Source: Bacilli bacterium
GTDB lineage: Bacteria; Bacillota_I; Bacilli_A; RFN20; DUOF01
NCBI GenBank assembly: GCA_045118975.1
Contig: JBGVCT010000009.1
Location: forward strand, 278 to 64,277
Direction of reading: 5' to 3'
DNA length: 64,000 bases
The notes under the pieces were generated by a model, which did not search any database, was not told the DNA's origin, and saw only the letters and a list, made by a program, of their open reading frames with translations. Shown in pieces: positions 1 to 64,000 of the stretch. Each line of letters starts with the position of its first letter. Positions within the stretch are counted from its first letter, which is position 1. Position numbers and translations under genes: made by a program.

Positions 1-125
1 GAAGTAACATTTCCAACATCATTTTCTCTATCAACTACTAGAGTTTTAAGTTTATACTTACTAAGCTCTCTAGCAACACTAGCACCAACAACACCAGCAC
101 CAATTATAACAACATCGTACATCAT
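1..125 (-). CDS. FAD-dependent oxidoreductase, likely glycerol-3-phosphate oxidase/dehydrogenase (5' part only, runs off the window)
   Basis: Manual translation MMYDVVIIGAGVVGASVARELSKYKLKTLVVDRENDVG has a GxGxxG Rossmann motif; RBS AAGGAGG upstream; directly downstream of glpK. Confidence 0.8.
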   Translation of the reverse strand, partial: MMYDVVIIGAGVVGASVARELSKYKLKTLVVDRENDVGNVT

Positions 126-141
126 CGCACCTCCTTATAAA

Positions 142-2480
<2,339 letters not shown>

Positions 2481-2562
2481 ATAGTAACCCCCTGTATCTT
2501 TAATTTCATTGTACCATTAAACAAACAAAAAGAAGATAAATAGACAAACATTTTGTTTTTTA

Positions 2563-2592
2563 TTGATATGTGGTTATTAATTTATATATAAT
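2563..2592 (+). promoter_or_regulatory. Putative sigmaA promoter
   Basis: TTGATA-N18-TATAAT, then RBS GGGAGG before ATG at 2616. Confidence 0.55.
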
Positions 2593-2615
2593 TAAATTAA
2601 TGGGAGGTATGTTTT

Positions 2616-2978
2616 ATGTATTGCAAAAAGTGTGGAGGAAAAGTTGAAAGCTATGCTAGCCACTGTCCTTTCTGTGGTGAAGCTATGAGTGGTAATGATG
2701 TAACTGCTACATATACAAAATCTGCAGGAGCTGAAGGTGCTGCTAACAAATCAATTGGGGGATGGATCTTAACTTACATTATTATGGGTATCCCACTAGT
2801 AGGTTTCATCATGATGTTTGTATGGGCATTTGGTGAAAAAACTAAAGCCGATCCAACATTCAGAAACTGGGCTAGAACAGCATTATTACTTACAGCTATT
2901 TCAGTTGTATTATCTGTAGTATGTGTATTAATCGTGCTACCTGCTCTTGAAGGTATGTTACCAGAAATACCAGCTTAA
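2616..2978 (+). CDS. Zinc-ribbon domain membrane protein
   Basis: N-terminal CKKC...CPFCG, followed by 2-3 hydrophobic helices. Confidence 0.8.
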   Translation: MYCKKCGGKVESYASHCPFCGEAMSGNDVTATYTKSAGAEGAANKSIGGWILTYIIMGIPLVGFIMMFVWAFGEKTKADPTFRNWARTALLLTAISVVLSVVCVLIVLPALEGMLPEIPA

Positions 2979-2996
2979 TAACTAAATCATCAAAAT

Positions 2997-3028
2997 AAAA
3001 AAGGTTCACTGTAGCAGTGAACTTTTTT
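2997..3028. terminator. Bidirectional intrinsic terminator
   Basis: AAAAAAGGTTCACTG-tag-CAGTGAACTTTTTT between convergent genes. Confidence 0.85.
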
Positions 3029-3668
3029 ATTTATCTTTAGAGTTTTTTATTTTCTTTCTTTTTTCAAGAAGAAAAAACAATATAGTTAACACTTGTAATG
3101 GTATAGCTATTATAAATAACTCTGACATCCCATCTAGATATTCCCTTAGCGTTAAATATAACGATAGTGTTGTTGTCCAAATAAGAGCACTTACCAAAAA
3201 TAAATGTATTCTCCATTTTCCCCAAATAGAGTTAAAGACAATAGCAACTATACAACTAAGTGGGATAGCATATACATAAATATTTCCTTTTATTACTGAA
3301 GACAAATCAGAAATAGCTAAATCCAAAACAACATAAACAGTTGTAGCAATAAACCAAACAATACCAATTGCTAGTAAAACAATTAACAACTTATTTCTAC
3401 CAGTTAAAAATTTAGTTGTTTTTTCTTTTATTTTTTCTCCTATTGTAGGAGTTGGAGAAATCAAATCATTTACAGTTATACCATATAAATCAGCAATATC
3501 CTTAAGAATATATATATCAGGAACTCCTTCCTCTCTTTCCCATTTAGACACTGTCTTGTCACTATATCCTAGTTTACTAGCTAATTGAGCTTGCGTTAAT
3601 CCCGCTTGCTTCCTGTATTTAATTAAATTACTCGTAATAATACTTTTTAAATTTTCTATCTTTTCCAT
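3027..3668 (-). CDS. XRE-family HTH regulator with C-terminal membrane domain
   Basis: LIKYRKQAGLTQAQLA...SDKTVSKWERE HTH_3 pattern plus 4 TM helices; start at 3668 (MEKIENLK) preferred, 3686 possible; no SD, so it may be leaderless. Confidence 0.85.
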   Translation of the reverse strand: MEKIENLKSIITSNLIKYRKQAGLTQAQLASKLGYSDKTVSKWEREEGVPDIYILKDIADLYGITVNDLISPTPTIGEKIKEKTTKFLTGRNKLLIVLLAIGIVWFIATTVYVVLDLAISDLSSVIKGNIYVYAIPLSCIVAIVFNSIWGKWRIHLFLVSALIWTTTLSLYLTLREYLDGMSELFIIAIPLQVLTILFFLLEKRKKIKNSKDK

Positions 3669-3846
3669 ACGTCTATTATAATACATAAAACACTAATATT
3701 AATCAATGAAATATGGATAATTCTACTCTCAGTAGAGTTAATATTTTGAAAGTGTAGAGCCCCCAAATTAAATGGTAGAGCGTATTCTCTAGGTGAATTT
3801 TATATATAATTGTTAGAATCAAGATGTAAAAAGAAAGAGGGATATT

Positions 3847-4671
3847 ATGAAATATAAAATTGTTGTAGATTCGTCATCTGATTTAACTAATGATTATATA
3901 AAAGATGAAAATGTTGGATTTGAAGTTGTGCCATTAACTATAAATGTAGATGGAAAGGATTTTGTTGATAATGATTCATTAAGTATAGATGAATTATTAA
4001 CTGCAATGAAAGCATCTACAACTAAAGCTACTTCTTCTTGCCCTAGTTGTGGTTATTTTTCTTCTAGTTATGAGCAAGCAGAAAATGTTATTTGTATTAC
4101 AATGACTAGTAAATTATCTGGAACATATAATGCAGCATATTTAGGAAGCAATGATTTAACAAGCAAAGTACATGTTGTAGATTCTAAAGCAACTAGTGGT
4201 ACTATGCGTTTACTAGTAGACAAGGCATATGAACTAATGAAGAAAGATTTAGACTTTGACACAATTTGTGATGAACTTGAAAAATATAGAGACTCTTTAA
4301 ATTTATTCTTTGTGCTAGATAAATTTGATAATTTAGTTAAAAATGGAAGAATGTCTAAAGTTACAGCATTTATTGCTAATGCCCTATACATTAAACCTTT
4401 ATGTATGGCAAAAGATGGAGTAATTGATGTATATGAAAAACCTAGAACAATGAAGGGCGCTTTAAATAAACTTGTAGAGTCTATTGAAAAGCAATGTACT
4501 TCAACTGAGGGAAGAACTTGTATTATTTCTCATTGTAAAAATAATGAAGATGCACTTTATTTGAAAGAAAAAATTCAAGGAAGATATCAATTCAAAGATG
4601 TTGTAATAACAGAAATGAAAGGACTTTGTTCTTTCTATGCTCTTGAAAAAGGTTTAATTGTATCATTCTAA
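3847..4671 (+). CDS. DegV family fatty-acid binding protein (FakB-like)
   Basis: IVVDSSSDL, SSCPS, TSKLSGTYNAA, LVKNGR. Confidence 0.92.
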   Translation: MKYKIVVDSSSDLTNDYIKDENVGFEVVPLTINVDGKDFVDNDSLSIDELLTAMKASTTKATSSCPSCGYFSSSYEQAENVICITMTSKLSGTYNAAYLGSNDLTSKVHVVDSKATSGTMRLLVDKAYELMKKDLDFDTICDELEKYRDSLNLFFVLDKFDNLVKNGRMSKVTAFIANALYIKPLCMAKDGVIDVYEKPRTMKGALNKLVESIEKQCTSTEGRTCIISHCKNNEDALYLKEKIQGRYQFKDVVITEMKGLCSFYALEKGLIVSF

Positions 4672-4695
4672 TTTAATAAATAAAAAGGAATATGA

Positions 4696-6459
4696 TTAAT
4701 AGTCATATTCCTTTTCTTTTCCTAAAATATGTTTTAAATTTCTCTCTACAAATTGATTATTATATAAAGCAGCATATTTTCCATCTAGTGACATTAATTC
4801 TTTATGATTTCCTTTTTCTACAATTTTACCCTTTTCTAAATAAATAATAGTATCAACATCTTTTATCGTAGAAAGCCTGTGTGCAATAAAGATACATGTT
4901 TTATCTTTAAATAATGTTTCTATATTACGTTGAATAATACTTTCTGTTTGACTATCTATATTACTTGTAGCCTCATCCAATATCACAATACTTGGATCAC
5001 TTAATACCACTCTAGCAAAAGCTAATAATTGTTTTTGACCAAAAGATAAAATAATACCACCCTCACCAATATTTGTATCATAGCCATCTTTAAGCCTAAT
5101 AATAAAATCATCTGCTCCTACAAGTTTACAAGCCCTTATTACCTCATCTCTAGACGCATCTAATTTGCCATATTTAACGTTATTAATTATAGTATCATCA
5201 AACAAAAGCGGATCTTGTAATATAAAGCCTATTTCATTATGTAAATACTCCAAATGATATTTTGTATAATCTAGTTTATCTATACTTATATATCCACTTC
5301 TAGGCTCATAAAATCTAAATAATAGATTAGCAATTGTAGACTTACCACTACCTGTTTTTCCAACTATTGCTACTTTTTCTTTTTCCTCTATATTTAATGT
5401 GAATCTATCTAGTACAACTTCCCCTTCATTGTAATAAAAACTAACGTCTTTAAATTCAATAAATCCACCTAATTTGTTATTTGGATAACAACTATCATAT
5501 CTATTATAAATATCATCTTTATATTCTAAAATATCATGTATTTTATCAATAGATACTATTTCCTCTGCAAATGTCTCAATACTATTTGTTACTTGTGTTA
5601 TTGAGTTTAGACATAATTGAAATAAATTATAATATAAATATATCTCACCATAACTAACTCCAAAATCATAAGACATAATAAACATCATAGCTAAGCATAG
5701 ATAAAATGCTATATCAAACATTCTCCAAAAAGATTGAACAAAGATATTACCTTGCATTCTATATTTAAATCTTTTATGAGTTAATACACCTAATTCTTTT
5801 TTACTCTCTTCCTCCAAATTAAGTGACTTTACTGTTTTAAATCCCATTATTCTCTCATTAATATGAGATATAGCCTCTCTATTTACTCTTCTTGATTTTT
5901 CATGTAATTTACTTCTTTTTTTAGACACAAAAAGTGAAAGCAGTGTAACTATAGGAAGAGCAACCCAAAGTATTAGACTAAGTCTTGGATTAATAATAGT
6001 AACAAGAACCATAGAAAAGACTACTCTTAAAACAGATCTTAACATCATTGGTATAGTCCAAGTCATGTGACTAGTAACCATATCAGTATCATAATCTATA
6101 ATATTCAAAATAGCTCCACTTGAATGTTTACTATGATATTTCATATCTAAATAAATAGCCTTATTAAATATCTTATTTTTTAAATTAACACCAATTTTAA
6201 CAGATTCTTTAAGCCCTATTTGATACATCACATGGAACAATATACCTGTAGTCATAGAGAAAACAAAAGATATAATAGCAAAGATAATAATCTTATATAA
6301 ATCCCTACTAGCTAAAGCTATATCTATTCCATAATAAGCGCTAAATAAAGTAGCTCCAATACCTATAGCACCTTGAATGCATATAAGTATAATACAAGTT
6401 ATAATAACCTTTTTGTGATCCTTAAATAAGTATTTATATTTATCTAAATATTTATTCAT
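4696..6459 (-). CDS. ABC exporter subunit (TMD-NBD), second half of a heterodimer
   Basis: TM domain, Walker A GKTGSGKS, degenerate signature LSFGQ, ILDEATS, AHRLST; start inferred at MNKY. Confidence 0.92.
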   Translation of the reverse strand: MNKYLDKYKYLFKDHKKVIITCIILICIQGAIGIGATLFSAYYGIDIALASRDLYKIIIFAIISFVFSMTTGILFHVMYQIGLKESVKIGVNLKNKIFNKAIYLDMKYHSKHSSGAILNIIDYDTDMVTSHMTWTIPMMLRSVLRVVFSMVLVTIINPRLSLILWVALPIVTLLSLFVSKKRSKLHEKSRRVNREAISHINERIMGFKTVKSLNLEEESKKELGVLTHKRFKYRMQGNIFVQSFWRMFDIAFYLCLAMMFIMSYDFGVSYGEIYLYYNLFQLCLNSITQVTNSIETFAEEIVSIDKIHDILEYKDDIYNRYDSCYPNNKLGGFIEFKDVSFYYNEGEVVLDRFTLNIEEKEKVAIVGKTGSGKSTIANLLFRFYEPRSGYISIDKLDYTKYHLEYLHNEIGFILQDPLLFDDTIINNVKYGKLDASRDEVIRACKLVGADDFIIRLKDGYDTNIGEGGIILSFGQKQLLAFARVVLSDPSIVILDEATSNIDSQTESIIQRNIETLFKDKTCIFIAHRLSTIKDVDTIIYLEKGKIVEKGNHKELMSLDGKYAALYNNQFVERNLKHILGKEKEYDY

Positions 6460-8230
6460 CTTCATCACCTACTTTAATATTTTGTTGAAGACGCCATACT
6501 TCCTTATAAAGACCATCTCTATTAATAAGCTCTTCATGTGTTCCTGAATCTATAATTTGTCCCTTATCTAAAACAAGTATCTTATCTGCATCCATAACAT
6601 TCATTAAGTTATGAGAAATAATAATAGTTGTACACTTATTATCCTTTAATCCCTCTTTTATCTTCCTTGCCACATTATTATCAAGGGCACTTAATGAATC
6701 ATCTAATATAAGAATATTTTCTCCCTTGATTAGACTTCTAGCAATAGATATTCTCTGCTTTTGACCTCCAGATAAAGTTATTCCTCTCTCTCCCACTACC
6801 GTATCATATCCTGAAACCATATTCGATATATCATCACTCAAACACACTCTATCCACATAACTATCAATATCTTTTATTCTGGAATTTAAAATAGTTAGAT
6901 TTTCTTTTATTGTTTTAGCAAACACAAAAGATTCTTGATTAACAATCGCTATATTATCTCTTAAATATTTTTTCTTTATATCTTTTAATTCTACTCCATC
7001 AACTAAAATACTTCCTTTTTGATAATCATCAACCCTAGTTAAAACATTAATAATACTAGATTTACCACTACCTGATTTTCCTATAATACCTATAGTTTCT
7101 CCCTTATTAATGGTAAAACTAATATTCTTCAATATATCATGCTCTATATCATCTTTATAAGCCATGTATACATTTTTAAATTCAATATTTCCCTCTATTT
7201 GAGGAGTTAAATCACCATCTTCTTCAAAATCAGTTTTAATTGTTAAATACTCATTTAATCTTTTTCTAGCCACTTTTGTTTTAAGCATTGTATTAATATG
7301 ACTCACTATTTCACTACTAATACCAACAATTCTTCCTGAGATAAGCACTAAACTAGTAGCAACTCCAAGCCCCAATGATCCTATGTAAAATAAATATCCA
7401 ATAACTATCATTGAAACTAGAGCATAAATAGAACTTAACACATCCATACTTAACCAATACTTAGAATAATCATGACTAACTTCAAATCCAGCCTTTTCTT
7501 TATTTATAACACTCTTAGAAAACTTTTCTTGCTCTACTTTTTCATTAGAGAATGTTTTAACCATACTTATATTAGTAAAACTTTGTTGAGTTCTAGAGTC
7601 TAGTTCTGAAGCATATTTAGATGATATTTCCTCTTTCTTTTTAATATGGAAAAAGCAAAAGAATACACCTAGAGAAATTACTATCAAAATAACCACAAAG
7701 GATATCACAAAATTAATTTTATTTAATCTAAATATTTGAATTAATAAGCTAGATACTGCAAAAACTGCTGACAAAAGATGCCACAAAGAATCATTATAAA
7801 ATCTAATATATTTCTTGGTATCTTGAATATTTCTTTGAATGATATCTCCAGTTGAATGACTTGTCAAATAACTCTTAGGCAAATCAATCACATGACTAAA
7901 AAAACCAACTACCAATTTTGAAGTCATCATATTAGTGGCATATGATTTAACAAAACTTCTAAGTAGTTTCATAACTACTCCAATCAAAGCTATACTTAAA
8001 AATACAACACAAATACTAATAATAGCATTTCTAGTATCATCCCTAGTTATAAAACTTTGTAGATATGAAGGTAAAACACTTTCTTCATTATTAAACAAAG
8101 CTAATGCTTCTCCCATAAAAAGAGTAATTAAAGAATCTATATATTCAGCAAAAAACGAGAATACAAGTGCAATTAAATAAAAAGGAATATATTTAGCTAT
8201 ATGTTTGAATGCATAATTCTTCTTTTTCAT
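6452..8230 (-). CDS. ABC exporter subunit (TMD-NBD), first half of a heterodimer
   Basis: GKSGSGKS, LSGGQKQR, degenerate Walker B ILDDSLS; typical TM287/288-like pairing. Confidence 0.92.
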   Translation of the reverse strand: MKKKNYAFKHIAKYIPFYLIALVFSFFAEYIDSLITLFMGEALALFNNEESVLPSYLQSFITRDDTRNAIISICVVFLSIALIGVVMKLLRSFVKSYATNMMTSKLVVGFFSHVIDLPKSYLTSHSTGDIIQRNIQDTKKYIRFYNDSLWHLLSAVFAVSSLLIQIFRLNKINFVISFVVILIVISLGVFFCFFHIKKKEEISSKYASELDSRTQQSFTNISMVKTFSNEKVEQEKFSKSVINKEKAGFEVSHDYSKYWLSMDVLSSIYALVSMIVIGYLFYIGSLGLGVATSLVLISGRIVGISSEIVSHINTMLKTKVARKRLNEYLTIKTDFEEDGDLTPQIEGNIEFKNVYMAYKDDIEHDILKNISFTINKGETIGIIGKSGSGKSSIINVLTRVDDYQKGSILVDGVELKDIKKKYLRDNIAIVNQESFVFAKTIKENLTILNSRIKDIDSYVDRVCLSDDISNMVSGYDTVVGERGITLSGGQKQRISIARSLIKGENILILDDSLSALDNNVARKIKEGLKDNKCTTIIISHNLMNVMDADKILVLDKGQIIDSGTHEELINRDGLYKEVWRLQQNIKVGDEDE

Positions 8231-8278
8231 TTAATCACCCCACAATTAAAATCATATCATAATTTCGCAAATATATAT

Positions 8279-8301
8279 AAAAAAGCAACCTAAAGTTGCT
8301 T
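8279..8301 (-). terminator. Intrinsic terminator after tsaD
   Basis: AAGCAAC-ctaaa-GTTGCTT with an A-run on the + strand. Confidence 0.6.
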
Positions 8302-9310
8302 AATCATTTAATTCTAAACTTGGATTAACCCCATCATCAATACTAGATTCTTCTTCATTGCTATAAAAAGCAGCCATTGCTGTCATCGCTGCATTATCAG
8401 TACAACACCAAAGTGGTGGTAATACCACTTCAATATCCTTATTCTTTTCTTTAACTCTATTTGAAACAGTTTCTCTAAGTTCCTTATTAGCACTAACTCC
8501 TCCTGCTAATAAGACTTGTTTTACATCATATTCTTCAAGAGCTAAGATAACTTTATCAGTTAATATTTCTACAACTCTTTTTTGAAAAGAAGTAGCAACA
8601 TCTTCCTTTTTAAAGTCTTCTCCTTTTTGCTTCATATTGTTAACTAGATTCAATACAGCAGTCTTTAATCCTGAAAAAGAAAAATCATATTTTCCTTCAA
8701 CTTTTGGATAAGGTAGAGCATACTTATTTTCTCCCTCATGAGCCAATCTATCAATAATAGGTCCTCCTGGATATTCAAGTCCTAATACTCTAGCAACTTT
8801 GTCATAACACTCTCCAACTGCATCATCTTTAGTTTCTCCTAAAAGAGTGAAATCATATTCATCCCTCATTAATACAAGTTCACTATGTCCTCCACTTACA
8901 ACAAGTGTAAGAAGTGGAAATTTGAAATCACTAATGTATCTAGATGAATAAATATGCCCCTTCATATGATCTACACCTAGAAGTGGAATGTTATACGCTA
9001 CACTAATTGCCTTAGCAGCTTGTATTCCAACATGAAGCGCTCCAATTAATCCAGGACCTTTAGTATAAACAATAACACTAATATCTTCATATTTAATATT
9101 AGCTTCATTTAAAGCTGTATCTATACAATACATAATATTTTCAAGGTGCAATCTAGAAGCAAGTTCTGGCATTACCCCACCAAACTCTTTATGCTTATTA
9201 ATTTGACTAGAAACAACATTGGCAAGTAATTCTTTACCATCTTTTAAAATAGCAATACTAGTCTCATCACAACTTGTTTCTATAGACAATATCATTCTCT
9301 TATCAAGCAT
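8300..9310 (-). CDS. tsaD: tRNA threonylcarbamoyltransferase TsaD
   Basis: IETSCDET, GGVMPELASRLH, GPGLIGAL, HMKGH, VSGGHS, DDAVGECYDK, FSFSGLKT, TDNAAM. Confidence 0.97.
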   Translation of the reverse strand: MLDKRMILSIETSCDETSIAILKDGKELLANVVSSQINKHKEFGGVMPELASRLHLENIMYCIDTALNEANIKYEDISVIVYTKGPGLIGALHVGIQAAKAISVAYNIPLLGVDHMKGHIYSSRYISDFKFPLLTLVVSGGHSELVLMRDEYDFTLLGETKDDAVGECYDKVARVLGLEYPGGPIIDRLAHEGENKYALPYPKVEGKYDFSFSGLKTAVLNLVNNMKQKGEDFKKEDVATSFQKRVVEILTDKVILALEEYDVKQVLLAGGVSANKELRETVSNRVKEKNKDIEVVLPPLWCCTDNAAMTAMAAFYSNEEESSIDDGVNPSLELND

Positions 9311-9746
9311 CCCTATTCACCTCTTTTTGCATAACATAGGCGTCTTCTACACCCTCATAATACTTTTCTCTTACACTAATCTTTTTAAATCCATACTTAG
9401 AATATAACCCAATAGCAGCTTCATTACTAACTCTAACTTCTAATGTAGCAGTAACTATATCACTATTAGAAATTCTCTTAAACATATCTTCCATTAAAAT
9501 ATTTGATAATCCCTTACCTTGAAGTTCTTTTCTAATACTTACTTTAGTAATATCAATATTATCAAATAAAACCCAAAAGCCATAATATCCCAATATTACT
9601 CCATCATGTTCTAAAACATAATTAAAAGCAATCTCATTTTCTAAATCTCTAAGATAAGCTTCCTTAGTCCACTTATCCTTATACAAAGAATCCTCAATGC
9701 TTACTATTTCATCAAGATCTTCTTTAACCATCTCTCTTACTATCAT
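9303..9746 (-). CDS. rimI: Ribosomal protein alanine N-acetyltransferase
   Basis: GNAT QGKG, TLEVRVSNEAAIGLY, REKYY; lies between tsaB and tsaD. Confidence 0.9.
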   Translation of the reverse strand: MIVREMVKEDLDEIVSIEDSLYKDKWTKEAYLRDLENEIAFNYVLEHDGVILGYYGFWVLFDNIDITKVSIRKELQGKGLSNILMEDMFKRISNSDIVTATLEVRVSNEAAIGLYSKYGFKKISVREKYYEGVEDAYVMQKEVNRDA

Positions 9747-9748
9747 AA

Positions 9749-10315
9749 TTAATCCTTTAAATATATAGCATTAGCACCTTTAGGATCACTAATAGGTTCT
9801 ATGTTTTTATATATCTCAAACATGTTATCAATAATTGAGTTATTATTTTCCTTATCAAATAAATAAGTATCTCCAACTAAATTATAACCACTAACATCTA
9901 TATTAGTTAAAAAATCAACTGTATCCTCTTTTAAACACTTACCCTTATTATACACACCATAATAAGCCCTCTTACTTCTAGCATCGATTAATGATATAGT
10001 ATTTTCTTTATTACCTGCTAATGCTCTAAGTGAAGAAACTAACACTAACTCTTTATTTAATACTGAAGTAAAAACTTTAGCAAAAGTTAACCCAATTCTT
10101 ATACCAGTATAACTACCAGGACCATTTGTAACAACAACCTTGTCAATATCTTTGGCCTCAACATTACATGCCTTAAAACACTCTACAACTTCTTTAGCTA
10201 ACACTTCAGATTGTCTTTTAAATGCATCATATTCTTTTTTATATATCAACTTATCATCTTTAGATAGACCAACAGCAAGTTCTTTATTACATGTATCAAT
10301 AAATAATACTACCAT
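9749..10315 (-). CDS. tsaB: TsaB
   Basis: LFIDTC, GPGSYTGIRIG, IDARS. Confidence 0.93.
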   Translation of the reverse strand: MVVLFIDTCNKELAVGLSKDDKLIYKKEYDAFKRQSEVLAKEVVECFKACNVEAKDIDKVVVTNGPGSYTGIRIGLTFAKVFTSVLNKELVLVSSLRALAGNKENTISLIDARSKRAYYGVYNKGKCLKEDTVDFLTNIDVSGYNLVGDTYLFDKENNNSIIDNMFEIYKNIEPISDPKGANAIYLKD

Positions 10316-10767
10316 ACTCTCTCTATCTCCTTTTCCACTTTAATATAATTGTCACCAACGCCCTCAATAATAATAGTTCTACTCTCATCTTCATTTACAA
10401 GTATATCCATCTTTAAATAATCATCAGGAAGAAGATAACTTACATATTCACTCCACTCAATAAAGCAAACATCATTTCCTTCTATATACTCTTCTAATCC
10501 CAAATCTTGCTTAACACCTTCAAGTCTATAAGCATCAATATGATAAAAATCAAACTTGTCACCATTATAGCATTTTAAAATATTAAAAGTTGGACTAGTA
10601 ACTGTACTACTAACACCTAAATAAGCAGCTAAACTTTTAGCAAATCTAGTCTTTCCAGCACCTAAATCTCCATTTGCAAGTATCAAAAAACCACCAAAAG
10701 TATTACTAGCAATAATTTTGGCTAATTTATCTGTATCCTCAACACTATAAGATTTAATTGTTATCAT
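10309..10767 (-). CDS. tsaE: TsaE ATPase
   Basis: GDLGAGKT, VTSPTFNI, HIDAYRL, IEW; start re-assigned to MITIK. Confidence 0.95.
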   Translation of the reverse strand: MITIKSYSVEDTDKLAKIIASNTFGGFLILANGDLGAGKTRFAKSLAAYLGVSSTVTSPTFNILKCYNGDKFDFYHIDAYRLEGVKQDLGLEEYIEGNDVCFIEWSEYVSYLLPDDYLKMDILVNEDESRTIIIEGVGDNYIKVEKEIERVW

Positions 10768-11308
10768 AATTTTTCCCCATAAAAGCATTCCAAAACTTAT
10801 TGAATCCATCATTAATAATTTGATCATTAAATACTAATTCACCATTTTTAGCATACTCTTTTAAACATTCTAATTCACTTTGTAAAATACGTTCTATCTC
10901 TTCTCCATAACCATATTTTTCTTTATTTACTGCATATTCATCTTCATCAAGTATCTTTAACTCACCTTTAATTGTTTTAACTAAATCAAGATCATAATCA
11001 ATATACTTTATTACATCATCTTCAATAATTATTGGAGAAGCTAAATTACAATAATAGTGAACTCCCTCATTTCTTATAATCCCAATAATATTAAACCATC
11101 TATGTTTATAATAAGTTGTAAGTGATGGTTCTTTTGCCATCCACATTCTTCCATCATATTCACGAATAAGCGTTTTAGCATTAGATATCATAATTTTTTC
11201 ATCATCTTCATAAACTTTACACGCTTTATCCCAAACACGATGGATACTACCATCATGTTTAAAGCCCATGACACGCATCCATTTAATCTTTTCCATTTTA
11301 ATAATCAC
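10754..11308 (-). CDS. DUF402 / Ntdp-like nucleoside tri- and diphosphatase
   Basis: KHDGSIHRVW, YYCNLASP, YIDYDLD, LDEDEY; true start may be 11296. Confidence 0.88.
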   Translation of the reverse strand: MIIKMEKIKWMRVMGFKHDGSIHRVWDKACKVYEDDEKIMISNAKTLIREYDGRMWMAKEPSLTTYYKHRWFNIIGIIRNEGVHYYCNLASPIIIEDDVIKYIDYDLDLVKTIKGELKILDEDEYAVNKEKYGYGEEIERILQSELECLKEYAKNGELVFNDQIINDGFNKFWNAFMGKNYDNN

Positions 11309-11361
11309 TACTTTCCATTAGGTATTATAGCACTATTATTCAAATACATAAAGACGCAAAT

Positions 11362-11395
11362 AAAAAAAGAGTAAGTCTTTAAAACTTACTCTTTT
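11362..11395 (-). terminator. Intrinsic terminator of the giant gene
   Basis: AAAAGAGTAAG-N9-CTTACTCTTTT with an A-run. Confidence 0.8.
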
Positions 11396-11405
11396 AATTC
11401 GATCA

Positions 11406-14400
11406 TTAAGCAGCCTTAACTCTCTTTCTAAGTTTCATGATTAGGAATCCACCACCGATAACACCGATGACACCTAATACATAGAATACCCATGTAAATG
11501 ATCCGCCACCTTGAGAAGATGCACCTGTATTAGTTGTATCTTCTTCAGGTTTTTCAACATTGCCATTTCCATCATCATTTTCAACTAAGATAATCATTAA
11601 GTATGCTTGACCATTAATTTCAATAATGCTGTCTAATGCAATTGGGTCATTTAGTTTGATACTTGTAGACAAGTTATGAATATCGCTACCATTGTACTTA
11701 CGTATATATCTGAAGTTTTCTCCATTCATACCGATAACATGAACTCCATCACTAACTTTGATGTTATCTAATGCAGTCTTGTTAGTACTATATGGAATTG
11801 ATTGCTTACTTGTATCGTACTTAATCAAGTGAATTTCTCTATATTCCATTGGAACACTAGTTATTTCTCCACCCACATTTTGTTCTACGCTTATTGTAGG
11901 CTTACCATTTTCATTAAGTACTTTCTTATATACATAGAATTCAACAATTTTTGGGTTACCAGCTTTATCTACTGCAGTTAATTTATATAGACCTGTACCA
12001 ATAATGTTACCATTTTCATCTATATATTCACTTACAACAGTTGTAACAACTGGCTCGTATCCAACTCCATTAAATCTTTCTAGTTCAATAGTATTAATAT
12101 TGTCATCTCTTACAGCAAAGTGAACAAACTTAATTACTTCATCTAATGTATAAGATCCAGTTGCAGAGTTTAGTATACAATTTGCTGGATCAGTTTGAGC
12201 ACACCAGTTCATGTATTCAACATCACTAGGTTGATGTTCATTAGCTCCATACAAGTCAATAATTGGATCGTTTCTATCTAGAATAAATGTATAAGTATAC
12301 TCAGCAGAGTAATTTCCTGCTCTATCTTCTGCATAGAAGATTAATTTATTTTCTCCATCTACAAGAGATAGATTTAACTTACTAGTATACTTCACATAGT
12401 TACTAGCACCAGGAGCTTTATACTTAATTGTACATGTAGAATCAGAACTATATAATGAGTTAGCATTGTCACTACATAATGGTAATGATTGAGATACTCT
12501 TACAGTTGATACATGGAATGTTTGGTTCATAGTATCAATTGTTGGAGCAATATTATCATTTAAGTAAACAGTTACTATAATCACTAATGGATCATCAGCA
12601 CTACCTTCATACTTATAAGTACACTTATATGTGCCTGTATATTTACCAACATCGCTACCAGCATTAGATTGTACACATGTCTTAGATGGAGAACCTGTAA
12701 TTAAACCATTATAGATTTCACCCTCGAATGCATCTGTAACCTTAATACTAATCTTATTTAATCTTTCCTCTGTAAGTTGAGTGAATAATAATTTATTATC
12801 AGCACTAACCTCAGCATAAGCATTATAAGTCTTACCATCAAGGTGATTTGAAACATTGTCATTTTGTGCAAGACCAGAATCTATAATTTCAAATTCAGGA
12901 ATCTTAGTATTTATTACATTTAAGTTGAATGTAATTGTAGCATATAGAGTTAAATTACTTGCATTATAAATCTTATAAACAAGTTTATATCTACCTAAAG
13001 ATCTAGGTCTAAATGCATCGCCATTGCTTAAAGCAGTAGCAAGCATATTTTCACCATTACTTTCTAATGGGCTAGAACCAAGTCTAGAATCAGAAGCTGA
13101 ATACTCAAATACGCTTAAGTTATATACACCATAGATTTGGTTAGGTTCACTTACAGTAATATTTGTAATAGCTCTAGTCAAAGAAATACCTGTATTCTTA
13201 ATATCGCTATATTCAAAGTTACCCATAGTAATTACATTACCAGATACTGTATATCCCTTAGATGTATCTACATCTAATCTAGTAATCTTAGGGGCAGTAT
13301 TATCTTTAACTGTCAATGTATAATGCTTAGTAGCAGTATTAACTACTGTTCTACCATTTCTTACATATCCACCATCAGTTAAAGTGAATGTTACTTCATA
13401 AGTTCCAGAGAAGTAGAATAAGAATACACCATCAACATAGCTTGCATAAGTTAATCCATCATATATTAATTCTGTATTTACTCCACAAGGTATTGAGTCA
13501 AATGTATGAGAAGGAGTACTGCTATAAGCAACTACAACTCCACATGTCAATCCATCATCCTTGTAATAGTTATCAGAATATGAGAAATCACTTATTGCTA
13601 ATCTAGCATATTCGCCATCTCCTCTATCAGTGATACTAATATTTTGACTTACGTCATTAGTTCCAACACTGAATGTAGGAGCTATTGTATCTTCTACAAT
13701 AATTGGTAAGTAGTAATAAGAAGTATTACCAAACTCATCTGTGTATTGTACATAGAAGTTATATGAACCAGTAGTCATTAATTGTGTTAATGCATATGAT
13801 TCTGTATCATCTTCTTTTAATCCATCTGTATGAGGTTGACCTTCAATTGAACCAGTATAGTATAGATATACTCTTGCCTTTTGAGTTGCAGATAATGAAT
13901 CATAAGCTACACCATCAAATCTTAAGATTTCCTTCAATACTTTTAATAATGTTTCACTAGATGCTCTTTCTGTCTTAACTACTTGTAAGTATAATCCAAC
14001 ATTATTTGACTTACACTTGCTTTCATAGTCAGAAGCATTAGTATTACATATTACTAATCTAGAAGTTGCTTTCTCAACAGCATAACCATCAGTTGAGTCT
14101 GTGAATACATATCTATATGACTTATCAGATAAGTAATCTAAACTTGTATAGATAGTATATAAGTTTTTACTACTTGTTGTAGGAGTATTAATAACTGGAT
14201 TAGCAAAATCAAATGTCTTAGAAAGTGTGCTTGATCCAATATTTCTATGGTCATATACTTCCATTGTGATTCCTGTAATATATTCGATATCAGGAATGTA
14301 AGGACTATTTGCCATTGCTAGAGTTATAAGTACTCTTAATGGTAAATCTGTGATTGTATTTTCATGAGGCGTATATGGAGTAAGCGAAATAATTGTCTCG

Positions 14401-17400
14401 CCTTCTCTATTTAGGGTATAGTTAACTCCATCTAGAGTAATCATTGTATCAGTTGATTCAACAGTGGATAAATCATAGAATACTAATTCACCATTAGTAT
14501 CAACAATTGATACTCCACCATTATTAACAGGTATAGAAATTGGAGTATAAGTTTCTCCTCTCTTATATACATATCCTAAAGATGTACTATAAGTGAATCT
14601 ATAAGATATAGCACCTGCTTTAACAATTACTTCTACATAGTCAAATCCAATATCTTCAATTGTAATATTAGTTGCAAATGTTGGTATTTGACCTACACCT
14701 TGTAAGAATACTGAGTAACCCATAGAAGAATTATCTATTGGTGCCTCATTGTAAGTTAATAAGATTTCAGCTTCATCTGCGTCAACCTTAATTGTATATC
14801 TATTAACATTTAGACATTGGCTATTATTATCTAAGTCACAAATTTCTAATACATGTGTACCATTTGTTCTAATAGTAATTTCTACAGTATTATTAGTTGC
14901 TTGAGACATTGGAGCTGCATCAAGTTTATACATAATATAATTTCTTTCAGAATCTCTATTGTCAGAACCAATAAACTTAATTCCTGTAGCGCCTAAAGCA
15001 TTATAGATAGTTTCTTCATTTAATTCTTGTCCATCATAAGTAATGATTGGAGCAATTGTATCAATTCTAAAGTATAGTTTAAATACTCTAGACTTGATTA
15101 CATTACCAGCAGCATCTGTATCAGTTGCTAACATATACATTACATATTCACTATTATCTGTAATATTTAGAGTAATAGTAGATACATAATATCCCTTAGA
15201 CTCATCAAATACTGTTGCAGTTATAATATCTGCTCTCTTAGCAATACCTGGAGTCTCAAATGCAGTCTTGAATTGAGCACTTGTTTCTACAGTAATATTT
15301 TGACCTGATTTACCCTTATCAATAACGATAAATTGAACAGTCTTAACATTACTTTCAACATTGATAATTTGAGTAGTTTGATTATAAATAAGTGTATTAT
15401 TACCATTATATGTTACACCATTATGTACAATACCACTGTTATTAGTAATAACTGGTGCAGAAATATTTACACTTCTTAAATCAATTTCATCATGTAAGTA
15501 ATAATATAAGTTTCCTCTAGTATCTAAAGCATAAACTTTAATATATTTACCAACAAGAGAGCTTAAATCCTCAATGTCTGCAGGTTTAATAAATGCAAGA
15601 ACAAGAGAATCTGGATTTGTTCCATCCTTAATATCATCATAACACTCAGGTTGTTGAGTTTGAGGATTAATGCTACATTCTAAGTAACCTAGAACTGTAT
15701 GGTTAACTACGTTAGTTAAAATTGATTTTAATCTAATTGTAGCCGCTGCACCATCAGTTGTTTGAGTGAACTCATATGTATATGTAGCAGATGGTAAGTT
15801 AGAGAAGTTAGTAACAACAAATACATCAGATAGATCAGATTCATTTTGAGCCTTATCCACTACTCTTATATAGAATTGTCTATATTCGAATGTTAATGAA
15901 TTTGTAGAGTTATAGTTAGTTATAGTACCAATTAAATCAGTCATAGTACTATCTCCATATACTCTTAACTCAGTATGATAATTATCTAATCCAGTAATCT
16001 TAATGTAGTTCTTACCCTCTCCTTGATATGCTTCATATTTTACATATGCATTATTGTCATTAGTTGAAGGTAGTTCAGAAGGAATATCTTCATTAGTAAT
16101 AATACTGTCTTTTGTATTATCGATTGTAAATCCTGAAGTTAAGTTGATATTAGTTATCTCAACTTCATTTCCAAATACATCTGTAATAGTTAACATTAAT
16201 GAATTGAAATATCCTTGATATGTAACTGGCAAGTATACCTCATCACTAATTTCCATGTCATCAAATGTATTTAAAACAGTTCCAGGAACATCAATTGTAT
16301 ATGTCATTGTAATAGATGACAACTTAACATAAATTGTCTTGTAGTAACCATTATTAGCTAAATCAACTTGTAGGTCAGGACTTTGACTTAACAAGATTTC
16401 AGCAGCTGTATAGTTATTTCCATCAATATATGTTAATTCAAGTGGAACGCTTTCTACACCAACTTCTTGGTTAGCAGCATTCATTGTAACAACAAGTTTA
16501 ATCTTATCACCATTTACAAGATGTAGATCAGCCACATTAATTTCATATGTTCTTGTTGCATCTTCATCATAGCAATACTTACTTGAATCATAATCACAGA
16601 ATCCTTCAGCTCTTATTATTGTAGATTGTAATGGAATTATTGTTCCACCATTATTCTTTGTATAAGAAGCAGTAACAGAAATTTCTGATAAAGTAGATGT
16701 AATCTTAGGAAGAGTGAAGATTAAACGTCCCTCAGTCTTTGTACTTGAGAAATAAGTACCTACAACTTTTGCTCCAGTAGCAGATGATGCGTGTGCATCA
16801 AACACTGGTTTAAATCCTGGAGTAACAATATCACTATGGTCAATATTAGTAATAATGATATCATCACTACACTTTTCTACTCCATAAATACTTGTTACAC
16901 AAGCTCTATATCTACCATTCTCTCTAGCAACATATTCTAGAACGCTTGTTTCAACTTCTTTAAATTCTTCTTGGTCATACATATACCAAATAATTGATTC
17001 ATAGTCACTTGCCTCAGCATTAATTGTTGCAGTAAGTGTTACATGTCCACCAGTAATACCTGTACTGCTCTTAGCTATACTAAAGTCAATACCTCTAGAC
17101 ACATTAACAAATACATATTTGTGTGTATATGAATTTCCAACATTATCCACTACATACATTATAAATGTTCCTTCACTTACCATATATGTAGCCGCATTAC
17201 CATTTGGATATAAGTAAGCGTAATTGTTGTTTTGACAAGTAGCAATTAGAGATGGATCTAATTCTGTAGCATTGAATAAACAAGCCTTTGAAAGTCCACT
17301 AGTTACATCTCTTAATCCACCATTTAATTTAACTACTACATTTGATTCAGTTAATACAAATGTTGTTACATCTTTACTAGTAGAATCAACATCGTAAATA

Positions 17401-20400
17401 TTCTTTGTAGTACTGTATACAGGAGCATTGTAATCTACTTCTATGCCACGTGTAGTTGTTACTGTCATGTGATAATCTACAAATGGATTATCTTCATCAA
17501 CAACTATTCTAACAACTAATTCTTCACTTACATTTCCTGCTTCATCAGTTACTGTAACTACAAGATTAGCATCAACTACACTAAGTGCTAATGATTGTTC
17601 TTTAACATTAGTATATCCAGCACCATAAACTCTTGCAATTAGAGATAGAGTAGCACCATTAGCAATATATCCACCTACAGGGTTTATATTTACTGTAATT
17701 GATTTAATTCCCTCATTTGCTAGGAACTCTAATTCTTGAGCCATAGCTATATTATGAGAAATATAGTAAACTCCAGAATCAACATTATAATATAGGCTAT
17801 CACTATAACCATTTACAGCAACAGTTGGACTAGTTATGTCTATATTAGTCTTATATTCTCCACTAATATATTCATTTCCTAATACGTCAACTATTCTAAA
17901 GTAAATTTCAGCATTAGCAATATCTTTATTAATACCTAAATCTGTATAGTAGATATTCTCTTCATCAGCCACGATATCTTTGATGAACTCATCATTAATG
18001 AATAATTCCATCTTAATGATATCAATGTTCTTAGAAGGATTATCTTTAATATGACTAGTTACATTAGGTTTAGTAATCTTATTTGTATATGGATTGATTG
18101 TTGGAAGTTCAAATACGATTTCTGAATCAGCTAATTGAACATTTCTTAATAATTCAATTTCAGTGGCATTTCCAGCAAAGTCAGTAACTTCTGCAATTAA
18201 TGTATATACAATTCCAGACTCTAGGCTAATATTAGCACCATTAGCAACTGGTACAGATAACCATTTATCTCCACCATCTGGATAATATCCAAATCTATAT
18301 GTATTGATTCCACTAACTGTATTAGTTGGTTTAGTTTCATCAATTTCTTCTGTCACATTAAGTGTGAATGCAGGGTTCTTACAATAGTAGATACCATCAA
18401 TTAATGTACAATTTGTATATTCAAATGAATGATATACTGGAGCAAAGTTATCAACATTGTCTATTTCTCTAACAATATCAATACTATTTCCTGCATCATC
18501 ATGGAATGTATAAGTGTATGTTCCATTTTCATCTTCTACAAATACAAATGTATATACATGATCTTCTACAGTTGGTAATACTCCACCTTCATGAGTATAT
18601 AGACATTCATCTTGATAATCTCTATTACACCATAGTGTTATAACAATTTCTCTATTCTTAGTTGGTAATGAGTTATCTGGACCTATTACTTCATATTCAT
18701 CTCCATGGATACCATTATCGAATCTTACTCCTTCTAATAAAGCAGCAACAATATTAGTATTTGTAGAATCATTTAGATATGCAGTAATAGTGATATCAAA
18801 TACTCCATCGAATATATTAGTTAACACTAATGTATTTCCTTCAAAATAGATGTTGTATGTGTTAAGTGGTGTTTCTGTATTGAAAGTAAATACTTCTCCA
18901 CCAAGTTCAACAACATATGTTGCAGTATATCCATATGTAGCATAATCATTGAATAACTTACTTACATCAATACTATGAGTAATATTATATACATTACTAT
19001 CTATTTGCGCATTTGTTAATCTTAAGTCAACAACTAGATATCTATATGTAACTAATAACATAACGTTTTCGCTAGTATAGTATCCATATGTTATAGCAGT
19101 TGTACCTAGAGGTAAAATATAGTTATTTCCATCTCTAGAAGCTGTTCCATGACTACTTATCATGTTAACGAATACATAGTGAGTATTTGCTAACTCTCCA
19201 TGAGTAATTGTAATTGGAGCAGTAGTATTTTCTGTATAGATTACTGAATGATTTTGCTCATTCATAACATAAATATCTTCGCTTGCTCCACCAACTGTTA
19301 TGTCAATAGCCTCTGCTACAGATATAGTCTTATTAATTCTATACTTCCATCCACTATTCTCTTCAACTGTATAAGTTAATACGCATGTACCTACAACTGA
19401 ATCAAGTGCACTACATGAAGTATAGTTAGGAGTAATAGTTTTTACTGTTTCTCCTCTAGTAATCATTACTGAATCTTCAATAGTAGTAGCAGTATCTCCT
19501 TCTTGTGGAGCTACAAATGTAGTTCTTATATCTTCTTCACTAACAGGAGTAGTATTTACATGAACGTTAGTAATTTTAATTGGGTATGAAGCAGTGATCT
19601 TATTTGCATATTTATGATCTGCCTCAATAAATCTTACATTTACTGTAAATTCGATTGTATCATTAAGTGCAATATCCTTGCTTGAAGAAATAGTAACAAC
19701 ATTGCTATTAGCATTAAATGTTGCATATACTCCTTCTGGTAGGTTAAGTACGTTAGTTACATAAACATTTTCATCTAATACAACATCATATGTCTTAGTA
19801 CCGAATACATCACCTACAGTAATAGCTCTATGTTCTTCTTCTACTGTAGTAGCACTTAAGTAATTATGTTTACCATCAGTAAATCCATCAAAATAATCAT
19901 CTAATGTAAGATTTGTAATTACAAATCCTTCATTAGCGTTACCCACATCATCAGACATTGGATTTACAGTAACCTTGAAGTCTCTATAGTTGATTAATAA
20001 TTCATTTGTCAAATCGTATTCAATTATTACAATACCATTTGCTCCAGCCTTAGCCCATGCAGGTGCTAAACATTCTCCACTTTGAGATGTTATACAATAT
20101 GATACATCATCAATAATTGGACTTAGAGCATCTTCAATTCTAATAGTTAATTCTAGACTTGTCTTGTTATAAGACATATTTACAAGAGTAGTTACTGGAG
20201 CTGTTCTATCTACAAATAATCTTGTAGAGTAAACACCAATATTTCCTACATTATCCTCAACAGTAACTTTAAGTATTCTATTACCATCTTCAACAATACT
20301 AATATCTAGATAGTTATCTTCAGGAACAAGAGTAACACATTCAGTTGTATTAACACTTGAACAAGCTTCATATTTAATTGCATAAACTCCACTAGCATCT

Positions 20401-23400
20401 ACTGTAGGATCACTAACCCTAATATTTGCTACAGGAATCTTATGTTCTTCATTGTCTGCGATTGTATCGAATTCTACAACTGGAGCTGTTCTATCAATAT
20501 ATGTAGAGAATTGATTAATTGTTTCTACTGCATATACCTTATTAACACCAGTCATACCAAGAGTAACTTTGATAATATTATCGCTTCTATCAAACTTGTT
20601 ACTACTATGTACAGCTCTAATACCATCATTATTAATTGTTATAGTATAAACTTCACCATTTAAAGTGATAGTAGAATATCTAGTTACATCGATAGCATTA
20701 ACAGCATCTGTACCTAAGTAAACAATTGGATTTTCACCTAATAATCTATTAAATTCAACATTGAATGTTAATGTAGATGAAGTGTTGTCATCTAAGTATG
20801 TCTTACCATTGTGAGCAATTCCATTTACAATTGATGCTTCCATAATAGTTGGCTTAATGTTATCAAATGTAAATTTATTAGATACAACTCTATAGTAAGG
20901 AACACTTTCTACAAATCTAATCCATGCATCCTTAGCTACTGTGTAATTAGAATCGATAGTACCAGCTAACGATACAACAACATTTTCACCAGATCTAACT
21001 GTAGTAATAGTTAAGTTAGTTAATCCAGGAATTGTTGTACATAGTTGATCTTCACTATCCCCCTCACACCATAAACCATATTTATCCTTATTATTTAACT
21101 TATCAATAATATCATCATATATACCAATATTATTTCTAATAGTTAATGTAGGCATTAATGTTCTTTGAGAGATTAATACATTACCTGCATCAAGTGTCAT
21201 AGTAACAATATAACCGCCCTCAACACTTACAATATTGTCAAATACTTCATGTACTTCAGTAACATTATTAGCCTTATCTACAAGTGTACCGCTAATATCA
21301 ATTGTTAATTCACCAATAAGTCCAGCTAAAGGAATTTCACTAACACCATCATTTACAAATGCTCCATAAGCAGAACCATTAATAGTTAATACTAAGTTAT
21401 TTGTAATATCTGCCTCTACTCCATCTACTGTAACAATTAGTTTATCAACAGATTCATTACAATAATATGTAATATGACCATTAGTAATATTAGTAGACTT
21501 GATACATCCATTAGCTTCAACAGTAATTGTTGGATAATCAACAAAGTCTGTATCAATATGGTAATTAGTCATTTCAGCAATATCAACCTCATTTAGAGGA
21601 TTGTATGCTTTATCATATAGTGTTGGTTGATTATTTCCAAGTGGTGAGAATCCTAAAATTTGTAGATCTCCATTATGTCCACTTGATGGCATATATTTAT
21701 AAGTTAATGTATTACCATTTAAAATAACTTCATCAACAGGAATTGTAGTTGTTCCAACTTTAATCATTAATGAAGGAACACCATTAACCGCAATAACATC
21801 TCTATTAGTAAATGTATATTCAAGAACAAGAGTATCTTCTTCATTTTTATATGTCTTAACTGTAGGGAAGTTATCACTTAGAGTTACATCATCAACTGTA
21901 TCATAAACAATAAAGTTGAATGTTTGTACTACGTTAGGAATATTGTTAACTGATGCAGCTGCTGAAGGTATTGTTAATGTATTTGTTCCCTTCTCAATTG
22001 TACCAGTGTATACAAGCTTACCAGTCATATATTGATATCCACTTGTAAGTGTATTAGAAATATTTTCAATTGTTCCAACACCAATAGTAGCAAATATTAC
22101 ATCATCTAAATCCTTAACATAGTAATATGTTGCACCATTATCAACTTTAGATAGAGGTATTGAATAAGCAAATGGATTGAATGGATCAATTACATAAGGA
22201 ACAAATATAGGTCCAGCAACAATCTTGATTAAGATTGTAACTTCTGGTGATAAGTTACCAATTGTATCCTTGTAATATCCTTCAGGAATAGTTAATACAT
22301 ATTGTGTATAACTATTTGTTGTAGTAATAGTAAATACTTTATTAACATCATTACATTCAGCCAAATTATTTACTGAACATTTTATGTCTGTATTTCTTAT
22401 TGAGTAAACTTCATCTGTAAGAGTATATTCAAATGTAATAGTTTGCTCAGCATTGAATGCGTATTCTTGTTGTTCAAATCTTAACTCTGGCTTATCATTA
22501 TCAAATACTACATTCAATAATGCAATTTCTTCTCCACTATAATCAGTTATCTTAACAGTAGAATTCTTATCAAATGAAGCATTTGTATATGTCCAAGTAT
22601 AAGATCTATCTCCTTCATTTCTAGTTAATACACCAAAGTTGATACTCTTAATCCATCTACTTGCAGTAAATGTTATTGAGTACTCTGTTGATACATAATC
22701 ACTAACTAGATATTTTCCATTAACTTCAACTGCATTCTCTTTATTAATGTTTCCTGGATCCACAGCAAATGGAGCACTATCATCAATAAATACATATTCA
22801 GTTGGCATTCTTACGTTCTTATTTCCATATTGATCTTCATAAACATCTGCATTTATTACTAGTTTACCATCATCAATAGAAATATAACTTCCACATCCAT
22901 CTGGTGTTAATATACATGTTAAGATTGAACCATCACTAGTTGTGATTTCAATCTCATTTTGAGGTCTTTCACCAAAATAGTATACTCTACTTTCATCTTT
23001 ATTTAGATAAGCAATGTTAGTAATACTTAACGCTGGCTTATCATCGCTTACATAGATTGTTACTCCTGTAAATGTAACTTGAACTGATTGGTTACCAGCC
23101 TTATCTACAACAGCACCTGCTAATACTATAGGATTATAGTTACCAGCATTTGGATAAGTAACAGTGTAATAATATTTCACACCTGGAGCATTAACTGGAT
23201 ATTGCTCATCTACGAATAATTCATATCTGATTGATTCATTTGGAATTATTGTGTTGTCTCCTCCATCTATAGTTACACCAACAACAACTGGAGCAGTTCC
23301 ATCATAAATAATTTCATCGCCCTTAACTTCACTACCATTAATACTTCCTTGACTGTAGTTTCCAGCAGCATCATACAAGCTATAATCAATCTTAGTGATT

Positions 23401-26400
23401 TCTAATTCGCCATCAACTAAGTTAGTGAAACTTTGTAAGTTAACAGTGATAAATGTATATGTTTGATCAATATTTACTGGAGTAGTAATTACTGAAACTT
23501 CACCAAGATATACAGTAACTGTACTCTTAGAGCTAATTCTACTATCAAATCTAATTGTTAGTACTGCATTAGCTAGTGTTTCTCTTCTTAAATAATATAC
23601 ACCATCTTGTTTTGCAACACCTGTTACATTTATTGTTGCATAATCACCAGCAGCAAATCCAACCGGTGTTGAGTCAATAAATGCTTCGCTATATTCTTTA
23701 ATGAACAATGGATCTGTTTCACTTGTGAATGTATTTGCAAAGTTATAAGCAATAGTATCTTTAATAGGTCTATCTAATACTATACTTGTAATAGCAAATG
23801 GACCATTATCTCCAACATACAATGTAGCATCAGGAATAATTGTGAATGCTAGAGTTGAATTCATCGGTATAGCTTCACCATCAATAGAATATGACTTAGC
23901 ACCAATCTTATAGTTAAGAGTTGGAATTACACCAACCATATCTATACCCTTACTTGCTGCATTAATTGCAACTTCAACTGTAAATGGTTCTTTTGTATAG
24001 AATACATTAACTGCACCTGTGCTAGAAGTAACAGATACTCCTCCAATAGCAACTCTACTATTATCTAAAGTATATGTAGAAGAATTGTTTGGATTTCCTG
24101 CCATGTCAAACATAGCACCAGCACCTAATATAATTGTATAAACTTCAGAACCTAAACCATTTATAGTTATTGTTTTATCTGCGTTCAATACAACTTCTTT
24201 ATTACCAGTAACACTAATTACATTCTTATTTGTGATTTCACAATTTACATATGTAGCCTTATCACAAACAATCTTGAATGTAGCGCTACTATTACTGCTT
24301 CTTTCCTTTACTAATTCTAATATAGGTGTAAATCCTTCATTATCTACAGCATATCCTAAATTAGCATTAGGTGATAATAAGATATTATTATATAGTACAT
24401 CCATTGCACCTGTAACATTATCAAATGATACAAGAGCCACTTCACCATATTGTGATAAGTTAATTTCATCTTGATATGTATAAACGTGAACGCCATTAGC
24501 ACTATCATAAGTATATGTATATCTTACAATTGTATATTTTGCAGTTCCAACACTATAAATAATGCCAGGAGCAACAATAATTGGATTGTTATACTCTAAT
24601 ATAAATGTAATTTTATCAGTAGCATTCAATACAATCTTAGGATTTCCTTCTGTTACAGTTCCTTCACTACTAGTTACCTTTTGAGTAAGTGTAGTTTCTT
24701 CACTAATTAATATATATTTAAATATCTTTTCAGAGTTTGCTACACCTGCAGCAGTAAATGTATTTTCAGGAATCTTAATAGAAACAACACCATCAACAGA
24801 TACTGTTACATCATCTTGACTAGGTATATATCTATAGAATGACTCATATACACTGAAGACACTATAATTAGATGTAATTAATTCTACATCTGAAGCAAAG
24901 TACAATACACTGTAATCATTTACATAGTAGATGTATTCATTATCTCCATCTAAAATTCTATTTGCTTGTTTTGCGTTATATTCCAAATAGATGTAAGGAC
25001 TTAATGTATAACTATCTTCTTTTACATCAATTTGTACAACAACCTCTTCACTAGCATTACCCGCAAGGTCAACATATATGCCAGCAGGAATTATTAGTTT
25101 AACAACACGAGGATTATCATTATATGCAAAGATATAAGACATTGTGTTATTAGCACTATTTACTAATACATTTGGATTATTACTTGCAGAAGCAACATAG
25201 GTTGCTGTTTCACTTACTGAATAAGCATATCCAGAGATTGTATATGTATTACCTACACCAGTAAGAGTATTGACATTTACAGCAATTGTTGGATTTTCAA
25301 GAGTAACAACTGGTAACTCTCTATCTACCACAATATTCATTTCTTCATTAGCGTATTGAGTATCTACATAAGTATTTCCTGATCTATCAGTCATTGTAAT
25401 AGTATATGCAAAAGTAGGTATACCATCTTGAGAGAACATTTCTGTAGCTAGTGGTATTCTAACTGTAGATATATTTTCAAATGTTCTAGTAATCTTAGCT
25501 CCCATTCCATTAGTCATTACGATTTCAATAACAACCTTAGAAAGCGGTTCGCTAAATGCGAAGTCAATACCTGCAGTTTTTAATGTTTGAGTATTTAAAT
25601 AATACTTACCATCATCATTTACTGTAACTGATGAGCTAGTAATAGTTGGTTTAGCTGTTAATCTAGGTCCACTAGTATCAGCGCTAATTCCTGTACTTGC
25701 TCCAGCCCATAAAATTTCAGTAGCAACAAACTTAGTGCTATCATATAGTGCTCCTTCAGGATTGTTAACAGATATAATTCTGAATTCACCACTATCATTA
25801 GAATCGATAGCGATACTTGCTCTTAATACTGAATTTACTATTGTACCAGAAATTGTTCTAGGATCAGCTGTAGTTCCAAACCTATATGTTACATATATTA
25901 TTCCATATTCATTAACTGTTTTATTGAAGTTAATAGCAACATTAATAGTTTTGCCATCTGATAATACAGTTCCATTAGTTAAAGTTTTACCACTAGTATC
26001 AGTATATACAATTGATGATATAGCAATACCACTGTTATCTAACTTATATTCATCAGTTACTAGTGATTCATTTCCAGCTTTATCTACAATTGCACCCTTA
26101 GCAAGAGCAATAGTATACTTAGTTGTTCTCTTAGTTAAACCAGAGATAATTATTCTATTATCACTAACTCTAACATTTTCATTATCAGCAGCAACTCTAC
26201 TACCATCTAAAATAATATATGTTTTATCAACTAAAGCACAATCAACATATTCTGCATCCTTACCACAAGAGAACTCAAATTGTGCTGTTGCACCATTTAA
26301 TCTATATGAATCAACAAATGTAAGAGTTGGTTTAAATGATCTTGTATCTACATATAAACCATTTGTAAATATTGTACTATTTCTAGACAACGCAGATATA

Positions 26401-29400
26401 TCATTTTTTTGATATAATCCATTAGATTTATAAGTTATTGATCCAGATAATGTTAATGCATATAGATGATCATTTTCAAAATTAAACTTATTAATACTAC
26501 ATTCAATATAGTAATTTTCATCACCTGTATATGTTTTATATTCACAACTATTAGTTGCAGAACCAACAGGTAAATCATTACCTAACAAGTTGATTGCAGA
26601 TGATGAATCTGAAGCATTTATTAATTGTCCTGTTAATAAGAACTTAACAATAAGACTATTAAACTTACCATGAATTCTATCTCCAGGATTTTCAGGAGTA
26701 ATTTCCTCTCCATCAATTATAATTGAGTGAATCTTAGCAATACCTTCAGTTTTGAAATCAACATTTACATACTCATATACTTTTTCAAGAGTAACAGTTG
26801 TATTGTTAGTAGCACCATAATAAGTAGATAGAGATAAGTTAGAAACAATAACTTTAATTCCGTTCATATATTGTGGGTTACCTGCAGAGTTATTCTTAAA
26901 TGAACCCCTGCATGTAATTACAGATGTAAATGTAACAAAGTCAGTCAAATATTCACATTTTCTAGTTTCAATATCTATTACTGATTCTTCAACAATATTA
27001 TCGCCTGCTGGATTTATTGGATAAATCTCTATAGTAGAAGAATTTAATGATTTGATTAATGTAGGAACATTTATTGTTACTACAAAGTCTTGTCCATTAA
27101 TTACAGTAGATTCACTTGCTGCGCTACCTGGCGTAGGTTCGCTTAAATTAAGCTCTACATTTTCATTAGTAATAGTATAAGTATCTATCTTTAAATAGAA
27201 TTCCTTTGTAGTTACATTGTCATTAGAATCTTTAATTCCTACACTTATCTTTAAGAACTCATTATTTGCAAAACCTGCAAATAGAGTTGAATCAATTGCA
27301 AAGCTTCCTGTATATTCGCCATTTAGTATAACTAAGTCACTTATAGTAATACTATGAGCAACTGGAACCTCTATTGTTTCATCAGAATTTACTTTTGTTA
27401 TAGTTAAAAGCACATCATCTTTTGTAAATGAATAAGCTGAATTATCACTAAATGTAAATGAAACATTAGTAGTTTGGCTTGAATAGTAGAACTCATCTTC
27501 ATCATAGTGAGTATTATTAACTTTAACTTCTAGTTCAGGAGATGTATTATCAGCCGTAATACTTCCATACACTCTATCAATAAGATAATTAGAGTCAGTT
27601 GTAGTGAATAAATTTCTTGTAGGAGTTGTTCCATCTTTAGCAACAATTTCAACCTCATTGTTAACATCAGCAGCAAAATAAGCCAAAGAAGAAACACTAG
27701 GCATACGAACTGGAACATCTACATTATAGTATCTATACATTACGATGTTATTTTGAGGTACGTTTTCACTATAGTAAACCGTAGTTGTACCATCATAGTT
27801 TTTAGTAATATATGCACCCAAATCTATAGTAATTTGAGCTGGATCTATTCTACCAACATCAGCTACACTAATTGTTGGAATTAAATTAACTGTATAATTT
27901 GCAGCATCAGCAGTAATAAAATCACTTAATTCTATACGCACTTTTCCATCAGTTTCAACAACCTTATCAGGGAATGTAACTGTCTTAGCAATTAATCTTG
28001 CATCTACTCCCTCAGCAAAGAAGTCATTTACAACCACATATACATTATTGTGATCGTGATCGTAACTAGAATTGTCATAAATCTTTACTATTTGATTAGT
28101 AGCAGATAATTCTGCCCCAATAGTTGTGCCATCATACTTAAAGTAATCAACATCTTTTCCAGTTAAATTGAATGATAATGTCGCCCTGTATACAGTGTAG
28201 GCATCATTATAAGTAGCACCTAATGAGAAGGTTAATTTATCTGAAGTAGAATTAACTGTTATATCATAAGAACCAACAGGTGGAACGCCATTAGAACCTG
28301 TAACAGGTGATAATACTGCAACAGGAGTACCATTATTAGATAAAGTGAATGTATATGATGCCTTTAATGCTGCAATTTCTTCTGTAGAAAGTGGAGTCTT
28401 AGAACCATCTGCTTCAATTGCATAAGCATATTCAATACCAATATTAATATTCTTACCATAATCAGAGTGTAGAGTATTGAAATTCAAGTGTAATTCTATT
28501 TCCTTTTGAATTACACTAATACTTACACTTTGAGTAATTACAGAAGCAGTTGTAGGAGTAGTAAATACAACATTATGACTCTTTTCTATTATAGAAGAAC
28601 CTGCATCTAATTTAGTAGTATAAGTATATTTATATTTAGCTAATTCTTCCATTGTAGACTCAGTAAATATTTGAGTAGCAATATCACAATTACTATCATC
28701 TACTAAGCAATTAGCTGTATATTGTTTGAATGCGTTATATGGATTTCCTGCAGTCTTTAAATTTGCAGCATCATTACCATACAAATAAATTTCATAATCA
28801 TGTTTAGGAGTTAATGAAACATCAAATGCTGTTCCCCTTAAATCAGTTAATGACGCAACTAATGTAGCCATTGCATATGGAGGAATATGCTCAGTTGAAG
28901 AAATATTAAAGATTGCCTCCATTGAACCCCCACTTAATGTTGCTGCTACAGGAATCTTATATGGAAGTGTAAATATACCATTTCCATCAATAGCAGAAAT
29001 CATTCTTCCTGAAGTATCAAGAACTTTGTCTTTAGTTGCAGGTATTTTGTAAGTTGCACCATTTACAACAATAGTTATAATATTTGCAGCTACACTAGAA
29101 GTAATAGATTGAGCAGCAGAATCTAAATATGTAACTACATTAGTGCCATCTAATTTGAATTTAACATTATATTGTAAATAGAATGTTGAAGCACCACTTG
29201 AAGCTATTTTTACGTAGTTTATAAAGTTAGCATCTTCAGAATATATTCTAAATGCCATCTTTGGAGTACCAGAAGCTGTAGCTAATTGTTGACAATAGTA
29301 AGTTTTGTTTAATTCTCCTATTGTACAAGTAGTAGCGTTACTTACTTCATACTTTAATTCAGAATCATCTAATTGACTAAGTTTCTTAGTCTTAACATTA

Positions 29401-32400
29401 GTATCTATCTCAAATGTTGACTTATTACCGGCATTATCCTCTACAGTGAAACTAAATTGAGTATTACTTTCATTAGTTGAACCATATCTATTAACATCAA
29501 AAGTAACATAGAATTTACCAGAAACATAAGTACAACTTGAATTATTCAAATTAGAAGAAGGACTTCTAGCCTTACAACTGCTAGGATTTATACCAGATCC
29601 TGTACCATCAGATACTGTAATTTCATAAGTTACTGTTTCATTAGTTGTAATAGATGAACTTGAATTTAATACATAGTATAAATCTCCATCACCATATGTA
29701 CCAGTACCATTCTTTCTTTGTAGTTTAGATACAAATTCTGGATTAGTATTGTCTACAAAAATATTTAAGTCACCAGCTGTTGAATCATTTAAAACAATAG
29801 TCTTTCCATGACCTAATCTATCAACAACATGGATTCTCATTTGTTGATATGAATAATCACCAACACAATTAGTAATATTGAAAGTAAGAATCATTGTACT
29901 ATTAACTACTGGAACAATATTACATGTAGTTAATCTATCAGTTGAATTAACCATTAAGTATGATTCTTCAGTAATACCAGTAGTAGTAGATGTAAATGTA
30001 ATAGAATTTCTAGAATTGCTATTTACAAATAAATTCTTTGTTTGTGTAGATACACTTATACTATCATTTGAAACAAACTTATGTGTACCAGATACTGTTA
30101 CATCAAAATCAGCACTCATTAACGCATCACAATATTTGAATTCTTTTAATATAACTCTAATATTATCGAATGTTAATGTACCTGTAGGTAATGATGAAAT
30201 ATCTATATTGAATGAAATCTTTCCACCATCTACATATGTGCTAGGGTTATAACTAAGTGCAGCTAATTCAGATGAACCATCTATGCTTACTTTCTCATAT
30301 TCAAATGTTGCATATTCCTTCAATGAAACGTATTTTTTAATTGTATTTCCTTCTTTAAAGATAAGGATTACATTAGCTCCTGTAAAGTCTAAGTTTGTAT
30401 ATGAGAAACTTGAAGTTGTATCAGTTAATGTAAAGCTAATTACATTGCTGTTTGCAAGATAAGTTATGCTTGTACTTGTATTTGTAAATGACTTTTCAAA
30501 TCCTTTATACGCTGATACTTCTACTTGGTTAATTACAGATAATGCCAAAGCAATAGTATCTTCTGCACCTAAGTGAGCATGTGCTCCTGAAGCAACATTT
30601 CTAGTAAATACAATGCCATCAATATTATTCCATGTTCTCTTAACTTTAAATTTAAATCTTATAGTTAATTCTTTAGCAGTAGCATCATAAGATGTACTAC
30701 TAGCATCTATTTCATCAAAGTTATATTCTCTACCATTATCACTTCTTAAGAATATAGTTCCACCAATAAAGTTAATATTAGCAGGATTTAAAATAGAATA
30801 TGCTTTACCTTGACTGTAATAATATAAGTCTTCATGATGAATGTTTTGGATGATAACTTCGATAGCAAGATTATCGCCAACAACAACACTAGGAGCGTTA
30901 GAATTTTCTACGTCATTAATAAATATCTTATAATTATCTTTAACAGTTGGAACATCAACGTTGTTAATAAACTTATATTCAAATGAACTCTTATTAGTAA
31001 ATTGATTGAATTTTAAGGTATTAGCAGGTATTGAAACTGTATAGAATTTAGATGTAGAAATCGCTGTAATAACAGGAGATCCTGGATCTATAGAAATCAT
31101 TGATTTTCCTTCATATTTAACTGCAGATGAAGCATTAATTTCATAGCTATTAAGAGTATAGTCAGAAGAATATACACTTACAATTATTGTACCTGTAAGA
31201 GTAGCACTACTTATACCTTCAGTTGTAGTAACAATATGTAGGTATAATTTATTATTGTTAGTACTCAAATCAGAGAAATAGTATGTCTCATAATCATTGC
31301 TACCAGTTAAAGAGAATTCCCCAATTTTAGCATCACTATTATTCAATATTTCTAATTTAGATGAACTAATCCTATGGTTAATTCCCATAATGTTATATTT
31401 TCCACTAGCAGGAGTATATTTATAACCACTATTAACATTAACTAAATTTGTACCATCATAGTTATAAACAGCTTGTGTCATATCATAATATACGTTAGAG
31501 TCTACAATTGATGGAATGATACTAATTTGTGTATCAGTAAAGTACATTTCAATTTTTCTTTCTAATGTATATAGTTCATGTGGTGTAGTACCATCTTTTT
31601 CTATTATTTTAAATGTTATTTTTAAAGTATATTTACCTGATTTAAATCCTGTTCCCTTAGCAAAAGTTATGTTAGTTCCAGATTTTGTTTGAGTAATTTT
31701 TGTGCCAACAGAAGAATCTAAGTCCACATTACTTGGAGTAACCTTATAGTTTACACAATATCCATCTGTATCAGAAGCATTATCACTAGAACAGTTAACA
31801 GCATCTTTTAGTTTAAATCTCGTAAATGCATATGTTTCTGCTTCTCCTGTAGCAACTGAAATAGCAGTAAAGTCTTCATTATCTAAAGTAAAACTATTAG
31901 CATCAATAAAGTGAACTAGAATAGTGTATGTATAGATATTAGTATCGTTATCTCCAGAACAATCAACACCAGTAGTTCCAGCAGGCATACAACCTAGTAT
32001 TTTATTACCCTCTTTAGATGGTTTAAATGTCATTGTATAAGATGATTCGCCCAATGATAAGATAACACTTGAAGTATTGTATTTATCAGTGTTAGAAAAA
32101 TAGTTCTTCCAAGAATTTGCAGATATTGTACTTGTTAGCGTTTTATTATTTGCATCTTTAGTTAAATATAAAGTTAAAGTATATTGACCATTAGCCTCTG
32201 CCTCATCAACATATTTAACATCAATTGGATTATTACTTAATTTCAATCCGTTCTTAGCTGTTGCCTTAACATGCTCATGGAATGTTTTATCCAATTTTAC
32301 AAATGTATAGACAATTGTATTAGTATTTGAATATGCGTCAGTAGCAGTTATAGTTAGCGTTGTGTTAGCAGTTATCTTACCACCAAATATGTTACTAACT

Positions 32401-35400
32401 GTATTGCCAGTAGATCCTACTCCAACATTAGAAAGTAGAGTCGTTTCTGCTCCACTATTAACCTTCTTTTTAACAGTAACAGTATTTTGTCCTAAGTTAT
32501 CAAATACAGCATCAATTTTAGCCTCTTTTATAAAGTAGAAGGTAGTCTCACTACTTGAAGAAACTTGTAAATTATTAGCATTATTCTCAAGCACATTTGA
32601 GAATCCCATATTAAATCTAACACCACGTTTGTCATAATTAACAGTAAATGATGTAGAGTTACCACTAAAGTCTGTAATGTATACAAATACCTTACCATAA
32701 GCTGTTTCACTAACCTTTGGTATGCTATGAATTACTGTATCATTATTTGCTTTAGTCGTTTTATTTCCTCCCTCAGGTTGAGTCTCATATGTATAAGAAA
32801 GTAGACTTACATTTGTTCCTCTAGCATTCTTTAAATCATTATACTTAGCCGAATTATCACTCGGAGCATCATTAATTGAATCTGCATTAATTAGAGCCCC
32901 AAGAGTAGGCTTAGATGAATTAATATTTATTCCATAGGTACTTCCTTGATCAGTAAATGTTGATGTTGTTATCGTTCCATTAGCACCAGTTACATCAGGT
33001 GCTTTTCTATCAATTACAACATAGAATCTTAATTTGTTAACTTTATCTGCACTCGATCCATACACAGTAACAGCCATAACAATTTCGCCATTAGATAAGC
33101 TAGACAAAGCAGAGCTACTCAATGATAATTTTTCGCCTGTTTTTGTTGTTGAAACATAGCATCCACCAGAAAAACTAACATCAGATGTATTCAAAAATCC
33201 AGTAAGCGTAGTAGTAGAACACGTTCCAATAATCATAGCAAACTCAACGTCATAATATAGATTTGCCTTATTATAAGAAGAGTTATTTTGTTCTATCACA
33301 ACATTTCCGGTTGTATCATGTGGTAAATATGCCTTTTTCAAATTATCTGAAGAAGTGAAATTCACCGGATTCTCTATATTTGCATGTACAGTAGTAGATG
33401 TATATGACATCTTCATATCTGGTTTTTCATTACTTACATATAAACTAGTTGTTATTGCACATTCTGCTTGACCTTTAGTACAATAATAATTTCCTGCCTT
33501 ATCATAGAAATTTTCTACATAAATAGTAAGTGGCGTATTAGATTTAAACACACGTCCCGAACCATGGGCGGTTATCAAACCATTGACTACAGTTGTTGCA
33601 GTAATTGTCTGAGTCGTTTTATATTTCGTAAATGACGAAGAAAGTGAAACATTCCCTCCAGAAATAGCTCCTGTAATTCTAGTGTTCAAAGTTAGAGAAT
33701 TATTACTATTAGATGAAGACCAATGATTATCTTTGATTGACAAACTTATCACAGGGTCAACACAATATGTTGCTTGACTAGTACAGTTTCTACTTGTCTT
33801 ATTATATGTTGTACCATTGATAGTCATGGTTCCTGAATCATCAAAAGATATAGCCGCTTGTGGTTTTTCGTTATCCACAATAACAGTTATTTTTAAAACC
33901 GTTCCACTACCTGGTGAATTTCCAGCCTTATCCTTTAAATTACCAATAGTTATGTCTACGCTTGTTGAACCTGAACCACTATAAGAAATATTAGTATAAC
34001 AATATCCGTTTTCATACTTACCTGCGCTAGCATATGTCGTCGATGAAACCGTACAAGTAGGAGTTCCTTGTAAATCACTGGCATTAGGCACAGTACCTTT
34101 GACCAATATGGATGTTGTATTACCGCCATTACCATCATCTTGGTATGAGTTTATATAATAAGTATTCGCAGTATCAGAATCAGCATTAACCTTAATTTGT
34201 CCATTGTTTTTCGAAACTTCCCAGTTCACTGACGGACCTGTCTTATCGTATACAATATTAATAATCCAACCCAATCCATTGCCTATAGCATCTGTTGGCG
34301 TCAATACATAAGAATACGTTCCAACATCATTATTTAATGAAAGAGTAACAGTTGCAGTTTTACTTGTTTGTCCATTAAAACTAGTTTTGCCAGTAGAAGT
34401 AACGTTGGTTCCACTGCCCCCCATGTCCTTCATACCAACATTATCAGCAGCAGTAACAGACAATGATACAGAACTGTTTTTTGTGTAAATTGTGATAGGC
34501 CCACTAGTATAATCAGTTCCGCCATAAGAAATTTTTGATATTACCGGTCGGCTAGTATCCACTTTAAAAGTGGATAAAGAATATGTTTTCTTGGTAGTGC
34601 TATTAGAAGACAGCGAACTACTATATCCGACATAAACCTTATAACTTCCAAAAGACCCTTCGGAAAAATTATATGAACCAGTACATTTATAATTTGTATG
34701 ATAGGTGCCACTAGTGTGATTATTGTTCTTTGTACAAGTTATATATTTATTTGTTTGTCCATTAATTGGGACCGGATTTCCGGTATTATCATATATCGCA
34801 GCATACATCGCTTTATCTGCTATTTTTGAATAAGCATCTATTTCAAGAGTTAAAGACCCCGTTGGAAAAACAACATCATATAAAGAATTTATACTTTTTG
34901 TCTCAGTTATTCCAGAAGTATTTGTATACTTAAATTGTGCCGTAGAAACATATGGAGGGATTTTATCATAAAAAGTTTCTGTCCAATCATATGTACAGTC
35001 GCCCCAGCAACCACCATCAGTACGTAAATACATGGTAACAGTGGTAGAAGACTTTCCCTTACCATAACTTAAATTAAATGTGCAACCACTTTGTTTATTT
35101 CCCGTAGGATTTGATATAGATGAATCTGTCCCTGAAGCACGTGAAACTTTTATATAATAATAAAAAGTATCGTCGTCGCCATCATCGTAAGGGTCAGTAG
35201 TACCTAGGTGACACTCCGTTGTAGTAGAGCTACCCACTTTAGCCTTTATATAAATTTCCTTGCTCTTCTTTTTTCCGATGAACCAATATATACCATTAGA
35301 ACGGTTGAAAGTGCCATCAGAACTAGTAATATTGTGTGACGCATTTGCAATATCAGCCTTTACCGGGTTTGCTTCCAACACAAACATCGATAGCATAAAG

Positions 35401-35483
35401 GCGAACATCAAAGCAATGTATTTAATCGCCTGCTTAAATACACCTATATTCTTTTTAGATTTTAACTTCGTTAACCCTATCAT
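11406..35483 (-). CDS. Giant (8025 aa) membrane-anchored surface protein with many Ig-like repeats; putative adhesin
   Basis: Uninterrupted ORF; SD GAGGAG; signal peptide ending NPVKA; many D-x-x-x-P / D-x-AGN Ig-like boundary motifs; YDG motifs; C-terminal TM (FTWVFYVLGVIGVIGGGFLIM) plus basic tail KLRKRVKAA; no LPxTG. Confidence 0.88.
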   Translation of the reverse strand: MIGLTKLKSKKNIGVFKQAIKYIALMFAFMLSMFVLEANPVKADIANASHNITSSDGTFNRSNGIYWFIGKKKSKEIYIKAKVGSSTTTECHLGTTDPYDDGDDDTFYYYIKVSRASGTDSSISNPTGNKQSGCTFNLSYGKGKSSTTVTMYLRTDGGCWGDCTYDWTETFYDKIPPYVSTAQFKYTNTSGITETKSINSLYDVVFPTGSLTLEIDAYSKIADKAMYAAIYDNTGNPVPINGQTNKYITCTKNNNHTSGTYHTNYKCTGSYNFSEGSFGSYKVYVGYSSSLSSNSTTKKTYSLSTFKVDTSRPVISKISYGGTDYTSGPITIYTKNSSVSLSVTAADNVGMKDMGGSGTNVTSTGKTSFNGQTSKTATVTLSLNNDVGTYSYVLTPTDAIGNGLGWIINIVYDKTGPSVNWEVSKNNGQIKVNADSDTANTYYINSYQDDGNGGNTTSILVKGTVPNASDLQGTPTCTVSSTTYASAGKYENGYCYTNISYSGSGSTSVDITIGNLKDKAGNSPGSGTVLKITVIVDNEKPQAAISFDDSGTMTINGTTYNKTSRNCTSQATYCVDPVISLSIKDNHWSSSNSNNSLTLNTRITGAISGGNVSLSSSFTKYKTTQTITATTVVNGLITAHGSGRVFKSNTPLTIYVENFYDKAGNYYCTKGQAECAITTSLYVSNEKPDMKMSYTSTTVHANIENPVNFTSSDNLKKAYLPHDTTGNVVIEQNNSSYNKANLYYDVEFAMIIGTCSTTTLTGFLNTSDVSFSGGCYVSTTKTGEKLSLSSSALSSLSNGEIVMAVTVYGSSADKVNKLRFYVVIDRKAPDVTGANGTITTSTFTDQGSTYGININSSKPTLGALINADSINDAPSDNSAKYNDLKNARGTNVSLLSYTYETQPEGGNKTTKANNDTVIHSIPKVSETAYGKVFVYITDFSGNSTSFTVNYDKRGVRFNMGFSNVLENNANNLQVSSSSETTFYFIKEAKIDAVFDNLGQNTVTVKKKVNSGAETTLLSNVGVGSTGNTVSNIFGGKITANTTLTITATDAYSNTNTIVYTFVKLDKTFHEHVKATAKNGLKLSNNPIDVKYVDEAEANGQYTLTLYLTKDANNKTLTSTISANSWKNYFSNTDKYNTSSVILSLGESSYTMTFKPSKEGNKILGCMPAGTTGVDCSGDNDTNIYTYTILVHFIDANSFTLDNEDFTAISVATGEAETYAFTRFKLKDAVNCSSDNASDTDGYCVNYKVTPSNVDLDSSVGTKITQTKSGTNITFAKGTGFKSGKYTLKITFKIIEKDGTTPHELYTLERKIEMYFTDTQISIIPSIVDSNVYYDMTQAVYNYDGTNLVNVNSGYKYTPASGKYNIMGINHRISSSKLEILNNSDAKIGEFSLTGSNDYETYYFSDLSTNNNKLYLHIVTTTEGISSATLTGTIIVSVYSSDYTLNSYEINASSAVKYEGKSMISIDPGSPVITAISTSKFYTVSIPANTLKFNQFTNKSSFEYKFINNVDVPTVKDNYKIFINDVENSNAPSVVVGDNLAIEVIIQNIHHEDLYYYSQGKAYSILNPANINFIGGTIFLRSDNGREYNFDEIDASSTSYDATAKELTIRFKFKVKRTWNNIDGIVFTRNVASGAHAHLGAEDTIALALSVINQVEVSAYKGFEKSFTNTSTSITYLANSNVISFTLTDTTSSFSYTNLDFTGANVILIFKEGNTIKKYVSLKEYATFEYEKVSIDGSSELAALSYNPSTYVDGGKISFNIDISSLPTGTLTFDNIRVILKEFKYCDALMSADFDVTVSGTHKFVSNDSISVSTQTKNLFVNSNSRNSITFTSTTTGITEESYLMVNSTDRLTTCNIVPVVNSTMILTFNITNCVGDYSYQQMRIHVVDRLGHGKTIVLNDSTAGDLNIFVDNTNPEFVSKLQRKNGTGTYGDGDLYYVLNSSSSITTNETVTYEITVSDGTGSGINPSSCKARSPSSNLNNSSCTYVSGKFYVTFDVNRYGSTNESNTQFSFTVEDNAGNKSTFEIDTNVKTKKLSQLDDSELKYEVSNATTCTIGELNKTYYCQQLATASGTPKMAFRIYSEDANFINYVKIASSGASTFYLQYNVKFKLDGTNVVTYLDSAAQSITSSVAANIITIVVNGATYKIPATKDKVLDTSGRMISAIDGNGIFTLPYKIPVAATLSGGSMEAIFNISSTEHIPPYAMATLVASLTDLRGTAFDVSLTPKHDYEIYLYGNDAANLKTAGNPYNAFKQYTANCLVDDSNCDIATQIFTESTMEELAKYKYTYTTKLDAGSSIIEKSHNVVFTTPTTASVITQSVSISVIQKEIELHLNFNTLHSDYGKNINIGIEYAYAIEADGSKTPLSTEEIAALKASYTFTLSNNGTPVAVLSPVTGSNGVPPVGSYDITVNSTSDKLTFSLGATYNDAYTVYRATLSFNLTGKDVDYFKYDGTTIGAELSATNQIVKIYDNSSYDHDHNNVYVVVNDFFAEGVDARLIAKTVTFPDKVVETDGKVRIELSDFITADAANYTVNLIPTISVADVGRIDPAQITIDLGAYITKNYDGTTTVYYSENVPQNNIVMYRYYNVDVPVRMPSVSSLAYFAADVNNEVEIVAKDGTTPTRNLFTTTDSNYLIDRVYGSITADNTSPELEVKVNNTHYDEDEFYYSSQTTNVSFTFSDNSAYSFTKDDVLLTITKVNSDETIEVPVAHSITISDLVILNGEYTGSFAIDSTLFAGFANNEFLKISVGIKDSNDNVTTKEFYLKIDTYTITNENVELNLSEPTPGSAASESTVINGQDFVVTINVPTLIKSLNSSTIEIYPINPAGDNIVEESVIDIETRKCEYLTDFVTFTSVITCRGSFKNNSAGNPQYMNGIKVIVSNLSLSTYYGATNNTTVTLEKVYEYVNVDFKTEGIAKIHSIIIDGEEITPENPGDRIHGKFNSLIVKFLLTGQLINASDSSSAINLLGNDLPVGSATNSCEYKTYTGDENYYIECSINKFNFENDHLYALTLSGSITYKSNGLYQKNDISALSRNSTIFTNGLYVDTRSFKPTLTFVDSYRLNGATAQFEFSCGKDAEYVDCALVDKTYIILDGSRVAADNENVRVSDNRIIISGLTKRTTKYTIALAKGAIVDKAGNESLVTDEYKLDNSGIAISSIVYTDTSGKTLTNGTVLSDGKTINVAINFNKTVNEYGIIYVTYRFGTTADPRTISGTIVNSVLRASIAIDSNDSGEFRIISVNNPEGALYDSTKFVATEILWAGASTGISADTSGPRLTAKPTITSSSVTVNDDGKYYLNTQTLKTAGIDFAFSEPLSKVVIEIVMTNGMGAKITRTFENISTVRIPLATEMFSQDGIPTFAYTITMTDRSGNTYVDTQYANEEMNIVVDRELPVVTLENPTIAVNVNTLTGVGNTYTISGYAYSVSETATYVASASNNPNVLVNSANNTMSYIFAYNDNPRVVKLIIPAGIYVDLAGNASEEVVVQIDVKEDSYTLSPYIYLEYNAKQANRILDGDNEYIYYVNDYSVLYFASDVELITSNYSVFSVYESFYRYIPSQDDVTVSVDGVVSIKIPENTFTAAGVANSEKIFKYILISEETTLTQKVTSSEGTVTEGNPKIVLNATDKITFILEYNNPIIVAPGIIYSVGTAKYTIVRYTYTYDSANGVHVYTYQDEINLSQYGEVALVSFDNVTGAMDVLYNNILLSPNANLGYAVDNEGFTPILELVKERSSNSSATFKIVCDKATYVNCEITNKNVISVTGNKEVVLNADKTITINGLGSEVYTIILGAGAMFDMAGNPNNSSTYTLDNSRVAIGGVSVTSSTGAVNVFYTKEPFTVEVAINAASKGIDMVGVIPTLNYKIGAKSYSIDGEAIPMNSTLAFTIIPDATLYVGDNGPFAITSIVLDRPIKDTIAYNFANTFTSETDPLFIKEYSEAFIDSTPVGFAAGDYATINVTGVAKQDGVYYLRRETLANAVLTIRFDSRISSKSTVTVYLGEVSVITTPVNIDQTYTFITVNLQSFTNLVDGELEITKIDYSLYDAAGNYSQGSINGSEVKGDEIIYDGTAPVVVGVTIDGGDNTIIPNESIRYELFVDEQYPVNAPGVKYYYTVTYPNAGNYNPIVLAGAVVDKAGNQSVQVTFTGVTIYVSDDKPALSITNIAYLNKDESRVYYFGERPQNEIEITTSDGSILTCILTPDGCGSYISIDDGKLVINADVYEDQYGNKNVRMPTEYVFIDDSAPFAVDPGNINKENAVEVNGKYLVSDYVSTEYSITFTASRWIKSINFGVLTRNEGDRSYTWTYTNASFDKNSTVKITDYSGEEIALLNVVFDNDKPELRFEQQEYAFNAEQTITFEYTLTDEVYSIRNTDIKCSVNNLAECNDVNKVFTITTTNSYTQYVLTIPEGYYKDTIGNLSPEVTILIKIVAGPIFVPYVIDPFNPFAYSIPLSKVDNGATYYYVKDLDDVIFATIGVGTIENISNTLTSGYQYMTGKLVYTGTIEKGTNTLTIPSAAASVNNIPNVVQTFNFIVYDTVDDVTLSDNFPTVKTYKNEEDTLVLEYTFTNRDVIAVNGVPSLMIKVGTTTIPVDEVILNGNTLTYKYMPSSGHNGDLQILGFSPLGNNQPTLYDKAYNPLNEVDIAEMTNYHIDTDFVDYPTITVEANGCIKSTNITNGHITYYCNESVDKLIVTVDGVEADITNNLVLTINGSAYGAFVNDGVSEIPLAGLIGELTIDISGTLVDKANNVTEVHEVFDNIVSVEGGYIVTMTLDAGNVLISQRTLMPTLTIRNNIGIYDDIIDKLNNKDKYGLWCEGDSEDQLCTTIPGLTNLTITTVRSGENVVVSLAGTIDSNYTVAKDAWIRFVESVPYYRVVSNKFTFDNIKPTIMEASIVNGIAHNGKTYLDDNTSSTLTFNVEFNRLLGENPIVYLGTDAVNAIDVTRYSTITLNGEVYTITINNDGIRAVHSSNKFDRSDNIIKVTLGMTGVNKVYAVETINQFSTYIDRTAPVVEFDTIADNEEHKIPVANIRVSDPTVDASGVYAIKYEACSSVNTTECVTLVPEDNYLDISIVEDGNRILKVTVEDNVGNIGVYSTRLFVDRTAPVTTLVNMSYNKTSLELTIRIEDALSPIIDDVSYCITSQSGECLAPAWAKAGANGIVIIEYDLTNELLINYRDFKVTVNPMSDDVGNANEGFVITNLTLDDYFDGFTDGKHNYLSATTVEEEHRAITVGDVFGTKTYDVVLDENVYVTNVLNLPEGVYATFNANSNVVTISSSKDIALNDTIEFTVNVRFIEADHKYANKITASYPIKITNVHVNTTPVSEEDIRTTFVAPQEGDTATTIEDSVMITRGETVKTITPNYTSCSALDSVVGTCVLTYTVEENSGWKYRINKTISVAEAIDITVGGASEDIYVMNEQNHSVIYTENTTAPITITHGELANTHYVFVNMISSHGTASRDGNNYILPLGTTAITYGYYTSENVMLLVTYRYLVVDLRLTNAQIDSNVYNITHSIDVSKLFNDYATYGYTATYVVELGGEVFTFNTETPLNTYNIYFEGNTLVLTNIFDGVFDITITAYLNDSTNTNIVAALLEGVRFDNGIHGDEYEVIGPDNSLPTKNREIVITLWCNRDYQDECLYTHEGGVLPTVEDHVYTFVFVEDENGTYTYTFHDDAGNSIDIVREIDNVDNFAPVYHSFEYTNCTLIDGIYYCKNPAFTLNVTEEIDETKPTNTVSGINTYRFGYYPDGGDKWLSVPVANGANISLESGIVYTLIAEVTDFAGNATEIELLRNVQLADSEIVFELPTINPYTNKITKPNVTSHIKDNPSKNIDIIKMELFINDEFIKDIVADEENIYYTDLGINKDIANAEIYFRIVDVLGNEYISGEYKTNIDITSPTVAVNGYSDSLYYNVDSGVYYISHNIAMAQELEFLANEGIKSITVNINPVGGYIANGATLSLIARVYGAGYTNVKEQSLALSVVDANLVVTVTDEAGNVSEELVVRIVVDEDNPFVDYHMTVTTTRGIEVDYNAPVYSTTKNIYDVDSTSKDVTTFVLTESNVVVKLNGGLRDVTSGLSKACLFNATELDPSLIATCQNNNYAYLYPNGNAATYMVSEGTFIMYVVDNVGNSYTHKYVFVNVSRGIDFSIAKSSTGITGGHVTLTATINAEASDYESIIWYMYDQEEFKEVETSVLEYVARENGRYRACVTSIYGVEKCSDDIIITNIDHSDIVTPGFKPVFDAHASSATGAKVVGTYFSSTKTEGRLIFTLPKITSTLSEISVTASYTKNNGGTIIPLQSTIIRAEGFCDYDSSKYCYDEDATRTYEINVADLHLVNGDKIKLVVTMNAANQEVGVESVPLELTYIDGNNYTAAEILLSQSPDLQVDLANNGYYKTIYVKLSSITMTYTIDVPGTVLNTFDDMEISDEVYLPVTYQGYFNSLMLTITDVFGNEVEITNINLTSGFTIDNTKDSIITNEDIPSELPSTNDNNAYVKYEAYQGEGKNYIKITGLDNYHTELRVYGDSTMTDLIGTITNYNSTNSLTFEYRQFYIRVVDKAQNESDLSDVFVVTNFSNLPSATYTYEFTQTTDGAAATIRLKSILTNVVNHTVLGYLECSINPQTQQPECYDDIKDGTNPDSLVLAFIKPADIEDLSSLVGKYIKVYALDTRGNLYYYLHDEIDLRSVNISAPVITNNSGIVHNGVTYNGNNTLIYNQTTQIINVESNVKTVQFIVIDKGKSGQNITVETSAQFKTAFETPGIAKRADIITATVFDESKGYYVSTITLNITDNSEYVMYMLATDTDAAGNVIKSRVFKLYFRIDTIAPIITYDGQELNEETIYNALGATGIKFIGSDNRDSERNYIMYKLDAAPMSQATNNTVEITIRTNGTHVLEICDLDNNSQCLNVNRYTIKVDADEAEILLTYNEAPIDNSSMGYSVFLQGVGQIPTFATNITIEDIGFDYVEVIVKAGAISYRFTYSTSLGYVYKRGETYTPISIPVNNGGVSIVDTNGELVFYDLSTVESTDTMITLDGVNYTLNREGETIISLTPYTPHENTITDLPLRVLITLAMANSPYIPDIEYITGITMEVYDHRNIGSSTLSKTFDFANPVINTPTTSSKNLYTIYTSLDYLSDKSYRYVFTDSTDGYAVEKATSRLVICNTNASDYESKCKSNNVGLYLQVVKTERASSETLLKVLKEILRFDGVAYDSLSATQKARVYLYYTGSIEGQPHTDGLKEDDTESYALTQLMTTGSYNFYVQYTDEFGNTSYYYLPIIVEDTIAPTFSVGTNDVSQNISITDRGDGEYARLAISDFSYSDNYYKDDGLTCGVVVAYSSTPSHTFDSIPCGVNTELIYDGLTYASYVDGVFLFYFSGTYEVTFTLTDGGYVRNGRTVVNTATKHYTLTVKDNTAPKITRLDVDTSKGYTVSGNVITMGNFEYSDIKNTGISLTRAITNITVSEPNQIYGVYNLSVFEYSASDSRLGSSPLESNGENMLATALSNGDAFRPRSLGRYKLVYKIYNASNLTLYATITFNLNVINTKIPEFEIIDSGLAQNDNVSNHLDGKTYNAYAEVSADNKLLFTQLTEERLNKISIKVTDAFEGEIYNGLITGSPSKTCVQSNAGSDVGKYTGTYKCTYKYEGSADDPLVIIVTVYLNDNIAPTIDTMNQTFHVSTVRVSQSLPLCSDNANSLYSSDSTCTIKYKAPGASNYVKYTSKLNLSLVDGENKLIFYAEDRAGNYSAEYTYTFILDRNDPIIDLYGANEHQPSDVEYMNWCAQTDPANCILNSATGSYTLDEVIKFVHFAVRDDNINTIELERFNGVGYEPVVTTVVSEYIDENGNIIGTGLYKLTAVDKAGNPKIVEFYVYKKVLNENGKPTISVEQNVGGEITSVPMEYREIHLIKYDTSKQSIPYSTNKTALDNIKVSDGVHVIGMNGENFRYIRKYNGSDIHNLSTSIKLNDPIALDSIIEINGQAYLMIILVENDDGNGNVEKPEEDTTNTGASSQGGGSFTWVFYVLGVIGVIGGGFLIMKLRKRVKAA

Positions 35484-35565
35484 AATCCATCACTCCTCAT
35501 AGATATTCCTATTTTAACATTCTCATATTAATGAAATTAATATATTCGGTCATTTTTTTTATAAA

Positions 35566-35575
35566 TTTGTCGAAA
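35566..35575 (+). promoter_or_regulatory. Putative Spo0A box (TTTGTCGAAA)
   Basis: Exact TGTCGAA at 35568-35574 in the divergent intergenic region between the giant gene and the spore-coat genes. Confidence 0.55.
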
Positions 35576-35654
35576 GATAAGTTTGGGGTATAAATTTATA
35601 ATTTATGTGCACAATAATTTTAGAAGTTATAGAAAGGTAAAAGGTAATAAAAAA

Positions 35655-35858
35655 ATGGATGAAAATTATAGCTTAAGTCCTAAGGATTGTCTCTACATTA
35701 GTGACTTATTAAATCACACTTCAAATTTCATAAAGAAAACTAGTTATTATTATGAAATTGCAATGGAGGAAGATGTTAAGAATCTTTTAGAAGATCTTAA
35801 CATCTTATTACTAACACAATACGATGATTTAGTTAGCATGTACGAGGGGGCAAATTAA
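35655..35858 (+). CDS. Small spore-coat-associated protein (partner of the Coat F protein)
   Basis: LSPKDCLYISDLL...KK..YY pattern resembles the small ORFs found before Coat F genes; stop overlaps next start (TAATG); start re-assigned to MDENY. Confidence 0.6.
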   Translation: MDENYSLSPKDCLYISDLLNHTSNFIKKTSYYYEIAMEEDVKNLLEDLNILLLTQYDDLVSMYEGAN

Positions 35859-36142
35859 TGAATAATTTAACAGACAAAGAGATGCTTATTGATGTATTAA
35901 CTACATTAAAATCACTTGCGGGCATCTATCATCATTTCAGCATTGAAGCAAGTAACGATTTTGTCTTTGATATTGCCTATGATTTACAAGATGAAATCCT
36001 AAGTGAACAAAGGGAATGTTATAACAAACTTTTAGAGCATGGATGGTATAAAAAAGAGGTTGCACCAAGAAGCAAAATTAATCAAGAATTAGTTAAGTTT
36101 GAAACCGCTAGAAGTGAACTTGATGAATACTATCTAGGCTAA
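35858..36142 (+). CDS. Coat F domain spore coat protein
   Basis: LTDKEMLIDVLTTLK...Y....EASN...HGWY is typical of Coat F. Confidence 0.8.
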   Translation: MNNLTDKEMLIDVLTTLKSLAGIYHHFSIEASNDFVFDIAYDLQDEILSEQRECYNKLLEHGWYKKEVAPRSKINQELVKFETARSELDEYYLG

Positions 36143-36198
36143 TTAATTAGTAAACTTTTCTCTCCTTATGAATATACTTACTATAGGGAGATGAATAC

Positions 36199-36612
36199 AT
36201 GGATACAAATCAATATCAATATGCCATTCCTTATCCAAATGGCACGCCTAATGCACCCTACCCACCATCTGGACAATACGCTCCAAACACACCACCATTA
36301 GCCACAAATCCAAATTACAACACTAATACACCCTATCAACAACCATATAACAAACCTATAACACAAAACGAAGAATCCTACATTGAAAACATTATCAGAT
36401 TAAACAGAGGTAAGCTCGCAACATTTTATATGAGTTATAGTGATTCAAATGAATGGAGAGATAGGGTTTATAAAGGAATTATTGAAGCAGCCGGAGTAGA
36501 TCACATTATTATAAGTGATCCTCGAGATGGAAAAAGATACATTTTATTAAATATATATCTTGACTGGGTAGAGTTTAATGAAGAAATAAATTATGACTAT
36601 CCATTAAGATAA
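36199..36612 (+). CDS. gerQ: Spore coat protein GerQ
   Basis: P/Q/Y-rich N-terminus, EESYIENIIRLNRGKLATFYM, GIIEAAG.DHIIISDP..GKRY.LL.IYLD.V.F.EEINY. Confidence 0.92.
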   Translation: MDTNQYQYAIPYPNGTPNAPYPPSGQYAPNTPPLATNPNYNTNTPYQQPYNKPITQNEESYIENIIRLNRGKLATFYMSYSDSNEWRDRVYKGIIEAAGVDHIIISDPRDGKRYILLNIYLDWVEFNEEINYDYPLR

Positions 36613-36641
36613 AAGAGTAAGAGCCAGTCTCTTGCTTTTTT
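36611..36641 (+). terminator. Intrinsic terminator after gerQ
   Basis: AGTAAGAG-ccagt-CTCTTGCT followed by a T-run. Confidence 0.7.
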
Positions 36642-36706
36642 ATTGTCTTTTTTCTTTAATTGTTTTATTTTTCTACGCTATAATATTTTTGCGAGGTGTA
36701 TTAAAG

Positions 36707-37540
36707 ATGAATAATGAAAGAAAAGTTGCAATTATGTATGATTTTGATGACACACTAGCTCCTGGAAATATGCAAGAATATGCTTTTATTCCAAATCTAG
36801 AAATTAACGCTAGTGAATTCTGGCATCATTGTGCAGTTTTAGCAGAAACTCATAATATGGATAGTGTTTTAGCATATATGTATATGATGGTTAATTTAGC
36901 TAAACAAAAGAATTTAAAAATTAATAAGCATGAATTCTATAAGCAAGGAGAAATAATCACTTTCTTTAATGGAGTAGAAACTTGGTTTAAAAGAATTAAT
37001 GATTATGGTAAATCTTTAGGACTTGAAGTTGAACACTATGTTATCTCTTGTGGGCTAAAAGAAATTATCGAAGGAACTAAAATTGCAAAAGAATTCAAAC
37101 GTATATTTGCATGTGGATTTGCCTATGACGAAGAAGACACACCATTTTGGCCAAATCATGCGATAAATTATACAAGTAAAACTCAATACATCTATCGAAT
37201 TAGAAAGCAACAATTAGATAACTTATATGATTCATATGAATTAAATGAATATATCAATGATAGAAGTCTTCTTATCCCTCACACTAATTTAATTTATGTA
37301 GGTGATGGAGAAACTGATGTCCCTTGTATGAAAATTGTTAAAAATGAGGGTGGACATTCTATTTCTGTATATAACCCAAATAAGGAAAAGAAAATGAAGA
37401 TTGCCCAAAAATTATACAACGATAATCGAGTTAACTTTATAGCACCTGCAGATTATAGTGAAAACTCAAAAATGGAAAATATTATTAAATCAATTTTAGA
37501 TCAAGTAGCAATCAAAAACACATTAGACTCATATAAATAA
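36707..37540 (+). CDS. HAD-family hydrolase
   Basis: YDFDDTL motif I, ISCG motif II, K motif III, YVGDGETDVP motif IV; start re-assigned after GAGGTG. Confidence 0.9.
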   Translation: MNNERKVAIMYDFDDTLAPGNMQEYAFIPNLEINASEFWHHCAVLAETHNMDSVLAYMYMMVNLAKQKNLKINKHEFYKQGEIITFFNGVETWFKRINDYGKSLGLEVEHYVISCGLKEIIEGTKIAKEFKRIFACGFAYDEEDTPFWPNHAINYTSKTQYIYRIRKQQLDNLYDSYELNEYINDRSLLIPHTNLIYVGDGETDVPCMKIVKNEGGHSISVYNPNKEKKMKIAQKLYNDNRVNFIAPADYSENSKMENIIKSILDQVAIKNTLDSYK

Positions 37541-37570
37541 AAAAGGATGACTTAAAGTCATCTTTTTTTT
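37539..37570. terminator. Bidirectional terminator
   Basis: AAAAAAGGATGACT-taa-AGTCATCTTTTTTTT between convergent genes. Confidence 0.85.
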
Positions 37571-38981
37571 ATCCTTTATATTTATATAACACTGAAGGTC
37601 TATGCCCTCCAGTTTTTCTAGTCTTGTTACTTTTAATAACCTTGTTTTCTATTTCTCTTCTAAAAACTGGATCAATTAGTTTTTTATCTAATATTGCCTC
37701 ATATACAAGTTGCAATTCTTTTAAAGTAAAATACTTAGGCATCATATGGAAAACAATATCTGTATACTCCACTTTATTTTTAAGTCTAACAATACTTGTA
37801 ACAATTGCATTAAGATGATCAAATGCTAAATACTCATTATTTACATCTTCATATTTTACTATTCCCCATTTATTAACAGTCTCTTTAACTACACACTCAA
37901 AACTAGTTTCATCATTATAAAACTTAATAGTAATAATATCCTTATCTTGATTAACATCAATATTAAAGAAACAAGCATTACTCTTTAATTCTTGATTAAG
38001 CTTATTTTTATCTACAAGACCTAAATATGCACTAGATAACACTCTAGTTCTAGGATCTCTATCCACCGAAGAAAAAGTATACAATTGCTCTAAATAAATA
38101 TTATCTAGATTAGTCTCTGCAAATAAGACTCTTCTAGCACAATCTTCTAACTCTTCATCAAGCGAAACAAATCCACCTGGCAAACAATATTTATTTATAA
38201 ATGGGTGAGTGTTTCTTTTTACTAAAAGCACACTAAATACTTTCTTATTTAATTCCCTATATGATTCCTTTTTAATATCACTAACACTAAACAAAACTAT
38301 ATCTGTAGTAATAGACATTTTTTCATAGTCACTACTTTTATAAGTTGAGTAGAATTCTTCTTCATTTCTAGAGTCACTAACATCCTCTTTATATCCCTTT
38401 TTATAAAAGCCCTTGTCGTTTATATAATCATAAACTTCTTTATCCAAGTATTTTTTATAATCAAAAGAAATATCATTATAATAAAAATCTCTAATCTCAC
38501 TACTTGAAACAGAGTTAGTAACAACGTTACTAGCTATCACTATCTCACCTTTATAAGAATTATACTTTTCTAGCTCTTCTTTATAATCAATATCTCTATC
38601 AATTATAATTAAATTATAATTGTCTAATATATAATCATACTTTTTCCAAGTATCAAAACCCTTTAAATTATCTGCACCCATTATAAAATACAAAGAGTCA
38701 TTTTTATAAATACTTTGAAGATAATCTAGACTCCTATAAGTAGAAATTAAATTGTTTTTAAATTCATAATCACTTATCTCTACTCTTTTATCATCTTTAA
38801 ACGCTAACTCTAGCATTTTCATTCTATATTTACCATCAAGTAAATTACTCTTTTTATAATAGTTTCCAGTAGGCAATAAAATAATTTTATCAACATAACC
38901 TTTATCTAAAAGTGAAGTCACTATTTCTTTGTGCATTATATGAATTGGATTAAAACTACCACCATAAACTCCTATTTTCAT
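37569..38981 (-). CDS. nadD: Fusion: nicotinate-nucleotide adenylyltransferase (NadD) + NrtR-type Nudix/wHTH regulator
   Basis: N-term GGSFNPIHIMH, FIMGADN, SSSEIR; C-term LPGGFV, LEQLYTFS..DRDPR.RV, LAFDH, FTLKELQ.VYEAIL...FRR, GGHRPS.LY. Confidence 0.9.
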   Translation of the reverse strand: MKIGVYGGSFNPIHIMHKEIVTSLLDKGYVDKIILLPTGNYYKKSNLLDGKYRMKMLELAFKDDKRVEISDYEFKNNLISTYRSLDYLQSIYKNDSLYFIMGADNLKGFDTWKKYDYILDNYNLIIIDRDIDYKEELEKYNSYKGEIVIASNVVTNSVSSSEIRDFYYNDISFDYKKYLDKEVYDYINDKGFYKKGYKEDVSDSRNEEEFYSTYKSSDYEKMSITTDIVLFSVSDIKKESYRELNKKVFSVLLVKRNTHPFINKYCLPGGFVSLDEELEDCARRVLFAETNLDNIYLEQLYTFSSVDRDPRTRVLSSAYLGLVDKNKLNQELKSNACFFNIDVNQDKDIITIKFYNDETSFECVVKETVNKWGIVKYEDVNNEYLAFDHLNAIVTSIVRLKNKVEYTDIVFHMMPKYFTLKELQLVYEAILDKKLIDPVFRREIENKVIKSNKTRKTGGHRPSVLYKYKG

Positions 38982-39886
38982 TTTATCGCCTCACTAACTA
39001 ATTCACTTGTATCAATTACCTCAACAAAATCAGTTCTAGTAATACTCTTTTTTAAATAAATCAAATCGCTAACATAAAGAGTATGGAATAAGTTGTTTTT
39101 GTGTGCTTTCTTAAACTTATTTAATCCCTTATTAAAAAGTGCATAGCAAACACATACATTGATAATACTAGCCCCCTCAATTTGACTCATTGCATTAAGT
39201 AAAGTAGTACCACTATCTAAAATATCATCGACAATTAATACTCGTTTATTATCAAAATCATAGTATTCTCCAGCATACTCTACAATAGGATTACTTCCAT
39301 CTACTAATTTTGTTAAATCTCTTTTTTTAGAGAACACGTATAGGTCTGCACCTAATTCTTTTGCATATGCCTCAGCTCTTGCTCTTCCACCCTCATCTGG
39401 AGACACTACAACATCATATTTATGTTCCTTAAATAATGATGCAAGAGAATATGTTTGTATATCTTTATGACTTCCATGTGCCTCAAAAGTAATAATTCTA
39501 TTTACTCCAAAATGTTTTAAATCACTAACAAACATTTCAAAGTCTTTACTCTCACCCTCATTAATCGCATTTTGTCTACACTCATACATAAGAGGTAAGA
39601 AAACATTTACACTTTTAGGATCATCTAAAGCATTGATAATTCTTCTAAGCTCTACATAATATTCATCACTTGAATATACTCTTTTTTTACCCTTATATTT
39701 ATAGGTTATTGGGGCAGTAAAATCAGAGAAAATTATTACATCTTCCCCTTTTACACTATCATGTAAAACAATCTTACCTTCACCATTTTTAAATTTGATT
39801 ATATCAAATTTAACTTCTTCTGCATTTAAGTAATTATTTATCTTTTTAAACTGCTTTAAATAGTTATCAAATACTATCGCTTTCAT
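38978..39886 (-). CDS. prs: Ribose-phosphate pyrophosphokinase-like protein
   Basis: FKNGEGK, VVSPDEGG..RA, KKRD, LIVDDILDSGTTL; divergent. Confidence 0.8.
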   Translation of the reverse strand: MKAIVFDNYLKQFKKINNYLNAEEVKFDIIKFKNGEGKIVLHDSVKGEDVIIFSDFTAPITYKYKGKKRVYSSDEYYVELRRIINALDDPKSVNVFLPLMYECRQNAINEGESKDFEMFVSDLKHFGVNRIITFEAHGSHKDIQTYSLASLFKEHKYDVVVSPDEGGRARAEAYAKELGADLYVFSKKRDLTKLVDGSNPIVEYAGEYYDFDNKRVLIVDDILDSGTTLLNAMSQIEGASIINVCVCYALFNKGLNKFKKAHKNNLFHTLYVSDLIYLKKSITRTDFVEVIDTSELVSEAIK

Positions 39887-39888
39887 AA

Positions 39889-41751
39889 TTATAATTCCTC
39901 AATTTCACTCAAATATAATTTACTTGATAAGTCACTATTTAATCTTAAATTTCCTCTAATTGAAATATCAATTTCATTAACTCTAACTCCATCTGGAGAA
40001 CATGTTCTTTTAAATTGTTGAGTAAAGAATCTTTTAATAAAAGTTGTTAAAGCTTCCTTAATTTCTTCTTTAGAATATTCTTCAAAAGTATTGCATGCCA
40101 AGTAATATAGTTTCTTAACTGAAGCATTATAACCCAAGAAATGATAGATAAAGAAATCATGAAGTGTATAGCTTCCCTTTAAACTAGCTTCACTTGATTG
40201 AGCAATATTTCCTTTTGCATCAAGTGGTAATAATTCTGGAGAAATAATTGTATCTAGGATACTCTCTAAAGTTTCTTTAAATACACCTTCATACTTATTA
40301 GATTCATATCTAATAAGACTCTTAACTAAAGTTTTAGGAATATTAGCATTTACCCCATAATTAGACATATGATCTCCATTATAAGTAGCCCAACCTAATA
40401 CACACTCACTTAAATCTCCAGTACCTACAACAAAACCACCTAATTCATTAGATAAATCAAATAATATTTGAGTTCTCTCTCTAGCTTGAGCATTTTCATA
40501 AGTAATATCGTATTTGTTCTCATCATGTCCAATATCTTTATAATGTTGAATACATGCTTCTTTAATAGATATTTCTTTAAATGTAGCACCCATTTCTTTT
40601 ATTAAATTAACTGAGTTAGTATATGTCTTATTACTTGTACCAAACCCTGGCATAGTTACACAAACAATATTCTCATTTGAAATATTTAGTAACTTAGTAG
40701 CCCTAAGACACACAAGCATAGCCAAAGTAGAATCACTACCTCCACTTATACCAATAATCATCTTAGAATTACCAAGTTGTTTAACTCTTCTAGCTAACCC
40801 AAAAGACAAAATATTCATTATCTCTTCTAACTCTTCTTCATTTTTAATAAATGGAGTCTTACTATACTTCTTTAAAAGAGTATTTTCTTTTTCATTTACT
40901 TCAAATAAAACTTCAACATACTCACTATCTTTTCTAACTCCTCTAGCACTCTTATTATCAAGACGCAATAAATCAACATCATGATAAATAAACTTAGATT
41001 CAAAACTTAATTTATCATCATTAATAGTTTCATCTAAATCACTTATAATAAGTTGACCAGATAAAACAACATCACTACTAGTTTCATTGCTACTAGCACT
41101 AGAATACACATAACTTGCATTATTAACTTTAGTTAATGTCTTTATTGTTTCTAAGTAATAATCTTGTTTACTAGTTAAAGCAATATTACTCTCTAAACAT
41201 AAAACTAAATTAGCCTCTAGATTATTAACATATAAAAAATCATTACCAACATTAACAACAAATCTAAAATAATCATATTCACTATGCTTATAAACAATAT
41301 TATTACTTACAAGTACAGATTCATCATTTAAAGTAATATAAGTATCTTCTAGTTCATTACCACTAGTAAAATATCTAACTTCATCACTAGTTAAATATCT
41401 TTTTGGAGTGACACCTAGATATTCGCCCCTAGCTATAGTAACAGCACAATTATATAATCTAGAATTAATTTTTAAAGGAGCACCTACTACAAATACTAGA
41501 TCATATTTTTCACTTTCTTTTCTTAAAGTTTCTAAAGCATTTAATGTAGCACTAGTTAATTCACCAGTAAAGAAAAGATCCTTACAAGTAACTCCAGTTA
41601 AACTAAGTTCACCAAAACTAACTACATCTACTCCCTCTTTATTTAATTTTTCTAAGTTAGCAATAATTTCTTTTACATTGTAACTAACATTACTAACCTC
41701 TACCCTACTACTACAAGCACCTACTCTTACATACCCATATTTTTTAAGCAT
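39889..41751 (-). CDS. nadE: NAD+ synthetase with N-terminal nitrilase/glutaminase-like domain
   Basis: GISGGSDST, TMPGFGTS, ENAQARERTQ, GTGDLSE, YNGDHMS, QQFKR. Confidence 0.95.
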   Translation of the reverse strand: MLKKYGYVRVGACSSRVEVSNVSYNVKEIIANLEKLNKEGVDVVSFGELSLTGVTCKDLFFTGELTSATLNALETLRKESEKYDLVFVVGAPLKINSRLYNCAVTIARGEYLGVTPKRYLTSDEVRYFTSGNELEDTYITLNDESVLVSNNIVYKHSEYDYFRFVVNVGNDFLYVNNLEANLVLCLESNIALTSKQDYYLETIKTLTKVNNASYVYSSASSNETSSDVVLSGQLIISDLDETINDDKLSFESKFIYHDVDLLRLDNKSARGVRKDSEYVEVLFEVNEKENTLLKKYSKTPFIKNEEELEEIMNILSFGLARRVKQLGNSKMIIGISGGSDSTLAMLVCLRATKLLNISNENIVCVTMPGFGTSNKTYTNSVNLIKEMGATFKEISIKEACIQHYKDIGHDENKYDITYENAQARERTQILFDLSNELGGFVVGTGDLSECVLGWATYNGDHMSNYGVNANIPKTLVKSLIRYESNKYEGVFKETLESILDTIISPELLPLDAKGNIAQSSEASLKGSYTLHDFFIYHFLGYNASVKKLYYLACNTFEEYSKEEIKEALTTFIKRFFTQQFKRTCSPDGVRVNEIDISIRGNLRLNSDLSSKLYLSEIEEL

Positions 41752-41752
41752 A

Positions 41753-42361
41753 TTATTCCCCTTTCCTAGTTAATCTTTCCATCATTAATTCAGCATAAGC
41801 GATTCTAGCACCACCACTAGCTAAATATCCAAGTTCGATTAACTCTTTTAAATCATCAACCTTAACTGTAAGCGATTCCAAATATTCATCTTCATCAAGC
41901 TTTACATCACTTACTTTCTTTAATCCTCTAGCAATATATATTTTATTCCTTGCATCTCCTATACCTTCATCTTGATAGTAATATGCAACCTCTTTTATTT
42001 CACTAGCTCTATATCCTGTTTCTTCTTCAAGTTCTCTTAAAGCAGCACTCTTATGATCCTCATCATTATTTAAATATCCTGCAGGAAAATCAAGTTGAGC
42101 ACCTAAGTGAGTAAATACTCTAGGTTGAACTATTAACAATACTTCATCATTATCAAGAAGTGGGACCACAACACAAGCACAACCACTACCTCTACCACTA
42201 TTTTTAACTAACTTATCTCTATAAATAGTATGACCATTATTAAGCTCAATCTTATAACTTTCCACCTTTAAAAATGGTTTACTATTTTCTATTAAAGTCT
42301 TACTTTTAACACCATACTTTTCAATTAACTTCTTTATTTCATTTAATTTTGAAGCATCCAT
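41753..42361 (-). CDS. Nudix hydrolase, ADP-ribose pyrophosphatase-like
   Basis: Intact Nudix box PAGYLNNDEDHKSAALRELEEETGY. Confidence 0.88.
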   Translation of the reverse strand: MDASKLNEIKKLIEKYGVKSKTLIENSKPFLKVESYKIELNNGHTIYRDKLVKNSGRGSGCACVVVPLLDNDEVLLIVQPRVFTHLGAQLDFPAGYLNNDEDHKSAALRELEEETGYRASEIKEVAYYYQDEGIGDARNKIYIARGLKKVSDVKLDEDEYLESLTVKVDDLKELIELGYLASGGARIAYAELMMERLTRKGE

Positions 42362-42362
42362 A

Positions 42363-43793
42363 TTAGAAACCTCTTTTTTCTTTAATTAAACCATATTTTA
42401 AATCATATAATTTTTGAGATAAATCCACATAATATTTATTTGGATTATTAAGTCTTCTAGTTTCTGGATAAATAGTTTCTAATTCTTTCTTACAATATGC
42501 CTTAGACTCTTCAACTGTTGGTCTAGTATAGACTAGTTTTCCATTTACAAATATTGGATGTAACATTTTTCTAACTGTATAGTTATTAATAGTTTTTCTC
42601 TTCCAAGGTGATTTTTCATCAAATAAAGTATATTCATTTTCATCAATTACTTCTTCACTTAAAGCAAGTACATCACCTAGCGCATAACCAGTTTCTTTAT
42701 CATAGAATCTATATACTTCCTTTAATCCAGGATTAGTAATTTTAATTTCATTATCGCTAATTTTAATTCTAGGATCTACTTCACCATTTTCTTCAACTGC
42801 AACAAGTTTGTAAACCCCACCAAACACAGGAGTACTCTTACTTGTAATTAAGTTTTCACCTACACCAAAACTATCAATTTTAGCACCTTGTTCATATAAA
42901 TCTTTAATCAAATATTCATCAAGTGAATTAGATACACAAATCTTACAATCTTGCATATCATTTTCATCTAAAATTCTTCTACATTCTTTTGATAAATAAG
43001 CAAGGTCTCCACTATCAAGTCTAACACCCTTTAATCTGTATCCATTAGGAACTAAATATTCTTTATGAACTCTAATTGCATTAACTAAACCACTATTAAT
43101 TGTATCAATTGTATCAATAAGGAATGTTGAATTATTAGGGAATGCTTTAGCATAAGCTAAAAACGCATCATATTCACTATCATATTTCATGATTTGGCTA
43201 TGGGCCATAGTACCTAATATACTAACACCATATCTTTTACCAGCTTCATAACAACTAGTACCAATACAACCAGCAATACAAGCATACTTAGCACCAACTA
43301 TTGCTGCACTATTACCTTGAGCCCTTCTAGCACCAAACTCCATTACACCTTTACCATTTGCACTATTTACAATTCTACTAGCTTTAGTAGATATTAAACT
43401 CGCATGATTAAATCTATTTAATAAATCTGTTTCAATAATTTCTGCCTCAATTAAAGGTGCCTTAACTCTAATACAAGTTTCATTTGGGAAAGCTACATCA
43501 CCATCTAACATTGAATAAACATCACCTGTAAATTTAAAGTTAGATAAGTACTCTAAGAAATCTTCATCAAAAGTATTTAAACTTCTTAAGTATTCAATAT
43601 CTTCTTTTTCAAATCTCACATTATTTAAATAGTCAATAATTTCATCTAACCCACCAAATAAGCTATATCCACTATTATCAATATTCTTTCTAAAGAACGC
43701 ATCAAAATATACTATTTGTTCATGCTTATTGTTTTTAAAATCACTATAAGCCATTGTAAGTTCATAAAAATCTATTAATTTATTTTCTAACAT
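42363..43793 (-). CDS. pncB: Nicotinate phosphoribosyltransferase
   Basis: DFYELTM, EFGARRAQG, GTMAHS, GVRLDSGDL, SNSLDE, FGGVYKL. Confidence 0.96.
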   Translation of the reverse strand: MLENKLIDFYELTMAYSDFKNNKHEQIVYFDAFFRKNIDNSGYSLFGGLDEIIDYLNNVRFEKEDIEYLRSLNTFDEDFLEYLSNFKFTGDVYSMLDGDVAFPNETCIRVKAPLIEAEIIETDLLNRFNHASLISTKASRIVNSANGKGVMEFGARRAQGNSAAIVGAKYACIAGCIGTSCYEAGKRYGVSILGTMAHSQIMKYDSEYDAFLAYAKAFPNNSTFLIDTIDTINSGLVNAIRVHKEYLVPNGYRLKGVRLDSGDLAYLSKECRRILDENDMQDCKICVSNSLDEYLIKDLYEQGAKIDSFGVGENLITSKSTPVFGGVYKLVAVEENGEVDPRIKISDNEIKITNPGLKEVYRFYDKETGYALGDVLALSEEVIDENEYTLFDEKSPWKRKTINNYTVRKMLHPIFVNGKLVYTRPTVEESKAYCKKELETIYPETRRLNNPNKYYVDLSQKLYDLKYGLIKEKRGF

Positions 43794-44397
43794 TTTTCTT
43801 CACCTCTAGCCCTAACTCTTTACTTGTATATAATTTAACTCCTGCTTGCTTCATTAGCTTATTTGCCATTTCATTATATTCATCTCTAGGATGATATGGA
43901 GCATCATAAGTTTCAATTAAATCACTAATTGTTACAACCTCAACCTTCAAATCATGTTCATCAAAATAATTAACTAAAGGTATTGCAAAGTTAGTAACAC
44001 AAATATCGCTACAACAACCAACAACATATACTCTTTCTAGATTAACCATCTTAGATAAATCCTCTAGTAAACCTTTAGCAAACATTGCACTTGTTGAATT
44101 CTTCTTATATGTTCTTCCCTCATCCTCATAAACTTTCAATTCATCAACAAGTTCACTTTCACTAGTTCCCTCTAAACAATGCTCAGGAAACTTTTTAAAC
44201 TCTGTACATCCCAATTTATGACAATCCCTAATAAAGAATATTTCTCCATCTAACTTCTTTATATATTTTTTTATTAACTCTTTAATACCAGGAATAATAT
44301 GTGCTATATATTCATCCTTCATGTTACCTTCATAGACAAATCCATTGATCATATCTACTACTACAACTAACTCTTTTACATCTTCTAATTTTTTCAT
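43780..44397 (-). CDS. pncA: Nicotinamidase (isochorismatase/cysteine hydrolase family)
   Basis: VVDMINGF, D.H, FPEHC, KNSTS, GCCSDICV; first gene of the NAD salvage operon. Confidence 0.85.
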   Translation of the reverse strand: MKKLEDVKELVVVVDMINGFVYEGNMKDEYIAHIIPGIKELIKKYIKKLDGEIFFIRDCHKLGCTEFKKFPEHCLEGTSESELVDELKVYEDEGRTYKKNSTSAMFAKGLLEDLSKMVNLERVYVVGCCSDICVTNFAIPLVNYFDEHDLKVEVVTISDLIETYDAPYHPRDEYNEMANKLMKQAGVKLYTSKELGLEVKKNVRK

Positions 44398-44411
44398 TTT
44401 CTAGCCACCTC

Positions 44412-44472
44412 TTACTATCATTATAGTAATAAGAGACAACAAAATCAACACTTTTTATCAATTTGATAAGAA
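44412..44472 (-). promoter_or_regulatory. sigmaA promoter of the NAD operon with two palindromic candidate NrtR operators
   Basis: TTGATT(44448-43)-N17-TATAAT(44425-20); palindromes TTACTATcattATAGTAA (44412-44429) and TTATCAattTGATAA (within 44452-44472). Confidence 0.65.
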
Positions 44473-44536
44473 CAAATATTTTTAAAATTTATAAAATAAA
44501 TTTTAACTTTTTTCAAAAGTCTAATAAAAAAAGGTA

Positions 44537-45115
44537 TTACTCATACCTTCTTACTATATTTTCTTTTAACTCACTAGGAGCATATTTGATACATCTCTTT
44601 TTATAATATTTAAACTTTTTTAAATGCTTTTTATTAGATTTTGCTAGGACATCGCACATTCCCATATATCCCAAATAATTCTTCTTATAATTTTTAATAG
44701 CGCTTTTAAATTCATCTATTGCTATATCTAAATCATTATCCTGCATAGCCTTTAAGCCATTATCTATACACATTTCACTTTTTCCCTTCATCCTTCTAGG
44801 AGAAGTTTCACTACCTATTTTGTTAATTAAAACTATATATAAAACCGAATTCATTAAAACAAAAGCAAACACAGATATCATAAGAGAGTAAATATTTGCT
44901 CCCATTGATTCTTTAACTAAAGCAAACATGAATAAATAATCTAACATCACTAATGCTATAGTATACCCCACATTTAAATTTTTAATAAAATAATAAAAAG
45001 AGACAAATAAAAGACTATATGCAAGTGCAACACCCCAAGGAAGTATAGTAATGCACACTAAAAATCTCAATGCAAAGGCAAATCCTATCATGTACTTGAA
45101 ACCTAAATCTTTCAT
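44537..45115 (-). CDS. Hypothetical membrane protein with C-terminal TPR-like helix pair
   Basis: Hydrophobic N-half; GLKAMQDNDLDIAIDEFKSAIK...GYMGMCDVL is TPR-like. Confidence 0.6.
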   Translation of the reverse strand: MKDLGFKYMIGFAFALRFLVCITILPWGVALAYSLLFVSFYYFIKNLNVGYTIALVMLDYLFMFALVKESMGANIYSLMISVFAFVLMNSVLYIVLINKIGSETSPRRMKGKSEMCIDNGLKAMQDNDLDIAIDEFKSAIKNYKKNYLGYMGMCDVLAKSNKKHLKKFKYYKKRCIKYAPSELKENIVRRYE

Positions 45116-45174
45116 TCTCTCACCACCTTCAATATAACATACCCATTTAAAATAATCTATATTATTTTATATAT

Positions 45175-45194
45175 AAAAAAAGCCCGTAGGCTTT
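45175..45194 (-). terminator. Terminator after ffh
   Basis: AAAGCC-cgta-GGCTTT with an A-run. Confidence 0.65.
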
Positions 45195-45196
45195 AA

Positions 45197-46513
45197 TTAA
45201 AATGGGAATTTGCCATTTTTCATATATGGCTTTAATTGTTTCATCATTTCTTTCATCTTTTCATATTGATTTAAGACACGATTTACATCACTAGCTTGAG
45301 TTCCACTACCCTTAGCAATTCTAATCTTTCTACTTGCTTTTAAAATCTTAGGATCTTTTCTCTCTTCCATTGTCATACTAGAAATAATAGCTTTAGTCTT
45401 TTTCATTTGTTCATTAGCTTCTTTTTCTTGTTCATCACTAATTTTAGGCATTCCTGGAATTAACTTCATCAATCCCTTCATTGATCCAAGTTTATTCATT
45501 TGTTGCATTTGAGAGAGCATATCATCAAGAGTGAAGTTACCATTCATCATCTTATTAACAGTCTTTTTAGCCTCTTTTTCATCGATTGCCTCTTGAGCTT
45601 TCTCCACAAGTGTAAGAACATCACCCATGCCAAGAATTCTCTCAGCCATTCTCTCAGGATAGAACACCTCTAAATCTTCAATCTTTTCTCCCATACCACT
45701 AAACTTAATTGGGATACCTGTAAGATGCTTAATACTTAAAGCAGCTCCACCTCTAGCATCACCATCAAGTTTAGACATAACTAAACCAGTAATTCTAAGT
45801 TTATCATTGAAGGCCTTAGCAACATTAACACTATCTTGTCCACTCATTGCATCTACAACAAGTAAAACTTCTTTAGGCTTAATTACACTATTAACATTCT
45901 TTAATTCATCCATTAAAGCTTCATCAACTTGTAATCTACCAGCAGTATCTAAAATTACTAGATCAAATCCCTTTTCTCTAGCATAACTCAAAGCACGTGT
46001 AGCAATATTAACTACATCTTTACTTTCCTTATCATAGAACACTTCTACATCTATACTTTTGCCAAGAGTAATAAGTTGATCAATAGCAGCAGGTCTATAT
46101 ACGTCACAAGCAACTAAAAGAGGTTTCTTATTATTCTTTTTCTTCATTAAATAAGCAATCTTACTAGCAGTAGTTGTCTTACCACTACCTTGTAATCCCA
46201 CCATCATAATACTAGTTAAACCACTAATATTTAATGTATCATTTTCCTCTCCAAGTAAAGCAACAAGTTCTTCTTTCATGATTTTTAAAATCATTTGTCC
46301 TGGAGATAATGTTTTCAATACATCTTGACCAATAGATTTTTCTTTAACATTATTAACAAACTCTTTAACAACCTTATAGTTAACATCCGCTTCTAAAAGA
46401 GACATTCTAATCTCTTTTAACATTTCTTCCATATTTTCTTCAGTTAATCTAGATTGTCCCTTAACCTTCTTCATTACAGCTTGTAATTTATCTGATAATT
46501 GTTCAAACGCCAT
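45197..46513 (-). CDS. ffh: Signal recognition particle protein
   Basis: GLQGSGKTT, DVYRPAA, DTAGR, DGDARGG, Met-rich M domain, RIAKGSG. Confidence 0.98.
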   Translation of the reverse strand: MAFEQLSDKLQAVMKKVKGQSRLTEENMEEMLKEIRMSLLEADVNYKVVKEFVNNVKEKSIGQDVLKTLSPGQMILKIMKEELVALLGEENDTLNISGLTSIMMVGLQGSGKTTTASKIAYLMKKKNNKKPLLVACDVYRPAAIDQLITLGKSIDVEVFYDKESKDVVNIATRALSYAREKGFDLVILDTAGRLQVDEALMDELKNVNSVIKPKEVLLVVDAMSGQDSVNVAKAFNDKLRITGLVMSKLDGDARGGAALSIKHLTGIPIKFSGMGEKIEDLEVFYPERMAERILGMGDVLTLVEKAQEAIDEKEAKKTVNKMMNGNFTLDDMLSQMQQMNKLGSMKGLMKLIPGMPKISDEQEKEANEQMKKTKAIISSMTMEERKDPKILKASRKIRIAKGSGTQASDVNRVLNQYEKMKEMMKQLKPYMKNGKFPF

Positions 46514-46522
46514 AATATCCTC

Positions 46523-46828
46523 CTATAACTTCTCAACTCTATTTTTGATTTCCTCAATTGATAAATTATCGATCTCAGAAATAAGTAATTTTTTTTCTTT
46601 TTCTTTTCTTACTAAACCCAATTTAGATTCATACATTTCTAGTGCCAAACTAGCCTTTTTTACTGTATCATGTACAGCACTTCTAGTGATATTTAACTCC
46701 TCTGCTATTTCAGAAAGAGATAAATCATTCATGTAATATAGTTCCATTACATTCAATTGATTTTCAGTCAATAACTCACCATATAAATCTAATAAGTTAT
46801 TCATTAATTCAGTCTTTTCTAATTCCAT
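46523..46828 (-). CDS. ylxM: YlxM family HTH protein
   Basis: LLDLYGELLT..Q...ELYY..DLSLSEIAE, directly upstream of ffh. Confidence 0.92.
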   Translation of the reverse strand: MELEKTELMNNLLDLYGELLTENQLNVMELYYMNDLSLSEIAEELNITRSAVHDTVKKASLALEMYESKLGLVRKEKEKKLLISEIDNLSIEEIKNRVEKL

Positions 46829-46829
46829 A

Positions 46830-47096
46830 CTAAAGAACCATATCCATCACTATAAATATAAGTGCAAAAATACCTGCATCTCTATAAAATGTCGGATCTT
46901 TAAAACACCCTCTTCTTGCATCTCTATTTCTATATAAATAAGCAAAGAAGAAACCAATCGCAACATCAACAAGAATCATAATAACGAATGGATTATCAAT
47001 TCCCAATAATAGGCACAAATAAGAAACACCAAAACCAATAGCTCTTTGCCCTATAATACAAATAAACAAAAATATAATCAGTCTTCCAAAATCCAT
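46830..47096 (-). CDS. Small hypothetical membrane protein
   Basis: 88 aa, 3 hydrophobic segments, tightly packed between ftsY and ylxM with SD GGAG. Confidence 0.65.
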   Translation of the reverse strand: MDFGRLIIFLFICIIGQRAIGFGVSYLCLLLGIDNPFVIMILVDVAIGFFFAYLYRNRDARRGCFKDPTFYRDAGIFALIFIVMDMVL

Positions 47097-47097
47097 T

Positions 47098-48084
47098 TTA
47101 TTTATCTCCTTCCATATTCATGCACAAACCATAAACATATTCTTCAAGATCAAACTCTTCTAAATCATCAAGTTTCTCACCCAATCCAATATATTTAACA
47201 GGAATACCAAGTTCTTCTCTAATAGAAAGAATAATACCACCCTTACTAGTAGAATCCATCTTAGTTAAAATAATTGAATCCACCCCAGTAGCTTTAGCAA
47301 AACTAGATGCTTGAATTACTCCATTTTGCCCTGTAGTAGCATCAATAACCAGCATGACTTCATGAGGAGCACCCTCTACCTCTTTAGATAATACTCTACG
47401 CATTTTAGATAGTTCATCCATTAGATTAACTTTAGTTTGAAGTCTTCCAGCACTATCACAAATAACAATATCATATTCCTCATTTTTAGCCTTACTTACC
47501 CCTCTATAGTAAACGCTACTAGGATCTTCTTTTTCATTACCCTTTACAATATCTACACCAATTCTAGAAGCCCAAACATCAAGTTGTTCAACAGCTCCTG
47601 CTCTAAAAGTATCTCCTGCAACAAGTAACACTTTTTTACCTTCATTTTTAAATTTATAAGCAAGTTTAGCAATACTTGTAGTCTTACCTACACCATTTAC
47701 TCCAACAACTAAAATTACCGATGGACCATTTTCATTCATCTTAATTTCAGTATCCATTTCTTCTCCACCTTTAGCATAGTAAACAAACATCTTATCAACA
47801 AGAGTCTCATTTATCTCACTTGGAGTCTTAATCTTTTCAAGTCTTACTTCTTTTTTAGTTTCTTCAATGATTTCCATTACAATTCTAACACCAATATCCG
47901 CTTCAATTAGAATCTCCTCTAACTCATCAAAATAATCTTCATTAATTTCTCTATATCTAGCAGCAAGAGCATTTAACTTAGTAGAAAAGTTACTTCTAGA
48001 TTTATCCAAAGCAGCAACATATTTATCACTTCTAGCATTACTCTTACCAAAAACCTTTTCCTTTAACTTACTAAAAAATCCCAT
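47098..48084 (-). CDS. ftsY: SRP receptor FtsY
   Basis: GVNGVGKTT, GDTFRAGA, DSAGRLQ, DATTGQN, TKMD..SKGG. Confidence 0.97.
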   Translation of the reverse strand: MGFFSKLKEKVFGKSNARSDKYVAALDKSRSNFSTKLNALAARYREINEDYFDELEEILIEADIGVRIVMEIIEETKKEVRLEKIKTPSEINETLVDKMFVYYAKGGEEMDTEIKMNENGPSVILVVGVNGVGKTTSIAKLAYKFKNEGKKVLLVAGDTFRAGAVEQLDVWASRIGVDIVKGNEKEDPSSVYYRGVSKAKNEEYDIVICDSAGRLQTKVNLMDELSKMRRVLSKEVEGAPHEVMLVIDATTGQNGVIQASSFAKATGVDSIILTKMDSTSKGGIILSIREELGIPVKYIGLGEKLDDLEEFDLEEYVYGLCMNMEGDK

Positions 48085-48092
48085 TATCTCAC

Positions 48093-48770
48093 CTACTTAC
48101 TACACTTTTCAAGAGCATTTTTAGCTGCATCTTGTTGTGCTAATTTTTTACTAGTTCCTGTACCTGAGGCAAGAACTATCTCCCCATCTAGTAACACTTC
48201 AAAAACATAAACTGGGTTATTGCTAGTGCCACTATGACTAACTTCTCTATAACTAACAGATTGCTTAGTATCCGCTTGTACTAACTCTTGCAATTTACTC
48301 TTATAATCACGTAAAGAGTCAATATCTATTTCTTCTACCTTTTTAGCAAACACACTCTTTACAAACTCAAAAGTAAAATCAAATCCCTTATCTAGATATA
48401 TTGCAGCAACAAAAGCCTCAAAAGCATCAGCTAAAATATTTTTACCATTTCTACCTCCACTTTTTTCTTCTCCAATACCTAGTTTTAAAACTTTATCTAA
48501 CCCCAACTTTTTAGCCTCATTACACAAAGCATCTGCTCTAACAAGCTTACTTCTAATCAAAGACATTTCTCCCTCTCCAGAAGTTAAATCTTTATGAAAA
48601 ACAAGATGAGACACCATAAGTTGTAACACTGCATCTCCCATAAACTCTAGTCTCTCTAGATGCTTACAATTATCACCATGTTCATTTGCGTAACTTGGAT
48701 GAGTCACAGCTTGAATATAAAGTGACAAGTTATTAGTTTCTATTCCTAATCTATTTAATAGTTCCCTCAT
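48093..48770 (-). CDS. rnc: Ribonuclease III
   Basis: ERLEFMGDAVL, ADAFEA, dsRBD DYKSKLQE. Confidence 0.97.
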   Translation of the reverse strand: MRELLNRLGIETNNLSLYIQAVTHPSYANEHGDNCKHLERLEFMGDAVLQLMVSHLVFHKDLTSGEGEMSLIRSKLVRADALCNEAKKLGLDKVLKLGIGEEKSGGRNGKNILADAFEAFVAAIYLDKGFDFTFEFVKSVFAKKVEEIDIDSLRDYKSKLQELVQADTKQSVSYREVSHSGTSNNPVYVFEVLLDGEIVLASGTGTSKKLAQQDAAKNALEKCSK

Positions 48771-49741
48771 TATTTCATCTCTTCTTTCAACTTATTTACC
48801 ATATCTTTACTAGCAAGTTCATAGCACACTCTCAAAGCGTTATAAAAAGAATATGCATCACTTGAACCATGAGCTTTTACTACAACTTTATTAACACCAA
48901 CAAGCATAGCGCCACCATACTTCTTATAATTCATTCTTTCCTTTATAAGTTTCATGCCACCTCTAGCAAATACATATCCAATCTTTGTTAGAAGATTCTT
49001 TTTGAATCCTTCTTTCATCATATCAGACATCATCTTAGCAGTTCCTTCAGCAGTCTTAAGTAAAACATTACCATCAAAGCCACCACAAACAACTACATCA
49101 GCATTACCATATAAAACATCTCTACCTTCAATATTACCCTTAAATCCTTCAAATTCAGAATTCTTTAAAAGTTGATGTGTCTCTTTTACTAGATCACTAC
49201 CTTTTTTCTCCTCAGCACCATTGCTAAGTAAATATACTCTAGGAGACTCAATATTATTATAAGCTTTAGCAAATGTTCTACCCATTTTAGCAAATCCTAG
49301 CAAATGTTCAGGAGTATTCTCACTATTTGCTCCAATATCTAAAATAATAACATTTCCTCCATCCTTAGTAGGGAAAGGAGAAACTAGAGCCGCTCTTTCA
49401 ACTCCTTCAATAAGTTTTAAGTAAACAGTAGCAGCAGTCAAAAAAGCACCAGTACTACCCCCGCTCACTACACCATCAATATCTTCGCCTTTGGCAAAGT
49501 CCACAGCTTTAATCATACTAGTCTCTTTTTTTCTTAAAATTGCTAAGGCACCATCTTCCATGCCCATTACCTCTTTACAATCAACAACATTACATTTGCC
49601 CTCAAGTAAAGCTAATTCTTCTTTATTTCCAAATACAGTTAATTCTACATCTTTGTATGCCTCAAGGAAATCTAAAATTCCATCTACTGCAACCTTACTT
49701 CCCTTATCCATACCCATTGCATCTACAGCTAATTTTATCAT
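48770..49741 (-). CDS. plsX: Phosphate acyltransferase PlsX
   Basis: LAVDAMG, LDIGAN, N.GAEE.KG, GNIEGRD, GF.GNV.LK..EG, KAHGSS. Confidence 0.96.
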   Translation of the reverse strand: MIKLAVDAMGMDKGSKVAVDGILDFLEAYKDVELTVFGNKEELALLEGKCNVVDCKEVMGMEDGALAILRKKETSMIKAVDFAKGEDIDGVVSGGSTGAFLTAATVYLKLIEGVERAALVSPFPTKDGGNVIILDIGANSENTPEHLLGFAKMGRTFAKAYNNIESPRVYLLSNGAEEKKGSDLVKETHQLLKNSEFEGFKGNIEGRDVLYGNADVVVCGGFDGNVLLKTAEGTAKMMSDMMKEGFKKNLLTKIGYVFARGGMKLIKERMNYKKYGGAMLVGVNKVVVKAHGSSDAYSFYNALRVCYELASKDMVNKLKEEMK

Positions 49742-49772
49742 AAGAACACCTCGTCTAATATTTTAGCAAATA

Positions 49773-51764
49773 TTAGGCGATAGTTTCCACATTTTCCTTA
49801 TATTTAGATTCAATATAATCTAAATATTTCTTAAATTCTTCATCAGTTAAATTATTCAAAAGGTATTTAGCATCTTTTCTTGCAGCCTCTAAGATATTGT
49901 AATCGCTTACAATATTAGCAACCCTTAAATCACTAACACCACTTTGCTTAACTCCCACAATATCTCCAATACCTCTTTTTTCCATATCATATTGGCTTAT
50001 TTTAAATCCATCTAAAGTATTCTTAAAAAACTCAAGTCTTTCATTATCTTCTTCTAAATCACTAACAAGAAGACAATACCCTTCTTGCTTACCTCTACCA
50101 ACTCTTCCTCTTAATTGATGAAGTTGAGCAAGCCCAAAATTATTAGCATTATAAATCACTATTACATTAGCATCTTTTATATCTATTCCAACCTCAATAA
50201 CAGTGGTAGAAACAAGTATCTTTATCTTTCCTTCTTTAAAGTCGTTTAATGTTTGATTCTTGGCATCATTACTCATCTTTCCATGTAAATATCCCACTCC
50301 ATATTTAGCAAAATGGGTTGCATATTCTACATACACATTACTAACACTTTTCTTCTCCTTATTATCACTATTAATAAGAGGACAAACAACATACACTTTG
50401 TTATTTTTATTCAATAAATCTTCAAGTTCATCAAACAATCTATTTTTCTCTTCAAAGTCATATAAGCGACTAACAACATCTCTTTTACCATTAGGGAACT
50501 CATCAAGAGTAGATATATCTAGTTCTCCATAAATAGTATGCGCTAATGTTCTAGGAATTGGAGTAGCAGACATAAGTAATAAATCTACTTTCTCTCCCTT
50601 ATCCTTTAAAATTTGTCTTTGTAAAACACCGAATCTATGTTGCTCATCTATAATAGCAAGACCCAGTTTATAAAATTCAACATCATTTTGAATAAGACTA
50701 TGAGTACCTACAACAATATCAATTATCCCACTCTTTAAATCTTCCTTGATTTGCTTTTTTTCACTAGTTTTCAAATCACTTACAAGCAATGCAATATTTA
50801 ATTCATCTTTAAAAATTTCCTTTAAATTTTGATAGTGTTGTCTAGCTAATATGTCAGTAGGAGCCATAAATGCACTTTGATGATTTGACAAAAAACAAGC
50901 ATAGCAAGAAAGCATTGCTACAAGTGTCTTTCCACTACCAACATCACCTTGTAAAAGCCTATACATATTAAGCGAACTTTGCATATCTTCTTTTATCTCA
51001 TTAAACGCTAAAAGTTGACTATTTGTAGGCTTATATGGAAGCGAGTCAATAAGTCTCAAAACCCTGTTCTCATCAATACTTTTCCCCATATTTAGATGTT
51101 CTTCTTTAAACCTTCTTTTAGATAATTCCATTACTAAAACAAACTCTAAAAATTCTTCATATTTTAAGTGTCTATAGCCCTTTTTTACATACTCCATATT
51201 CTTAGGAAAATGTAACAATCTTAATGATTCTTTTTTAGATAAAAGACGATATTTTTCCATAAAATATTTAGGTAATTTATCGAGTTCAATCTTATTAAAA
51301 TCAAGATACTTAAAAGCCTCTAAAACAATACCATTAAATTCTTTATCTTTAAATCCACTAGGCAATTTATAGTGATAATCAATCAAATTATTATAATCAA
51401 AAAAGATATCACTAACTAAAATATTTTTCTTATAATAATCCACTTTTCCAATTATCTTAATAGTTCTATTTTCCACTAATAAATTTTTCAAATAGTCTCT
51501 ATTAAAAATAATAATAGAGTAATATTCTCCATCTATTAAACCCTCAAATTCAATCTTAGATAAATGAGTTTTTATGCGTTTAAAAAGCACCTCACTTGCA
51601 ATTTTAACAAGTAAGGTGGCTTTCTTATTATGTTTGGTTATGTCTAATTTATCTTCACTTAGATCAGTATATCGTTTAGGTAAATAATCTATAAGATCAT
51701 AAACATTATGTAATTCTAATTGATCTAAAAATGCTTGTCTTCTTTCACTAACCTTTATTTCCAT
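49773..51764 (-). CDS. recG: ATP-dependent DNA helicase RecG
   Basis: QGDVGSGKT, DEQHRFG, SATPIPRTL, QLHQLRGRVGRG. Confidence 0.97.
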   Translation of the reverse strand: MEIKVSERRQAFLDQLELHNVYDLIDYLPKRYTDLSEDKLDITKHNKKATLLVKIASEVLFKRIKTHLSKIEFEGLIDGEYYSIIIFNRDYLKNLLVENRTIKIIGKVDYYKKNILVSDIFFDYNNLIDYHYKLPSGFKDKEFNGIVLEAFKYLDFNKIELDKLPKYFMEKYRLLSKKESLRLLHFPKNMEYVKKGYRHLKYEEFLEFVLVMELSKRRFKEEHLNMGKSIDENRVLRLIDSLPYKPTNSQLLAFNEIKEDMQSSLNMYRLLQGDVGSGKTLVAMLSCYACFLSNHQSAFMAPTDILARQHYQNLKEIFKDELNIALLVSDLKTSEKKQIKEDLKSGIIDIVVGTHSLIQNDVEFYKLGLAIIDEQHRFGVLQRQILKDKGEKVDLLLMSATPIPRTLAHTIYGELDISTLDEFPNGKRDVVSRLYDFEEKNRLFDELEDLLNKNNKVYVVCPLINSDNKEKKSVSNVYVEYATHFAKYGVGYLHGKMSNDAKNQTLNDFKEGKIKILVSTTVIEVGIDIKDANVIVIYNANNFGLAQLHQLRGRVGRGKQEGYCLLVSDLEEDNERLEFFKNTLDGFKISQYDMEKRGIGDIVGVKQSGVSDLRVANIVSDYNILEAARKDAKYLLNNLTDEEFKKYLDYIESKYKENVETIA

Positions 51765-51766
51765 AG

Positions 51767-53443
51767 TTATTCAACTCCAATGATATAACTATATACAGGT
51801 TGATCTCCTTTTTTAACATCTATTTCTAAATCATATTTATCGTTTAAATAATCCACAATAGCACTAGTTTCGCTATCATGAGCATCATTTCCAGCAATTA
51901 AAGTAACAAGTTCGCTGTCCTCATCAATCATAGTCTTTAATAGTTCAATTGTAGCAGTAACTTTATCTTCTTTACATGTCACAATATTCTTACCATTTAA
52001 TCCCATGAAATAATTTGCCTTAATCTCTAATCCATCAATTGTTGTATCCTTAATAGCAAATGTAACTTGACCAGATTTAACTGAAGTTAAAGCTTCAGAC
52101 ATTTGTTCAAAGTTCTCATCAGGATTACACTCTGGATTAAACATCATACAAGCAACTAGTCCTTGAGGAATAGTTTTAGTAGGAATCACTTTACAATTAA
52201 CTCCTTCTACTACTTCTCCAGCTTGAGTAGCAGCCATAACTATATTTGAGTTATTAGGAAGAATGAATACATTCTTTGCATTTACTTTTTCAATAGCGTG
52301 AACAAAATCTTCAGTAGATGGGTTCATAGTTTGACCACCACTTACTACTTCACTAACTCTTAAATCTTTAAACATTTGGTTAATACCCTCACCTGCACTA
52401 ACCGCAATAATAGCATACTCTTCTTTTGGTGTCTCTGTTGCTACAGGAGCAGCATTTTCTTGAGCTTGCTCTTGTAAGTTAGAGTGTTGAAGTTGCATGT
52501 TTTCAACTTTCAATGTTATAAACTCACCAAATTGTTGAGCGTAGTTAAATATATTACCAGGTTTTAAAGTATGAATATGAACTTTAACAATATCATCATC
52601 TTGTACTACAACAATTGAATTACCATGGTTTTCTAATACTGTAGAGAATCTATGTTGATTGAAATTCTTCTTTCCTTCCTTTTCAGGAGATAATTGCATT
52701 ACAAATTCAGTACAATATCCAAATTCTTGGTTTTCAATTTTACTTTGAGCACTACCAGCAGCAATATTACTATCAGCTGTTGCAACTTCCATAGTAGCAG
52801 TAGCTTGCTCTCTTTGAATAACCTTATTCTCTAATGCACTTGAGAATCCATCTAATACCTTTAATAATCCAGCTCCACCAGAGTCTACAACTCCAACTTC
52901 TTTTAATACAGGAAGTAATTCTGGAGTTCTATTTAAAGAAGCGTTAGCTTCCTTAATTAAATACTTCATACACTCTTCAATAGAAATTGGCTTTTCTTTA
53001 CTATCAACATAATCTTTTAAAGCTACACTAGATTCTCTAATAACTGTTAAAATAGTACCTTCAATTGGTTTCATAACAGCTTTATAAGCAACATCCTTAG
53101 CACTTATAAAAGCATCAGCAAAATCATAACAATCTACTTCTTTTTTACCTTCAAGTCCCATTGCAAATCCTCTAAAAATTTGCGATAAAATAACACCAGA
53201 GTTTCCTCTAGCACCCATTAAAAGACCCTTAGAAAAAGCTCTAGCTACTTCATATATATTGTCATTAGTACTATTTAAAACTTCTTTAGAACCACTAGTC
53301 ATAGTTAAGTTCATATTTGTACCAGTATCTCCATCAGGAACTGGGAATACATTCAAAGCATCTATTTGTGGATAACAGTTAAACAAGTTATTTGCACCAG
53401 AGATAATCATCTGCTTTAAATGATGTCCATTAATCTTATTCAT
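51767..53443 (-). CDS. fakA: DAK2 domain fatty acid kinase subunit A (YloV/FakA)
   Basis: LNVFPVPDGDTGTNM, GARGNSGVILSQ, EGTILTV, GYCTEF, GGQTMNPST. Confidence 0.94.
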   Translation of the reverse strand: MNKINGHHLKQMIISGANNLFNCYPQIDALNVFPVPDGDTGTNMNLTMTSGSKEVLNSTNDNIYEVARAFSKGLLMGARGNSGVILSQIFRGFAMGLEGKKEVDCYDFADAFISAKDVAYKAVMKPIEGTILTVIRESSVALKDYVDSKEKPISIEECMKYLIKEANASLNRTPELLPVLKEVGVVDSGGAGLLKVLDGFSSALENKVIQREQATATMEVATADSNIAAGSAQSKIENQEFGYCTEFVMQLSPEKEGKKNFNQHRFSTVLENHGNSIVVVQDDDIVKVHIHTLKPGNIFNYAQQFGEFITLKVENMQLQHSNLQEQAQENAAPVATETPKEEYAIIAVSAGEGINQMFKDLRVSEVVSGGQTMNPSTEDFVHAIEKVNAKNVFILPNNSNIVMAATQAGEVVEGVNCKVIPTKTIPQGLVACMMFNPECNPDENFEQMSEALTSVKSGQVTFAIKDTTIDGLEIKANYFMGLNGKNIVTCKEDKVTATIELLKTMIDEDSELVTLIAGNDAHDSETSAIVDYLNDKYDLEIDVKKGDQPVYSYIIGVE

Positions 53444-53466
53444 TTTTATTTTCCTCCGATAAACTC

Positions 53467-53823
53467 TTAAACGCTTTTAATACCTTTTACGAATACGTTT
53501 ATTGATTTGAATTTTATATCAAGTGTTTTTTCTAACACATACTTTACTTTCTTTTGTACTTCACTTACAACTTCAGTAATCTTTAAGCCATAAGCTACCA
53601 TAATATACATTTCTACTTCGATACCATTTTTACTTTCTCTAGCAAATACTCCCTTCTTATAATTGTCTAATCTAAGAAGTTCAGCAATACTAGCCTTAAG
53701 TCCTGTCTTAGGTACCATACCAACTACACCATAACATTCGGTTGCAGCATTACCAGCTATCGCAGCGATTGCCTCCATACTAATAGAGATATTTCCCTTA
53801 GTATTGTTCTTTTCAATCATCAT
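53467..53823 (-). CDS. Asp23/Gls24 family protein (YloU)
   Basis: IAGNAATECYGVVGM, YGLKITEV..EVQKKVKY; upstream of yloV/fakA. Confidence 0.92.
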   Translation of the reverse strand: MMIEKNNTKGNISISMEAIAAIAGNAATECYGVVGMVPKTGLKASIAELLRLDNYKKGVFARESKNGIEVEMYIMVAYGLKITEVVSEVQKKVKYVLEKTLDIKFKSINVFVKGIKSV

Positions 53824-53895
53824 ATTACTTTCACCTCATCATATCAATTATACAAAAGGCGTTAAAATATTGCAAACTTTTAACCCTTTTATATA

Positions 53896-54282
53896 CTATC
53901 TCCTATTACTATATTCATAACTAATATCGATACCAGACAAATCATGTTTTTCTCTTAGAACTTTATAAAGTTCTGTTTCATATCCTTCTTTTTCAATTTT
54001 GTAGCCATTAGATTCATAAAATCTTTTAACAACTAAGCCATCTTCATCTTCTGGATAAAACTTTCCTTCAACAACCACTTTTCTCATCTTATCTGCTTCG
54101 TTTTCAAATATTTTAAGTAGTGTTTTTCCAATACCTTTTCCACGATATGCCTTATCAACTTTGATTTTATTTAGCCACACACTTCTTTTGTCAAATTTGT
54201 AATTGATAAACCCTATACAAGTATTACCATTAAGACATTCAATCTGCTCATAGTCATCAATGTGTTTAACAACAAACCTCAT
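53896..54282 (-). CDS. GNAT family N-acetyltransferase
   Basis: V...YRGKGIGKTLL acetyl-CoA loop, FYESNGY. Confidence 0.88.
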   Translation of the reverse strand: MRFVVKHIDDYEQIECLNGNTCIGFINYKFDKRSVWLNKIKVDKAYRGKGIGKTLLKIFENEADKMRKVVVEGKFYPEDEDGLVVKRFYESNGYKIEKEGYETELYKVLREKHDLSGIDISYEYSNRR

Positions 54283-54346
54283 AAAATCACCCGCAATATA
54301 TTAGCACACTTATAAAACTTAGGCAATACAGGAGTTTTCTAATACT

Positions 54347-54400
54347 TTAATCCTTTAAATCGAGGATTAATTAGTATATAATATTAATTAATCAGAGGTG
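54347..54400 (+). promoter_or_regulatory. Promoter region with two overlapping inverted repeats
   Basis: TTAATCCT-N8-AGGATTAA (54347-54370); GATTAATTAGTAT-ata-ATATTAATTAATC (54365-54393) covering TATAAT at 54377-54382; SD GAGGTG at 54395-54400. Confidence 0.6.
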
Positions 54401-54406
54401 TTGAAG

Positions 54407-56437
54407 ATGAATAGAAATTCTTTGCAAATAGAATTAGATAAGCTTAGAACCTACCTAAGCAAACTAAAAAGGCAAAAATTAGGGACTAATGATTATGTTA
54501 CCCACAGTTACATTTTAACTGGTATGATAGAAACAATTTATTCCCTTGTATCAACAGGTGCTTATTATGCTGTTGATGGTTCTTTGGAAGAACTTTTTGA
54601 TGCTATAACTCAAGCTAGAAACCTAGCAGTTCATTATGCTGAAGCAGACAACTACGCTAAAATGCTTGAAGTAGCTCAAAACATTGTTTTAAAGACCCCT
54701 AGAGAATTCGAAGACACAATCGCTGATGATTTAGACAAATATATAACTCAAGACTCTGATGACTATTTACTAGTATATAAAACAGATATTATTTCTATCA
54801 AAGATAGCGATGATATCTACAAAGATTCATATCTAATAGAAAATATCAGAACAAAAGAAAAGATTTATGTACCTAAAGAGCATCTTGTAATTATAGACAA
54901 TAGGCATTCAGGAGGCACATCTTTCTTAGTAAGACTAAGCGATGATGCAAAAGTATACTATAAAGCAAATGATACAACTCCTACTACTATTGTTTCATTA
55001 AAAGAACTATATAAAAATCATAAGTTAGATACAGCCTATAGAGGTAAACCTAAAATCATAAAGTTTGATAACATCATCTCTAAAATGGCTAAATTAATAA
55101 AACAAGATCCATACGAGGATAAACATTTTTCATATACATATGATAAAAAAACATTTCGTTCTAAAGCATATAATGTATTAAATGACTTCTTACAAAGAAG
55201 AGTAATCAATGAACGTTTTGTCTTTGGTCCTTTCAAGGTTGGTAGTTTTGCAGAAGATGCCAAAAAGAAAACAATTGCTATCCCTAGTGTAGATAAGAAA
55301 GAGCTTTTAAACCATGCATCACTAAAAGATATGTTCTACATTGAATTATTTTTAAAAGAGTATGGGGCATTCAAAGAAAAAATAAGAAGAATGGAAGGCA
55401 AAAGTGAAGAAGAAATAATGTATGCTAAACAAGCATTATTGATAGAGTTATTCAAAAATGGACCTGCCTATTTATCTGAACACTTAATAAAGCATAATTC
55501 GGATTTTGCTTCTCTTTATTATGATTTTAAAAAAGAGAGAAACATTCTTTCTCACAATCCTTTAAACGATGAAGAAAAAGCTAATATTATTGATAATTTA
55601 GAAAAATATAGTCAAGCCCTATATGAAGTGTTACAACCTTCATATTCCCTTTATACAAAAGATAAAAGGAAATACCCGTATGCTTATCTAAATGGGGCTA
55701 TACCAACTAGTGATGGAAAGTTTATTCATAACAAATTAACTGAATACCATGTATATAAGCATACTGGAGAAACTATGGTTGTTGGTGGAGTTAAATACTT
55801 AAGATTAAATTATAAAGGTCATCCTAATTTGTATATTAAAGTAGATGGTTCTTTATATGTATATAACTATTTAACTGAGTCTTCATATGAATGTATCGCT
55901 CCTAAATCAGGAACACAAATTGTAGAAATAGATAAAAACGGGGTTGTTAAACCAAGTAAGGTTAATCTAGTAGAGGGTAAAGATCCTATTTTAGTAGACT
56001 TTGATCAAGATGCTATATTCCAAGCATATAACTACTTAAAATCTTATCCACAAGCAGACTCTAGTTATTTTGAATCTAAAAGTGGGGTTAAGTGTGCTCC
56101 AATTATTACTATCTATAGTGCTTATGGACCTATGTATAGTGATAGACTAAAGAATTTCATTTTAAGAAGAAATAACCAACACTTCTTACCAAGAGAATTA
56201 TTATCTTGTTGTAAGTGTAAATTTTATAATGACTTAAATAAGCCAATTGAAATTCTAGATAAAAACAATAATATTATTGCTACAATTTATTATGGACACG
56301 TAGCAAAAAATGGTATAATCACTCAAGTCTTAACTGATGGAACTACCCAAGCAATAGAACATGGTGACCCAGTTTCTAGAAGTTTAGACACAAGTGAAAT
56401 AATCACTGAAGTTAAACTAGAAAGGAATAAAAGATGA
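54407..56437 (+). CDS. Hypothetical protein with two predicted HEPN (DUF86/HepT-like) RNase domains
   Basis: RNLAVH (54617-54634) and RNILSH (55538-55555), each at the end of an all-helical ~110-aa segment; start re-assigned to ATG 54407. Confidence 0.65.
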   Translation: MNRNSLQIELDKLRTYLSKLKRQKLGTNDYVTHSYILTGMIETIYSLVSTGAYYAVDGSLEELFDAITQARNLAVHYAEADNYAKMLEVAQNIVLKTPREFEDTIADDLDKYITQDSDDYLLVYKTDIISIKDSDDIYKDSYLIENIRTKEKIYVPKEHLVIIDNRHSGGTSFLVRLSDDAKVYYKANDTTPTTIVSLKELYKNHKLDTAYRGKPKIIKFDNIISKMAKLIKQDPYEDKHFSYTYDKKTFRSKAYNVLNDFLQRRVINERFVFGPFKVGSFAEDAKKKTIAIPSVDKKELLNHASLKDMFYIELFLKEYGAFKEKIRRMEGKSEEEIMYAKQALLIELFKNGPAYLSEHLIKHNSDFASLYYDFKKERNILSHNPLNDEEKANIIDNLEKYSQALYEVLQPSYSLYTKDKRKYPYAYLNGAIPTSDGKFIHNKLTEYHVYKHTGETMVVGGVKYLRLNYKGHPNLYIKVDGSLYVYNYLTESSYECIAPKSGTQIVEIDKNGVVKPSKVNLVEGKDPILVDFDQDAIFQAYNYLKSYPQADSSYFESKSGVKCAPIITIYSAYGPMYSDRLKNFILRRNNQHFLPRELLSCCKCKFYNDLNKPIEILDKNNNIIATIYYGHVAKNGIITQVLTDGTTQAIEHGDPVSRSLDTSEIITEVKLERNKR

Positions 56438-56700
56438 AAAAAGAAATAGAATTAGCATATACTAGATTACCAAAATTACTTAATACATATGGTTTTTCTA
56501 AAGCATATATAAAAGTGGATCATGAATCTACTAGAATTGTTTTATGTGAGCAAAAAAAACCACTTTCATTACAAGAGTGGTGTGATTTAGAAACTTTAAT
56601 AAAATTAGATATAGCAAGAAATGTAAGTATCATAGGTAAGGAGCAAGAAGATAACTATGATGGATATTTACTTATAAAAGGAAGTGAAGACAATGCCTAA
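56434..56700 (+). CDS. Degenerate MNT (minimal nucleotidyltransferase)-like protein
   Basis: LLNTYGFSKAYI...LSLQEWCDLETLIKLDIARNVSII follows the MntA pattern but lacks GS...DxD; ATGA overlap with upstream gene. Confidence 0.55.
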   Translation: MKKEIELAYTRLPKLLNTYGFSKAYIKVDHESTRIVLCEQKKPLSLQEWCDLETLIKLDIARNVSIIGKEQEDNYDGYLLIKGSEDNA

Positions 56701-57046
56701 TCAAGATTTTAATTTATTAGTAGCAGCTTTAAATAACTTAGAACATTTAAAAACTCTTGCTTCAAGTCCTGTATTATCTTCAAAAGAAGAATTCGCTTGC
56801 AATGATACATATATTAAAATGGGAGTAGGAGCCCTTGTAGAACTTGTAAATATCACTAATAAAATAAGTGCTACAACAGTACTAGTTAGCCCATATTTAA
56901 CAAAAGAGTTACCTATGCTAAATAGATACAAAGAATGTATCTTTAACCCAGATAACTCTGTTAATGCTTATAAATTATATGATTTCCTTACTCTAGAATT
57001 AAAAGGTCTAGAAGAGGAAGTAAGAAGATTAATTGTTAAAAGTTAA
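56693..57046 (+). CDS. DUF86/HepT-like helical protein lacking the RxxxxH motif
   Basis: D..LL..AL....SKEEF..ND....G...L.EL....NKIS.......P........SVN...LY......LKGL follows the DUF86 pattern; YKECIFN sits where RNxxxH is expected. Confidence 0.55.
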   Translation: MPNQDFNLLVAALNNLEHLKTLASSPVLSSKEEFACNDTYIKMGVGALVELVNITNKISATTVLVSPYLTKELPMLNRYKECIFNPDNSVNAYKLYDFLTLELKGLEEEVRRLIVKS

Positions 57047-57749
57047 TTATTAACTCAAGTACTTTTTCTGAAACAATAACATTAAGTTTAGAAGAATACA
57101 TTCCTATAATCTTATTTTGGTCATTTATAAAAATAGTACCACCATTAAGATTCATATCATTTAAACAATAAGACTTATAAGTAGTATCAAAATATGTCAT
57201 GGTACTACTTTTTATATTGCTTTCAATAGTAGTTTTATGTATCCAAGAAACATTATCTACTTTAGCAACCACTTCACTATATTCTCCAAGGGAAGCAACA
57301 CTTCCATAATAATCCCAATTACAAGTAAATATTGCTAATCCTGTAGTTATATCAACTTCATATAAATATGCACTGTATTCATTAGCGTATGAATCAATAA
57401 GTACATAACTAGCACTACTTGTTTGTTTTATTGCATTATAATCAGCCAAAATATAAGCATCAAATCCACTTATTCCTATTATAATGCCATTACTATATTT
57501 CTTATTAGAACCATAATAAGAACTTCTTATTACTACAGTAGAATCTAAGGTTTCAGTAGTAAGTTCATTATAGAAATCCATAATATCTCTAGCCTTAGCC
57601 AATTCTTCATTTTCTTCCTTTAATTCTTTAACTTCTTTTTCTAATAAATTAACTCTATTGATCAAAGAATTTTTATCAAAAGAGAAACTACAAGCACCTA
57701 AAAACAAAGTTAAAACAAGAGTAAAAACAGCAAGCAATTTCTTATTCAT
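57036..57749 (-). CDS. Lipoprotein, catalytically degenerate trypsin-like paralog
   Basis: Lipobox LGAC, coiled coil, trypsin-like strands (SNGIII, YILADYNAI, GLAIF, NGG.IFINDQNKIIGM) without His/Asp/Ser. Confidence 0.6.
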   Translation of the reverse strand: MNKKLLAVFTLVLTLFLGACSFSFDKNSLINRVNLLEKEVKELKEENEELAKARDIMDFYNELTTETLDSTVVIRSSYYGSNKKYSNGIIIGISGFDAYILADYNAIKQTSSASYVLIDSYANEYSAYLYEVDITTGLAIFTCNWDYYGSVASLGEYSEVVAKVDNVSWIHKTTIESNIKSSTMTYFDTTYKSYCLNDMNLNGGTIFINDQNKIIGMYSSKLNVIVSEKVLELIINF

Positions 57750-58587
57750 ATAAATCACCCACTTCAAAATCATTTAGTGTTAAAAACTCTATTATCTTAC
57801 TAACACTACTACCAGCACCATAAGCAAATTCTCCACCTATAGTAAATCCATATGTGACAATTCCTACTATTTTATAATCATAATTAATAAGCATACCACC
57901 ACTATTACCATTATTAGTAGGAGCATCATAATAGATACATTCATATTCAATATTTGATTCTTTATCAGCACAATCTTCACACTCTACAAAATCATATCTT
58001 AATACTTCTCCAAAAGTAATAACATTCCTTTTACCAAGTGGTTGACCAATAGCAATTATATTTTCTCTAACTTTAGGATCCTCACTTGCAAACTCAGCTA
58101 CTCTTAAAGTCTCATATGCCTTATTAAAAGATAATAAGGCCATATCATATTCAGGATCATAAAACTCTACTCTAGCTACATATTCATTATTTAAATAATC
58201 ATATATGTAATAATTAGTCCTACTAGGATTAAGTGTATATATAACATGATTATTAGTTAATACATAATATCTACCTGCATCTTCTTTAATAATAGTACCA
58301 CTACCACTACTAACACTAGTACCAGTAAAAGTACCTCTAGACTCACTAGTAATCATAACATTAGATTTAATAACATCTAAATTTATCTTGTTAATAAGAG
58401 ATATCATCTCTTCACTAGATAAATTACCTGTTTTATCTTTTAAAGATTTATACTCTTCATTTAATTCTTCAAACTCACTAACAAGAGAATTATGTAATCT
58501 ATTAAGTGAGATTAAAGAGTCTTTATTATCACATGCACAAAAAAGAACAGAAAACACGCATACTATTAACGTAACCACCTTTTTCAT
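57742..58587 (-). CDS. Lipoprotein trypsin-like serine protease (S1C/HtrA-like, no PDZ)
   Basis: Lipobox FCAC; GSGTII, LTNNHV, YDMALL, AIGQPLG, GNSGG; start re-assigned to MKKVV. Confidence 0.9.
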   Translation of the reverse strand: MKKVVTLIVCVFSVLFCACDNKDSLISLNRLHNSLVSEFEELNEEYKSLKDKTGNLSSEEMISLINKINLDVIKSNVMITSESRGTFTGTSVSSGSGTIIKEDAGRYYVLTNNHVIYTLNPSRTNYYIYDYLNNEYVARVEFYDPEYDMALLSFNKAYETLRVAEFASEDPKVRENIIAIGQPLGKRNVITFGEVLRYDFVECEDCADKESNIEYECIYYDAPTNNGNSGGMLINYDYKIVGIVTYGFTIGGEFAYGAGSSVSKIIEFLTLNDFEVGDLYE

Positions 58588-58709
58588 GCTATCACCTCTA
58601 TTAATAATTATAGTCTCAAACCAGACATTATTTCCACCCATTAATAGAATTAAGAAATAAAATAAAACTATTTTTTATAAAAAAGATTAAAAAATGATGT
58701 AAAAACCTC

Positions 58710-58738
58710 TTGACTATGACTTCTCTTTGTATTATTAT
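58710..58738 (+). promoter_or_regulatory. sigmaA promoter of tRNA-Gly
   Basis: TTGACT-N17-TATTAT. Confidence 0.7.
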
Positions 58739-58778
58739 TATCACGCATCAGTTGTCAACCAACTGATTTAATATACAT

Positions 58779-58852
58779 GCAGATGTAGTTCAATGGTAGA
58801 ACACAACCTTGCCAAGGTTGCTACGGGGGTCCGATTCCCCTCATCTGCTCCA
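58779..58852 (+). tRNA. tRNA-Gly (GCC)
   Basis: Acceptor GCAGATG/CATCTGC, U discriminator plus encoded CCA, anticodon arm CAACC-tt-GCC-aa-GGTTG, T arm GGGGG-TCCGATT-CCCCT. Confidence 0.95.
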
Positions 58853-58863
58853 ATAAAATACTC

Positions 58864-58888
58864 AAGAACACCTTAGGGTGTTCTTTTT
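58864..58888 (+). terminator. Terminator after tRNA-Gly
   Basis: AAGAACACC-ttag-GGTGTTCTT-TTT. Confidence 0.85.
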
Positions 58889-59049
58889 CATTATTCATAA
58901 CTGTCTATAAAGTCAAATAAACGATATTTTTCTACAAATCCGGGTAATTTTATATTAATAAAATTCAAAACATTGTTGCCATTAAACAATATTTATTGAT
59001 AATAAATATAAATTATTCTATAATTAGTAAGTCAAAAGGAGTGAATACA

Positions 59050-60546
59050 ATGGAAGAAGTAGAATTAGACTTAACAGAACAAGAAGCAATAAGAAGGGCT
59101 AAACTTGATAAATATAAAGAAAAAGGCATCGATCCATTTGGAGAAAAATATGATAGAAACGCATGGAGTGAAGATTTAAAAGCTGAATATACTGGTTTGA
59201 CTCATGAAGAGTTAGAAGAGAAACATGTAGTTGTAAAAGTAGCTGGTAGAATCATGACTTTAAGAGATATGGGTAAAGTTGCATTTATGCATATTCAAGA
59301 TAAAAAAGGAAAGATTCAAATTTATTTAAGAAAAGATACTTTAGGTGAGGAAACTTGGGAAGTATTCAAATTAGCTGATATTGGAGATATCGTTGGTATT
59401 GAAGGTCAACTAATGGTTACTAAAACTGGAGAACTTTCAATCAAAGCTATTACATATACTCACTTAACTAAAGCTTTAAGACCATTACCTGAAAAGTTCC
59501 ATGGTCTTCAAGATAAGGAAGAAGCTAGAAGAAGAAGATATGTAGACTTAATTATGAATGAAGATAGTAAGAGAATTGCTTTTGCTAGACCAAGAATTAT
59601 AAGAGGTATCCAAAGATATCTAGACAACTTAGGTTTTGTAGAAGTAGAAACTCCTATCCTTGATCATATTCTAGGTGGAGCTAGCGCTAGACCATTCGTT
59701 ACTCATCACAATGCTTTAGATATGGACTTCTATCTAAGAATTGCCACTGAATTACACTTAAAGAGATTAATCGTTGGTGGTATGGAAGGCGTATATGAGA
59801 TTGGTAGATTATTCAGAAATGAAGGTATGGATGCTACTCATAACCCAGAATTTACTACAGTAGAAATTTATGAAGCATATGGTGATTTATCATCTATGAT
59901 GGATTTAGCTGAAGGATTAATTAGAACTCTATCTAGAGATATCAGAGGTAGCGAAGTATTTGAATATCAAGGTAATACTCTAGATATGTCAAAACCATTT
60001 AAGAGACTTAGAATGGTTGATGGTATAAAAGAAATCACAGGTATCGATTTTGCATCTATCACTGATGTAAATGATGCAATCAAGTTAGCTGAAGAACATG
60101 GTATAGAACTTGGTGAACACGAAAAGAATTATGGACATATTGTTAACTTATTCTTTGAAAAGTATGTAGAAGAAACTCTAATTCAACCTACATTCTTATA
60201 TGAGTATCCAATTGAGGTATCTCCACTTACTAAGAAAAATAAAGTTGATCCTAGATACACAGATAGATTCGAATTATTTATCAATGGTAAAGAATTTGGT
60301 AATGCTTATACTGAGTTAAATGACCCAATTGATCAAAAAGAAAGATTCATCAACCAATTAAAAGAAAAAGAATTAGGTAATGATGAAGCTAATGAAATGG
60401 ATATTGACTTTGTAGAATCTCTAGAATATGGTATGCCTCCTACTGGTGGTATTGGTATTGGTATAGATAGATTAGTTATGTTATTAACTAACACTGATAC
60501 TATTAGAGATGTATTATTATTCCCTCACATGAAGAATAATAAATAA
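59050..60546 (+). CDS. lysS: Lysine--tRNA ligase (class II)
   Basis: VAGRIM, KALRPLPEKFHGL, YLRIATEL.LKRL, FRNEG, HNPEFT, GMPPTGG.GIGIDRL; start at MEEV after AAGGAG. Confidence 0.98.
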   Translation: MEEVELDLTEQEAIRRAKLDKYKEKGIDPFGEKYDRNAWSEDLKAEYTGLTHEELEEKHVVVKVAGRIMTLRDMGKVAFMHIQDKKGKIQIYLRKDTLGEETWEVFKLADIGDIVGIEGQLMVTKTGELSIKAITYTHLTKALRPLPEKFHGLQDKEEARRRRYVDLIMNEDSKRIAFARPRIIRGIQRYLDNLGFVEVETPILDHILGGASARPFVTHHNALDMDFYLRIATELHLKRLIVGGMEGVYEIGRLFRNEGMDATHNPEFTTVEIYEAYGDLSSMMDLAEGLIRTLSRDIRGSEVFEYQGNTLDMSKPFKRLRMVDGIKEITGIDFASITDVNDAIKLAEEHGIELGEHEKNYGHIVNLFFEKYVEETLIQPTFLYEYPIEVSPLTKKNKVDPRYTDRFELFINGKEFGNAYTELNDPIDQKERFINQLKEKELGNDEANEMDIDFVESLEYGMPPTGGIGIGIDRLVMLLTNTDTIRDVLLFPHMKNNK

Positions 60547-60563
60547 TAACATTTATAACAAAT

Positions 60564-60594
60564 AAAAAAGCTGGATTTAATTCCAGCTTTTTTT
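60564..60594. terminator. Bidirectional terminator
   Basis: AAAAAAGCTGGA-N6-TCCAGCTTTTTTT. Confidence 0.85.
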
Positions 60595-60598
60595 GTTT

Positions 60599-61423
60599 CT
60601 ATCTTCTTGAAACTTTTGTTCTTTCAGCGCTAGCTTTTGATATTGGCATAATTGTAAATTGTTCTACAGGAGTATAATTACTCTTTAACATTCTTACTTG
60701 AGCCTTATCTTTAGATAGTAAGAAGGCACCATTTGGGTTTGCTTTCAATTCATCAGTTAAATCATAACTTACTTCATCAATTGTAGTAACAAGACCCATA
60801 TTACCATCTTCATCTCTTACTTCTGTTGCATAGCATACATAGTAACTTACTTTGTCATCTTGAACTTTAGCTTTACTAACATTTAAGATTATTCTTTCAT
60901 CAGTAGTAGCTTGTGCTGTAGCAACATTTTCGTTTTCTGATGATGTTACAAGTTCTGCTTCTTTTATAATCTCAGTAAGTTTTTCTAATAGCCCCTTAGT
61001 ATCTAGGTCTTCAATATCATTCTTTTCAATATATTGAAGTACATCATAATATTGTTGCTCACTTACTTCATATGCACATGAGAAGAAATCAATATCATCA
61101 CCCATCATATTCATTGCAGAACCAGTGAATTTAAATAAATACTCACTGTCATTGTTTGTGTACCAATCAAAATATGTTACATCTGCACTTTGATATTCCA
61201 TGTGTGTAGCAATCAAATCATTAAGTTGAGCTTTTGCTTCATTTGTTGCCTTATCAGCAAATATACCTGCTACAGCTACTCCACCAACTAAAAGAAGAGT
61301 AACTGCACCAATGGCAATTGCTGCTGCAGGGTCCATATCTTTACCCAATAAATATCCAGCTGCGAATCCGCCACCGAATCCGCTGCCTCCGCCGCTTCCG
61401 CCGCCGCCACTAGCTAATCCCAT
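60599..61423 (-). CDS. Hypothetical membrane-anchored protein with Gly-rich N-terminus
   Basis: SD AGAGGTG; GGGGSGGGSGFGGGF then a TM helix, acidic ectodomain. Confidence 0.65.
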   Translation of the reverse strand: MGLASGGGGSGGGSGFGGGFAAGYLLGKDMDPAAAIAIGAVTLLLVGGVAVAGIFADKATNEAKAQLNDLIATHMEYQSADVTYFDWYTNNDSEYLFKFTGSAMNMMGDDIDFFSCAYEVSEQQYYDVLQYIEKNDIEDLDTKGLLEKLTEIIKEAELVTSSENENVATAQATTDERIILNVSKAKVQDDKVSYYVCYATEVRDEDGNMGLVTTIDEVSYDLTDELKANPNGAFLLSKDKAQVRMLKSNYTPVEQFTIMPISKASAERTKVSRR

Positions 61424-61549
61424 ATATCAACACCTCTTTATAATTATATTGTATAATATCCAAGCCCCGTTGAAAAGAAATCTCCTAAATTATCAACATA
61501 TATTCCCCCATACTATATAATATTTATTGTAAAGTAGAGGTGTTTTCTA

Positions 61550-62326
61550 ATGCTTGGAGCAATTATTGGAGACTTAGCTGGATCAATATATGAATATGAT
61601 CAAATTAAAAAAGTAAGTAAAATAACTATAGATAACATCATCGAAGAAGATGCTTTCTTTAGCGATGATACTATTTTAACTATAGCTATTTTAGATGCTA
61701 TACTTACTAAATCTAGTTATGAAGACAAACTAAAAGAATGGGCTAATAAATATCTTAATTATCTTCCTAACCATACTCCTTATTTTAAGACAACCTTCTC
61801 TCCTGGATTTACTAAATGGGCAAATAGTAGTGTAATTGGTACTAGCGCTGGAAATGGTGCTATGATGAGAGTATCACCTGTTGGCTATATGTTTAATACT
61901 AAAGAAGAAGTTATAGAAAATGCTAGACTTGCTACTATCCCCTCACACAACTCTAAAGAAGCAATAGAGGCAGCCCAAATTGTAGCACTAATCATCTTTT
62001 ATGCTAGAAAGGGATATTCTAAGCAAGATATTATAAATGAGCTAAATTTAGAGATTAAAGAGCCAAATATAACATCTTTTAATTACACTTGTATGGATAC
62101 AATAGATGTATGCTTATATTCTTTATTTAATTCTTCTTCATTTGAAGATGCCATTAGATTAGCTATATCATTTGGAGGAGATACTGATACTAATGCTTGT
62201 ATTGTTGGAAGTATGGCTGAAGCTATGTATGGAATAAATACCAAACTTAAAGATAAAGCGATTTCTAAATTAGATAAAGAAATGGCTAATATAATAAATA
62301 AAGCTTATAAGAATAAAGTTAAATAA
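61550..62326 (+). CDS. ADP-ribosylglycohydrolase (DraG/ARH family)
   Basis: MLGAIIGD..GS.YE, SDDT, GNGAMMRVSP, SH, GGDTDTNA.I.GS.AEA. Confidence 0.93.
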   Translation: MLGAIIGDLAGSIYEYDQIKKVSKITIDNIIEEDAFFSDDTILTIAILDAILTKSSYEDKLKEWANKYLNYLPNHTPYFKTTFSPGFTKWANSSVIGTSAGNGAMMRVSPVGYMFNTKEEVIENARLATIPSHNSKEAIEAAQIVALIIFYARKGYSKQDIINELNLEIKEPNITSFNYTCMDTIDVCLYSLFNSSSFEDAIRLAISFGGDTDTNACIVGSMAEAMYGINTKLKDKAISKLDKEMANIINKAYKNKVK

Positions 62327-62360
62327 AAAAACAATTTTCAATTTCAAGAAAATTGTTTTT
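62325..62360. terminator. Probable bidirectional terminator
   Basis: AAAAACAATTTTC-N8-GAAAATTGTTTTT between convergent genes. Confidence 0.65.
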
Positions 62361-62367
62361 CTTTTTA

Positions 62368-63435
62368 TCACTTTACTTCAATTTCATATTTTTCTTTTAG
62401 ATAATTGAATTTAGAATACTCGATTTTACCTTCCTTTTGAAGACGTCCTACAACAATGCCTGGATGAATGCCTATACTAGTTGAAAATTTTCTTATAGAC
62501 TCTTCATCATATCCAGTTAGCTTATCTAAACTTTCACTAGGTATAAGAATTTCTTTAGCAAAGTTATCTGCTTCACACTCTATAATAGATTCCATTGCGT
62601 TATCATCGTTCACTATCATTTTTCTTTTATGCTTTTGCAATACATGTTTTAGTTCATGAAAGAAACTAAACCAAAACTTATCATTATATGCTCCCCTTGT
62701 ATTTAGTGCCATCATCACTTTATTATTTCCTATCCATCTAACTACACCATTTATATTAGAATTCTTTAAAGTAGGTAATAGTACAAAAATAACACCACAC
62801 TCTGATAATGTTTTCTTTAATTCGGGATAAAAGTCACTCATATTTTTTAATGTCATACTTCTAAATATATTTATACTATCAACTAATTTTTTTTCATTAA
62901 ATTCACCTACTTCTTCTTTTCTAGCAATATTACTAGCAATAGAAACCCACACATTTTTACATACTATATTTTTGATACTTTCTTCCCTGCTAGTAGAAGT
63001 TCTATAAAATGAATGAATATCATATTTAGAATGAACTGTAAGTGAAGATACAAGTGAAGCAATACGCAATTTAGGAATTGCTTCTTGTATATTATCTTTT
63101 TCTTCAATAATACCTAGAGTAATCAAAAAGTTCTTATCTATCATTTTATATATCTTTTTTTCTTCTTCAAATTGTTCTTGAGCTTCCTTATTAATCTTAT
63201 ATATATCATATCTATTTTGTAAATTAAGCCACATATCAGGACTAGTACCTATTAGATTAGATAGTTTATGGGCTATATCAGGAGTAATAGAAGCACTACC
63301 CGCTAGTATAAGACTAACTTGTTTTCCTGAAATCCCTAAACGTTTAGAAAACTCATCTTGAGTTAATCCAGTTTCTTCTAAATACTCATTTAGATAATAT
63401 CCTGGATGAACCGCTCTCCTTAACATCTCACTCAT
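62368..63435 (-). CDS. higA: HigA-family antitoxin fused to an ImmA/IrrE-like metallopeptidase domain
   Basis: HPGYYL..YL....LTQ.EF..RLG, W.NLQ..YD; FWFSFFHELKH (HExxH), EADNFA, HPGIVVGRLQ. Confidence 0.88.
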   Translation of the reverse strand: MSEMLRRAVHPGYYLNEYLEETGLTQDEFSKRLGISGKQVSLILAGSASITPDIAHKLSNLIGTSPDMWLNLQNRYDIYKINKEAQEQFEEEKKIYKMIDKNFLITLGIIEEKDNIQEAIPKLRIASLVSSLTVHSKYDIHSFYRTSTSREESIKNIVCKNVWVSIASNIARKEEVGEFNEKKLVDSINIFRSMTLKNMSDFYPELKKTLSECGVIFVLLPTLKNSNINGVVRWIGNNKVMMALNTRGAYNDKFWFSFFHELKHVLQKHKRKMIVNDDNAMESIIECEADNFAKEILIPSESLDKLTGYDEESIRKFSTSIGIHPGIVVGRLQKEGKIEYSKFNYLKEKYEIEVK

Positions 63436-63775
63436 AATGTTTACTAACCTCCTCTATCTCCACACATACTGCTTTAGTATATATGCTCATATCATTACAA
63501 ACTATTCTCTTTTCATTTTCATCAAGTGGTGTAATAAGTAATCTATACCCACTTGTCTTTCCTAAATAGATTGAATATAGCCCTTTCAAATCACCTTCCA
63601 ATGAATGTAATTTATATTGTGGCATCATTAGTATATCCCTTAAACAAATCGAATCTTCTATAATATTTATTACAAGCATTAACTTATTGGCAACATCTTT
63701 ACCTAACTCTTTTTTCGCTTTCTTTTCATCATTACACAACTTATACACTTTATTATTTTTATATATAATTCTTAT
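63428..63775 (-). CDS. higB: HigB/RelE-like toxin (plasmid-maintenance killer type)
   Basis: Y.NNK..KLC.D...A.K.LG, LHSLEGDLKG.YSI.L....RL, IEEVSKHYE; toxin-first order; start uncertain (ATA 63775 or TTG 63796). Confidence 0.85.
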   Translation of the reverse strand: MRIIYKNNKVYKLCNDEKKAKKELGKDVANKLMLVINIIEDSICLRDILMMPQYKLHSLEGDLKGLYSIYLGKTSGYRLLITPLDENEKRIVCNDMSIYTKAVCVEIEEVSKHYE

Positions 63776-63805
63776 ACAAACCGCCTTCCATTTCAATATT
63801 TCATT

Positions 63806-63858
63806 TTACCATTTTGGTAATTTCAATTAATTATAACATATTTATTATAAATATTCAA
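63806..63858 (-). promoter_or_regulatory. higBA promoter and palindromic operator
   Basis: TTGAAT(63858-53)-N17-TATAAT(63835-30) with TGn extension; palindrome TTACCA-ttt-TGGTAA at 63806-63820. Confidence 0.7.
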
Positions 63859-64000
63859 CTACTATCTTTTAAAAGAAAGTATAGTAGTTCATATTCTTAT
63901 TTTTCCTCCTAACAATACCATTACCCTTATGTCAAAAAAAGTTCCCGTTTACAATAAAAAAATAGAAGATGATTTTTCACCTTCTATTTTGTACTTCTTT

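What the first reader, a model, noticed from the sequence alone, without database searches (positions are those of the whole stretch)
54407..57046. Three-gene system: double-HEPN effector, dead MNT and dead HEPN
Seen: three overlapping, translationally coupled genes. The first (~676 aa) carries two R-N-x3-H motifs (RNLAVH, RNILSH), each closing a helical ~110-aa block. The second (88 aa) follows the MntA sequence pattern but has no GS-x10-DxD. The third (~117 aa) follows DUF86/HepT but has YKECIFN in place of RNxxxH. Established: HEPN RNases need two RxxxxH motifs to form one active site, and in HepT-MntA systems MNT neutralises the toxin by AMPylation. Inference: the big protein is a single-chain, self-dimerised HEPN RNase with accessory sensor domains. 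It would be restrained not by AMPylation but by a pseudo-MNT/pseudo-HEPN decoy complex. That would be a tripartite TA or abortive-infection defence architecture I do not recognise from described systems.
Basis: partly seen in the sequence, partly recalled or inferred. Interest (0 to 1): 0.88.

Follow-up and report, generated by a model that had tools for sequence, protein, structure and literature searches.

The report
Tandem-RxxxxH protein with dead MntA/HepT pair
A three-gene operon found only in one family of small-genome gut Bacilli joins a large protein carrying two invariant HEPN-type RNase motifs to a pair of small proteins that look like a toxin-antitoxin pair stripped of its catalytic residues, an arrangement not found in the catalogues and papers searched here.

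Summary
Three overlapping genes (A 676 aa, B 88 aa, C 117 aa) lie at 54407-57046. All 12 loci with an A homologue, in 9 genomes, carry the same triad.

In a 14-sequence alignment reaching 16% identity, only 11 columns of A are invariant. Four of them are the R and H of the two RxxxxH motifs. Each motif ends the third helix of a four-helix block, as the HEPN definition requires.

No profile or fold search identifies A as HEPN. Pfam, NCBIfam, PADLOC and PHROGs give nothing, hhalign is at noise level, and Foldseek returns only generic helical bundles.

C is a HepT/DUF86 relative (hhalign 94%, score 47.6 against nulls of 17.9 or less). It has Lys and Asn where HepT has the catalytic Arg and His. 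B resembles MntA more weakly (40-47%, score 28-30 against nulls of 16.4 or less). It has the GS loop deleted and no DxD.

The triad was found in 9 of 201 genomes of the order, all in one family. It evolves much faster than its housekeeping neighbours.

Best reading: a tandem-HEPN-like RNase regulated through binding by a catalytically dead MntA/HepT-derived pair. The mechanism is inferred, and complex prediction gives only weak support. I rate it a new variant of a known kind.

The parts
54354..54382 (+). Promoter-like site (TTTAAA-17-TATAAT), about 25 nt upstream of gene A
   Evidence: 10 of 12 matches, but the number of such sites in the region equals the shuffle expectation, so this is weak. 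A TATAAT-like -10 and a strong RBS precede A at the other loci too.
54407..56437 (+). Gene A, 676 aa: large protein with two RxxxxH-bearing helical blocks and two beta-rich domains
   Evidence: No hit in Pfam, NCBIfam, PADLOC or PHROGs.
54407..54754 (+). A block 1 (residues 1-116): helical, HEPN-like topology
   Evidence: helices 3-22, 27-49, 59-76, 80-94 and 98-113. pLDDT is below 50 for residues 51-78.
54617..54634 (+). Motif 1, R71-N-L-A-V-H76
   Evidence: R and H are invariant in 14 of 14 sequences. The motif ends the third helix.
54755..55285 (+). A middle domain (residues 117-293), beta-rich, unassigned
   Evidence: The only hit is a sub-threshold SUKH-1 match (E 0.42).
55286..55666 (+). 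A block 2 (residues 294-420): four-helix bundle with an insert helix, HEPN-like topology
   Evidence: pLDDT 94.3, pTM 0.86. Foldseek finds only generic bundles.
55538..55555 (+). Motif 2, R378-N-I-L-S-H383
   Evidence: R and H are invariant in 14 of 14 sequences. The motif ends helix 72-90 of the domain model.
55667..56434 (+). A C-terminal region (residues 421-676), beta-rich, poorly modelled, unassigned
   Evidence: pLDDT mostly below 50. D531, L598 and A625 are invariant; K451, H452 and R587 are nearly so.
56434..56700 (+). Gene B, 88 aa: MntA-like minimal nucleotidyltransferase relative lacking the GS loop and DxD
   Evidence: hhalign 40-47%, score 28-30 against nulls of 16.4 or less. No Pfam hit.
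56693..57046 (+). Gene C, 117 aa: HepT/DUF86-like HEPN protein without RxxxxH
   Evidence: hhalign 89-94%, score 40-48 against nulls of 18.4 or less. Pfam's own HepT model does not detect it.
56930..56947 (+). K80-E-C-I-F-N85 of C, aligned with HepT's R-N-x-x-x-H
   Evidence: N85 is invariant in 9 of 9 sequences but is Ser in G003.

Best explanation
The three genes form one co-inherited module.

A is most likely a metal-independent HEPN-type endoribonuclease that carries both halves of a composite active site in one chain. It has two four-helix blocks, each with an invariant RxxxxH at the end of helix 3, plus two unassigned beta-rich domains that could bind substrate or sense a signal.

B and C descend from an MntA-HepT (type VII toxin-antitoxin) pair in which both proteins have lost their catalytic residues. 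They therefore cannot AMPylate or cleave.

I infer that B and C act through binding. C, alone or clamped by B, would engage A and hold its nuclease in check or tune it, and release or loss of B/C would free A's RNase activity.

Shown: gene structure, co-occurrence, motif invariance, C-HepT homology, loss of the catalytic residues, lineage restriction, and fast evolution.

Inferred: the HEPN identity of A, intramolecular pairing of the two motifs, binding of B/C to A, and a conflict role (toxin-antitoxin or abortive infection).
For: 1. Co-occurrence. The triad is present at 12 of 12 distinct A loci in 9 genomes, with overlapping or near-abutting genes.

2. Motif invariance. In 14 A sequences reaching 16-18% identity, 11 columns are invariant, and 4 of them are R71, H76, R378 and H383. 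The most divergent member, G003, also has RQDVIH and RNFYSH.

3. [quoted passage not shown] Block 2 folds at pLDDT 94.3 as helices 13-35 and 41-57, insert 65-70, helix 72-90 ending in R85...H90, then helix 95-126. Block 1 has the same order. The residue after R is N, Q, D, H or K in most sequences.

4. C versus 17 real HepT sequences: hhalign probability 89%, rising to 94% with the deeper alignment; score 40.5, then 47.6, over 89-94 columns. Reversed, cross-family and 30 column-shuffled nulls scored 18.4 or less.

5. B versus 12 real MntA sequences: probability 47% and 40%, score 30.0 and 27.9, with nulls of 16.4 or less. B precedes C with an overlap, as mntA precedes hepT.

6. Loss of the catalytic residues in B and C, seen directly in the alignments.

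7. Fast evolution. Within the genus: A 67%, B 83% and C 68% identity, against RecG 90%, FakA-like 95% and Asp23 100%. Between genera at the same site: A 26%, against FakA-like 77% and Asp23 83%.

8. Complex prediction (chains B, C and A, with A as the scored partner) gave weak support. The score was 0.39 and the best of 3 controls 0.00. That mark was reached by 58 of 80 solved complexes and 2 of 110 mismatched pairs, but at 0.60 or under by only 7 of those 80 and by both mismatches that passed. The runs agree in at least 0% of contacts and the partner's pLDDT is at least 82.

9. Eight 151-nt contigs with 0-2 mismatches, from 3 metatranscriptome runs of one study, lie on A (2), B (1) and C (5). 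This is a weak hint only, because DNA can be present in such libraries.
Against: - No search identifies A as HEPN. Pfam, NCBIfam, PADLOC and PHROGs gave no hit at E<=1.
- The A2 profile matched no PDB sequence at E<=10.
- Foldseek found no match at E<=0.001 and no HEPN protein in the top 50, either for the whole-protein model or for the high-confidence block 2. The viral library gave nothing either.
- hhalign of the A blocks against HepT or Abi_2 scored 18-25, which is noise level: one reversed control reached 21.9. In the same test two true HEPN families scored only 18 against each other, so the test cannot exclude HEPN.
- Blocks 1 and 2 show no detectable similarity to each other or to C.
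- Pfam's HepT model does not detect C anywhere in the genome.
- B's homology call is below 50% probability.
- The three complex-prediction runs disagree (0.57, 0.39, 0.00).
- The triad sits beside core genes (Asp23/FakA/RecG; YabP/YqfD), with no mobile-element genes seen nearby. It was found in 8 of 10 genomes of the family besides the window's own. That is unlike typical patchy defence islands.
- No toxicity, RNase activity or binding has been measured.
Confidence: 0.45

Rival explanations
1. A domesticated housekeeping RNA-processing or RNA-surveillance complex. A is a HEPN-type RNase, and B/C are permanent structural or substrate-selecting subunits, not an antitoxin or decoy. The module serves normal RNA metabolism in these reduced genomes.
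For: The triad sits at fixed sites beside core genes, confirmed by Pfam as RecG, FakA-like, Asp23, YabP and YqfD. It was found in 8 of 10 sampled genomes of the family besides the window's own. Genus g1 keeps two copies in genomes of about 1-1.5 Mb. No mobile-element genes were seen in the flanks read.
Against: It evolves far faster than its neighbours: A is 26% identical between genera where Asp23 is 83%. It was not found in 190 genomes of the seven other families of the order, nor in the two g4 genomes of the same family, so it is not a general requirement. Site and phylogeny disagree: the copies at the Asp23 site in g3 group with g1's yqfC-site copies.
Confidence: 0.2
2. A is not a HEPN RNase. 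The conserved Arg/His pairs serve another role, such as phosphate or nucleotide binding or another catalysis, in generic four-helix bundles. The triad has a function unrelated to RNA cleavage, and B/C are relics of an MntA-HepT pair reused as adaptors.
For: No HEPN protein appears in any profile or fold search with A. The best Foldseek matches are designed bundles and sensor four-helix bundles. RxxxxH is a short pattern.
Against: R and H of both motifs make up 4 of the 11 invariant columns. Both motifs sit at the HEPN-defining position at the end of helix 3, with a polar residue after R in most sequences. The operon partner C is itself a HEPN-family protein. The hhalign alignments, though weak, place both motifs in register with HepT's and Abi_2's RN..H.
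Confidence: 0.2
3. B and C are a decayed, non-functional MntA-HepT toxin-antitoxin remnant that merely lies next to an unrelated gene A.
For: Both have lost their catalytic motifs.
Against: Both reading frames are intact, and both accompany A at 12 of 12 loci across two deep clades (A about 25% identical) and three genera. Conserved positions are retained, such as W49 in B and the N..YKLYD segment in C. There are 84 B-like and 66 C-like clusters at 90% identity in public data. Pseudogene remnants would not persist this way.
Confidence: 0.03
4. A is a compact Cas13-like RNA-guided nuclease.
For: Two RxxxxH-bearing helical domains sit in one chain. The Cas13an paper proposes that Cas13 arose from compact enzymes formed by fusion of two HEPN genes (passages of PMC12165695).
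Against: There is no repeat array in 52000-60000 and no relevant RNA family. No Cas13 structure is among the Foldseek hits. The flanks are housekeeping genes.
Confidence: 0.02

Closest known systems
HepT-MntA (HEPN/MNT) type VII toxin-antitoxin pair (DUF86 / minimal nucleotidyltransferase)
   Same: B then C, with overlapping genes, mirrors mntA then hepT. C matches a HepT profile at 94% hhalign probability, with the catalytic helix in register. B matches an MntA profile at 40-47%.
   Different: C has Lys/variable residues and Asn/Ser where HepT has Arg and His. In the window the AMPylated Tyr of RφxxxHxY (passage of PMC13000451) is Asp. B lacks the GS loop and DxD, so AMPylation is not possible. 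Pfam's HepT model does not detect C. A third, 676-aa protein always precedes the pair.
Cas13 (single-chain tandem HEPN RNases)
   Same: [quoted passage not shown]
   Different: No CRISPR array, no sequence or fold match, and a different genomic context.
AbiD/AbiF (Pfam Abi_2) abortive-infection HEPN proteins
   Same: An RN..AH-type motif. hhalign places both A motifs on Abi_2's RN..AH.
   Different: Scores of 22-25 are at noise level (a reversed control reached 21.9). Abi_2 proteins carry a single HEPN per chain and no B/C partners. No Abi_2 match was found in the window's genome.
RnlA-RnlB / LsoA-LsoB (multidomain HEPN toxin with a small protein antitoxin)
   Same: A large multidomain HEPN toxin restrained by a small protein through binding, in an anti-phage role. 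I saw only the abstract of PMC8266594 in the listing; the rest is recalled.
   Different: One HEPN per chain, with the active site formed by homodimerisation, and an unrelated antitoxin. No sequence similarity was detected here.
HEPN domains without Rx4-6H that accompany nucleotidyltransferases (substrate-binding HEPN)
   Same: C is a HEPN-family protein without the motif, next to an NTase-like protein. PMC3710099 states that the motif is lost in HEPN domains fused to NTases and is conserved in only about 83% of the DUF86 clade.
   Different: In those cases the NTase is catalytically intact. Here the NTase-like partner has also lost its catalytic residues.

Membership tests
HEPN superfamily (A blocks 1 and 2) | [quoted passage not shown] | tested here: met
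   For block 2, the model has pLDDT 94.3 and the top Foldseek matches are up-and-down bundles. Block 1 shows the same helix order but at low confidence for residues 51-78. The definition is from passages of PMC3710099. These are predicted structures, not solved ones.
HEPN superfamily (A blocks 1 and 2) | Rx4-6H at the end of helix 3, conserved, with a polar residue after R | tested here: met
   R71/H76 and R378/H383 are invariant in 14 of 14 sequences and present in G003. Both motifs end the third helix. The residue after R is N, Q, D, H or K in most sequences, but Ile in the g3 block 2 motif RIIFSH.
HEPN superfamily (A blocks 1 and 2) | Significant profile or fold match to an established HEPN family | tested here: not met
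   Pfam, NCBIfam, PADLOC and PHROGs gave none. The PDB profile search gave none. hhalign against HepT and Abi_2 scored 18-25, at noise. Foldseek PDB and BFVD showed no HEPN protein. Caveat: HepT against Abi_2 itself scored only 18 in the same test.
HEPN superfamily (A blocks 1 and 2) | Metal-independent RNase activity dependent on the R and H | not testable with these tools
   Needs biochemistry.
HepT / DUF86 (gene C) | Sequence-profile membership | tested here: inconclusive
   Pfam PF01934 gave no hit for C, for its 8 homologues, or anywhere in the genome. Profile-profile hhalign against 17 real HepT sequences gave 89-94% probability and score 40-48, against nulls of 18.4 or less. C is a remote relative, not a member by Pfam's threshold.
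HepT / DUF86 (gene C) | Catalytic RxxxxH and the AMPylatable Tyr (RφxxxHxY) | tested here: not met
   K80...N85, then P86-D87, in the window. Clade II copies keep a Tyr two residues after the Asn. G003 has Ser for the Asn.
MntA / minimal nucleotidyltransferase (gene B) | Sequence-profile membership | tested here: inconclusive
   No Pfam hit. hhalign against 12 real MntA sequences gave 40-47% probability and score 28-30, against nulls of 16.4 or less. The Atlas gave no usable hit.
MntA / minimal nucleotidyltransferase (gene B) | GSx10DxD catalytic motif | tested here: not met
   There is an 8-residue deletion where MntA has GSxAxG. The DxD columns read S-T-R in the window and are not conserved.
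[quoted passage not shown] | Antitoxin neutralises the toxin by AMPylation | tested here: not met
   The residues needed for nucleotidyl transfer are absent from B, and in the window the target Tyr is absent from C. The mechanism is as in the abstracts of PMC7641770 and PMC11586414 and passages of PMC13000451.
Cas13 / type VI CRISPR | Adjacent CRISPR array and crRNA | tested here: not met
   No array-like repeats in 52000-60000 and no relevant Rfam family.
Catalogued anti-phage defence systems (PADLOC-DB 2.0.0) | A match of any of the three proteins to a system model | tested here: not met
   0 families at E<=1 for A, B and C.

The most novel reading that the evidence does not exclude
This would be a pseudoenzyme-controlled nuclease. 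A former MntA-HepT toxin-antitoxin pair lost both of its enzymatic activities and was kept as a pair of decoy or regulator subunits. The dead HEPN (C) would mimic a HEPN partner and occupy or distort the dimer interface of a single-chain tandem-HEPN RNase (A), and the dead MNT (B) would clamp C. That would be a non-CRISPR single-chain tandem-HEPN effector gated by molecular mimicry rather than by AMPylation. It would form a tripartite conflict module that has become fixed at chromosomal sites in one family of gut Bacilli, with two diverged copies per genome in one genus.
Probability: 0.25. Interest if true: 0.8.

Novelty: new variant of a known kind. Interest (0 to 1): 0.62.

Why it matters
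HEPN RNases and MNT nucleotidyltransferases form what one paper's abstract calls the predicted most abundant toxin-antitoxin module in prokaryotes (PMC7641770, listing). In the known forms the MNT is an active enzyme and each chain carries one HEPN.

If the best reading is right, this operon shows three things at once. It would be a single-chain, two-motif HEPN protein outside CRISPR-Cas13. It would show a toxin-antitoxin pair surviving as pseudoenzymes. And it would show a conflict-type module fixed beside core genes in reduced genomes.

It would give a tractable test of how HEPN active sites are gated by protein partners. None of the three proteins is recognised by Pfam, NCBIfam, PADLOC or PHROGs, so current annotation pipelines using those libraries would label all three hypothetical.

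Tried and rejected
**Family and look-alike searches**
- Family libraries gave nothing for A, B or C: Pfam, PADLOC, NCBIfam and PHROGs. The only item was a sub-threshold SUKH-1 match in A's middle domain (E 0.42), which I do not use.
- The ESM Atlas gave no usable hit: A's best score was 0.75, and B had none.
- PDB sequence-profile searches with A2, A3 and A4 found nothing relevant.

**Fold searches**
- Foldseek with the whole-A model (pLDDT 63) and with the block 2 model (pLDDT 94), against PDB and BFVD, found only generic helical bundles.

**hhalign on A**
- hhalign of the A blocks against HepT and Abi_2, against each other, and against C was at noise level.

**Related loci and genome surveys**
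- The metagenome-contig scan for A found no relative.
- The narrow A1 profile undercounted carriers: G008 and G010 were scored negative but carry the triad. I replaced it with the A2 survey.
- Genus g4 (G005, 86% complete; G007, 97% complete) gave no match with the A2 or the C profile.

**DNA features**
- No CRISPR array or structured RNA was found. The S15-leader hit inside gene A (24.8 bits against a gathering score of 39.5) is taken as chance.
- The palindrome TTAATCCT-N8-AGGATTAA upstream of A was considered as an operator. I rejected it because it is not conserved at the orthologous G001 locus or elsewhere.
- Terminator-like hits lie inside gene A and number no more than shuffles give.

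**RNA data**
- Parts of the operon without contig cover in the RNA runs say nothing.

- Searches were coordinate slips of mine, corrected.
Full report
**1. What is there**

Three ORFs lie on the + strand at 54407-57046.
- Gene A (54407-56437, 676 aa) starts at an ATG preceded by AGAGGTG.
- Gene B (56434-56700, 88 aa) starts inside A's stop codon, as ATGA.
- Gene C (56693-57046, 117 aa) starts 8 nt before B's stop and has its own AAGGAAG.

A promoter-like TTTAAA-17-TATAAT lies about 25 nt upstream of A. Such sites are no more frequent here than in shuffled sequence. C's end overlaps, convergently, a 245-aa ORF with no family match.

The neighbours were confirmed by Pfam. Upstream on the opposite strand are RecG, a FakA-like DAK2 protein, Asp23 and a GNAT acetyltransferase. 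Downstream are a Trypsin_2 protease and lysyl-tRNA synthetase. G+C is about 0.27-0.31 across the locus and both flanks, with no compositional break.

**2.

A word-indexed search of 5.8 billion proteins found 6 relatives among the 8,000 candidates scored. An exhaustive profile search of 1.84 billion representatives found 21, of which 7 had E<=1e-30.

I aligned 14 sequences, including distant paralogues at 16-18% identity. Only 11 columns are invariant, and four of them are R71, H76, R378 and H383.

Every locus I could read that holds an A homologue has a B-like gene (79-96 aa) and a C-like gene (109-120 aa) immediately downstream. That is 12 of 12 distinct loci in 9 genomes. They include a second, about 25%-identical triad elsewhere in the window's own genome, on contig C16 next to YabP/YqfD.

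**3. Gene C is a HepT relative without the catalytic residues**

Pfam does not detect C: there was no hit for the window protein, for 8 homologues, or in a whole-genome scan with PF01934.

I therefore fetched 17 real HepT genes and 12 adjacent MntA genes from other Bacilli and ran profile-profile comparisons with controls.
- With 9 sequences, C against HepT gave probability 89% and score 40.5 over 89 columns.
- With 65 sequences, it gave probability 94% and score 47.6 over 94 columns.
- Reversed targets, cross-family pairs and 30 column-shuffled queries scored 18.4 or less.

The alignment runs through the catalytic helix in register. HepT's R-N-x-x-x-H corresponds to K80-E-C-I-F-N85. N85 is invariant in 9 of 9 sequences but is Ser in the most divergent member. 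So the position is never His.

The Tyr that MntA AMPylates in HepT is the Y in RφxxxHxY (passage of PMC13000451). It is Asp in the window's C, but Tyr is retained in the other clade.

**4. Gene B resembles MntA, less securely, and also lacks the catalytic residues**

B against MntA gave probability 47% (score 30.0, 77 columns) and then 40% (score 27.9, 66 columns) with 84 sequences. Nulls scored 16.4 or less.

The alignment shows an 8-residue deletion exactly where MntA has GSxAxG. The DxD columns hold non-conserved residues.

B precedes C with overlapping genes, which is the canonical mntA-hepT order. Taken together, I judge it likely, about 85% by inference, that B-C descend from an MntA-HepT pair. 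Neither can carry out the type VII chemistry.

**5. Gene A: HEPN-like by anatomy, unconfirmed by any search**

The HEPN reference analysis (passages read, PMC3710099) defines the domain as follows:
- a four-helix core with an insert between helices 2 and 3;
- Rx4-6H at the end of helix 3;
- a residue after R that is mostly N, D or H.

Block 2 (residues 294-420), folded alone with 9 homologues, gives pLDDT 94.3 and pTM 0.86. Its helices are 13-35 and 41-57, a short insert 65-70, helix 72-90 ending in R85...H90, and helix 95-126. In the whole-protein model (pLDDT 63) block 1 shows the same order, with motif 1 ending helix 59-76, but at low local confidence. The residue after R is N, Q, D, H or K in most sequences.

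Against this, nothing recognises A.
- Family libraries gave no hits, and no PDB sequence matched.
- Foldseek gave only generic helical bundles. The best E was 0.046, and no HEPN protein was in the top 50 for the whole model or for block 2. The viral library gave nothing.
- hhalign against HepT or 28 Abi_2 proteins placed both motifs on the families' RN..H, but scored only 18-25. One reversed control reached 21.9.

In that same test HepT against Abi_2, two true HEPN families, scored only 18. So the method cannot see inter-family HEPN relationships, and its silence is uninformative.

I put the HEPN-RNase identity of A at about 0.7. That figure rests on motif invariance, motif position, and the HEPN-family operon partner.

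The middle domain (117-293) and the C-terminal domain (421-676) are beta-rich and remain unassigned.

**6. Distribution and evolution**

With the broad profile, A was found in 9 of 201 genomes of the order. That is 8 of 10 in the window's own family plus the window's genome itself, and 0 of 190 in the other seven families. By genus the counts are g1 2 of 2 (besides the window's own genome), g2 1 of 1, g3 5 of 5, and g4 0 of 2. The g4 genomes were also negative with the C profile, while the positive control G003 was found.

An earlier narrower profile had missed two carriers, so all such counts are floors.

B-like and C-like proteins number 84 and 66 clusters in public data. All lack a Pfam annotation and are named only 'hypothetical'.

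The triad evolves much faster than its cytoplasmic neighbours.

| Comparison | A | B | C | RecG | FakA-like | Asp23 |
|---|---|---|---|---|---|---|
| Within genus g1 (G000 vs G001) | 67% | 83% | 68% | 90% | 95% | 100% |
| Between genera at the Asp23 site (G000 vs G006) | 26% | 24% | 32% | not compared | 77% | 83% |

A maximum-likelihood tree of 20 A proteins has two deep clades with 100/100 support. The g3 copies at the Asp23 site group with g1's second (yqfC-site) copies, not with g1's own Asp23-site copies (93/94). The tree is midpoint-rooted and G003 is on a long branch.

So site and phylogeny disagree. This hints at relocation or replacement within the lineage rather than plain vertical descent.

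**7. Mechanism**

Established knowledge: HEPN RNases need two RxxxxH motifs juxtaposed. In Cas13 the two domains pair within one chain, whereas other HEPN proteins typically homodimerise (passage of PMC12165695).

A has exactly two such motifs, both invariant. An intramolecular composite site is therefore the simplest reading, but it is an inference, because no coordinates were available to me.

B and C cannot be enzymes, yet they are retained with A everywhere. So they most likely act through binding.

I ran one complex prediction with B, C and A, scoring A as the partner. It gave weak support.
- Score 0.39 (runs 0.57, 0.39, 0.00), with the best of 3 controls at 0.00.
- The mark was reached by 58 of 80 solved complexes and 2 of 110 mismatched pairs. 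At 0.60 or under it was reached by only 7 of those 80, and by both mismatches that passed.
- The runs agree in at least 0% of contacts, and the partner's pLDDT is at least 82.
- The control in which C was replaced also scored 0.00.

This is a hint, not evidence of binding.

Fast evolution and the TA ancestry of B/C favour a conflict role: toxin-antitoxin or abortive infection. Fixed sites beside core genes and family-wide retention favour domestication. I cannot decide between these.

**8. Expression**

Three metatranscriptome runs from one study hold eight 151-nt contigs with 0-2 mismatches on A (2), B (1) and C (5). DNA carry-over cannot be excluded, so this is a weak hint only.

**9. Known or new**

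No PADLOC model matches.

Three full-text searches found no description of a tandem-HEPN protein outside Cas13, Las1 and Swt1-type cases, nor of an inactive MntA/HepT pair serving a third protein. The term sets were: HEPN/MNT/toxin-antitoxin/three-gene; tandem, two or dual HEPN; and HepT/MntA/tripartite/three-component/inactive/degenerate.

This covers only the held library. The supplementary tables of PMC12165695 and PMC3710099 were not seen.

The parts belong to known superfamilies, and the architecture was not found described in those catalogues and searches. I rate it a new variant of a known kind.

Noticed in passing
Own genome, contig C16 (locus L013: 4022-6007, 6011-6253, 6246-6575): A second, paralogous triad (661, 80 and 109 aa) is only about 25-28% identical to the window's triad. 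It lies directly upstream of YabP and YqfD sporulation-type genes. The same arrangement occurs in the other two g1 genomes.
   Followed up: yes
L014 7916-8443 (-); also L082 4857-5387 (-) and L081 2806-3330 (+): In genus g3 a SMI1/KNR4 (SUKH) family gene lies close to the triad, and immediately next to it in G008 (Pfam E 1.9e-8 for the L014 copy). SUKH proteins are usually immunity proteins of polymorphic toxin systems (recalled). A's own middle domain gave a sub-threshold SUKH-1 hit (E 0.42).
   Followed up: partly
window 57036-57773 (-) and 57742-58641 (-): Two overlapping ORFs that look like lipoproteins by my reading of the sequences. The second is a Trypsin_2 protease; the first has no family hit. 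Both evolve fast between species of the genus (44% and 66% identity, where RecG is 90%).
   Followed up: partly
window 58779-58849 (+): A tRNA gene (Rfam 67 bits) sits just upstream of the lysyl-tRNA synthetase gene (58996-60546).
   Followed up: no
window 54345-54368: The palindrome TTAATCCT-N8-AGGATTAA overlaps the -35 of the promoter-like site before gene A. It is not conserved at the orthologous locus of G001, so it is probably not an operator.
   Followed up: yes
window 60599-61423 (-): A 274-aa ORF has a Gly-rich N-terminus (GGGGSGGGSGFGGG) followed by a hydrophobic stretch. I did not examine it.
   Followed up: no
The genome search: Method note. A profile built from 6 close homologues scored two genomes (G008, G010) as lacking the family although both carry full triads. 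Counts from narrow profiles are floors for fast-evolving families.
   Followed up: yes
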